The notes under the pieces: generated by a model
What the model was told of the DNA's origin: nothing
What the model saw: the letters and a program-made list of their open reading frames with translations, nothing else
The model's database searches: none
Position numbers and translations under genes: made by a program
Shown here: positions 1 through 64,000 of the stretch, one piece after another
Layout: each line of letters opens with the position of its first letter
Numbering within the stretch: the stretch's first letter is position 1
Source of the DNA: Epiperipatus broadwayi
Lineage: Eukaryota > Animalia > Onychophora
Direction: 5' to 3'
NCBI GenBank assembly: GCA_028023455.1
Contig: JAQFVV010000002.1
Location: forward strand, 5,580,001 to 5,644,000
DNA: 64,000 nucleotides

Positions 1-1150
1 ATCTATACCCTTGACTGAACCCCAAGGCAATACGTACATATTATCTTGGCGTTATTTTTTTCCCGACCAAGAACCTTCGGCTGCTGAACAAAGCAAACTA
101 TTTCAAGAAATCTAACGAATGTCCAGTGCTTGCTATTTATTTTTTATAATTGGGAAATTCGCACGAACAAGCAGCACATGAATACCTATAAAAATCAGCC
201 TTACCCTTTAATCACTAAATTACAGTTTCCCCCCTGCCGTAGCTTGGTGATAGGAGAATAAAGCAAGTATACGCAATTTACGAATAAATATGTTTAATAA
301 CAATCACTGTTATATAAAAAAATACATGATAACAATAATAAAAAAAACACACACACTTATATAATACGTGGCTATAATAAAACATAGTAAAACAGATCAA
401 ATATTAAAGTTATTTCAAAGTCCTATTGGGTAGAGTTCTAAATTTATCACGATTGTTCCTTGTTTATTTATTTACGAACATTAAAAATTTAAATACACGC
501 ATGCTTTTTACCTAGGTTTTCCTTGTAGTTGTTTCCATGGGTATTTCTTTCGAGAGCTCTTTACTGTCCAGTGGGAGATCATCCCTTTTTTTGTAGAGAC
601 GGTGATGTCCTTCACTGTCGGCTGGATTGATTTTCTCTCTGTTTGTGGGGTTATTTCTCGTTCCAGTTTTTTACTTCTTGTCGATTCTTTAGGTAGATTT
701 TTAAGTTGTCAGTCACAGAAGCGGCGGTCTCTCTAGCAGGTCAGGTATAGATCTTACATTGTGAGTCAGTGGTGAGACGGATTGAATACGAACCCACGTC
801 CCTTTAACGCCACTAGCCGCACACTTCTTTCATTTTCTTTTAGCTGTTGCTTCTTCAAAATCTTTTCTCCGAATCCCAAATAATAATTGTAATTCTCTTA
901 CTGTCTTTCTTTTGTTCATTGTTTTGAAAATTTTTAATTAAGATTTAGATTTCCAACCAATTCTTATTATCATGTTTCTTTATTGAATTAGTGACTGGAA
1001 TGTAGGTTTTAATTAATTTAGCTTAATTATAAGCTTTTCCTTGTTATATATTTTTCTTTGTCCGAGGAATTTAATTAGTCCAACAGACTTTAACACTTCT
1101 GATTTATCTGGCCATATTGTTTTTACATTACATATTACATTTAAATTTTA
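1..1150 (-). mobile_element. Possible 3' end of a decayed LTR retrotransposon (integrase C-terminus-like frame, polypurine tract, start of 3' LTR)
   Basis: Minus-strand frame ~930-720 reads MNKRKTVRELQLLFGIRRKDFEEATAKRK*KKCAASGVKGTWVRIQSVSPLTHNV, loosely like a Gypsy integrase C-terminus (ELLFG; GxWVxV). A purine run GGCAGGGGGGAAAC at ~226-240 is followed by TGTAAT, a typical LTR start. No catalytic motif is visible. Confidence 0.3.
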
Positions 1151-2288
1151 CTTAAAAGTTTACAATTCATTTTCAAATTTATGTTTATAATTTATTTTAA
1201 CTTGTTACAACAGTTTTTTTTAAATGAGAGAAAGAGACGCATTTCTTTACGCACCCCCTCCCTTTCTCTTACTATTAAAAAATCCAAAGTAATTTGTACA
1301 TTTGAATTTCAACTTTTTTCTTTCTTTCTTTTGGTTAAAATTTAGTAGCTAATCCATTTACCTTTATTACTTTCTAGTAGCTAATTTATCTAATTTTATT
1401 AATAAATATATACGTGTGACGACGACTTTACGTGGCCGTCACAATGTATATATATATATATTCATATAGTTTATATAAGGAAATAAAAGTTTTTGAAAAG
1501 AAGTTAGAAGTTTGTGAAATTATTTATAATAATTACTCTAGTGAGAACTTATTATTTGATGAAAGAACAGAACTTTTGGATATCAAGTAAATTACACAAA
1601 AGTGAGAAGAATTTGGACATAACCATGTTTTATGTAGAGATGGAATAAAGAATACTGAATAATTATTTCTGAAGTATTGAAAGAAGTTCAGAAAAAAAAA
1701 AATTGTATAGAGAGTAGGAGAAATGCAGGTGAAGAAAGCATAAAAGATAATTTTTTTTTTACATTTTGGGTATAAGTTTTTATAATAAAAATAAGACATA
1801 TGATGATAAGGTATGAAAATTAACAAAACAGTTTTTATTAAAATGAAATACCAAAAATAAATAATGAATCTCTGAGAAAATGATTTGTAATTATAAATTC
1901 AAAGAACATAAAGAAGGGGTAGCAATAGATGGATTTTCATTATATATAAATATTTGAAAGAATGATAATGTTTAACTTAACAGAAAATTTTGCATATCTT
2001 TTTATGTAAATATACTCATGAAAAAAAAAAAAAACTTTATATATTTATATACACATTGTCTATTATAAAGAAATAGATACCTCTATTTTATTAGATGAGA
2101 TTCCAGTTAAATCTGATTTATATTATTACAGTAAAAATTAGATCTCAATTACAAGTGTAAACATTATAATCAACAAATAATGAGAATGCACTATATAATT
2201 GTGTATATGCTCTTCAGTATGATAATAAATTTTTTTTTATAAATATGCACACAAACATAAACAAAAATAAAAAACTAAACCCTCTTAC

Positions 2289-2336
2289 CAAAGGGTCAAA
2301 ACGATCATCTTTTTGAGCATCTGGAATATTGAGAGT
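2289..2336 (-). CDS. Pde11: Internal coding exon (48 nt, phase 0-0) of a GAF-domain cyclic-nucleotide phosphodiesterase, PDE11-like: TLNIPDAQKDDRFDPL
   Basis: Minus strand reads ttatataatttcag|ACTCTCAATATTCCAGATGCTCAAAAAGATGATCGTTTTGACCCTTTG|gtaaga, with canonical acceptor and donor. The peptide matches the GAF motif TxNIPDAxxDxRF and continues in frame from exon 27646-27709. Confidence 0.88.
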
Positions 2337-3436
2337 CTGAAATTATATAATTTTCAAAAATAAGTTCATTCTTTTTAGAGTTGCATATATAATACATAAA
2401 TAAAACAAAATAATTTATATTATATTGTTGCATAATCATTTAGTAAGTATTTAATATACAATGATAATAACAATAGTAACAAAAAATGAAAAGAAATAAA
2501 GATTCAACATTTTATCAACAGTAACATTAATATCATTTCATACCCACAAATATTATGATATTATACCTATCACTTGATATTAGAATTTACAGGTAAAATT
2601 TTAGAAGTAAACAAATCCTCCGTAAGAAAGATAAATTCCTCAATTAATTGCTGCCACATACACAGTACCCATATAAATTCAACTGTATTATTTCAGTAGG
2701 ATCTTATTTAAACAAAAAATAGAGTGAACGTTTGTAAGTATTGAAGCTTTTTAGAAATAATATAAAAATTAATTGGTTGATATTAGATAAGCATTGTCAT
2801 AAATATTATTAAGCAGTTTGGTTATAATCAAAATTCTAATTTATATCTATGGATATTTTTTCTTCTGTAATAGATGTTTTAATATTCTTATATGATTCAT
2901 GATATATTAACTCTAACTGGCACAATATAATTTTCAATTATTTCATCCCTAATAATATCATATTGCCAATCTTTTTCATACATTATTTCTTGTGTAAATA
3001 TACTTTATTAATTTTTTGCAGATTTCTATTGAATTCATTACTTTTGATTTTGTTATATCTGTTCAATTATCATTTATCCATATGTCAGTCTTTATTATTT
3101 ATTGTATTTGTAAATATTTTTAATAATTTAAAACTTAATACCTTTTTCATTCCTTTATTAATTTCAATATTTCCTAAATAATTTATTCTTCCTTTTTAGA
3201 TTTACATTTATATTTAATTCTCATATTTATAATTTAAAATTTAATACTACAATATTTCAATTAAACATGTGAAATGAATGAACAATATAAGACTTTCTAA
3301 AAAAATATTTTATAGATGGTTTTCAAAGAAGAAGTAAATTCCATTTACATTATAAAGATTATCTCAAGAATATTCTAAAAAAAAATGCATTATTATGACT
3401 AAAGATAGATTATAATGGAGAACTATAATTAGATAA

Positions 3437-3720
3437 GATGTTGAAGTTTTTCAGAAAAACAAATTGATACAAAATTTAAAAAAAACAGCATCACAAAATA
3501 TCAACAGACAGAATAATAGTCTAGTGTGCTATATATAGGGAAAAGAAGATGAAGGAGGAGGTAGAGAACAAGGAGAAATGTTAAAATTTTTCAGAAAAAA
3601 AAAATTGCTACAAAAGTTAAAAACAATGTCATAAAATATCAAATAAACAAAATAATGGACTAGTTTATTATATATGTAGCAGTAAAGATAGAAAAGAAAA
3701 AGAGAAGAAAAAACATGATG
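3437..3720. repeat. Diverged ~140-bp tandem duplication
   Basis: The blocks gttgaagtttttcagaaaaacaaattgatacaaaa...tatcaac...ctagt and gttaaaatttttcagaaaaaaaaaattgctacaaaa...tatcaaa...ctagt recur about 140 bp apart. Confidence 0.5.
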
Positions 3721-6566
3721 AAGTATCAGAAGATGATCCTATTCTTTTTTTGGAGATGGAATGGCCATTCTCATTTTTAAGTAGTTTGGGATATGATTTC
3801 TTATAATTTTATTCATGCGAAAACTTCAGTCCTCTGGATGCCATATTGCTGTTATTAATTTTACAGAATATTTTCTTCATAACACTTTTTAAGCTCTATC
3901 ATGTTTTGTGATTTTATTTTTAAATTTGTTGAGATTAAGTTTTGTATTTTATAGATGCTTAAATTGTTTACAGCTAGAGATATTAGATCCAAAGTCAAAT
4001 TTTGAGTAAGTTCATTATAATACTGAATTACTCATTTATCATGACATAAACAATTTATTATTTTCCAAACTTTATTATTTTAGCAAGCGCTAGTACATAA
4101 ACTTCTTAGTGATTAAACACTCTATATATCATATAATAATAACATTTCACTCTTCTTACATTTTAAAGCAAAATATATTTATTTATTCTTTACAGTTTCA
4201 ACTGTTCCTAGCAGTCTATCCCTATTCACAGATTATGGTACGAACCTTCCTTAATCTATCAACATTTTAATTTGTTTCCCTAAGTTTAAAAGGCCACCCA
4301 TTAAATTCTTTTTTCTTAGTCCAAAATTTTGTTCATTTCTTGGAACTTTCTTAACTTTAAATTATTATTTTTATTCAAAAAATAATAGTTGTATTCCTCA
4401 CTGCATGAATCAATATGTATATCAATAAGACATTAATTTTAATCATAAAATTTTACTATCAGAATGATCTGTGTATATATCCTAGAAATATATCAATAAA
4501 TAAATAATAAATGATTAACATAAGTTTGTAAGATAAATTTTTTCCTAAGTTTTAAAATGATAAAATAATATTTTTTAAAAAAATTCTCAGTTTATTTCCT
4601 CTCTTTTACTGATATGTATAATATTTTTATTATTAATAATAAAAATCCTCACATATTCAGATTCAAGACTGAAATTTCAAATGAGGTTTTGCCAGTATCA
4701 TATATTTTCAATCTGCCCAAATAATGGTAATTATTAATCACTAATATGGCATTTATTTATTGATAATAACAGTTTTATCTCTGACAGAATTATCACACAA
4801 GACTTTTAAAAATTTAATTAAAATACCAATAACAAGATGGCTATAGGGGTATCATTTTTGTATATAAAATTCTCAGTTCTCTTAGCCATTTTTTAGACCA
4901 TCACTGTTGTTTTAAAACCTATTATTTCAATATTTATAAGTATACAGAAATCTTTTTCATCTCATGTAAGAGGAGATGAAAGGAACAATCATTATAATTA
5001 CATGTAAAGAAGAATTCATAGGGCATATTTAATTTAGATTTTAAAATATAAAACCTATACTCAAAAATAAACTTGTATTCAAACTCACCTATTTAAAACA
5101 GACAAACATTAATGTTCAAACCAAGTTAACAATTTTAATAATAGGTACTATTTCATTTATATATATAATAACACATAAACACATATATGTATATGGTGAA
5201 TGAATGTTCATGTAAATATCAGAGTGAACAAAATATAAATTTATTAATTGTAAAAAAGTATATTAAAATAAATATTTTATGGAAAATTGTTTTAAAATAA
5301 ATGAATTATTGCTAACTTCAACAAAAATGTATAAAAAAAACTGATTTTGGAGATTAGAAGTTTTCCTCTGTGGAAATTGTGGCTGATTTGAGATATAAGC
5401 ACTTTTAACTAATATTATTACATATATTATGTTATTAGGTGCATAAGGTGTCATGTGTTTTTATGTAATTAATATTTAAACATAATGTTTACATGATCAG
5501 TTTTTTTTGTAACATGTTCTGAAAAATACCACAAACTCCAAAAATTACTGTTGGTATATTGAGCAAAGTAATATTGCTTGTAATGACGGTCATAAATGTT
5601 TTGCAAAGATAGCTATTAAAAATTTTAATTAATTAATGTTAAAGACATTTGGCTATATATTTTTAAGTTATCCATGTTTTCATTATTTAAAGAAAAATTT
5701 TTTATTCTTTATATTCTTAGATTTAGTTGTTTAATAATTTCTAGATTGTAACTGAAAATAAATTTAAAAAAAATTGTGTAATTTATTATATAAATATAAT
5801 AAATGCAAATTTGCAATGTTATTTATATATATATATATTTTAGCAGCCATCTATATTCTATAAAAAAATGTTTTACTTTTTATATTTTTATTTCTTTATT
5901 TAATAATTTTTAGAATACAACAGAAAATATATAAAAAATTATAAAATAGAAATTTATATAACACTACAATACTACCAAAACATGAAAATTTTATTAAACT
6001 TCTTACACAACCATAGTTCTATCTATTAACAAACCATGATTGTGTAACAATTTTAGTAAAATTTTGTTGTTTTGGCTAGTATTTTAGTCTTATATTAAAT
6101 TTTTAATTGCTAGTATGTTAGACAGTATTTAATAAAAAAAAAAAAATATTATGATCTCAAAAGAATTAAGATTTACTTCAAGTATCTAATAGTAGTTAAA
6201 AATCGCCAGATAATTGGTACTATTGTAAATAATGATAATATTAATAATGATTACTTTAAGTTAACTAATTTAAATTTTGTTACCTAACAATATTATGTCA
6301 TTTTTAAAGATAGAATTAATAATATACTTAAACACAAAATGTATATGTTTTACAATTAACTAATTCCAGATGACAGAAATAAGGTGTTAATATAACAACG
6401 TAAATTATGTATAAAAAAAATTTAATATGTCAAAATAAAATAAGACATTTAAAAGTGTGAGAACATGTGAAAATGCACAAATTACAATTTGAAAATCACA
6501 GTGATTATTCATTATTTTGATATTATTATGGATTGTTAGTGTTATGTCTGTAATAAAGAAACAATG

Positions 6567-6638
6567 TAATGATATAATCTAGTTAAGATAAAAGAGTTAG
6601 CTTAATGATATAATCTAGTTAAGCTAAAAGAGTTAGCT
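6567..6638. repeat. 35-bp near-perfect tandem duplication
   Basis: aatgatataatctagttaag(a/c)taaaagagttagct occurs twice in tandem. Confidence 0.85.
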
Positions 6639-8672
6639 AATGGACAATCTGAATCATAATACAGTTAACATATGATTTCAATGAAGTTTCATGAAACATG
6701 AATATTAAAAAATAGGATATAAATGTATGTTGAGTTATGGTAAAGTAAACATAGCCATAGCAATTCCTATATGATAATGAAGAATTAAGATAAAGCTATT
6801 TATTTTAATTCTGAGGAGGAAAAACTAAGACAATGATCGGAATTATGCTTAAGTTAAAAAAGTCATCATCTTATGTATATCTAAATGAAATCAAATGTTA
6901 TTGCTAATCAGTATAAAGCATAATACTGATCGTAGAATAAAAATAACTATTATGCATATGCATTTAAATCACACACAGCTATATTTTAGTTATTAAATGG
7001 AGAATTGAGGATATTAATATGACAATCATAATTATTTTAAATAATCATTCATTCTAATATAAAATTATTAAATTTATTTCCATAGTTTCGATGTCACCTG
7101 TGCACAATTCCATTTATGTTCTAAATTCAGAAATAAATATGAGGGTGAAAACATAGATACACAATGAAACCATATTTGTTTGATCTAGTCAAATTTATAT
7201 GTGTGAAACACACACATCTACACAATTATTCTATAGAAAAAAGTTTAACAAGATTTAAAAAAAAAAAACGATAGAATTCATAAATATATTGACATAATCT
7301 TATATTTTCCTTCACACAGAACACCTTAATTTTGTAAATGTACCATTTTATTAATAAACAGTTCAACTCTGATGGATTGAGTTTTTGTTTAAGATCAAAT
7401 ATTTTATAACAATATATATGAAAGGTAATCAAACCTCCACTCCAGTATCGTTAAACAAGATGTTAAAACTGTGAGAGTACATTAAAATTTATAGAGTATT
7501 ATTTAATTTAACATTGTTTAATATTGGCACAAAGTAAATTTTAATATTTCATAAAGGCTAATAAGAATATTAAAAAAAATGAATTTAAAGTGAATGATTT
7601 ATATATTCAGGCGCTCACTTCTAGACATTTAAAATTGGCTCATAAATTAACATTTGAGTTTGGTAATATGATGCTCCCTTTTGTTTTCTTAAAGATTTTA
7701 TCTTGTGATTGGGGGCGAGAATATCTTTGCAGTTTTAACATCTTGGTTAATGGTGCTGGTCTTGAAGTTTGTACTATGTAAAATTTCACTTTGGGTGATT
7801 TATTTATTGCATTTGTAACCTTTCAAAGCCAACTTAGTAAAATTGGTATTAGAAATTTGGAGTATGGTATTTACTATGGGAAAAATGAGATACATCAGAA
7901 GATTACTGTTATCATATATGTTTTCAGATAAATATTTATCTGAATGTGAGGAGCAACAATTATTTAGATATCTCACTGTCCAAACATTATTCTAAATTTG
8001 TTCATAATTATTCACACCAATAAAATAATCCCACTTTCTTTTTACAAAGAAAGTAAATGCACACATTATATTCATATACCATGCACACATGCAAACAGTA
8101 ATATATTGGCACTTTCCATATATAGAGAGAATGTCAGGAGATCAGAAGAAAGATCCAAGGCTATTACAGTTAAAATCCATGGTTTCTATTTTAGGATGCC
8201 CTATCCAGATCAATTGAACATCTGCTTATATTGAATATAATGAAATAGATCTATATAATTATCATGCTAGAAAGAAACTCAAGACATTTCAAATATTTAG
8301 TCAAGAATATGTTTTTTTTAGTGAAATTTCTCTTATTTTAAATTAAAATACAAAGAACATAAAAATTATTATACTGGCAGACTAATCTGGTTATTGTGGA
8401 AAAAAAAAATCTGGACTATAATTTTTTTTTTTTGTTTTTTTTTTAAACTTTTTTGTTGTATATTCTATTTTAAACATCATTTTTTTTTTCCAAATGGAAC
8501 AATCACCATGTAATTCAAATTATAAAATCATACCATACATCATTCAATAGGTTAGAGTCTCTTTTTTCCAAAATTGTTCATTATTTTATCATATCATAAA
8601 AACAAAAAAGTTATAACTTTAATCTAGCACTTTTTTCAATGTTAATCAACTATTTATTTTTATCACATGATC

Positions 8673-8792
8673 AGTCTGGGGATATTGGATGAGTAGGCAT
8701 TAGATAGGGATTTTATGCACAAGCCTTCTGGCATCCATTGATTACTCTGTTTAGCACAGGTGGCAATACTGTATGGAGAGTTTTGCTCTGTT
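8673..8792 (+). repeat. Fragment of the ~455-nt dispersed repeat family (other copies 46298-46815 and 50074-50585)
   Basis: agtctggggatattggatgagtaggca...ttttatgcacaagccttctggcatccattgattactct is nearly identical to ~50086-50160. Confidence 0.85.
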
Positions 8793-8994
8793 TATTTATT
8801 TTTATATGCATAAAAATTACAATATATTGTTAAAATTTTTGGCAAAAATTATTTTTTATATGACTAATAAATATTTGTATTACAATAAATAACATTACTG
8901 ACAAACTTAGCAAACTGTCTGCAAATACTGGACATGCCATAAATATATATTGCAAACAATATGTTTGCTCTTTAAAAATATATAATTTGTAATA

Positions 8995-9445
8995 ATTTCA
9001 AAATAGTTTCAAGATGTTATAAAGAGGGGGGGGTTAAATTGTTTGTCTCTAAATTTTATTTTATATCATAGTCCATAACTACCTTTAAACACTATTAAAC
9101 CCCTCTTAATTAACTAAAAGAAAATTAAATTCTCCATGGACACAGAATTTATGCTATGTTTAAATTAAGGTACCACCCAGATATTGAGAAATCCACGAAA
9201 GGAATTTATACCCCCTTCAACGTTATTAAATTGTGCCTGGACTAACTAGATTAAGTATGGGATCCCATCCCACTGACTATTATGATTTGACTAATATTAA
9301 AACAATCTATATAAACAATTTATTCACCTTAAAGGTAAAATAGTTCATTAAATTTTAAATAGCATGAGAATCTATGAGAAAAAAAAAGAAAGCTAGATTA
9401 AAAATAAATAAATACATAATACAATTCATTAACTAAGTAGTGTAT
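8995..9445 (-). repeat. Probable 3' LTR remnant of Gypsy element 1
   Basis: Direct repeat of 15625-16115; shared blocks include ttcaagatgttataaa, tgtctctaaattttatt, aattaaattctccatgga, gactaactagatt and gagaatctatgagaaaaa. TG..CA ends were not resolved. Confidence 0.65.
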
Positions 9446-12400
9446 GGTACAGTAAGAAAACAAAATATTAATACAATATTGCAACTTTAAATTATATGAT
9501 ATATAAAATGATAAAACACATACACAGATAAATAATTATAAATATTACCATCCTCTAGGTAATCACCATTGCAATATATTGAAAGTTTTTGTTAGAGTTT
9601 CTGATTATAAGTCATTTTCGTTAAGCTTTGTATTTATTAGTTCATTATCAATATCTTTCATTTGATTTTAATTTTTTTTTACTGTGGAGTTTATTCTGAT
9701 AAATTTTGAAATATTAAGGCTTCAACCTTCTTAGCTGCTTAACAATTAAAGTATTCAGATAAATATTTCTTCACCCTTTATAGAAGCTTATATTTCAGAA
9801 TAAAGTCTTCAACTTAACAAGATTTAGCATAGGCAAGCATAATGCAGGAAATGGCAGTTCGAGCTTCAGCCCATTCCAGGCTTTGTATAGATAATTATAA
9901 TGTTCAAACAAATGTGTACACACCTTGGAATTCAATAATGCACCATTGAGTTGGATTTATAATACCAACTTTTTTTCATGGCTTGGTTGCTGAAGTTTTT
10001 AAGGCAGGAGAGAGCATGGGCTCTTCTTTGTTTAATAAAAATTCTAATGACCTTTAATACTTGGAACTGCCCATTAAATATGCGATATTTTCCTGCTTCT
10101 TCTTAACCTTTTTCAATCTTTTATTATTTTTTCATGTAGTTTTAATTATAGTATAAATATGTATAATCATAACATTCCAATAAAATAAAACAATTTTTCT
10201 TTTACTAAAACTGTCTTGACATTAAAACAATCATAATTAAATTATTTATTGATTTATTTTCATTCTAATTCTTGTTTCAAAAGTAATGGCATTTAGCCAC
10301 CCTCTCTAATCTTACATTTGGCTATTTATATAGCTCATTCGAAAAGTCAACCTTGTCCCATTATCAATTAAAAATAAAACAAGTTAATTCAGTCAGACTT
10401 TGACAGAGATTGCTTTTATTTCTACAATGAACTTAATATTATATACATGTTTAAAACATATAACCTTGATACGAGCTAGAGTAAACTGATTAACTGTTGA
10501 CTAAATCACATTTAATTCCTTAAGATGTTGCTACTACATCATAAGGCAAATTGTGTGATACAGTTTTTAACCAGGGACTCCTGGTTTGGATAGCTTTGCA
10601 AATATCAGTAAAACTTCATTGATCATCATTTTTTAAATTTACAATTATTATTTACCATTTTATTGAGAATTTCTAGAAGCTACTCTGCTGTGAGCTCAGG
10701 ATATCTCTCAACTGGTGCTTCACCATCGATTTAAGTGGGAGAGCATGAGCAAGCCCATGCTTGCAGTTTAGCCATATCTGCCAGAGAAAAAGCTTATACA
10801 AATATTTTTCAATTAACAGTTGACACCCTATAACCTTACAAACAATAACTCACTCTATTAAACCATCTACTCATCATACCTGGTTACATTCTTTTGAAAA
10901 ATTTCAAAGAGTGAGCATTGTATATTCCTTTTCTATTCTCTCATTAGCCAGTACAAAAACATTATTGTTGTACTGGTTAATATACAAGCCTTCATAAATT
11001 TCTTGGAAATTTTTTGTAGATATGTTTCTCTGGTGACTTTCAGTATTGACCCAAATCATAACTGTGACTCCTACTGAAAGATCTGGTTAGAGATCTTTTG
11101 TTTATCTTATTTTAATTTTCTGTTTTTATTAATCTGACTTGTTTTGGTCATAGCATTCTTTACTCAATCATAGGAAGATTAATATATAACCTTGTTTTGA
11201 ATAAGTATGGTATGGATTTACCAAAATGCAGGTGAATTGGTTCAAATCTAGTTAATTCATTGAAGGTTCAATTAACATATTTAGCTATCTGATTGATCTA
11301 TTTAACCAAATCACGATGGTTAGTATTGATGTATACCATGAAGCCATATTCCAATACATGCATATCTGTTCACAGGGATTGGACTGTGGGTTTGAATTGA
11401 GGTTAAAAAGTGTTTTTTTCCTCTTTTATTTATTCATTTCCCCACTCAGCTGAGATAAATGGAGTTCTGAGATCAGTAATGATGGTGTCAAATAATCCAA
11501 CTGTATTAAAGTGCATATGCTCCAAGACCTGAATAATGTGTTCAGCATTAACTTGTGATACCAGATATGGTACTATCAATTTTGAAATTAAAAAGCTTTA
11601 GGTTTGTGAAGAATTATGGAATTCAATGGCCCTTCACACACAATTTATTCAGAAGTTTTGTTTTTAGAGACTTTTTACATCTGTTCATCATGGGCAAAAT
11701 GCTGGCATACATTTGTGGCAAATAAAACTAATTGATTTTTTTTTCAACTTCGCAGATGCATACAAACAATGAACATATGTGATTAACTACCTTCATAAGG
11801 CTCATGGGATTTCTATCCGATGTTCAGCCTCATGTTCTTTTTATTCTGTAGTACTCCCATTCTATATTATACTTATCACTATTCTTACACATAGGTTATT
11901 CTTACCATGAATAACTCCTGACTGTTTTCTAATGTACCCAATTATTTGTTTACAGTCCAAATTCTGCTTTTGTCTATCCATTAAGTGTTGCAAATCACTA
12001 CAGATTCACCGGCAACTCTATGAGATTCATGCCGGTTTAACTCATCTGCAATTATATTGCCATAATCCTTGCAATAGACTACAGTATAATTGAATTTCTA
12101 AAGAAATAAACTCCACTTGATCAATATGCTAATGGTTAAGTACCTATGATTCAGAAACCTATACTATTGTGATCTGTAATCATAATTACTTCAAACCCTA
12201 TTAGAAATTGGTGAAATTTTTGAAATGCTCTTACTAGAGCTACTTTCTCTGTTACTGTATAATTGATCTCACACCATTCATTAGTTGGCTAATAAAATAT
12301 AAGACCCCAGGTCAGTCATACTTCTGGATTTGGAAGAAAGTAGCCATCAATCCAAAGCCGCTACTATCAGTCTACGCATAGGAAAGTTTTCTGAAATCAG

Positions 12401-15400
12401 GGTATGATAACATAACATCATGTAAAAATTAATCATTTATAAGCTGGAAGATTTTGTTATGTTGGGTGGTCCATTATCAGGTCATGTTTTTTAGTTTTGG
12501 GGATTGAAAAATCTCGCACTGCCTATATTGTGGGGGAAAATACCTTCTCCTTTCATTATATCACCCAGAAATATTATCTCTACTGCAGCTAGAGTGCTTT
12601 TCCTTAAATTTATTTTTAATTTCTTTTTTCTGGCATTTCTTGAAAAAAAAAAATCATATGTATAAGGGCTCCTTCTAGAATGAAAGATGCAATTATTATG
12701 TCATTGACATACATAATTAGTAACTATTTAATCATTGGCCAGCACCTAGCCCAGGCACTAAATTAAACCTGCCCCGCTAGTTCAAGGATTGGTGGAGGGG
12801 TGTTACAATCCAGGATTATAATTATGTTCAGCTGGTGGGCACCTAAACAAAGCCAAAATGATCCATCCTTTCTCTTTACTGCTATTATAGGGTTGTTAAA
12901 AGGCAATGAGCATTTTCATATTATTCCCTCATTTTAGTATTTGATCCAAATGAATTTCAATTTCATCTTTATATTGATAGAGAAATAGGATAAGAATGAG
13001 TTCAATATGGTTGATCATTCATAAACCTTATTCAATGTTCATAACCCTTTATTATTCCAGGAATGTCAAAAAAGATAGCCTCATAATTTTTTCATAACTG
13101 TTCTAAATTTCTTTGATTATTATCTAAGATTAAAGACTCTCATGAATTTTTTTATTTGAGACTCTGGTTATTGTCTATCAGCACGTACACATGAAGTTGT
13201 AGCAAATTGATTCATAATCCGGGCAAAAATGGCATCACTTCATCTTCAATAAATGGGTTTTCACTGTATTCCAGAACACAGCCTGTTTTGTGCATAAAAT
13301 CAGATCTGAGAATAACTCTGTGTATTGATCCATTTAAAATGAACAATACATGACTGTAATTCTCTTTCTTTATCCACATATATACCCATATATGTTTTGA
13401 TACAAGTTTAGTCTTTTTGTTGTTCACTAGGATGTGTAGTGCCATTAGCAATAAATATTAACCACTGGATTCAGGCCGATAATTTGTTTTGATAGAAGTT
13501 TATCTCTTTTGATATTCACTAGAGTGGTGTGTAGTGCCATCAGCAGTAAAATATTAACACCTGGCTTCAGGCAGATACTTTGTCCAAACATATTTTCAGG
13601 GCTGATGGATACCTGATTACCCAAATGCAGTAAAGCTTCTGCTATAATTCCTTCTATGAATATTTACTTTTGAGCAATTTTGAGGAGCAGACATAGGCTC
13701 TGCCTCATCCCAATCCCATACTAAATTTGCCATTGAAATATGCCAACATTATTATCATTTTGATTAGAATGCCACCACCACCCCACATGCTATAGCTGAG
13801 CCCCATAACAGGAGAATTTTGAGATACTTTCTGCCCTTTTGAAACCCTTTGTACCTTTCCCATACATCCACAAGTACCTCTGAATCTAATATGTTTTTAT
13901 TTATGGACAATATCATAATTACTTCTAGCGCATTGAAAGATTCTAGCTCTATTCACACTGCCAGTGAAATTTCTTCTCTTTCTTTATCCATTCCATAAAA
14001 TTTTTTCTACTTCTATATTTCATTGAATTTACATATCACTTGCATTTTTGTCTATATCACTCTTTCAGTTGGAATTTAAATCTCCACACTTTTGCATCAT
14101 ATATATATATATCTACTAACATCAAAAACATTTAATAATTCAGGCACCTTTTAAAGTTTTTTTTTCTATGCCAATCAGCATCTGCTCTATATAATTAGGG
14201 AAACTATGTCTCACTATCCTAATAATTTGACTCTCAGATAGTGGACTGATTATTAAAGCTCCGAGTTTAGCCACTTCCCTACAAAAATAGCATCCAGGCC
14301 ACCATTTTTCTTGAGACACTTAGTGTTTAATATTTTCCTGATAGTCCTCACTTCAGTAACTTGACAATAAGGCTTGTTTGAACTCACTAAAGCTTTGAGG
14401 TTTACCAATAGGGAATCCCACCTAACCTGAGAGGTCTCTTACAAAGTGCTGCATGCAATTGCGATTTTCTTTGCTTACTTGATTTATACTAAAATCTTTT
14501 TCTAAATTACTGAGATACTTTATACGGCTTTGCCTGGAGGCCTTGGAAGTATTTCTAATTTTTAAAAATCGAGTAATAATCGCAGATATATTAACAAGTA
14601 TGTGTGAATCTAAATTAAAAGTTCCAGTCCAATTATGCTTTTACTTATTTTTTGTCCACTTCTTTTATGAAGGATTCTATGATCTTTATTGGTTTTTTGC
14701 ACTCTCTATCACATTCTATCTCAGATCTTTTCAAACTTTTTGACAATAATATTTTATTTCTAAATGAACCTGTTCCAATGCCTATGATTTCCAGTTTTTA
14801 CTTCTTCTATTACAACATGCAAAAATTCTTTTGTTTTCCTGTCCAAACTTATTTTGCTATATTTCTTGGCATGCCTCTTAGAATTTATTTTCAATCTGGG
14901 TTAAATCTCCCTCTAGCTTTTTTCACCTCATCTGTTCATATCCCTTTTTAATTTGAGATTCCAGCTTCTCAAACAATTTGTTTTGCTTTTCAAATTTTAA
15001 GGTCATTTCTTTCATTGGATTTTGAGTTTTTCTATCATTTTATTTTGATTTTCAGATTTTATGGCCATCTCTTTTATTTGATTTTCAAGTTTATAAACAT
15101 TTACATCATTGTAATGATGTCATCATCTTCATTCGAGATTCCAATTTGGCCTTTATCTTATTTTTTATAGGGAAAGTTTTGTTTCATTCTCCTGAGCTTT
15201 CACCTTTGCTCTTGATCTTGTAACCATGGGATTATTATAAATATACAATTATGCTGTTTAATATAATTTCTCTAATTACCATTTCTTTAAAATTATTTCA
15301 TTCTTACTCAAAAGATTGAGGTGTCCATCTATCCTTCCACTCTTTAGTCCTATCTGTTATTATCAGCCTGATTAATTTACTGCCTACCACTTCACTACTC

Positions 15401-15624
15401 TGCCCTTACATGCACATTTAATTTTTTAACTATTTATACTTATATTTTTTTATATATTAAAAATCAACTATTAATATAAAATTCAATTTAGTTATTATTT
15501 TAAACTGTTAGCTGTTTCTCTGTTCTCACATTTCTTAACAAATTATTATTCTTTAATATTTTAATAATATTAGATAACCAAGACTATTCTTAAGCATTCA
15601 TGTTGTGTACTAGTTATAATCATC

Positions 15625-16115
15625 TCAAAATATTTTCAAGATGTTATAAAAAGATGGGGAGGAAATACAACTTATTTGTCTCTAAATTTTATTTTAATTT
15701 ATAAAGTTTATATAATTTACACTAATGTTCAGACAGGATACTAATTACATAAATATCATATTCCATAACCATCTTTCAAGATCATTAAACTCTTCTCAAT
15801 TAACTAAAAAGAAATTAAATTCTCCATGGATACAGACTTATTAAATTGATGCCATCTAGATAGTGAAAAATCCATAGGAATTTATATACGCTTATTAAAT
15901 TATGCCATGACTAACTAGATTGAGTATGGGATACCATGTCACCTGCTATCATGATTTGATCTATATTTAATCAAGGAATAATCTGTACAAACAATTTATT
16001 CACATTACGACAAAATATTTCATTAAATTGTAAAGAGGGAGAATCTATGAGAAAAAGAAAGGAAGCTAGATTAACGAATTATTACATAGTACTATTCGAT
16101 AACCAAGTAATATCC
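15625..16115 (-). repeat. Probable 5' LTR remnant of Gypsy element 1
   Basis: Direct repeat of 8995-9445, lying just upstream (minus sense) of the gag start. Confidence 0.65.
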
Positions 16116-17979
16116 ATTAATTTTTTTATAAAATTATAAAAATACAATTTTATAATTACTTTCTTTTTTGTTTTCTTTTAAAATAAATAAATAAACACAA
16201 TATATAGTTTTCATATTTTAAATGGCAATTTATCTTTATGTATTATCTTAACAATACAATTCATTACTTCCTCACATAACTTTTATAATCATTTACAATA
16301 AAATTTATTAAGTTTAAATAAATCATCAACATGAATATGGCTAGAATTTTTATTAATACTTTTTAAAACCTTTTATGGATTTAATCATTCTCAATGATCA
16401 TCCATAATAATATCACTTTCCTATGTCTTGATATTCTTAAAAATGATATAAATAATTATTATACATTTATTTAATACTTTGTGTTGCCATAGAAACTTTA
16501 TAATATGACCATGACAAATAATGAAAAACCTAAATTTCAAAAAACATTAAATAATAATTCACACCAATATAAAAATTTAACATAATCTAAAATATTTTTC
16601 TAACATTAGAAAAAACTAATATTCTATTCTTATATTCATTTAAATTAAATAAAGATAGACTAATATCTTTATATATATTCTATACAACCTATTATCTAGT
16701 ATGTAATATTTACAAGATATACAAAATTATAAATATAAGGTGATTAATCATGATAACATTACTTAATCATTACCTGTAATCATAACATTACTTATCACAC
16801 AGTTTATATTAAATCAAAAATTTATAGTATCTTATAAGCAATAATAATAATATTAAATTTGACTGTAATCAAATCTAAGTAATCCTTGTATCTAGGTCAA
16901 TCACATAATTATCATAAATATTAAATATTCATGAAAATACATTAAAATACAAATTATTCTTTTATTTGATCATTATTCACAATAAATAATCACTGAAAAC
17001 ACTGGCTAATTGTTTTGCATAATTATTCTATGACTTTCTATGATTCTCCCTAATTCATACTTCTGAGCATAAGACCATAAAGCTATATCAAACAACAAAA
17101 ATACAAACAATACGTATTCCAAGTACTTAGACCAAATCTTTCATCATGTGTGTATTAGGTAATGAGGTTTATAATTGCAAAAGTATGTCCAAAAGGCATT
17201 CATTATTCTATCCACGAAATGATCTTTATTTTCATCATGGTTTATTCTTTCAAACACTCAATCAGTATCTAAAAATGAATTACCTATCCAAATATCTTCA
17301 TCCTGGCTTATTCCTTCAAGCACTTACAGACATAAAATCGAATTACCTCTCCAAAAATAGTCTCACATAATAATCTAATAATAATGTTAGCTTCTATTCC
17401 TGGAGCTTACCAACAAATAACAAAAGATCAATTATATCAAGATTCCATAAAAAAAACTTCCACTGATATAATTGGACCATTGTACAATATGATAGTATGA
17501 AATATTATATTATCTCATCAACATCATTCAATACAAATACTATGAAAACTTATAAATCTCAAAACTTCCTATGACCTTACCTTTCTTAACACTAAATTAT
17601 GAAACGAAATACAACACTAACATAATAATATGCTATATTTTTAGATTATTTTGGTTATCAAAGCATGAGATCAAATTAGGTTTTCACTTTATGAACAACA
17701 AATATATTATACCTTAAATTCGAAAATACATTTCATATTTTCTAATATTATTGTAATATTATAAACAAAATAAATAAACATATTTATTTTTATCTGATCC
17801 ACAAGGTTAACTGGATATTAATTGCTTGTGTGAACATTACCAATTTTATTATAATTTTATAATGTATTGTATAGGCAATAGTCACTTACATTTTATAAAA
17901 CTTTGCCCATAAATTTTTAAATATATTTTATTTTTAAATTTGACATTTAACTAAAATATTTATACTAAATCTAAATTCT

Positions 17980-20187
17980 GCTGAACTCGGGGATATTTGC
18001 GATGGGCATTGGGAGCTAGGAAAAAACTTAACACTCCAACCTCCCTTATTGTCAATGGAAACTATGTCACTGGTCATCACATGATTGAACACATTGGTCT
18101 TCACTTCAAAAACCGACTTCAAAATAATATTCCAAAGACTATCAGTGAATGGCTGGATCACCCATCTGCTATAAACCATGGCATAACAGCAGCTGATCTT
18201 AAAAACCGTCTATCAGCACTTTCTGACAGTGTTCATCCTGGGATGCATGCTATACCAAGATTTCTAATTTCCCACCTTGATAACTTTGCTATCCCAATCA
18301 TGATGAACATGATCAATCATCTATCCACTAAAAGAAGGGAAATAAATAATCTCTACCCAATTGCCTTAGTGCCATTCATCAAGAAGAACAAAGATCCAAC
18401 CAACATCCATAACATAAGGCCTATCTCCATGACACCAATTTTAATCAAAGTTATCGAAGGTGTAATTAAAGAGAAAATCCAGCAAAAGATTTTAGACAAT
18501 ATTGTTCAGTCACAATATGCAAGAAAAGGATCTTCAGCCCTAACAGCAATGGGTGAAGTCAAGATTCTCCTTGATCATATTAGATCTAATCGCTTATCAA
18601 AACCCATTGCAGTCCAGCTAGACATAACAGAGGCTTTTGACTCGATTAATATTCACACACTTCTTACTCTTCTAAAAGACCTCAACATTCCTTCTCATAT
18701 TATACAGATTCTGGAGAATCTTCTCTACAATAGGCTAATTCACATCTCCTTAGATGGATTCTACACAGATGGGTTCTCCCCCGACCTGTCTATTCCTCAA
18801 GGATCTCCATTGAGTGCCATCCTTTTTATATACTATCTCAACCCCCTATTGAGAGATATAGAAATCTCATTCACCGGAGTATTCATTCCTCGCATCAAAA
18901 AATCCTTCAAGTTGTTTGCATATATGGATGATGTCCTCGTAATACTACCATCTCAAAAACATCTCCCAACACTCTACAAGATTTTGGATAAATTTGCCCG
19001 TGATTCACAATTCAAATTTAACTCCAACAAATCTTCATCTTGGAAAATTCTATCGGGAAAGAAAGTCTCATCTAGATTTCTAGCTGAGCCCCAGGACTTT
19101 CTTGGCTTCCCTATCTCCATGGCTCAAATAGCCATGTCAAAAAAACTACAGAACTCCTTAATCAACTCCACATCCCAGATTATTCAATCCCTTTCCAGGG
19201 TGTATCTCTCCATACAGGGAAAAGTAGCGCTACTGAACATGAAAGTCATGTCCAAGATTGCATACTACCTCCCCATCATGACAGCAACAAAAGCCTTTAC
19301 CAAAAAAAATCAATAGTCTATGTGCTAAACTCTTTTGGAAAAACAGTACAACGTCTATAAGCATGACAAGGATGCAATACCATCGCAAATCTAATGGGAT
19401 GTCCTTTCACTCCATCCCCTCAATTATCTTTCAAAAATCTCACACATTAATTCATAACCTCTTACAAAAACATGATTCCTTCAATATTTCAGAGGCCGTT
19501 CAACCGACGGACAGACCTCCTCCTCAAAAATGCTGGCTAGACCAGGTTCTCCAGCTTCTCAATCAATTTACATCTAATTTACAAAATCCATATAATACAA
19601 AAATCACCATCTGGGAAGCCCCCCATAAAATCAACCCTGAAATCAACTCAATGTTGCCAATACTTGGCATCACTAATCATAGAATTACTTCAATATTCAA
19701 GTTCTTAGCATTAGAGCCTAAATTTTTAAACTACCTAGTAAAAGTAAATCTGGGAGCCATGCATACCAACTGATTCCTCCACCACAAGAGATTTCTTAAC
19801 AACATTGACCCTATCTGCCCAATCTGCAAGAGACATGATGAGACATTTGACCACATAATTCGCTCATGTACCGGACTTAGTAGTATCAAATTTTTAATTT
19901 TCCAAAACAGTAAAACTGATATTTACAGAATCCTCTCGCTAAAAGAATCCCTACAAAGTAAACAATTTCCAATTATAAGAATGTCAGTATTTCTCACCCA
20001 CTCTATCTGGAATGTGAGATGCAAATTAGTATTCACAAATCCTCCACCAGACCCAAACAGTCTATTCATTTCTCTCTTAAACAAAATCAAAAATAAAGAC
20101 ATGATCCTTTCCTCCAAATTTTTATTTGAAGAAACCTGGAATCTATTCCAAATTCCAAAGCCCAAGACATTTCCAAATAGCTTATGA
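17980..20187 (+). pseudogene. L1/Tx1 ORF2 fragment: reverse transcriptase plus C-terminal CCHC (zf-RVT) domain
   Basis: RT motifs RPISM, LDITEAFDSI, IPQGSPLS, AYMDD and FNSNKS; post-RT LFWK and SIWNVRCKLVF; C-x2-C-x8-H-x4-C (CPICKRHDETFDHIIRSC) at 19816-19869. Only two lesions seen: a +1 frameshift in the A-run at ~19302-19309 and an in-frame TGA at 19771-19773. Confidence 0.92.
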
Positions 20188-20354
20188 CAACAATCTATAA
20201 ACCACAGGATTTATTCCATACCCTGGATTAATATTTTCATAAATCATCGACTACCAACCCAGTAGTGACATTATAGACTCTTTTTTTGTCAATGTACTAT
20301 AAAAAATTAATGTATTAAAAAACCAATATTCTCCCTAAATAAAATTCTTTTAAA
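17980..20354 (+). mobile_element. 5'-truncated L1/Tx1-clade LINE with 16-bp target-site duplication
   Basis: Identical ACTAAATCTAAATTCT at 17964-17979 and 20355-20370; AATAAA near 20338 just before the 3' TSD; near-intact ORF2 C-terminal half inside. Confidence 0.88.
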
Positions 20355-23300
20355 ACTAAATCTAAATTCTATTTACTAAAACTAACAAGTTTAGTTATAA
20401 TACAGATTACTAAAACAATAAAGATACCAAACAACTGAAAGTTTTCTTCTAGAGGTTTTTTTTTTAAAAAAAATCTGCTGAATGTAAAATGCTGGATTCC
20501 ATAACAACAGCACAATAAAACTCTCCAACCCAAAGAAAACCAATTCCCCCAATTTACTCTTCAGACTTTCTCCAAACAACAAATGCCTTCACTTAAAATA
20601 ACAAAATTATAAGTTTCTTTGCAAAGTTTGTCTTCATTAGAAAACCACTGATGAAATATAAACACTCTTCTTATATAATTCACAGTTTAAGTTAATAATC
20701 ATAATAATATTTTATATATTCTAGATGAGCTCCATTATATTATATATTATGCCAATTCTGTTGCAGTTATCCTAAGAAATGTGCATAGCAATAAATCTTT
20801 CTTCATATCTTATATAGGTTTTATAAATAAAGTCAATAGTATTATCCAGTATTCTGCATGCATATCTTAAAATTAATTTCTAATATTTCTAATTATTAAT
20901 ATCTCATCCATATAACATTCTTTTCCAAGATATATTTAAAATAATCATAAATACTGAACTGTTTCATACATATCACATTTCCAATATATTTCCTTTCATA
21001 CATATACCTATACATAAATTATATTATCTACTGAATAATCAAATCATTTTAAACTTTAAGCAAGATTAATATTTTCTTCAAACTATTAAATATCATACAG
21101 TTTAATTCTTAATAGGATAAGTCTTATTTATCACATTAATTATAGCATCATTTATTTAGTCTTTTGGTGAGTTTAATAAATAAAATATATCACTTTTCTC
21201 AAATATTTGCACACTCTGAAAATCTATGTATTTATCTTTATCATCTTGTAATATACAATCTATTAAAAAAATTGTATAACAGTATTTTACACAATAAGAA
21301 TCAATAAATAATTGTTGTACATATGGATGTGTTCCATACAAAATAATACGTTTTAGAAAAAATTTATACTTTAAAATCTTGACACAAATTTGCAAGTGAT
21401 TTTATCCTTCAAGATTTTATTCAATTATCCTGATCTGTCAATTTCCTACTTTTATAGGTAACATAAATCATGTCATAAGCAAAAGTAAAAATTGACAATT
21501 TGAATAATTTTAAGTATAATACATTTAACTTTTATTTTATTCACTAAATATTAGCTGTTCTAAACCTAATTTAAATTAACTATTATTATTTTACTTCTAC
21601 AATCTTTCATGAAAATTTATAATTAAAAATCAATATTTATCAAACAATTTTAATAAGATAATTTTAATTATTCAGACAGGAAATGATTTTGTTTAATGTG
21701 AAAGCAATATGCACACAAGTAATTTCACCTGTTACACACATATATCTATTAAATTGTTATCTACTTTATAATAAACTAAGTTTATATTACAATAGCAAAA
21801 TATTTAATTATAACTATTTTAATAATTAATATTTATCCAATAATAATCTAACTATTATAACTATTATAAAATTAAATTGTATTGATTTAATATAATTCAC
21901 AAACAATATTCATTTTTAAATTACCTCTTTTCATATCCATATTATTAAAATATACCTAACAATTGCAATCTAAATATCTGATAGCAAATTTAAACTATAT
22001 TTAATATTAATTTTAGTATCTATTCTATGTATTAATAAGTTTAGCAACCTTTATTTAAAATCATACATACTAATTATTAGCATCTTAAATTTAAAATTTT
22101 AAATAAATGTTTTCAATTCAGAATCTTGAATTCATACATCAAACAATAAGGTTAAATATACATTCTACCAGTACATATAGACTTTACTGTCTATCATAAA
22201 AACAAATGGGTATTTTCTTTTATCATAAAAAAAAACGAGAATTTTAAGTTATATCCACATATGTTGTTATATAATTAAAATATATGTGAAGTCCTGTGTG
22301 GCTATATTATTATTGTAATAAAATAAGTTATTCAGGTTTATTAAACCTCACAATAAAAAAAGAAAAAAAGGAAAACTTATGACATTTTTTTTTAAGTTAA
22401 AATTTTTTTTTTTTTTATTAGTTTTATATTAAATCATACTTTTGTTAATTTATGAATAAACAGACAGATCTAACTAATTTCAAATATGTAAGAAGAATAG
22501 ACTGTTTATATATATATATATTTTTGAACAAAGAATAATAATAAGAAAAATGAAAGAGATAAAAAATTTAAAGCAATTTTTTTTTTTGTTGTGTTCTTCT
22601 ATTTTGGATCTATTCATGTGATAGACAGATTGGATATAAATAGGGTCATGTTATTTTATTTGGTCTCTTTTCTCCTGCTGCTGATTCAAAATGGATGATC
22701 AAATTGCATATAACATCATTTTCTGCATCAAGTTACTTTTTAAACATTAGTCAAGAAGAAGCTACTTTTCAAACATCAGAAATGAAAATATTTACTTTGT
22801 TGAAGTTATGTTCTTAATGGAAGAGTAAGTTAAATCCTAAATGCCAGTTGTTGCAGTTTTGACCAGAAAATGTGAGCCTGTTATGTAAAACAAACATTTG
22901 AATGTCAATCTACAAGAGAAGATTGAAATATAATCTGCTAAAGAGAGGGAGAGAAAATGAAAGCAGACCATTATGACCCTCACATTCTTTGCCAACCAAA
23001 ATCACCAATCTAGAGATAAATGCCTTTTTGATATGTGAATAAAAGTTGAATTAAAAAACAAATGTATCAATGCATATCTACCAAAAACAAAAAACAGTAT
23101 GTGATCATTTTATCCAAGGAAAGGCTACTAAATACCAGATTGTGACTTATCACCCTTGCACAAAATATGAATGGATAAAGATATGAGAATATGTATGTTT
23201 CAAATTATTTTCATTAATTACTCTCAATATAAAAAGATAAAATTCTGTTTTGTTTTTTTCTACCTCAATTTAAATAATGTTTAGTGTACATATTTTAACT

Positions 23301-25599
23301 ATCATATACCAGCATGAAAGTAAGACTTTTTTTTTGTCTTATTTGTACACACATTTTTCTTTTGGAGGTAATATTTTATATGTTTTAATTGTTAGACAAT
23401 GAGTAAATAACCAGAATTAAAGTTATTAAAAATTCAAAGAATAAAATATGTAAGATTTATCCATGGTCTAATCAAGAAAATTTTAATTTTTGTAGTTCTA
23501 TTAAAGTATCAGTTTTATTGAAATTTTCTATAAATATAAAGCATGTTTTTCTTATTCTTTGTAACACTAAAATAGAAATATAATGTAATCTGACAAATAA
23601 ATGTAGGGTGTGAGTGACTTCTAAAACTAATTATATAAATATAAATTAACTATGTAAGAATTAATATTATGGGTGACAACAGATTTTACCACATAATGGT
23701 GGAAATGCCATAATGTTTATTATGGTAGGTGCTAACCAATATACAAATCCTTCACCATCACATTACTTACAAACTAAATGCCAGAGAAATTATACTGAGA
23801 AATTTAATTACTATGTCAATTAAAAGTAGCTATATCTGGTCTGTTACATTTGGTTGCCCAAGTGGGACTTGATTGAATCCCCTGGTGTATAGGTGGTTTG
23901 TTGCAATATATATATATATTGTTAATTATGCATATTTATTCTTAAAATCTATAATTTATCAAACCTTATTTTAATAAATATTGATAATTTACTTTCAAAT
24001 ATTTTTATTTATTTGTTTTGCTAATAAAGAAATACATCTTACATATCTTTTCAAAACAATTAACTTCTTGATCAATGATGGTATGAACCATCACAATAAG
24101 AATTTCCATACATCATTTTAATTATAAAATTTATGAGGAATGTAATAAATTTGTTACCAAAAGTCCAATTTTAAAATTTATCAACAATTTGCAATTTATG
24201 TCTAAATATAAAATGAGCAATTTTAAGAATATCTAAATTGTTTGCTATCAATTTTTATATAACAAGCTATATTTTATCACGTTTACTGCATTCCATGACA
24301 TGTTACCTTTATGAAAACATAGAATGTTTCATTTAACTGGAATCGTTATTTGAAAACTGTTTCTAAAAACAAATGCGTAAAAAAATGCACTTTGGTACTA
24401 TGCTAATCAAATAATTACAGTATTTTTTAAATAGATTTATAAAAAATAAAGACCAATTTAAGTTGCTTTAATGACAATTGATATTAATAAAGTTAAAAGG
24501 TATTAAAATAATAGCAGAGCTAAACAATTTTGCACTCTAAGACAAATGATTTAAGAACTAGTCACTCCATGACTAAAAACAACTTTCTTATTCGCGTACT
24601 TACTTTGATAAAAACAATCTGAAACTTTATTGATTAAAACTATAGACTACCAATTATATGTGCTGGTAAATTAATAAATTCATATTGGTCAAAAATTAAA
24701 TCAAATTAAAAAGAACAATTAATATATATAGCATCAGAAACAAAAATATACACTAGCATAACATAAAAAAGAAATTTTCCAACTTAATAGCTATATTATA
24801 ATTTCATTTAAGTTTGACACTATAATATTTATATAGAAGAATGATTAATTCCTAATAATATCAAAATTTTAATATTTTCTCTTTACATGTTTTTTGTATA
24901 CTAAGTACTTGTGTACAATCAATAAATTATATTTATTTCAAAAATCATTAATGAATTCTAAAAAACTGAATTAGTTTTATCAATTTTATTTTAAAAGTTT
25001 AACTGATGAGGAGAATATATAAGTATTCCGTGCTTACATATATAGAATCATTAAAAAAAAAAAAAACAAGTATTATAAATTAAAATTCAGTATAAACTTG
25101 ATCTTGCTTCTAAAACTCAATCAAACAGATGAATCAAAATTATGAATTATTAATATTTATTAAAGTTTGTGTTTATTCATAAATGAATGTTGTTAAATAC
25201 TGAACATTATTCTAGTGAATTTATTAAATATTATATTATATATATAAGACTTTGTTCTAAGATAAGTTTAAATAGAAGTGGCATATGAGATTCTTCAAGC
25301 ATAGGCTACCTCCATTCTTCTGGCATGGAGATAGCATTGTTTCTACTTACACTTTTCTGCACAACACTGCTAATGATAAGGCAAAGATATCACTTCAATC
25401 TCTGTACTCAGGAGTAAGGGGGGAAAGTTAGACATTTTGCTGTTAAAATAAGAAAAATAATGATATCAGTTTATTTGTGGTTTGAGAGACCACATCCTTA
25501 GGGTAAGCTCCTAATGGACTTGATATAACATTAGATTCAGCTGTTTCTCAATTGACCTAGCATTATCAAAAGATAGTCAAGCAAGTCCATTGAAGAAAA

Positions 25600-27050
25600 T
25601 GGACTATAGCATTCAAATAGTTGAGCAGAAAAGTGAGTCAAACAAACACTCAGTTGTCAATGAAAAGCACTGCTTGAATAAATCAGCAACAAGTAAATAA
25701 TGTTATAAATGTGATCAACTGATACTCCCACACCACATGTAATGTCCACAATGTGTACATACTGCAAGCATATAGGATAACACAACACTGCTTGTTTCGT
25801 AAGAAAACAAGTTGCTAGTAATAAAATGGAAGCATCCATTCCAAAAAAGTAGAAAGGCAATTTAAAATACAATAAACCAAATGTCTGTATAAACAATGTG
25901 AGGAGACATTGATTCTGCTTTCAAACACAGATTTATTATTAATGATACATCTATAACAATGGAACTGGGAGTTTCCATTGCATCAAAAAAAGACATGGAC
26001 TAGCATTAACAAAAAAAAACAATATGAGCTGCATCCTAACAGCAAAACAATTATTGAATACTAAGGCAATTAAGTAGAATTAATGGATCTGAGTTAAAGT
26101 TTATAATGGCCTATAAAATTAGATATCTGCTACTTATTGTGACTATTAGTAAGCAGAATAAGTTATTGGAATGTGACTGGTTCTCTCAATTAGGTTTTAC
26201 AATGACTTAAGTGAACCATCTTACAATAATCAAAGAAGTAGTTATTAATAGTCTGGGTTTGAACTCTAAAATAAAATATGAAACCAGGAGTGCAAAAAAG
26301 TGGGCAGGTTCTCATGTCCTATGTAATACATTTAATGGAAGTATGGTCAAGACACAAACATAAGAAGGATAACAATACCATAGACATCGAAACCAACTAT
26401 GGTTAAACTATAAACAACCATCAGCAAAGTCTCACCAGATGGCAATCTACCAATGATGAGTCACAAGCCAGCTGTGTCGAACTTAACAGTTTCAAAATCA
26501 ACTAATGATGATATTGGATCTGCTGAGGAAATTATCAAGCCAGATAAGGCTCCTAAGCAAAAAAGATACCTACCTATGCACCTTCATGACTCTGTTCTCC
26601 AGGGCTAATATTAGCCAGGGAGAAGAAATGTTGCTCCTCATCTTGCTGTTAATAGTGGACTAGCCCAAATTCCATCTTATCTAAATTAGACTGAGTCTTC
26701 ATAGCCTCAAACTAATGCATAGACAAATTGAAAACCCCTAGCCAATGGCACGAACAAACAAATGGGCGATGATGCTCATTGAATCCAAATGTTTCCATTA
26801 GCGATGGGATCTGACAATAAATAGTCAAGCCTTTTGAAAGTAGGGCCAGAAAACTACTGTCACAGAGCTGAAAGACAGAATCAGCATTCTCCAGACAATA
26901 GCTGTTATGCAAAATGGTTGATACAGCAAGGCAAGTCCTGGACTGAAAGTTACTAGAACCAAAACTGACATAAGGCAAACTGTAAAGTACAGCCACAAGA
27001 CCCACTCATAAGGCAGATGTCACAGTACATCTGAAAGTGGTAGAAAACTT
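25600..27050 (+). mobile_element. Possible highly decayed LTR-retrotransposon integrase and 3' region
   Basis: Collinear weak motifs: TMCTYCKH (CxxC, ~25748), PFQK, an SNGLAE-like stretch (~25957) and KKWAGSHV (~GPY/F, ~26300). Slightly higher GC than the flanks; no intact ORF. Confidence 0.3.
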
Positions 27051-27645
27051 ATAAGGGCATGTGCAGTCCCTTCATTTATAGTTCATCCTAGAACTAGGAG
27101 CTATACATTACTAATGGTAGCAGACAGAGCATAACATTTGTGAATATGCAAATGTTTATTTGTCTTCATGTGTTATTCATAGATATATTATAAAACTTAT
27201 TTACATGTTTGTATTTATATATCAATTTTGCAATAAACATAACAGAATTAAACTAAGTAATATATTATAAATTATTGATATTTATAAAAACCGAATTAAA
27301 CATGTATAATAAAAGTACAGATGTTGAAATGAACTAAGAAATACAAAATTGGGTTCCACTATTAGAAAAATATTGTAAAACAGTGCTGCAAAGTACTGTA
27401 CTTTTAAATTTTAAGATATATTGTTTAAGTGCAAGAAAGAATATATATATACATACATATTAATATTTACTTATTACTGTAGATCGTTCAAATTACTGAA
27501 AAATATATTTAGATCAGGCATTTAAAAAAATAAAGAGATTAATTAGTCAATGAAATAATAAAGAAGCAAAAATGGGTTAATATCAACTAAAAATTTAAAG
27601 TTTAAAATTATTAAAAATTATGAATAATTAAAATATATAATTTAC

Positions 27646-27709
27646 CTCGCCTGTCGTTGCCACATACCCTGTTATGCCTATGTTGATAGGAAAACGACCA
27701 CCAGGAGTG
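27646..27709 (-). CDS. Pde11: Internal coding exon (64 nt, phase 2-0) of a PDE11-like phosphodiesterase, GAF-B domain: (x)TPGGRFPINIGITGYVATTGE
   Basis: Minus strand reads ttatattttcag|C ACT CCT GGT GGT CGT TTT CCT ATC AAC ATA GGC ATA ACA GGG TAT GTG GCA ACG ACA GGC GAG|gtaaat. RFPINIGITGxVATTGE matches my recollection of arthropod PDE11 GAF-B. It joins the 2289-2336 exon in frame across a 25,309-bp intron. Orthology (PDE11 vs PDE5/6) is not database-checked. Confidence 0.9.
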
Positions 27710-28628
27710 CTGAAAATATAAAATATAAACAGATATATATTTAATTTCCCTCATAAAACATATAATCATGCATAACAATTCAAGTAACACATTTTTATTC
27801 TATAAAATAAACATTTTCTAATAAAAATATATGGGAGATAATAGAGGTAGTTATTAATAAAACACAGTTCAATTAAAAATAAAAATATTTAAAAAATAAT
27901 AATAAAATAAACTAAAATTAATAAAATTATTGTCACCCAGCAATCCAAAACCAACAAATTTTAAGTATGGTAAATGCATTAATAAAATAATAATTATAAT
28001 AAAATCAGCATTAATACTAAATAGAAGTATATATAATAAAACAAAATCAAAATTAACAGATAGTTAGATATACAGTTTATAGCATTTTGGGAAGCCAAAA
28101 TGATATCTAAAAGTTATAGACTAATATTTATAATTAGTAATCATAAAACAAAATTTATATAGCTGACTGCAGTTTCATCTTAGTTATACATATACATATC
28201 CAATATTATCTACAGAAAGCTATAGAGAAGTTCAGGGCAGATAATAATATATAAGAAGATATTTGCTAATTAAAAGTAAGCAACTTGGAATTTTGAGCAT
28301 TATACAGACGAATGTTTTTTTCATTTTTTAAAATTACTTTTTGATGCTGTGGTTTCTTAATAGATTTAAAGTTTTTGAAAGTTATGTTGTATATTACATA
28401 TATCTTTGTAAATGCAAAGATTCAAATTATAAATATATAAAAATTTGATATTTGTGAATTTTCAAGTAAATCAAGATGCCAATGCATATTTTTGATGAAT
28501 CTACAGTTTTGGGGATTCCCAAAAAATGTTTACAAAAAAAATGCCTGTTAGAAAACATTATATTTATAAATATTGACGTTTTATTTTTTATTATTGTTAT
28601 TTTAAAAAAAGAAATCACTGGGGAAAAA

Positions 28629-28712
28629 AAAAAAATAAAAAAAAAAAAAAAAAAAGGGAAGGAGGGAAGAAGAAAAAAAAAAAAGGAGGAAAAAAAAAAA
28701 AAAAAAAAAAAA

Positions 28713-28758
<46 letters not shown>

Positions 28759-28907
28759 GGGGGGTGGGAGAAAAAAAAAAAAAAGAGAGGAGGGAAAAAA
28801 AAGGGGGAAGGAGGAAGAGGAGAAAGGGGGAGAGCAAGGGAAAAGAGAAGAGCCCCCCAGACCCCCCCCTGAGGGGGATTAATCAAGCTGGGAAGAAGAA
28901 GAAGAAG
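28629..28907 (+). mobile_element. Short 5'-truncated retro-insertion ending in (GAA)n, flanked by a 36-bp direct duplication
   Basis: ATTGTTATTTTAAAAAAAGAAATCACTGGGGAAAAA occurs at 28593-28628 and 28908-28943. The insert ends ...ccccctgagggggattaatcaagctgg(gaa)5ga; the rest is low-complexity A/G. Confidence 0.6.
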
Positions 28908-29282
28908 ATTGTTATTTTAAAAAAAGAAATCACTGGGGAAAAATTAATTACAATATTTACAGTTTATTTTCTTTTTTTGGATTAACTTATTACCAGAAAA
29001 ATGAAAAAATATGTTGTACTGGGCAAACCTGCATCCTGTTCTACCTTCTAAGTATACATCTCACACATGAAATGATTGTAACACCTTAGGGTAAGGTCTC
29101 AATAATAAGTTTAATAGAAATATGAATTCCATGATTTAATTTACATAACCACATTGTTAATTAAATAATAAATTGAATCACAGTTGGCTATTTCATTACC
29201 ATGCCCACGGACTTCAAGAGGTTAGCTGCTGCATATCTTTGAAAGACCGTGATTAATGCACGTCTTTATGCACCACTTCCAG

Positions 29283-29975
29283 AAAGAAAAAATCTCCACC
29301 TGAAAGAATATACAACTACAAACCCATTATATAACACGTCAACTATACTAATATATTTGCATGATATCAACTCTCTAACGCCCGATAAAGTCATATTCCA
29401 TTATGCTAAGCTCAGTCCTCTTTTATCTCAGGTTTAAAGCCGCTCTCAAAAATATATTTACCTTGTTATATTATTAGAAAAAAATAAATAAATGTAATAC
29501 TCACACAAGGAAATAAGTTATAAAATAAATAGATAAATATTTATTAACATTTACAAATCAGTGTTTCTTAAACCCCATTAATCCACCACCGATTGCACAA
29601 ATAAAATATATATATATATTATTTAATCTATTCTCCTCACATCATAATATAATTAGAGTTGTTTACTTTGGGAGTTCTCTCTCTTAATTCATTAAAATGT
29701 TTGGATGAAGTAGTCTGAGTTCTATACACATACACACATAAATTAGGCATTACAATAAGTCATATTATATCAATAAATGTTCAATCGTACATGTATGCTC
29801 ATTACTACATTCATTTTACAATTTAATAATATTTTAGAATTGTGTGTTGATATACACTCCAAGTACATAAAGAAACAAAATAAAAACATCATTTTATGTG
29901 TTTTATCTTCATTTAATTTAGATGCTTTTGAATGATTTTAAACATTAATAACATATGATTTAAGACGCAATACTC
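29283..29975 (-). repeat. Distal part of the probable 3' LTR of Gypsy element 2
   Basis: Collinear direct repeat of 37650-38289 (e.g. aatctccacctgaa, aactatactaatatatttgcatgatatcaa, aaatcagtgtttcttaaaccccattaa, taataacatatgatttaagac). Confidence 0.75.
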
Positions 29976-31381
29976 ATCTTATAGTTACATACATTTTTTT
30001 AAGCTAAATGTAGATTGATGATTAACATGAAAGAATCCTGCACATAGCAGATGATTTAACATACATGTACTAGAGTGATAAATAAATTTGCTAGCATAAT
30101 TAGATTTTAAACAAGTGATAGATGTATAACACAAACACATAAATAATATTTAGGAAAACCAATATAAAATGATTAAGGTAGATATTATCCTCCGGTGTGT
30201 TGAGACTTCATTCGGACTTGGGGTCTCTGAACGTGCTATAAATCTGGTCAATAGGGTGGTAGGGACTTCCTTCTTAACACTACATCGATCTGGAAAACTT
30301 CATCATCATCACTGGCTGGACTTGGGTGGCTACATTTCAATGACTTGGACGAAGGTGAACAAGAGCACTGAAATGGGCTACTACCCCATAATGCTCTCAC
30401 TGGTTGATGTCTAAATCGATGCTGTGGTAATCACATGAAAACTGCTATTTGAGCTTTACTAAAAAGGATTTTCTATAGAGACTCGGCTCTATGACCTTTC
30501 TTCTTGCTTTAATAAGTCAATTATTTTTTTTTAGTTTAATGCTGTTTAAATATTATTCTTGCTTTAATGTAATATTAACAGTACACGTCTTCTGAATTGC
30601 GACCTGAATATGAGGTCATCACAGCATATAATTGGAAATTTTTAGACAAGGGACAGGAGTTCATTAGCACGGCAAGATTTCAGCAACCTCAATCTTTTCC
30701 ACAATGACTGCAGCAATAATCATAAAATTACTATGTCTAGTGCTCCATAGCAATGGTAGTCTTTATAAGTCACCTCTGCATTAAATTTGGAGTGATGAAT
30801 AATTGAGGCAACCAAACATATAAGATTAGTAAGTCAGCAATGATCACGCAATACTAATATAATCTAATAAGGTAAGATCTCTCTGACCATGACTCTGGAA
30901 TATCTCTCAAGAAGATCAGTCCAGCACCTAGTAAACAGTATATATAGCCCCTCCATTACACAGTCAATTTGGATACCCCTCTTGAATAATTGCCTCAAGC
31001 TTTATTTTGATGGCTAATTGATTTAAGCAATGCACATAATTTTCTTTTAAAGAATTTCATCTTTAATTACTTTTTTTTTTAATTTAATTTTATGGGTTGA
31101 CTCAGACCACTCTATGGATAAACATCAGTTTAAAATTTTTTTATACAAAAAATATTATTTTGCAATGGATTACAACTAAAATATCTATATAACAAATAAA
31201 CAAAATTTTTCTATATATACATTGGCGTCCGAATTCTTCGAACTCTTTTGTTTGTAAAAATAAAAATACAAAGCAGGATGACCATTAATACATTAGTGTA
31301 TTTTTATATTCGGTAAACAATGGCCACCTGACTTTTCTTAATGCATTAGCATAGACAATCTGATAATTGAAAAATAAAATA

Positions 31382-32343
31382 CACCTGGGTCTCGTTTTAT
31401 GCGGTAGATAGGTTTCCTCAGAAAACGCGCACAAAAATAGACTTAATTTACCTTGAAGAATGGGGGATATGTTCCAATAATTTTCAGAATTCTCATAAAA
31501 GCAAAGCAACAAGGAAAAATTACTTTAAAATTCGCATTAAAAAAATAAGCAAATAAAGTATGACTACTAAAAAATTTCAAATATTTAAAAAAAATTAATA
31601 CAAGACAATCTTTTTTTACATTTTTTATTAACTACAGTATTTAATTTTACATTTTTCATACATATTTTAATCATTAACGCTAACGTTTGTTTGTAAACTG
31701 GTAAGAAATCAGATTCGATGTGATGTATTGTGGCTTCTCTTTAAGCGAAATGAAGAATATCTCAGCAATTATGCCCAGAGAAACCTGTTAGCCACTTTAT
31801 TTTTATTTGTGATGTGATGTACAACTAGCGCCACTTTCAGTCTTGTGCTGTGCTAATGGTTTTCTGTTTCTATATTAAAAAAATGAGATCACAATCAAAA
31901 CAAAAAGATTATACATTATCATTAGAAAGATTATTTTCAGTTTATAAAATCTTCATTTTTTATTTTAAAAATCTAAAAGATTATTTATTTATGTTATATA
32001 TAACAAAATACGTTTTAAAAGTTTAAATTTTTTGAATATTTATTGTGATATTTTTATATGTAAGTATAAATCTATTATTATTAATTTACTCATTAGTATA
32101 AGTAGGTTATTTATATAGAAGCTAACTTTCTAAATACATCTTCAGGCCATATTCACGTTAGCTGCTAATATAACGTTATATTTTTGAAAGAAAAAAAAGT
32201 ATTTAAAGTGAAAATAAGTTATTAATAATTTAAATTTCTTGATATGTAATAAATATAGTGAAATATGAAAGATATTAAGTAGAAACATGAATCGGATAAC
32301 TTCAAAATCGCATTAAAATAATTTGCATAAAACAAGACCAAGT
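31382..32343. mobile_element. Non-autonomous Tc1/mariner-superfamily (pogo/Tigger-like) MITE, copy 1
   Basis: Left end TA|CACCTGGGTCTCGTTTTATGCG; right end gcataaaacaagaccaag-tata is a degraded TIR. The interior is collinear with the reverse complement of 54066-55224. No ORF. Confidence 0.8.
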
Positions 32344-32607
32344 ATATAGACAGACACATTGGAACATTTACATTTACTTTTTAATTATTTCATATTTATT
32401 TCTTGTTTTATACAACATGTTCCAACACATAAACAAATTTTTACAAAAAAATAAAAATGAAATAAAATCATTAATGTGGGACATTTGCTTTTATTAAAAA
32501 TAAAATAAAACAAAAATATTGTATACATATATATATATAATACATAATTGAGCTGTAGCTTCAACTGCAGCCGCTTTGTGTGTGGTCACTCATAGAGTGC
32601 CTGGCAC

Positions 32608-32620
32608 AATACCCCCCCAA
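32608..32620 (-). promoter_or_regulatory. Putative polypurine tract and TG start of the 3' LTR of Gypsy element 2
   Basis: About 150 nt after the integrase end the minus strand reads ttGGGGGGGtatTGTGCCAGG. Confidence 0.5.
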
Positions 32621-33142
32621 TGAGACGTTTAAATGGGATTAACGATTTAATGTCTTCACCAACTCTTTACAAAAATATATACAGTTTTAAAAAATTTTTT
32701 TTGTCCTACCCGTTATAGTTACCAGAAACTGGTGGATATGAAGTCCGTCAGCCACATGTGTCGATCATGACAAAGGTTTCAGTGATCACACATTATAAAT
32801 ACCATTGATCTCCTGTTCTGTCTTCACCCAAAATGCATTGTCACCAAAACGTTCAAAAATTTTGAATGGGCACTCATAGAGATTACATTTTCTAAATTTA
32901 AATTTCTCCAAGAAGCTTACATGGGGTATTTATCTCCAATCTCGAACTGATGTGTTGAGATGCCTTTCCATTTCTTTCTCCTCAGGCTAATCTGTTGCAT
33001 CTGGACCTGTGCCCTCATTTTATTAAACTCCCTGTCAATAGGTCTTTCCCTGTTCCCAAAAAATTCCCTCTTAAATAGTTTTGGCACAGGTTTTTCAAGG
33101 TGCAGCTGCATTGGAGGAAGTCCTGTGGACTCATTTACTGAC

Positions 33143-33262
33143 CAGTTGAAAAAATTAAGCATCTAGGGCAGCTATTTGACCAATCCTCTATAATTTGTAG
33201 GTAGTTGAAAAAATTAAACATCTAGGGCAGCTATTTGACCAATCCTCTATGATTTGTAGGTA
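33143..33262. repeat. 59-bp tandem duplication inside the Gypsy integrase
   Basis: agttgaaaaaattaa(g/a)catctagggcagctatttgaccaatcctctat(a/g)atttgtaggt occurs twice. Confidence 0.9.
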
Positions 33263-34119
33263 AAGTATGTATGGAACAGCCTTCCCAACTTCTTCATGAC
33301 ATGCTCACAAGGATTGCTTTGAGAGTTGCAAATGGATGTGAGGGTATGTTAAATTCCCCACTTGGTAACCCGTTTATTTCACTCTTTGGATACAAATGGG
33401 GTTCCATGATCAGACAAGATGGCCTCTGGCTTCCCTACTTGGGGAAAGTGTAAGGAGTCCAATAGCTTGACGGTTTCTCGAGTTGTGGTCCCAGCCAGGG
33501 CGTATGCTGCTACAAACTTTGAGAAGAGGTTGTGTACTACCAATAGGTAACTTTTCCTATTAAAGGTTGGTAATGGGCCATAAAAGTCAATGGCCATGAT
33601 TTCCTTTGGATTGTTAGGTACAATCGATTTCATAGGGCTTGCATATGTTTTATTCTGGGGTTTTGCTTGTTGACAAATCTCGCATTTGTTTAATACAGCG
33701 ATTATATTTTATGTATCTCTGGCCAATAAAACCATCATTTTAAGCAATACTCAGTTTTTGGAGTTCCGTAATGTCCATACAACTGATGAATATAATTGAT
33801 GAGAGAGCCTCTCACTGCTGGCAGTATCATCACTCTCCACTGATGTCTTCTTTCCTGGATCAGATAATAAAGGACCCCTTTTTCTATTTTATATATTTGT
33901 ACCTTTGACTCCCTCTGGAAATCTCCTTGACACTGCATTTTAATTCTATGTAATGTCCCATCATGTTCTTTCTTGGCTAGTTGGAATAATTCCTCCATAC
34001 TTTCATCACTATCTGATGCTATGTTAGACACATACCCTCCATCTAAACTTAAATGCTGTTAGGGGCGAGGACAGAATGGTGACTAAAAATATCAGCAACT
34101 ATGTTCTCTACTCCTTTAC

Positions 34120-34335
34120 AATATCTTGTGTACTTAAACTATTGGAGGAATAAACTCCACCAGACCAATCTACTGTTGTTAAGATAGCTATGGTTAATAA
34201 ACTCTAAACTTTTGTGAACAGTGATCACAATATCTTGTATACTTAAACTACTGGAGGAACAAACTCCACTAGACCAATCTACTGTTGTTAAGATAGCAAT
34301 GGTTAATAAACTAAACTTGTGTGAACAATGATCAC
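34120..34335. repeat. ~108-bp tandem duplication inside the Gypsy RNase H region
   Basis: acaatatcttgt.tacttaaacta.tggaggaa.aaactccac.agaccaatctactgttgttaagatagc.atggttaataaact occurs twice. Confidence 0.85.
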
Positions 34336-37300
34336 CACTACCTCTGAGCCCAAAAGCATGGAGTGGAACTTTTGGAATAATCATAGAATAGCAAGTCTCT
34401 ATAACAGTGCAATTAAGTTCCAGCCCTTTTAACAAACAACTTTTTAAAACAACACTCCCACTTGGCTATCCAGTAGGATCTGGGACAATGTAGCACCCTA
34501 CCTGCTGTGACAATGTAACCCCCTACCTGTATCCACTGCTGTCTGAAGCAGAAATGGTTTGTTGAAGTCAGGGTATGCTACTACCATTTGCTGCACAAAA
34601 CTTTTCCTTCTCTTTTCAAAAGCTTTCTCCTATTCGGCAATCTAACTCCATCGTGTCTCTTTTCTAAATAATCTTTAGTAATAGTTTCATTTGATCAGCA
34701 AATTTCTTATAAAACCTGTTATAGAAATTGCAGAGCCCCAAGAAGGATTTCATATATTTCTTTGTTTGAGGTCTAGGGAACTCTGTGATGGCTTTTACTT
34801 TATCTGAATGGGGCTTGATTCCAGTCTGCTTTACAAATAACCCAAGAATTCAATTTTGTCTGAAACTAACATACTTTTCTAAGATTTATCTTGATCCTCA
34901 TATTTCTACATTCCCTGAAGAACAACTCCAATTGTTGCAGGTGTTCCCCCACAGATACAGATGTCATCATCACATCGTCAACATACCTGCTAATAATTTT
35001 TTTTATTTCAGGGGAAAAAACCTGATCCATGCATCGCAGTAGCCCCGCCCCACTATTGAAGAGACCAAAGGGTAAATGATTAAATTTTGTATGAATACCT
35101 CCCATACTGGAAAGGCATATATTGACGGTCTGTCTGATAAAGTTAGATCTGCCAATAACTAGCAGTTAGATCGTACGTAGAAAAGACCTTTTCCCCTCTA
35201 AACTTCATTAGTAACTCTTGATAGGAGGTGGAACAGCACAGCCAGGTATGGTTGCTCTATTTAACCCCCAGGTATCTAAACAGACTTATGGATCCATTCT
35301 TTTTCCTAATAATGACCAAAGGGTTGCAATACTGGGAAGAGCATTTATTAAAAATGCCCCATACCAACATTTGTTCTAATTGCTTTTCTACTTCTTTAAA
35401 GTGGTGGGGTATCAGATAGGATCATGCCTGCAAAGATTCTGGCTTCAACTTGATTCTTTGCATGTACCCTTTAATTATTCATGGACTATCAGAGCATAGA
35501 GTATTGTAGCTAGAGAGTAGGGATTGGAGTCTCTTCCTTTCACTTGTGGAAGCCAGTTTTGTCAGACTGATCTCCATCATCTCTATGACTGATTGACCCA
35601 CACAGCACACTTCTCCTGAACAGTGTAAGGACATGAGCAGGAATTTAATTTGTTTGCTGTTGCACACCACTAACCCCTTTTCGTAATTTACATTACATCT
35701 GTTTTGTACAGAAAATCTGAACCCAAAACCACTTCATGGATTAGGCTGCTCATTATTAAAAAAAAATGAAATATCATCTTACTGAGAATATCCATTTGCA
35801 GCCATATCTGCCAAGGTCAAGCTTGGCCTTCCAATTGTTTGCTAGAGTTATTTGGTCAGACCTTAATGGTAATGTCTCTACTCGCGGGTTGATCACAAGA
35901 ATGGTATAACTTCCCTGATATTAGAGATTTGGCTACCTGAATCCAATAAAGCCGAGACCGCAATTCCTTCTAACTTCAGTTTTATGGTAGGACATCTTTG
36001 CTGTGCATATTCTGGCACTTTATCTCCCATTTTTTCTGGAGCGAACCAATAATCCCTGAATTTAGAAACACCTGTCATAGCTTCTCCCGCATTCTCTCTA
36101 TACTGAGAGTTCACAGGGAACTTCCCTTCTTCCTTTGCTCCCATATGTCTTGTCCAATAGTTTATTTTGGCTGGCTCACATCTGTTACATTTAATAGTTC
36201 AATGCATGTTCTATAGAGTTCACGTTTGCCGTGAGCATTTGCTCATCTGGAAAATTATGCTGGGTGACTCTAATAATCTGGCCCTCTGACATGTGACAGG
36301 CATTTAATGTCCGCAGCTTGGCCACCTGCCTACTAAAAAACTTTGAATAACTCTCCCCATCCATTTTATATTTTTCTTGCATGATCTGGTACAAATGGTA
36401 CAAAATGGTTTCTTGGAGCATAACAGTGCATTCTTATATTTATCAAATGTTCTAGGATGGTAGAATAATGACTCCCACAAAGTGTGTGCATCACCCTGAA
36501 GGTGACTACATGCGAGGATCAACCAACTTGTTCATCCATCTGATTTACACAAAAATATTTTACCAAGCTATTAAGGTGTTCTACAGGAGCCTCTCCAGTT
36601 TGTCCTTCAAATACCATAATCTTCAGGAATTGATTGACATTAGCTAAACTTGAGTAAGTCTTTCCTACTGATTTATCTACCCTACATTTCTCTATTTTAT
36701 AACATTTTTGTTCATCTACTCTTCTTTTTGGCCTCTTTGCTTCACTTCCTGCTCTTACTTTGTCTTCCCTCTCACTTCCTATTATATTCAAATCACCCCT
36801 CGCTTGTATCACTAACTCTCATGTTGCCTCTCTACCCTCTGAACTCTTGTTTCTATCTCTTATTATTTCTTCCCTCAAATGGTCTATTCTTTGAGACATC
36901 TCTTCTTTCACACTCAGCGTCATTTTCCCTTCTAGGTTTTACTATGCTTTGCCATATGTTGTCTATTTCTATACTACTCTCAAGCCTTCCATACTGCTTC
37001 TCTCCCATTTCCTTTTCATTCTCAGGTTCATATATTTCACTGCTCTTTTGCTGCTCCATTTTCTTAGAGTACAAACTTGTCTACATGAATATACTATTTA
37101 TCAGTAACTTAACTCGTGTGCTTATCTTACATGACTAAAATTACAACTATTGCTTTCACAATTAAAACTTTATCAGACTCACTATTATTATATTATTGTT
37201 TTATTCTTTCAAATATTCAGTACATGCCTAGCTTGTCCATATTCTATTCATCATTATCTCTCCCACACCGTGCTCCAGTTGTACTCTTATTTTTATCTAT

Positions 37301-37623
37301 GCTTATTTTATATCTCAAAAAATCTAAATAAAAAGAAACTTTCACTCCAACGCTATTATTAAAAACTGTTTTCCAAGATTACCCTTGTGTAAATAATAAA
37401 TTTGACCTAATATTTCTTCACTAAAGTCCTTTGCCCATTCTAACACTTATGTATCATTTATATATATAAACAGTATCTCTTTTCTTTCATCAACAATTTA
37501 TTTCACTTCTAATACATGATAAACTTTTTTTTATTTATTTTAACTTTTTCCGATATTGTGAGACTTTCATTTTTAATTATGCTCAGTGACCATGTTTTTT
37601 CTATGCTGAATGTGTTGGCTCAT

Positions 37624-37641
37624 GCCCCACATTGGGTGCCA
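37624..37641 (-). promoter_or_regulatory. Primer-binding site complementary to tRNA-Lys1,2
   Basis: Minus strand TGGCACCCAATGTGGGGC versus canonical TGGCGCCCAACGTGGGGC: 16/18, both differences at CpG sites. Located between the LTR repeat and gag. Confidence 0.85.
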
Positions 37642-37649
37642 AATTCCTT

Positions 37650-38289
37650 CTGTACAGAACGAATCTCCACCTGAATGGATATATAACAAACTCATTATAT
37701 AACATATATAAACTATACTAATATATTTGCATGATATCAATTCTAATGCCCGATAGTCATATTCCATTATGCTATGCTCAGTCCTCTTTTATCACAGGTT
37801 ATAAAAAAAATTTAAAGCCACTTTCAGAAATATATTTACTTTGTTATATTATTAGAAAAAAATTAAATAAATGTAACATTCACACAAGGAAATAAATTGT
37901 AAAATAGTAGATAAATATTTATAAACACATATAAATCAGTGTTTCTTAAACCCCATTAACCCACCACTGATTGCACAAATAAAATAAAAATAGTATATTA
38001 TTTAATCTGTTCTGCCCATATTATAATATAATTAAAGTTGTTTACTTTGGGAGTTCTCTCCTTCAATTCATTAAAATATGCTTGAAGTGGTCTGAGTTAT
38101 AAGTCATATTATATCATTAAATGTTCGATCATACATGTATGCTCATTCCTATAGCCATTCCACAATTTAATATTTTAGAATCGTGCACTGATATACACTT
38201 CAAGCACACACATTATCTTTACTTAATTTAGACAAATTTGAATGATTTTAACCATTAATAACATATGATTTAAGACATACATACTCATC
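37650..38289 (-). repeat. Surviving 3' part of the 5' LTR of Gypsy element 2, cut by the Penelope insertion
   Basis: Adjacent to the PBS; homology to 29283-29975 stops at the Penelope junction (catc microhomology at 38286-38289). Confidence 0.75.
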
Positions 38290-38457
38290 CCATTACCCAT
38301 CCCTTATTTATACTCCAATATTCATTATTATATTTAAAATATAAACTATTATTTATTAGGTTCAATGCTTCATTTATAATACTAATTATGCTATCATCGA
38401 TATATAGAGATAAAGCCTTTATGATGATACTAATACTTTTAATTCTAGGGATACTAG

Positions 38458-39790
38458 CTGATATTATTGGTTATGGACAATATTGTATAAAAAATACAGA
38501 GGCTATTATTGATAAATTAAATATGATGAATATAAATAGAAACCACAGTATCTTTGTGATGGACATAGAATCGATGTACCCTAGTATCCCTAGAATTAAA
38601 AGTATTAGTATCATCATAAAGGCTTTATCTCTATATATCAATGATGATAGCATAATTAGTATTATAAATGAAGAATTGAACCTAATAAATAATAGTTTAT
38701 ATTTTAAATATAATAATGAATATTGGAGTATAAATAAAGGATGGGTAATGGAATGGGATGCGCGATTAGTGGGCTTATGGCATCTATGTTCATTAATGAC
38801 ATGGAAATCAATATTATAAAAGGCAGTATAATTAAAAATGAAGTACTACATTATTTTAGATATGTAGATGATAGTTTGATAATTGGTAATAAGAGGGCAA
38901 TATATAAATTATATAAACAATTTAATAATAATGTTGATAATATTAGATTTACTATGAAAGAAATTGATAATGAAATAAGATATTTAGATATTGAAATTAT
39001 TTAAAATCAAAATAATGATATTATAATTAAGCATTTTATTAAAGATTATAAATTAAGGAAAATTATATCAATTGATTCAAAACAACCATGGATACAAAAG
39101 ATGAGTGTAATTAAGAATTTTAAATATAAGAATGATAGATTTAATACAGATAGAAATATTGCTATGTTACCGAAGGATAAATTTAAACAAACATATATGG
39201 GATATGGATATGCAGCGCATAGTATTGACAATATATTTTCACAATATGGGGTAAATAACACGAATAATAATAGATGTAGGACTAATAAACAAAAGAAGTG
39301 GATAAAAATTTCATATTTGCCTAGTGTATATAATATATTAAATAAAAAAAGTAAAAATTATATAGATAAAAACATTAATGTGGGATGGGCTAATAGCAAA
39401 AATTTGGATAAATTGATAACTAATTGTAGGATGAAAGATGATATAAAATATAAGAGAGGAATGGTTTATAAAATTAGATGTAATTTTTGTAATATGGTTT
39501 ACTATGGCCAGACGTCAAAGCAATTGGGAGAAAGAGCTAAAGAACACAATGATGCTATTGCTAGGAAAGATGATAGATCTGCGTTATATGTTCATTATTT
39601 GCAGTACGGACATAAAATAAATTGTATTGATAATATAAGTGTTCTTGATTATATTAAAAATGTTAATAGACGTAAAATATATGAAACAAACTATATCATG
39701 TATAATAAAAACAACTGTATGAATATATACAAAACATCCATTAAGTTAAATAATAAGTGGTTAATGGATAAAGAATGGATAGTTAATTAA
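38458..39790 (+). pseudogene. Penelope-like RT and GIY-YIG endonuclease ORF with two lesions
   Basis: FVMDIESMYPSIP; KGWVMGCAISGLMA after removing a 5-nt duplication at ~38751-38755; YFRYVDD; RYLDIEI; thumb SKQPWIQKMS; GIY-YIG GMVYKIRCNFCNMVYYGQTSKQLGERAKEH...SALYVH...KIYETNYI. One in-frame TAA at 39002-39004. Confidence 0.93.
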
Positions 39791-39959
39791 TTAATATATG
39801 TGGATATATATCCATTCAATATATATAACAGAATAATTTTGTAGTAGAATTTAGGAAAAAAAAAATCACATAATAGATCATGTCAGATGTCCATTTGTTT
39901 ATCTGTCTTCTCTCATGTATTGATATAGATGTCGCTGTATGTGCTTTAAATCGTGGAGA

Positions 39960-40009
39960 CATATTGAAAAGGGCAAAAAACATAATTTGCCGAAAAAGGC
40001 TTTTCTATG
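39960..40009 (+). ncRNA. Minimal type I hammerhead ribozyme, U3:A8 core variant
   Basis: Stem I CATA (39960-63)/TATG (40006-09); core TTGAAAA (39964-70) plus G; stem II GGCAAA/TTTGCC with loop AAACATAA; GAAA (39992-95); self-complementary stem III AAAGGCTTTT; predicted cleavage after UUC (C40005). Located in the PLE 3' region, where hammerheads are expected. Confidence 0.72.
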
Positions 40010-42432
40010 ATAATTTTATAATTTGTAATATTTATTGCTTATATATATATGTATTTTTAAACATATTTGACTATTGTATACTTGAAGTGCAACATAAAAA
40101 AGAATTGGTTTTAATTCTGATTCTTTTTTTGTATAGTAATATAATAAACAAAGATGCAAACAATATATTATAAAGCTTGAAATTATAAAATTATTTTTTT
40201 AAATCAATTATAATAGTATTCACATTACACAGAAATATTACAATAAAAATCATAAATTACATTTAAAATAATTCTAATGAGAAGAATGAACCTGAGATAT
40301 TGATATCAATTTATTAATGTTTTGTTCTATTTTTATAGCCTCATTATTAAAAGAAATTGACTATAAATAGCTAATCAGTGTGATTTAAGAAAATCACAAT
40401 GATTAGCTATTTGTAGTCAATTTATTTTTTTGCTTAACAGATTTGTCACCACACTAAAATTATATTCCACAAAATATAGTGAAACAAATGAAATTAAAAT
40501 TTTTTGTATTATAATTCATAATCAATTATCGGTTTTTGGCTGATTAACCCATCTTTAAATTTAATTTCAATTGCTGATTTGCCATTAGTTCTATCACTTT
40601 TTCTTATAATTTTTAAGTTTTTTCTGTGTTTGTATTTGAAAATAGGTAAGAAATTTATTGGACATATGCATTTTTAAGAATATCTTCAAATTACTGGTTA
40701 AAGTCAAAATGGAGAGTCTCCAAGTAGAGACAATAATAAGCAAGTCTTCATTATGTTTTTCTAATGTAAATAAATGTAGAAACTTGCTGAATTCCCCATA
40801 TCCTATATTTCTCTTACATAAAATTTTTACTACAAATGAGAAAATAATACTTTTGTTTTGATTAAACTCAGTTTACTGCTTTGAAGCGGTAGGTTTGATT
40901 CATTAAATTGACTACATAAGACTGTCAAAAATCCATGTCGGGTTCAAAATCAATAGCAGACACTGATTGAGTCAATGAATTTATAAATGGACACCTTTTG
41001 ATAGTCAATGAACTTTGACTGAAGCAAATTAAGTAATTAAATTAATTATCATTTTCAATATAAAGTTTTCCAGACAATCTGTCATTCTATAAGTTGCTTT
41101 TGATTTTGTTGATTGCTTTAAGAATACAATAACTTATGTAGATATTCACTCAGATTTTTGGCAACTAAATATTCACAAGTGAATACTTACAGAAATGCTC
41201 TTTGTAAATATACATACAATCCAGCCCCCCCCCCCTCACAATTCTAACTAAGATATATTCAGGAGATGTCTTTTTGTTTAATTAAAAAACTTATAATGCA
41301 TAAAATATCAATTCATCTATAATATAAGTTTGCAAAAGGCACATAAAAATGCTTGGAAATTTTTTTCTTTTATGAATCATATATATGCTAAAAATTAAGG
41401 CTTTATTGGCCAGAAAAATATTGGCTCAATCTCTATACAGAATTGGTATGTTTTAAATTCTTATATTACTGAAAAATCATATAGCATAGTGCATTTTATC
41501 TTACTCATAGCTGGTAGAATTAATTCCTCATCAATAATATATAATTTCCTAACTGAGTGATCAGTAATGAAATATTGCAAGAAATGTGCAACTTATTGTC
41601 ATTTTGTTTATATGCCAATGAAAAACTTTTTGAGAAAGTCAACTTTCTCAAACATTTTTCTTTGACTGATTAAATATAAGATAAATCTTTGACTTTCTTA
41701 TCAATATAAAATTTTGTCAAGCATTACAATTTCATTTGATAGAACTTTTTGGCAAATCAGCAACACTGTCAGTATATTGACTGCAGGCACCCAAACAAAG
41801 CCATAGTTCAAATTATTCAATACTATATTCTTAATAACTTTTTTCTTAAGTCAGCCATAATTAATTATCCGTAAAAAAAGAGTAAACTTTATGTATATAT
41901 TTATCCTAATAGGAGTATAAAATTACCAAGAAATGTAAGAATTTATATAATTGAAAAGCTACAATTTCTTTTGCTGAAATGAAAACTGTTTACAATAGTA
42001 GCAGAACCCATGATATACTACGTACACAGAGGATTTTGCATAAGACAGCAATGGTAAAAAAAAAATAATGAAACTAATAAATTGGGACTTGTTATTTGCT
42101 CAGTATTAGTTATATATATATGACATTAAATTGTCAAATATCAAATTAACTTTATCAAGAAATAATTTTAACAAATACATTAATACACAAAAAAATATGT
42201 TAATAGTTTTAAATTATCTTATCCTTGTTTAAATAATTTTTCCTTACTAACACACATTTTACGAATTAACATAGACAGATCAGTAGATATTAATAAATAT
42301 AATAATTAATAGTCTATTTATGATTCCATTTCCCTAAAGTAATAAAAAATATGACAAATATATTGACTATTTCAACAAAGTACTGACATAAGTCTGCTAC
42401 AATTTTACACTAGAAGACACAGAAATTTATAT

Positions 42433-43149
42433 TAAATAAGATATTTATTTTATATAGCGAGATGTTTTTAAACTGTAATAATAATTAGCATTAAGCTAAT
42501 GCACGTGCGCTTTGGGGATTTAACTATAAATAAATACTCTCATTTTTTCAAACACAAGATAAAGTCTTTGTGAAAAGATAGGATGAATCCATCTATCCTT
42601 TCAACCCAATGTTTAAGTAAGGGTAAATCTTAAGTATTTAAAAATGAGAGTGTGAAGATATTAACAATCACTTTAAATTACCTTTACTATGTCTGAATGA
42701 ATGATGCTTGCAAAATTTACTAGAATTTAAAATATGTCATTCTTAGTTGAAATTAAACATATATAAATAAGATATTTATTTTATATAGCATGATGTTTTT
42801 AAACTGTAATAATAATTAGCATTAAGCTAATACACATGTGTTTTTGGGATTTAACTATAAATGAATACCCTCATTTTTTCAAACACAAGATAAAGTCTTT
42901 GTGAAAAAATAGGATGAATCCATCTATACTTTCAACACAAACGTTTAAGTATGGGCAAACTTTTAAGTATTTGGAAATGAGAGTGTGAAGATATTAACAA
43001 TCACTTTAAATTACCTTTACTATGTCTGAATGAATGGCGTTTTCAAAATTTACTAGAATTTACGGTACGTCATTCTTAGTTGAAATTAAACATGTAAATA
43101 AAATATTTATTTTATATAGCGCGAAGTTTTTAAACTGTAATAATAATTA
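42433..43149 (+). repeat. 331-bp tandem repeat, ~2.2 copies
   Basis: The unit start taaataa(g/a)atatttattttatatagc occurs at 42433, 42764 and 43095. Confidence 0.92.
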
Positions 43150-44849
43150 TCCAGCAAAAGCACAATAATTAATGAGAGATTGATGAGTGTGTTTCATAAG
43201 CATAATTTTCCATCATAAACTAACCTTAGCATGAGGTTTGGTATGCTAACAATGTTTGTTGTTGCTTGTCCAATTCATTTTTTTTCCATAAGGGAGATTG
43301 TGACCTACCAGATTGACACCATGAAGGACTGTGGGAAGTTTACATTGTGCCAATAGTGGTTAGGGGTACTTAATAAAAAAAAGGAATGAATTGTGATATA
43401 ACTTAATGTATAATTCGGTTGAAAAGCTCTTAGGAATGTTAGTTGGAGTGTACCAATCATTAAATTTTTTTTTGTATATCAAATAGCAGGAAAGGAGAAT
43501 AAATTGTATCAGTAGTTGTTGATATAAAAGCTAAACTAGGGAATGACTATTGTTTGTCTGTAAGGTCCTGATGAGTGCTTATTCATTAATTTTCTAATCT
43601 ACTGTTTATTGCCATTCCAAGATCTAAGTTGTATATGTGGGTGCAGGTCCATGCCACATTTCACACCTCATTCATATTTCTACTTATCACTCAGAATATC
43701 CATCTTGCAATAACATTATTTATTTTGCCATAAATATTGCTAATAGCTCAGTCATTAATAGACCTCTGGATAAATGGACAGACAGATGTACACACACACA
43801 CACAATCAACTAATATGATTTTTTTTTAGTTATTTGTTGCATAAAATCTTTCATTTGAAAATGTAAAAGTTACTTACTTCATTTATTATTAGGAAGTATT
43901 TGTAATTTAATATACATATTTCAATACCCTATTCTTAACACTTTTTATCTTACAAGTAATAAATTCTTGCATATTGTTGGCCTCATTATAACTATAAAAA
44001 AAAAAGGAGGCATGGCTAAGTAGATGAGGACTTCAGAAAAAGTTTTAGAGAAGGTGAAATACTTTTCTAAAAAAAAAAAGGCAGTAAAAAATAATTTATA
44101 TAATAAAACAAGTGAACCTAATATTTTCATTAAATTCTCTTCTATTCCCTTTATTAAGTAAACTTCTCTCATACTACTCAAGCGTAAATGCCAACGTGTA
44201 ATTGTGAAGGACACATGATAGGATTGTTCAATATGGAAGGCTAAACTTTTAAAGGTACACCAGCTCCAGCTTTTATCGACTAACAACTTGAATTTACTTT
44301 TATTCGAAATGCATGGATATTATATAAAAAAATTGCTAATACAATTTTGCTATAACTTACTTATAATGAATAGTGTTATATTGGAAGAACGTAAATTAAC
44401 AATACTGATAATAATTGGGAAAGTTATGCTGAATTGTTTAAAGAAATATTTTATCGACTCTCATTTGATAAGTCTTCTATTTTTATTGTGTAAAATGAGG
44501 CTGAAACGAAAAAATTATTCATTCTAATGCTTTACATTATTAAAATAGCTATGTATACCAAATTACCTTACCATTCACACCTATAAATGAGTGAGTGAAT
44601 GCATGACTTAATGATATTTGATAATTATTTTATCAGAAATGTGTATAAGCATGGATGACCAAATAACCCTGATCTTAATTGTTATTAAATTTTATTAAAT
44701 ACTGGAAATTTTAAATGGAACAAAGTTGAAAATAGCATGAATCATAAAACATTTATTTGGATGATCATGCTGAGCTTTGGAGATTCTATGACAAATAAAT
44801 TGTCAAATATGTGCAAAAGCTGCTTGTAATGTCCATTAGGAAGCCCTAA

Positions 44850-46200
44850 GAACATTGGAGATTATTGCTGTTTGCAAATTCATGTTTATCCTGCTGGAGT
44901 AATGTTTATATGTTTTAATGTTTGTTTATCGATCATTACCATCATGAACTACGTGTACATTTCTACTCTTAAAATTTCAAGTGTGAACTTTAAAAAAAAA
45001 GGAAACTTTTATTTTAATGATAGAAGGTTTGACATGCATTTCTTCCCATTGCATATGATAGAAAGATATATTTTCTTTTATGTTTAGTTTGATATTAACT
45101 TGATTTATTATTATTGTTATGTATTTATATCCCTAATCTCCTCTAGAATGTCTCGGAGATTTTGGTATAAATTATATCAAACCGGTAATATTTTCTTTTG
45201 TTGTATTATGTAAAAATGTTATATTCCTGTGTTCATATTATTGGTTCAAATGGAATGCTTTATCATTATTCATTAGTTAGTAACGATAAATAGATACATG
45301 GAAATATTTATGTCCATATTGCCGAATGGTCAGGCTTACTTGATAGTATTTATGTTAATTTGAAAGTTGGTGTTGATAATTTTTCATAGGTATTAGATTC
45401 ATTTATAATTTAATTAATGCTAATATAACATTTTATTGTCTGACATGATTTCAAAAATATTCCATACATGATCATATATTCGCTGTCATAAGCTATTTTA
45501 TAAGAGTTAGATTTATGCTTATTTGTTTTTCTATCACTTTCGGTTGGTGCTATGCGTTAAAGAGTGTGAAAATTTAAGAGTTTATCAGTTTATGGATTTG
45601 TCTTATATAAAAGGTGTTAAATACCTTTTGAGTGAAGAGGCGATTGAAGGGGCAGATCATGCTATTCGGATTGAGTAACGCTCCCTTTAGTTACTTACCT
45701 ATTGAGCCGTGGTGTATATTTCCTTATTTGATAGAATATGATGCGATAATTATATTCCTTAAAGTGAAGTGGTAGATGCCCCCATTTATACATAAGTTGG
45801 CTGGGTTACATACCATTTGTATCAGAAGAGGTGGTACCTATTATGTTGATGAATTAAGTTGATGTTTGGAGTCCTGTTAACCCTCACATGCCCATATGTG
45901 AATATTTATTTGTTAGTATTTAGCTCTCCCTTTTCATTCCACATAATTATCGTCATGTAGTATATGTTAGTTATTTCAGATAAATGTTAGTGATTTCTGT
46001 AATATAGTTGAAGTTGAATTAATAATTTAATGATTGGCTCATTGTACCATCCATATTATGAAGTTTATTCATTCTGCAAGTAAACCAATAGAAAATATAA
46101 TCAATAAATGCGTTGTGATTGTGAATTTATAAATGCGCACACATTCGGATATATGATAAACATAAAGATATGGAGGGAGACCATCGCTGGAATTGTAAGT
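44850..46200 (-). mobile_element. Decayed Penelope-like element relic
   Basis: Minus strand LYKTNP*TDKLLNFH (45563-45610) resembles the PLE thumb motif VYRKPTHTDRYLNF; many stops. Boundaries are approximate. Confidence 0.4.
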
Positions 46201-46297
46201 TCTAAGTAGCTTGTCAAATCATATCACCCACATTATCATTATTTCATTTATTATTATTACTGGCAGTTCACTCATCCGGTATGAATGTAATATGGGA

Positions 46298-46815
46298 TTA
46301 AGCCAATAAACATCACATGACCATCACTTCTTATGCTTGCTTAAAACTGTTTTAAAACAGGCAAAACTCACTATACATATTGCCACACACAGCAAGCTAG
46401 AGTAATCAATGGATGCCAGAAGGTTTGTGCATAAAATCCCCATCTAGTACCTACTTATTCAATATCCCCAGACTAGTTCCTGGCTTATGGCCTTTGTCAG
46501 TGAAATCCTTGGATCTGAGAGCACTGCACCTAGATCTTAGGATCTAATGCAACCTCTAGCAACCACCATTTAGTTCCACTTAACTACAAAACTATGAGTC
46601 TTAAACTGAAAACAAAATCCAAGCTCATTAGCTTATATAGTCATATGGGTCTAAACTCAGTTCAGTATCCATACATTTTGGTGTCTTTGGTTCTTTAAAA
46701 ACCATAGCCACGCCTCTACCCTATTAGGCAGGATTGCTTTTAAGCCAATAAACATCACATGACTACCACTTCTTATGCTTGCTTATAACTGTTTAAAAGC
46801 AGGCAAAACTCTCTA
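46298..46815 (-). repeat. ~455-nt monomer family, ~1.15 head-to-tail copies
   Basis: ttaagccaataaacatcacatgac...cttcttatgcttgctta...caggcaaaactc occurs at ~46298-46372 and again at ~46740-46812. The body is the reverse complement of 50074-50585. Confidence 0.88.
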
Positions 46816-47379
46816 CACGTTGTAACAGTCAAGTTTGTACATTCGCATAACAGAATTCAGAATCCAAGCAAAAGAGACCGAAGCTGACCAGACTAGGACT
46901 GTGACATCCCAAGTCCGACCACACTTCAACTCATAAGCCAGTACTCCAAGACTCAAGACCCTAAAGAATGACCACCTTGAAATTACACATAGCATACTCC
47001 TTTATTCGCGGCCGACATAGGTCAGGGAGAAACAATGAGACTCATAATTAAATTACAAATTGATCGTAACTAACGAATAGCTAACTTAATGGAGACCTTT
47101 AATAATGCATATTCTATAACATAATGAGAATTGGATTGAATAATGAAACTGAGAGTGGACTAGGTTAATTTACTAAAGTTTAATTTCTTCAATAATAAGT
47201 TTTATCTAAGATATATATATACAAATTTTACACATGTAAAAATGCACACAGGCATTTAATGGCTGAAGAGTTTGGACAGATTCTTTGGTAAGATTAATAA
47301 ATAAATTTACATTTTAAATAAGATGAACGCAGAAGTTATTCATCTTACAATTTGTATACAACTATTTTACGAATTTATA

Positions 47380-50058
47380 TTTAATCAATGCACGCAGGCA
47401 TTTAAATAAATAGCTTATCACTACGCCATGTCTATCGTGTACGCCATGTCTATCGTGTAACATATGTGGACTCCTCTTAATGTGTGGCTGAATACTAATA
47501 ATTAAACTAAACCTTGGTCAACACTTACGGTAGATGTTTTTCGTCTGTTTATATTTATTTATTGAACCTAAATAGGGCTGCAATAACTTAGATTGACCGG
47601 ACTTTTAAGACTATCTCAGCCAATTGCTGAAAGAACTAAAATAGGGAGGTAGAGTTGGCTGCTCTGATGTACTAATGCACTATATCACCAGCAATACAAT
47701 AATAAAGTCGCTCTGTGGATGGATTGGTAGATCTCAAGGGTTTCTGTGACCAACGCCAATACCCTGAAAACCGATCCTTAAGCTGCATAAAAAGGAACAA
47801 ATAGTTCAGAAAGGCAGGGGACTTACGTGCTAACATGGCCTTAAACTCAGGCTTCGTGACTGCTCTACCCTATGAGAGGAAGACGTGCTGGCTTAACCGA
47901 GGCTACATCTTATTTACGTAAATATACGTGGCAGCAAAACGAGAAAAATATTAAATTGAATGAATCACATCCGCCAAGAAAAGCATTTGTAAAATTTATA
48001 TTCTATAGGCAAGAACATTAATCAAGTAGAAGCCAACTTTTAGGTAGCATGATAAAATATATGCTATAGACGGGAATAATTACAGATAATCTTTGCTGTT
48101 CCAGCTAATTCTAATTTGTTATTGATCAACTGACAAGTATTTAAAAGGAGGGAAAAGTATATTTGATGGGGTTTAATAAATAACTTAAAAAGCAAATATA
48201 CTTATAAATATTTATCAAGGTTAGTCTATTTCTTAGTATTTAAAATTTAAACCGCATTAAAACAAGACACATTGCAAAAATTTACAATCAAACAATTATC
48301 AAAAAAAATATTAAATAATAACGAGCGAGTCGTTACTATTTTCTTAAGAGGGTTTCGAAACAGAGCACAGAAATAAGATTATAAATAATTACGTGAAGAG
48401 GTTTTAATTAATCTCTTCTTGAAATATTAAAATTTAGAAGAGGTTTTAATTAATCTCTTCTTGAAATATTAAAATTTAGTATTCGCTGTTTCGAAGCATC
48501 AGCATATCATAAAGAAAATATAACAAATACTAAAAACTATGTGATAAAAAAAATAACTAGAGACATGACTGCAGTGATAGCTTAAAGTAGAAACATTAAT
48601 TAATTTCTTAAGGAAGGACATTTTAAAAGCAGGTGAATCATTTTTAAAACAATAAAAGAAAAGCTTTAACATTAAAAATATATTGAGTGGTTAGTTAGCT
48701 AACTAGAATTCAAAAGGGTAGTTTGAAATTAAAATTAAAATATATGGAAAATATACAGAAAATATACAGAGCTCTGCAGTTTAAAGTGATTTACCGGTAT
48801 TATTAGGTGCTTGAGCTGGAACTTGGTGAGTTTCCTGGGCGGCTTGCGGCATGCTCTTCTTTTACGGGTGGTCTGTAAATATTATAGCAGCATTCTTTTT
48901 TTTAAGTTAGATGGTAAATATTATAGCGGCATTCTTCTTCTTTTCGGTTAGGTTGTAGATGTTATAGCGGCATTTTACTTATACCCGGTGTCGGATGAAA
49001 ACGAACCCGTCGCCTCCTTACGGAGTGACAGCCAAGACGGCCAAACTAGCTGGACATCTCAGTTCAAAACTAGATTTGATTTTTTTTTATATAAAATGCA
49101 CTTCAAAATGGAGTCTCCTCTCAGTATATAAATCTGTCAGTTCTCCATATTATATCTCAGCCAGTTCTTCCCGCTCAAAATATGGCCCATTTATACCTTT
49201 TTCTTATCAGCTTAACACCTTTAGGAATTTTTCTTTGCTTCATGATTACATTTTTTTAATTAATTTTGTTAACATACAATCTGCTTTCAAATATGCTGAT
49301 AAGTTTCTGAGGTGTTATAACTTTTACTTAATTCCGTTTTAATTAAATTCTAAAAACATGTAGTTTTGATCTTAAATATTTGATAAACTATTAAAGTATT
49401 TCAGTTATAACTTTTATGGTTATTTTATAAAACTATTTTGCCATAAACAATTTTAATCCAAAAATAACTTAAATGTTTATATCTGACACAATTTCGATTA
49501 TCCAGATTTTAAAATGACTTTTTAATTTTACCAAAGATAGGTGCGGTCACTAATTAAATACTTGTTTACGACAGAATCTGTTTCTAACCAACTTTTAATT
49601 CTCAGAAGAAAAAAAATCTTAATTTTTAAAGAAGACTTCTCAGCACATTTTAAAATATTCTCATCTTTTACCATTTTAAATATATAACACATTTTAATGT
49701 TTTAAATTACGCCACCCCTATATACATTACAAATATAGGTTGGATTATATATCCACATACGAATTAAAATAATAAATTTATTAATAAATTGAACCTTATC
49801 ATTATTTAACATAATAAAAGTAATTTTTTTAAATAAACATGATATTAATAATAATAATATGCTATAATTCTATCAAACCTATCTAATTATAGCGTTCTTT
49901 CGTATGTAAATATATAATGCTGTTCAGACAGCCATGACAGCAAATTGTAGTTTTATTTTACATATTATAGTTTAAATGAGATTCGAATCTAACACAGACG
50001 AATGGGCTACTAGATTGATGATGAAACGGCAAGGGATTAGGAGGTTCCCGTTTCAACG
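47380..50058 (+). repeat. Left arm of an old ~2.7-kb inverted duplication
   Basis: Collinear reverse-complement matches to ~52228-56010, e.g. tagggaggtagagttggct/agccaactctacctcccta, gccaact...tagcatg, taaaaggagg(g)aaagtatattt, cagagctctgca, aggtgc(g/a)gtcactaatt, tccacatacgaat, cagacga(a/g)t.ggc.a.tag.ttgatg.tgaa.cgg.aagggatt. Confidence 0.82.
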
Positions 50059-50073
50059 TATTGCCACACACAG

Positions 50074-50585
50074 TAAGCCAGAAACTAGTCTGAGGATATT
50101 GGATGAGTAGGCACTAGAGGGGAATTTTATGCACAAGCCTTCTGGCATCCATTGACTACTCTAGCTTGCTGTGTGTAGCAATACATATAGTGAGTTTTGC
50201 CTGTTTTAAAAGTTATAAGCAAGCATAATAAGTGGTGGTCATGTGATGTTTATTGGCTTAAAACCAATCCTGCCTAATAGGATAGAGGTGGCCATGGTTA
50301 TTAAAGAACCAAAGACACTAAAATGTAAGGATACTGAACTGAGTTCAGACCCATATAATTATATAAGCTAATGAGTTTGGATTGGAGACATTAAGGTGTT
50401 TTCAGTTTAAGACTCATAGTTTTGTAGTTAAGTGGAGCTAAAAGGTGGCTGCTAGAGGGTTGCATTAGAGCCTAAGATCCTGAGTAGGCACTAGATGGGG
50501 ATTGTATACACAAGCCTTCTGGAATCCATTGATTACTCTAGCTTGCTGTGTGTGGCAATACATATAGTGAGTTTTGCCTGTTTTA
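50074..50585 (+). repeat. ~455-nt monomer family, ~1.3 copies with an internal ~80-nt deletion and a different start point
   Basis: gagtaggcactaga...cacaagccttctgg.atccattga.tactctagcttgctgtgtgt.gcaatacatatagtgagttttgcctgtttt occurs at ~50104-50206 and ~50482-50585. An inverted 15-nt piece (tattgccacacacag, 50059-50073) sits at the 5' junction. Confidence 0.88.
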
Positions 50586-50849
50586 ATATTGGATTACAAA
50601 ATTTTACTTTATTTAATACTAATTTTAATAAAATTATTACTTAATTTTATATAGTAAGTATAAATTTATGGACATTCAGAAATAATTTCAATAGCTTTAG
50701 TTGATTATTTGATACCGCTTTTCTTAGTTCACTGAGAGCACAGAATAAGAATAGATGATATAAACATTGGTACGTAAAGATATAATTATTTTGTATTGTT
50801 AATAGTTTAATAAATAGAGGTAAATGATATTGAAATAACAGATAAGAGG

Positions 50850-51720
50850 AAGAGCCTCCAAATATTAAGTGTATAGGATTTATGTAAATTAAATGTTATT
50901 AGTCAAGATTGTAGTCAATGCAAAATTAATGTTAAAATATCATAGATGTGTTTGTAAAAGAATGTGTCTTGTAATAAATGTTTGTTGAAGTAAGATTCCC
51001 TCTGAATTATTTTTCCGTGTACGCTCGATTGACCATTTCCACACACATATACGTTCAACAGAATATAATTATAATACTTGTCAGTTAAATATTATATGCA
51101 ATCTATCTAGATAACATTGAATTAACTGATCCAAACATTGTATAATATATAGATTTTACCTTGTTTAAAATAGATACTGATTCATGATAAAAATGCACCC
51201 CATCTCTATCTTTATCTGTCCTTTATTTCATTGTCTGAATTATTAATTTCACAATAGTTCCTCATTACTTAATTATCATCTTATAATAAGATTGACTTAT
51301 TGTTCATATAATAGAACCCTGAGATTATTTCATCATTTAAATAAACATTGGTATAGCTGTGTAATCTAAATCAAATGTCTGTAGATTAATTATTGTTACA
51401 GTGATTTCCAAACATATTAGATGAATGGTGTGATTGGTCTGGCATGTAGTTGGATGGTGGGATAATTGAACATATCATGATTCTTGATTTAATCCACAAA
51501 TTGCTTTGTTTTGATAACTTAAGTAAATACTTATAATATAATTAAATAAACATTATATAATTATTGTTTATAAATGTTTCTCTCATCCCATTTGCATACT
51601 AAATAACCACGAGACCCTATAATCCCCAACTCAGCTAAGCTGTAGATTAATACTATAATAAGAGTCTTACCCATAATTAGAGGTGCAACCTAAATTATAA
51701 AATTTATTATATCTTGTATA
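50850..51720 (-). mobile_element. Possible very old Penelope-like RT relic
   Basis: Only weak collinear minus-strand motif echoes (PR..FY..., D.FNYPTI, KIEMG, YLDR). Confidence 0.22.
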
Positions 51721-51747
51721 GAATTGGCGTCTAGGCATATGAGAGTT

Positions 51748-52221
51748 ATTGTTAATATCTTTACACTCTCATTTCCAAATATTTAAGATTTGCCCATACT
51801 TAAATGTTTGGGTTGAAAGGATAGATGGATTCATCATATATTTTCACAAAGACTTTATCTTGTGTTTGAAAAAATTGAGAGTATTCATTTATAGTTAAAT
51901 CCACAAAGCGTATGTGCATTAGCTTAATGCTAATTATTATTACAGTTTAAAAACATTGCGCTATATAAAATAAATATCTTATTTACATATAAAATAATTA
52001 TCTTATTTACTTATGTTTAATTTCAACCAAGAATGATGTATCGTAAATTCTAGTACATTTCGCAAGCGTCATTCATTCAGACATAGCAAAGGTAATTTAA
52101 AGTGATTGTTAATATCTTCCTACTCTCATTTCCAAATACTTAAAAAGGATAGATGGATTCATCCTATTTTTTCACAAAAACTTTATCTTGTGTTTGAAAA
52201 AATCAGAGTATTCATTTATAG
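51748..52221 (-). repeat. 331-bp repeat family, ~1.5 units in inverted orientation
   Basis: Reverse complement of the 42433-43149 unit (tttcacaaagactttatcttgtgtttgaaaaa, gcattagcttaatgctaattattattacagtttaaaaac). Confidence 0.9.
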
Positions 52222-52227
52222 TATTAA

Positions 52228-55200
52228 AATATTCATATTGAAATGGAAACCTTCCAATCCCTTTCCGCTTCACCATCAACCTAATGGCCTACTCGTCTGA
52301 ACTAGTTTTGAACTTATTTTAAATGTAAAAATGTGATATATAAGTCAAGCAGTAAAATTTACTATCATGGCCGCCCGAATTGCGTCATCCATTTACATAT
52401 GAAAGTACCCTATAATTAGACAGGATTTATAAAATTATAACGTAGAAATGCTCATAATTTATTATAAAATGTTTTATTACTTTATAAGTCAATTCTAAAT
52501 TTTATATTTATATTATATTCGTATGTGGATGGATAATTTAAACCATGAAATTATGGCATAATGATTTGTACATATATTTAATATTAAATAAAAATAATGT
52601 AAAATCTTTTCTTTAAAATATATTTACGGTTTTCTGAATTAATGTTTTATAGATATAACTGAAACTAAAGTATTTTTTATAAGATCTGTCAAATTTGCTT
52701 TTTTTAAAATAAACAATATAAAGAAAATATGTTAAAAGTTATTTATATCAAGTTAAAATAAAAGTTATCGGTTTATAATTAAAAATGGGAATTTTGTGTA
52801 AACAAGAAATCAATTAGTGACTGCACCTGGGATAAAAGTAAAATCTAGTTTACTGATGGAATTTGTTTGCAACAAAAGACTTTATCATGAAATCAGAATA
52901 CCGTTACTATCTGCTAAGCCTCAAAAATCTATAACACCTAAAAAAGGAATTTAATTAAAAAAATCGGAATCAAAATTATATAATATATGTATTTTAATTA
53001 AATGAAATATAACATCTCAGAGACTTTATCAGTAGAAAAAAATCAGATTATATGATTTTGTTTAATTAAAAGTCAATTGGTCCTGAGGCAAACGAAATTC
53101 CAAAAAGGTGTTAAGGCTTGGTGGAAATATATAAATAGGCTTTATTTTAAGCGGGAAAGGATACTCCATCTTGCTTTTGAAGAGCTATTACTATCCAAGC
53201 TGAAAATTGTTTAATTTTACCATGTCCTGCGTTGCCCTAACAAGCTTATAACAAATAGAAGATGCTATTAGGCCACTAAAAGAACTCACTTTCATTCCAA
53301 TTCAACTACCCCAGTCCAGCTATAGAAATACCATCTTAAATCATCTCCCAATTAAATAGAAGATGCCATAAACTGTTAAAAAGAACTCACCATTCCAGCT
53401 CGAGTATCTCCAGTCCAGCTATAGGAGGACCGTTTTGAACATTAATTAAAATTGCAGAGCTCTGTGTGAAATCCAAAATGATCATTATTTCTTTAAAATA
53501 CAGGTTAGCTCACTATATTAATGTAAACTCTATCTAAATTGTCTTTTTTTGTAATATATGAATTCTATAAATGATATACTTTGCTAATCTCCTTTATTAA
53601 CTTAATGTTTTGCTATATAACTTAATCACTGCAGTATATTTACTTTTCTTTTGCTTATTTTAATTATTATTAATTATGCCTATGTTTCGAAACAGCGTGC
53701 ATTTAATTACAGAATGTTTTTTTTTTAAAGATACAATTTAAAATCTTCATATTATTATTTATTATAGTGTCATTTTACACGCTGTTTCGAACCCCTACTT
53801 TATGAATAATGCCGACCCTTTGTGCTCGTTGTTATTTTGTCATTTGTAAATTAATTAATGTAAATATAAAATGTGGCTTCTAAATCTAAAATTTTCAACC
53901 TTTAATTATTATGTTACTAAAGATTAAATTAGCCTGGAGTGTAATCATAAGTATATTTTTCTTATTAAAGTATTTGTAAGTCCCTTAAATATACTTTCCT
54001 CCTTTTAGTTTATTAGTTATAGGTAACTGAACAGATTGAACGGGATAAAGTAAAATTTGTATATACAACTGGGTCTCTTTTTACGCGGACCTATTTAACA
54101 CGATTTTGAAGTTAAGCAATTCATGTTTCGTCAAACTCCGATAATGCGCTATTACTTTAAATAATAAATTTTGCGCACTTACATTATATTGAAAGTAATA
54201 GCACATTATTGGAACTCGACTTTCATCTTAGTAATTTGAATATTTTCAGTGCTTTATAATAGTAAGATTTTATGCAATAATGAAATTAAAATCATGATTT
54301 CCACATTTTATGTATACACACATTAAATTTTACAAGATTATAATGTAAATTTGTTCAAACATTGTGCGTGTTAATTTTGCATTTTAAATCACATCCTGTT
54401 TTTGCTTTTTAAAAAATAACGTAATCAATTATTAATCATTTAGTGTCCACAAGTTTATTTTTAAAAGGTGCGTAATAGCAGTGGGCACAATTAAATTTGA
54501 CAATTAAAATCTGATTTTTAATTGTAATTAACAATTTAAAAATTACTTATGGCGACTTGAAATTAATGTGATGTAAAACGAAATTTGATTTTTAAACGAA
54601 ATTGAAAATTAAAAAATTAAAGACAAAAATAAGAATTTAATTTTTAGTTGTTAGTTTTAATTAAATTTTTCCCAGCAGTGGTGAATAAATGTCTTTTTAT
54701 TATCATAAGTCTAAGTTCATAAACAATTAATAAAATCGTCTCTAAGATTAATTACTAATTACGTTGTCAACAGAAAACCATTAACACAACATGAGAGTGA
54801 ACTTGGCGCTAGTTGTATTTCCTCTTGTGAGAATCTGATTTTTTACAAGTTTGCAAATGAACGTGTTTTTTGGCAAATAGCGATAATAATTAAAATGTGT
54901 ATAAAAATGTAAATTACTGTACTGTAAATTATGCATAAAAATATATTATTTTGAATAAAATTAAATATTATAGTTAAAAAAAGTTTGTCTTGTATCAATT
55001 TTTTTCAAATTTGAAATTTTTTATTAGTCATATTTTATTTCCTTATTTTTTTTGCGCGCGAATTTTAAAGTAATTTTATGTTGGTGCTTTGCTTTTACGC
55101 AAATTTTGAAAAATTACAGACCACATCCCCCCTTTTTCAATGTAAGTTACATCTATTTTTGCGTGATTTCGTTTGCGCGTGTTTTCTGAGGAACCTATCT

Positions 55201-56010
55201 ATCGCATAAAACAAGACCCAGGTGTATATATATTCCAGTCAGTAGATATACATATTTCCCATGCTACAGAAGAGTTGGCTCTTTTGATCAATCTGATAAA
55301 CTAGTGTTCACATGTGGTATAGTATTTAATTTATAATATACTTCGGGTCGGCACTTGGGAAATTTATTAATATTTTATCGTTGTGCTGTTTTTTTTATAT
55401 ATAAGATAGAGCCACGGTAAGTCAAGCCCATCTTTCTCTCTTATGGGTAGTGCAGTAGCTAAGACTGAGCTAAGGGCCAGATTACCACAAAAGTCCCCCA
55501 CCCCCTATGAACCAAATAAAGGTTCCTTGTTGGCAGCATGATGACCGATTATTGTGTAAACCGGTGTTGGTCACGAAAACCCTAAAACTATTTATCCATC
55601 CGCAGAGCAACTTTATGATTATATATTACTTGTGCATAGCATATTAGTAAAATCTCTATAGCCAACTCTACCTCCCTAATATGCAGTCTTCGGCATTGAA
55701 CTGAAGCATTCTTGAAAACCCGTTTGATCTAAAGCTATCTGGGATGCTTTATATGCCCATATTTAATATATGAATTTGTCATAATCAGATGTATTATTAA
55801 GCTCCAGACTTTGTTTGATTACATGTATAATAGCCACTCGAACTGATGATGAAAGGCATAACTAATAAGTGGAATGTAATGATTTATTATATAGCATAAT
55901 ATTTAGCTTCATCTAATTTGAGTCACAAATTTATTTAACCCAAATATCAATTATTGTTTGTACAATTGCCTAGAGTAATGTTATTTAAAAATAAAATGCC
56001 TGCATGCATC
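52228..56010 (-). repeat. Right arm of the inverted duplication, interrupted by MITE copy 2
   Basis: Same blocks as the left arm in reverse order and orientation; the extra ~1.16 kb is the TA-flanked MITE at 54066-55224. Confidence 0.82.
54066..55224. mobile_element. pogo/Tigger-like MITE, copy 2 (1,159 bp) with TA target duplication
   Basis: TA|CAACTGGGTCTCTTTTTACGCG ... CGCATAAAACAAGACCCAGGTG|TA: 22-bp TIRs matching at 18/22. The flanks rejoin to match the left arm at ~48075-48090. Confidence 0.88.
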
Positions 56011-56289
56011 ATCCAACACTAAGTAATGGGTTATATCAAAATATATATGAAATTGTCAATAAATATATTTTATAATTCATCATACATCAGTTTCTGTCTC
56101 ATTTTTAAATCAATCCAATTCACTAATTGACCATAGCTATTCATTAGTAAAGCCCCTATTAATTAAATATATTAGATTTTATCTTTGGAATGTCTCTAGT
56201 ATTTAAATTGTTTATATATATGTTTAAGTCCATGAGACTTATTGTTTTCGCCGTATGCTAGCGGACCGAATTAAGAATTAATTCTCATG

Positions 56290-56500
56290 TGCCATCCTTG
56301 TTATGTTGTCCATTAGGTGTTTGATCTGGGGCTTGGAGTGTTCGAATCCAGGCTGGTCCCTGACTTAAATCTCGGGTTTGACTTGGTCTGAAGTACATTT
56401 TGTGAGTTCCAGCTCGTGTTAGATGGATAAACATTTTCTGACCGGTACAAGATGTAAATTGTTGTTTTATTGAAATAACAATAATTGTTTTATGCATGAT
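56290..56500 (+). mobile_element. Possible tRNA-derived SINE head
   Basis: B-box-like GTTCGAATCC at 56340-56349 in a GC-richer 5' segment. The A box is poor, there is no cloverleaf and no TSD was found. Confidence 0.35.
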
Positions 56501-57446
56501 TTGTAATTCATTAAGATGAAAATATTGAATACAAATAAAAAGTTTTAAATACTTATTGTACTTGCATTATTATTAAGTGGTGCTTATCATACTATTAAAA
56601 ACAATCTTAATTAGATTTTACCTATCTATTTAAAGTATAGTCTTGTTAACAAGTCATTACATGCTTATATTCCTGCTGGTGCATAATGGAATTTCAGAGA
56701 ATGAAAACATGCCCAACTGCAAATATTTCCTTGACCCATTGGCAGATTTGACCAGTAATCAGTAATGACTTTCATTTTCTATGTTAATTGAAAAATAAAA
56801 TAATCACTATGACTTTAACTCTATGCTACTTAACAAGTAAAAATGTATGAATAGTTTTTCCAAATTATCTTTTTTTTATCTTTATACTTTGATCACTCCA
56901 TTTTGCTCAATGCCCCCTCCCAATCATATCTGAGAATTTTACTATCTCTTTGAATGGTTGAAGCAATCCCTCAGTGGTAATAATACCCACTTAGGGAGGC
57001 ACTAATTTAGACAATACTAAAAAAATGCAATAAAACACATAGCATCAACATCTCTACAGAATTTAATAAAACCCACAAAAAAATAACAGTAAAATTCAAA
57101 GATCTTAAATAAACACGCAGTATAAAACAATACAATAAATAGAGAACAAATATGATTCATTTCAAACACCAAAGTACTAAATCACAAATCAAAAACACTA
57201 TTTAGCAAAACATTGTAAAAAAAAAATAATTAAATCCTAAAAAATGAAAATAAGTAAAGTTGATTTTATATAGACCAAAGAGGTAAATGAAGATAATGAA
57301 ATCAATTCTGTGATATACATAATATTGTATGGTCGAAATTGTATGTTAAGTCAACACGATTCAGAGTCTGGGAAAAAGTACTCAAATCCAACCATATGCG
57401 AGATCAAAGATCAAGAATATTTATGGATTCTAACCTGTTTACTCAC

Positions 57447-57507
57447 CCTTTAAATCTAAACAACACTTTCGAGGCAAGCAATTAATCTTTTCCAAATTAC
57501 GACCCAT
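57447..57507 (-). CDS. Candidate alternative first coding exon (MGRNLEKINCLPRKCCLDLK-G, phase 1), same strand as the PDE gene
   Basis: An open frame runs from ATG at 57507 to a consensus donor AAGG|GTGAGT, in a locally CpG-retaining region with TGACTCA and TCAGT-like motifs upstream. No homology support. Confidence 0.3.
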
Positions 57508-58193
57508 AGTGTCAGTGGTGGAACATGAGCCTCAGGGATTAACATTTAACACTGACATTTACCCTAATTATGCGTGGGCATGATTTGCTGAAGGAGAGGT
57601 GTGTGTCTTTGAGTCATCAGATAGCAGCACAATATAGAGATATAAACGCGAACTTCAAAGAAAAATTAATTAACACGAACCATAGGTAGTTTAAATTTAT
57701 ATTTGTATATATGATTTTAATAACACACATATTTATTAATCTTTAATATCTCGCTATCTCACTTCATTGCTCACTTATAGACATTTTTAATAATATAAAC
57801 CAACATATGCCTCTCACACGGGTAGCGATATATTTTGTATGCCAATTTACAGCAGGTGTGTTTAAAGTTCTTTGGTAGACACCAATTCAAATAAACGGGG
57901 GGGGGGGGAATTATAAAATTAACTTTTTAAATAGTTTTAACATGAATAATTTTGCATATAAACCATAATATATCCCATAAATTGGCCACATCTTTACCTC
58001 TGATCAACCCAATAAATTTATTATATTTTTGAAAAAATGGTCTTGAGGAGAGTGACATCAGCGGATCGTGATAATCACAAATAAACTATGTTAATAATAA
58101 CAACAAAAACAAATAATTTAGTTTGATCAAACCATAGTCAACCTGCCACAATATGCTTGGAGAAGCAAACAAAAATAATATAATTATATGCAG

Positions 58194-58265
58194 CATCCGA
58201 AATAACAACCAACATAATCGAGAGACGAATGGGTTGCCCAATCTGCAAAACCACAAATATTTCAG
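58194..58265 (+). CDS. Candidate 72-nt symmetric (phase 1-1) exon on the opposite strand: (A)SEITTNIIERRMGCPICKTTNIS(G)
   Basis: ttatatgcag|...ATTTCAG|gtaaga; open frame with a CxxC; CpG-retaining. No partner exons were identified. Confidence 0.22.
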
Positions 58266-60407
58266 GTAAGAGACCAAGAATCATCAAGGCTTGCTAAGCT
58301 TAGTTTACCTAGAGTCTTCCCATTTCGTCTTTCATCTCCTGAGCTACATTTTTATCCAGTGAATCTTTCATGTGGTATAATTATAAAACAGTAATCAAAG
58401 AACATGGCAAAACTGATCAAGTGGAACGCTAGAGATGTCAAATCAAATACTAGAAAACAGCACTTCTTAAAATTACCTTAATCAAACTTATGCCGAGCCA
58501 CATAAGGTTGTGTTTATATAGTAACAAATTGATCAAGATCAGATCACAACAAATAAACCACAACTATTATTCGAATATCATACTTTTGTTTAAGGCGATG
58601 TGTCTCTCCACTCTAAATGAAATCCCCCAACATTTTAGATTTAATAGTAATAAATTTTCTCTTATGATTTAGCATGGATAAGTTTCCATCCTCCTCCTTT
58701 TCTGATATTTTAAAATTGAATATAATCTAGTCCCGAGCTACATATCCGACATGGTGTATCCACAATTTAATCGTTTTTATTCTTTCTTTTCTTTTCTTGG
58801 AGCTTAGGTAACAATCCTGTGCCTGAATATGTTTTTGGAATAACAATAAAAAAAATAAAAATAGAACAAAATAGTTTCATCTCGACAAAAACGGTAATCT
58901 AATTAAATAATCATTAAGAATGAACATGTAATTTATTAACTGTCAATCAGTGGTCAGGAAATAAGTATAAAATCATTTTAAGTAATAACACCAAAAGGGC
59001 AAGGCAAGTATAAATTTGTCAAGATGGAACCAAACTGGCACACAAATATATTTTTAAATCACATTGTAATAAACCTAGACAATATTTATATATCTATAGG
59101 AATGTGGTAAGATCAATCATAGGCCGCGTAATGAGAAAGTTTTGATTTTAAGATAGGTATATGTTAGGACAGATAAACATATAGCAAAGATATTAAAGTT
59201 AATTACAGGAAGTCAAGATTACAAAGTTTAGTTCACGGAGCAATTATATATATATATATATTTAGGTAGAATCACATTTAGAAAACATTTTCTCGATATA
59301 TCAATTAACTATAAAGTCAACTGGAAATGGAAAAGTAAATTAGAAGATTATAAATATAAAACAATTTAAAGTCATTACCTAATTTATTAGCAGTCCAAAC
59401 TTGAAACCTAGGTCCCAAGATGTAACAATAATTTAATGGTGTTTTTTATTATTTTGGTATAGGAATAGCTAGCTATTGAGTTCTACTTCAGGCAATCCAA
59501 AAACATTTTATCAAAATTTTCCAGCTTCATGGTCTTTTTACAATCATATCCAGAGAAAACGGAGACCAAGCAAGTCGGATCCTGCCCACCCCACAATCTT
59601 ATTTTCACATTTATCTTTTAAAATAAACTGACGTGGGTTTACCATACTGCTTCTCCGAAAGAAAAAATGGCATCTATTTTAAGCTTAACATAGGCTTGAA
59701 GAATTATTTCTTTAAAATATTTCTTCTACGATTTGATTTGATTACAATTTTGTTTCCACTTTGCTAATGGATTTTCTTTTGTTTAACTAAGGAATATGAC
59801 TAGGGGGCATCGCAAAAGTGAATCTCCCCAATAAATACTCTGACATAAATAAAATGAGATTAAAAAAAAAAAATGTAACTTTAAAATTTATTTCTTGCTT
59901 CTCATAAAAGTTTCAATCTATAATTATATATATATATGTATCAGTGCATATATTATATGTGTGTGTGTGTACATCTAAAATTTATAACCGAAGTTTTAAA
60001 GAGAAAATTCATGATTTTACTGATATTAATTCATCTGAGGGTTCAATATGTACAAGAGGGTAGACAGAAAGTTTTATTATAATAAAAAAAATGTGGATCA
60101 GGTTCAATCTTAGATTAGAACATAGAAGGAACATGAAACATGGATCTGACCTACAGATTCATTGCTTCAGTATGTATAATCCACTGATCACAAATAGTAA
60201 AAAAAATATGAAATTAATCCCAATTAAACATCAGTTCAATTATGAATTTAATAATTTGAATAAATATTCTGATTCTAAAAATACCTATCATTAAAAAGTA
60301 ATTTGCATTTCTATTTAATAGATCCAATCAAGAATGTTAATAGAAGACATAATTAATTTTTCAATTAAGTTATAACAAAATATTTACCAATGTTCAATTC
60401 ATAAAGC

Positions 60408-60515
60408 TTAATTAATTAGATAAATTATACAGATGTATACTTTCATAAAATTTAATAGTATTAATTAATTAGATAAATTATACAGATGTATACTTTCATA
60501 AAATTTAATAGTATT
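60408..60515. repeat. Perfect 53-bp tandem duplication
   Basis: ttaattaattagataaattatacagatgtatactttcataaaatttaatagta starts at 60408 and 60461. Confidence 0.95.
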
Positions 60516-62109
60516 TCACAATAGTTGCAAAGCAGAATGACTCATCACTTAAGAGAATTATCTCTCCCTCCATTCTTATAAAACCTCACACAATATTACA
60601 GCTTTAGCACAAGTCACTTTATAATAATGTCATAATTTACTATTTTATTAATAGAATTAAGCAAACATCCATAAATACAATTTAAAAATCAAAGAAAAAA
60701 CAATATTAGGGCAAATTAACTCAGGCAACAATCTATTCAACAATATTTTGTGCAATCCAATTTATGTAAATATATAAATATATTTGTGTAATACATATAC
60801 ATAAACAAATGATTATACTTGCAAAGTGATATAATACAGAAAACATTTTTATAAAACCTATTTTTTTAAAAAAACAACAACATATTTTTAATAGTATTTA
60901 AAATAATGATAGATGTGATTAACAATTTTATAATAAATAAAATATCATTTAATAAAAAACTAGAGAAAGAAATGGTAATAAATAAAAGAAAATAAACCCT
61001 TTATTAGTTTTTTTGTAAAAAATGCAGAACAAAAAATTAAATTAACTTTGCTGCTAAAATAATATATTATAAAAAAAATTTTCATTAATAAAGATATTCT
61101 AACTGGAAAAGATTATTAGTAATTATTATTCTAATTATAGTTTTTGATACTTTCTACATAAATATAATTGCAATAAATCGAACATTTTTAATTAGAACAT
61201 TTATGTCAAAAAGATCTGCATAATGAAAAATATTTAAAGGTTTTCATTAAAACCTAAGCCATTGTTTAATATGCATATACATGCACAAAAATTCTTTATG
61301 TAATACATAATATAATTGCTATTTTTACCTTGCAGAATTGCATATTAATACTATTATGAATGAGAATACATAAGTATCCTTTTTTAGCTCTTTATTTAAC
61401 TAAAATATAAGTTGCTATAAGTTAAATGCTGTGCTCAAGCTACTGATGGGCTCCTCAAGTAGCAGAAAACTGTGAATAACAAATAAATAATGATCGACCA
61501 ACAGTATTTCCTGTTGGTTTATAGGATAGAATGTTCATTCATTAAATTGTAGATAGGTATTATTTCTGATACAAACAGTTATTTTTGTCTCTGTCTTCTT
61601 TTTCTTATTGCCTTCAATTACTTAAGTACAGAAACTGCTTATTATGAACTTCTCATACCATCAGTCATCTCTCTATATTAATTGTGGTAATGGGATTGTA
61701 TATTGTGCAATCACATTTCCATTTTTTAATATTTCACATGTCAATTCTGACACCTAATTTTTTTTCTTCCTTTAACTGAACCCTTCGAGAATTAAAAAAG
61801 GTAATGATACAGGTTTAGTAAATTGATAGTTCTTCTGATCATTACTAGATGTGATACAACCTATAATACATTGGGCTGGAACTGAATTTAAAACAATAAG
61901 TTCAGCTGTGCAAAGATTGTATGATTAGGCATCTCTTTTAGAGAGATTCATGCCTATCATGGAAGTGGAAGGAATATAGAACAAGTGATTTAAATATAGC
62001 CTGTTTTATTCAGTCTAGTTAGATTGTCTAATGCCTGGCATATTATTCATTACGGTAATAAAAATAAGCAAATGGCAGTTTAAAGTAATATCAATCTAAA
62101 TTTTTTTCA

Positions 62110-64000
62110 TTGCAGGTACATTTAATGTGTCAATTTTATTTAAGATCTCATCAGGAGCTAGCACTGATGGTTAAGAAATTGGTAAGATTTAAGATCAATA
62201 TAACTGCTCTTAGTGAAAATCATCTCCCTGAGGAAAAACATTTAATAAAATTAAAAGAGAGCTATCTATTTTTTTTAAAGACAGATCAGACGATGAAAGG
62301 AGACAACAAAGTCTAATTAAATATCATTTATTCTTGGAATTCCTTGATGTATCTATGAAAAGCTAATAATGTTAAAATTTGATTTGCACAATAACTCCTG
62401 TGGGCATTCTACCAGTGCTTATGCTCCAATATTTGATTAAGAGAATTCAGACAAAAAGCTTTTATTCCTTATTTGAGCAATACCATTAAAAGATCAATTT
62501 TTTCTTGTTAGAATTTTAATGCACATTTTAGCACAAATTGTAGACTTTGGCTAAAAATTATTGAAAATAATGGTATTGGTATTGTAAACTCAAATGGCCT
62601 ACTGTCATTGAATGTTTGCTTAACATATGGATTGACTATCACAAACACTTTGTTTAGGCAAAACATTTGCACACTTAAAATAATAGCACTTAATAGATTG
62701 CATTGTTGTTAAGAATCGGAATACAAGAAAATTGATATTATACACATATTTATAAGTGCAGATGATTGGAGGAATCTTATTCTAATCACATTCTGTAGAA
62801 AACTGAGATTTTGTCTTTAGAAGTATCTGCTATTCATATTAAATTTCAACAGCTATTAATCTCTAAAATTGCTATTGTGTACTTTCATGATTGTCATATT
62901 AAAAAAGCATGGAATTTTTTAAAGAATATGTTATGAATACAAACAAATCTATCCATTCTTGGGTTCACTGAAAAAATGCATTTGATTAAATTAAAAGGAA
63001 CATACATTATTTTTTGCTTGGCAGAACAAGAAATTGAATGTAAAGCTTCATATTAAAGAGAGTTTTAAAAGCCAAAGTTGAATAACTGAAAAATATCATA
63101 AAAATGATTGATGGATTAAACATCAAAAGAAATATATATTTTCTGATTGTTGTCATATTACAACTTTATTTGATGCAATGAAAGCATCATGTGGATCTGA
63201 AAAATAACATTATAATCACATTAACTTGAACAATGACAGTATTTTATATGAAGACAATGATATTTCAAACAGATCAAAAGAGCATTTTGATTTCCTTTTG
63301 AATAATTATTCAAGAATTGAAACAATGATTTTTAACAATATAGTTATTTTATCACTTCATTTAAATTTGGACTGCAGATTCTGATGAGATACCAGGAGAA
63401 ATTTTAAAATATGCTGATAATATATAAAAAATATTGACATTTTTTAGGAATTTCTAATTTAAGGAATGTTCTATTGTTCTTATTTTTAAAAATAAAAGGA
63501 ACAGACAAAATTGTTATAATTATCATAAATATCATTATTACCCATTGCAATAAGATACTTCTAAAAATTTTGTAGACTGGTTATTTCTGATCATGGATGA
63601 ATGGTTATAAGAACCTCAATATGTTATTAGATAATCAAGAAACACAAAAGGTATAGTTTTACTGTCAAAAAATGTAAAAAAAGAAAGAATTGGAAACAAA
63701 GTAATTTATGTATAATTTTTATTGATTGTCAAGGCATTTGAATCAATTTATGGGAAATTAAAGTTAGTTGATTGGTTGTTCGCCAACAATTCATATTATC
63801 CAACTTCTTTATGATGGAATAAGAAAAAATATTAATATTATAGGATAAAAATCTGAAGGATTTGAAATGAAACAATGATATACACCTGCTTCAACATTGT
63901 TTTTGATTTTTCATGAATATGATCTTTGAAACTGTTTATATGCAGCTTAATGATTCAAAAAATATGATGCAATACAACTTTAATGGTGGAATTTTTAATT
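62110..64000 (+). mobile_element. Decayed RTE-clade LINE (APE endonuclease region onward), running off the window
   Basis: Collinear APE motifs: AGTFNV (~62112), KINITALSENHL (~62190-62226), SAYAP (62414-62428), NSNGLL (~62587), ITNTLF (~62637) and YSNHIL (~SDH, ~62780). Confidence 0.72.

Follow-up and report, generated by a model that had tools for sequence, protein, structure and literature searches.

Minimal hammerhead ribozymes have been described from the terminal repeats of Penelope-like elements (PLEs) by Cervera and de la Peña 2014 (PMC4209133). [quoted passage not shown] A U3-A8 covariant occurs in the Cercyon PLEs of Schistosoma mansoni, where a descriptor with a U3-A8 core gave about 1,300 matches (PMC4209133). 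Natural covariation to U3-A8, bacterial hammerheads included, was reported by Perreault et al. 2011, and variants that covary at positions 3 and 8 have already been proven active in vitro (PMC3088659). For the PLE of Anolis, Frangieh et al. 2024 found that either C3G or G8C kills the ribozyme and that the C3G/G8C double mutant is partly rescued; cleavage of this hammerhead requires the PLE protein, and insertion of the PLE in vitro is independent of cleavage (PMC11167929). The function of hammerheads in PLEs was described as unclear by Craig et al. 2021, and the hammerhead-less Naiad PLEs proliferate to very high copy numbers (PMC8557442).

The window, by which we mean the whole 64-kb stretch of DNA that was analysed, contains a complete minimal type I hammerhead motif at 39960-40009 on the + strand (Table 1). 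The initial annotation had listed every part of such a motif around the core UUGAAAA, and all of them could be placed. For minimal hammerheads, the core rule asks for U4 G5 A6, A9, G12 A13 A14, an A15.1-U16.1 pair and any nucleotide but G at position 17; the corresponding letters here are TGA at 39965-67, A at 39970, GAA at 39992-94, the A 39995-T 40004 pair and C at 40005. Positions 3 and 8 are occupied by U3 (39964) and A8 (39969), which are compatible with Watson-Crick pairing and represent the published U-A covariant of C-G. Helix I is open and comprises 4 bp (CAUA/UAUG) with mismatches at the neighbouring positions, giving a type I topology and a length within the 4-5 bp of PLE motifs. 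Helix II has 2 bp if read in strict register and a clean 6 bp, within the published 6-8 bp, once G 39971 is left unpaired and G 39972 pairs with C 39991 (G10.1-C11.1). The pairing of GGCAAA with TTTGCC that had been proposed for stem II is therefore upheld, but the unpaired G ahead of it had gone unmentioned. The DNA letters of the helix III segment, 39995-40004, are AAAGGCTTTT.

Table 1. Features of the hammerhead motif and of the element that carries it (window coordinates).
Feature	Position	Strand	Remarks
Inverted 5' fragment of the element's own RT region	38283-38455	-	Reverse complement of 38582-38757
RT remnant, 5'-truncated	38456-39004	+	YVDD in ORF piece 38741-39004
C-terminal GIY-YIG-type endonuclease ORF, 229 aa	39101-39790	+	
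Helix I, 5' strand CAUA	39960-39963	+	Pairs with 40006-40009
Core strand U3 U4 G5 A6 A7 A8 A9 (UUGAAAA)	39964-39970	+	
Unpaired G between A9 and G10.1	39971	+	
Helix II, GGCAAA/UUUGCC	39972-39991	+	39972-77 / 39986-91; 6 bp from G10.1-C11.1; 8-nt loop 2
G12 A13 A14 A15.1 (GAAA)	39992-39995	+	
Helix III segment AAAGGCUUUU	39995-40004	+	Self-complementary; A15.1 to U16.1
C17, last base of the TTC triplet	40005	+	Predicted cleavage 40005/40006
Helix I, 3' strand UAUG	40006-40009	+	Pairs with 39960-39963
3' tail of the repeat unit downstream of the hammerhead	40010-40172	+	A-run/U-run hairpin ~40092-40127

The descriptor with which we scanned both strands of the window accepted any Watson-Crick 3:8 pair and an optional bulge; it required G10.1-C11.1, 5 bp or more in helix II, 4 bp or more in helix I and self-complementarity in helix III. 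It matched one site in the 64 kb, 39960-40009, and none in 300 first-order Markov shuffles; it was built from published features but after the site had been seen, and the shuffle figure is to be read as a guide and not as a probability. Within the 64-kb window there was no further hammerhead and no further copy of the element. A version of the motif pattern with N at positions 3 and 8 yielded no matches in metagenome and viral contigs. Rfam returned no hammerhead at the gathering threshold for the whole window and none at E<=10 for 39800-40200. As a control we used the canonical CUGAAGA PLE minimal hammerhead of locus L001, described below, and since this motif was likewise missed, the Rfam models do not cover the minimal architecture. 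The motif had been called hidden from searches, and Rfam is indeed blank at the site, but the U3-A8 core is not the sole cause, as the control shows. Searches with the CUGANGA pattern and with Rfam models both overlook such motifs, and hammerhead counts in animal genomes are therefore underestimates.

The features shared with the Cercyon minimal hammerhead of Schistosoma mansoni are the location in a PLE terminal repeat, the short helix I, the long helix II, the unpaired nucleotide between 9 and 10.1, the G10.1-C11.1 pair, the palindromic helix III and the U3-A8 core, together with a high copy number consisting mostly of single motifs from truncated elements. Judged by the features described for Cercyon, the motif in the window differs in its longer helix III, with 10 self-complementary nucleotides and two G-U pairs, and the window has a GC content of ~27%. 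Newt satellite 2 and Schistosoma Sm-alpha (Forster 1988, Ferbeyre 1998, cited in PMC4209133), as far as they are summarised in the citing paper, share an unstable helix III and a palindromic loop, and two of their units must pair into an active double hammerhead; they differ in their C3-G8 core, in the loop-loop contacts between helices I and II and in being tandem satellites or SINE-like repeats. The U3-A8 hammerheads of Perreault et al. (PMC3088659) share the compensated core pair, whereas their architectures and hosts are different and they are not borne by PLEs. Poseidon (PAc) of Anolis (PMC11167929) likewise has its hammerhead in the PLE pseudo-LTR; its own features are that the role of the 3-8 pair has been shown by mutants, that the core is C3-G8 and that the motif overlaps the start of the ORF.

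The initial annotation was right in stating that PLE terminal repeats carry minimal hammerheads and that U3:A8 is a known covariant, both of which are in print (PMC4209133, PMC3088659). The type is not newly uncovered, as U3-A8 minimal hammerheads of PLEs with the same architecture and dimer logic were already published (PMC4209133). Since all of its features are in print, the motif in the window represents a new family member rather than a new kind, and it adds one high-copy, recently active family to the published U3-A8 hammerheads of PLEs.

The element upstream of the motif retains parts of two protein domains. According to the translations, the reading frame of the RT remnant shifts near 38741-38819 and is interrupted by an in-frame stop at 39002-39004; the remnant gave a weak match to RVT_1 (E 0.0014) and aligned to the RT of the PLE protein P0002 across the RYVDD motif. 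An exhaustive protein search with the 229-aa endonuclease ORF retrieved 2637 relatives at E<=0.001, the best of them at 39% identity; in the long ones, RVT_1 occurs together with GIY-YIG. The block VYKIRCNFC..YYGQT..EHN of this ORF aligned to residues 616-723 of P0002 (E 1e-13), and a Pfam search of the ORF gave no match to GIY-YIG at E<=0.1. By sequence similarity, the locus is the remnant of an endonuclease-bearing PLE in which the RT is followed by a C-terminal GIY-YIG domain. The two inverted arms, 38283-38455 and 38582-38757, differ by 4 substitutions and one 3-nt indel over ~176 nt (~97.5% identity). A 5' truncation with an adjoining inverted 5' fragment is a published footprint of PLE insertion (PMC8557442), and the same arrangement is present here, with the inverted 5' fragment 38283-38455 adjacent to the truncated end.

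The hammerhead starts 170 nt downstream of the stop of the endonuclease ORF and inside the repeat unit, in a position corresponding to the pseudo-LTR region. Word depth was 2-5x10^5 through the bin 40114-40150 and ~100-fold lower from 40151, and because of this drop and of another repeat that begins at 40173, we place the end of the repeat unit ~145-165 nt past the hammerhead. The motif had been assigned to the 3' end of the element; it does lie behind the PLE gene, but that stretch of repeat still follows it, with the depth running to about 40150-40172. The description of the element as young also stands in part, with ~11 of 850 sites deviating from the family majority and arms that are ~97.5% alike, but the copy lacks its 5' part and is disrupted by one frameshift and one in-frame stop. 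It is a recent copy (~1-1.5% diverged) but a dead one. Any activity would consequently be that of the family and not of this locus, because the window holds a dead, 5'-truncated insertion. No second direct copy of 39800-40172, as a direct pseudo-LTR tandem would contain, was present in the 64-kb window; the upstream pseudo-LTR is missing because the copy is 5'-truncated, which is expected in a truncated solo copy.

Two other features of this region were considered. A 97-codon frame at 39880-40173 was evaluated as the start of a PLE protein, as in Poseidon of Anolis, and rejected; it had no similarity to any of 150 PLE relatives and is also broken by common indels of the family (8 nt after 39953, 1 nt after 39974 and 1 nt after 40095). 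The hairpin in the 3' tail, 40092-40127, consists of a ~12-bp stem of an A run and a U run, followed by a T run, and may serve the PLE RNA in recognition or termination. Its best match in Rfam was a bacterial terminator-like sRNA with an E of 0.7, which is meaningless as a family assignment, and the 3' tail overall folds no better than shuffles (z -1.4). ARAGORN and Rfam showed no tRNA-like block in 39500-40300.

Canonical relatives of the motif were found in the genome GCA_030710605.1, in which two PLE loci, L001 and L002, are ~31% identical to the endonuclease ORF of the window over the aligned block. Each has a canonical minimal hammerhead ~245 nt downstream of the gene (L001:13902-13936 and L002:11507-11541). 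In these motifs, CUGAAGA is followed by a single unpaired A, by helix II (6 bp) and GAAA, and then by the palindrome GCU, which is part of AGCU, and by C; helix I is short. The motif in the window follows the same order, with an unpaired nucleotide next to A9, a G-C-rich helix II of 6 bp and GAAA ahead of a short palindrome and C17, and it too lies a few hundred nucleotides behind the endonuclease ORF. In contrast, the core of L001 and L002 is CUGAAGA (C3-G8), their helix III is only AGCU and their helix I has 3 bp. A second canonical minimal hammerhead (CUGAAGA, 7-bp helix II) was seen at L001:2346-2385, ~655 nt upstream of the gene model; its position is that expected of the upstream pseudo-LTR, and the sequence of its helix II is unlike that of the downstream motif.

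We also examined the state of positions 3 and 8 across the family. For this analysis, Logan contigs of four public runs with three species labels were aligned to 39300-40400 at >=80% likeness, namely X1 (DNA, organism A), X5 (organism B), X7 (labelled RNA?, organism A) and X10 (organism C). A total of 3609 contigs from X1 aligned, with a summed word depth of 10^5 to 5x10^5, which indicates that the PLE family is very high-copy. Variants were listed for 40 of 236 places, each listed one reaching ~50% or more in at least one run. Among these 40 of the 236 variant places, no alternative letter was found at 39964 (U3) or 39969 (A8) in any of the four runs, and the differences private to the copy near the motif (39889, 40030, 40034 and 40041) were listed at 90-100%. 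Under three species labels, U3 and A8 thus represent the majority in the PLE family, as read per position and not per copy. The initial annotation had considered two independent decay hits less parsimonious; the majority letters of the four runs speak against private decay of this copy and against CUGAAGA as the majority core.

The only substitution within 39960-40009 among the 40 of 236 variant places listed was 40005 C>A, which turns C17 into A17 and accounts for ~51% of the depth in X1, 37% in X5, 59% in X7 and 0% in X10. Both C17 and A17 are permitted, since G alone is excluded at position 17. In X5 and X7, 20-25% of the depth has an additional A after 39974, which lengthens the A run and leaves the pairing of helix II unbroken. 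With its split of ~50:50 between C17 and A17, the U3-A8 family would be a convenient substrate for testing cleavage by minimal hammerheads. In X7 (labelled RNA?), the summed contig depth over 39892-40039 was ~20 times that of the coding part, the ratio being ~3 in the DNA run X1. The excess hints that the hammerhead end is transcribed or that a shorter, non-coding relative shares it, although depth in contigs measures this poorly and DNA carry-over is possible.

Stem III had been described as self-complementary with G-U pairs and as unable to close in a monomer. The former is borne out by the predicted 10-bp self-duplex of AAAGGCUUUU between two molecules, in which two pairs are G-U and which has an energy of -7.3 kcal/mol. 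The latter needs qualification, as a closure in cis with 3 A-U pairs on a GGCU loop is sterically possible, but its predicted energy is 0.0 kcal/mol, so that it has no predicted stability.

Our preferred reading is that 39960-40009 is a PLE minimal hammerhead motif with U3-A8 as a family-level state, to which we assign a probability of roughly 0.75. The identity of the motif is supported by the PLE RT and GIY-YIG remnants directly upstream and by the PLE-type inverted 5' fragment. That the hammerhead cleaves in vivo has somewhat less than an even chance. Across the PLE family, U3-A8 takes the place of the C3-G8 tertiary core pair. Under the mechanism we propose, two RNA copies would pair via helix III to form an active double hammerhead, as inferred from the families in the literature. 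The paired copies could come from the two pseudo-LTRs of one tandem transcript or from two separate transcripts, and the element's own protein may assist the double hammerhead. Cleavage of both strands behind position 17 (40005|40006) would then trim read-through or multimeric PLE transcripts.

Position-wise conservation of the motif raises an alternative to this reading. With 40 of 236 variant places listed, the 50 nt of the motif contained 1 of these variants and the 140 nt of the tail 3; the motif was thus no better conserved than the tail, nor is it clearly better conserved than its flanks. This would be the case if the hammerhead of the founder had already been inactivated by C3>U and G8>A and was then amplified regardless, the Watson-Crick match being coincidental. 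PLE copies could spread in this manner, considering that insertion in vitro needs no hammerhead cleavage (PMC11167929) and that the Naiad elements are abundant (PMC8557442), and the two changes are of a common type in an AT-rich genome (~27% GC) with G>A and C>T among the commonest differences within the family. All other core positions, G10.1-C11.1 and the three helices are, however, intact, and both changes must have struck the partners of one tertiary pair and left it Watson-Crick. The same U3-A8 combination recurs in the ~1,300 Schistosoma PLE motifs (PMC4209133) and in bacterial hammerheads (PMC3088659), and we consider an inactive founder unlikely.

The folding energies bear on a second alternative, in which there is no hammerhead and an AT-rich 3' UTR contains an unremarkable imperfect hairpin (GAAAAGGGCAAA...UUUGCC...CUUUUC) that resembles one by chance. 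The 50-mer reaches its minimum free energy, -9.1 kcal/mol, in a hairpin that pairs GAAAAG (39966-71) with CUUUUC (40000-05); the hammerhead fold has -2.1 kcal/mol, and shuffles average -4.5 kcal/mol (sd 2.2). This weak hammerhead fold and the lack of a hammerhead match in Rfam count against the preferred reading, as does the poor cutting in vitro of published PLE minimal hammerheads (PMC4209133). A mere hairpin nevertheless leaves unexplained that none of the 300 shuffled windows matched the descriptor and that the corresponding position in PLE relatives holds a canonical minimal hammerhead, which Rfam misses too. Moreover, the common C17>A change breaks the closing G-C pair of the hairpin and is not compensated at G5, yet it is permitted in a hammerhead. 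We therefore regard a chance hairpin as very improbable. For the minimal hammerhead, the modelled energies, those of helix III included, would fit a dimer-dependent ribozyme whose monomer is predicted to adopt this inactive hairpin.

Least probable of all, and in our view extremely so, is that the family is canonical, with a CUGAAGA core, and that this one copy acquired its changes at positions 3 and 8 once it had inserted; the copy is dead through truncation, frameshift and stop and the composition of the genome favours changes from G/C to A/T, but this explanation is rejected because no majority alternative is listed at 39964 or 39969 in the four runs, while true private differences are listed at 90-100%, and at a divergence of ~1-1.5% hits on two named sites are expected in roughly 1 in 10^4 copies.

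Two further ideas follow from the PLE minimal hammerhead with a U3-A8 core, and we jointly rate them as rather unlikely. One is that a single genome may contain separate PLE lineages, recently active and of very high copy number, in which positions 3 and 8 are fixed as C-G, U-A or A-U; if those variants are active, the genome would represent a natural covariation series for the hammerhead tertiary pair. The other is that the A-rich U3-A8 core could act as a switch, with GAAAAG and CUUUUC paired in the monomer and freed on dimerisation.

Another dispersed repeat is present in two copies, 37811-38289 and 29433-29978, which are ~77% alike overall and 88-89% alike in blocks. The copy at 37811-38289 abuts the left edge of the PLE, where the match stops within the first bases of the inverted arm and ATACTCATC is common to both. 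We used the empty repeat copy 29433-29978 in the search for the insertion ends and a target-site duplication, and its match ends at the left edge only. Directly after the end of the PLE, the stretch 40173-40300 belongs to a different repeat; loose ends at 40173 were seen in 25 X1 contigs, and a contig of 1074 nt matches 40173-40284.

Short tandem or near-tandem arrays with units that are 87-95% alike were located at 42433-43149, 50104-50586, 51816-52203 and 46298-46818, with periods of 331, 377, 328 and 442 nt, respectively, and the hammerhead descriptor had no match in these four arrays. A long, purine-only A/G tract of low complexity covers 28604-28850. The locally GC-richer segment 17997-19773 contains a 439-aa open frame with the RT-like motif FAYMDD, followed by a 136-aa ORF, and is probably the remnant of a non-LTR (LINE-type) retrotransposon.
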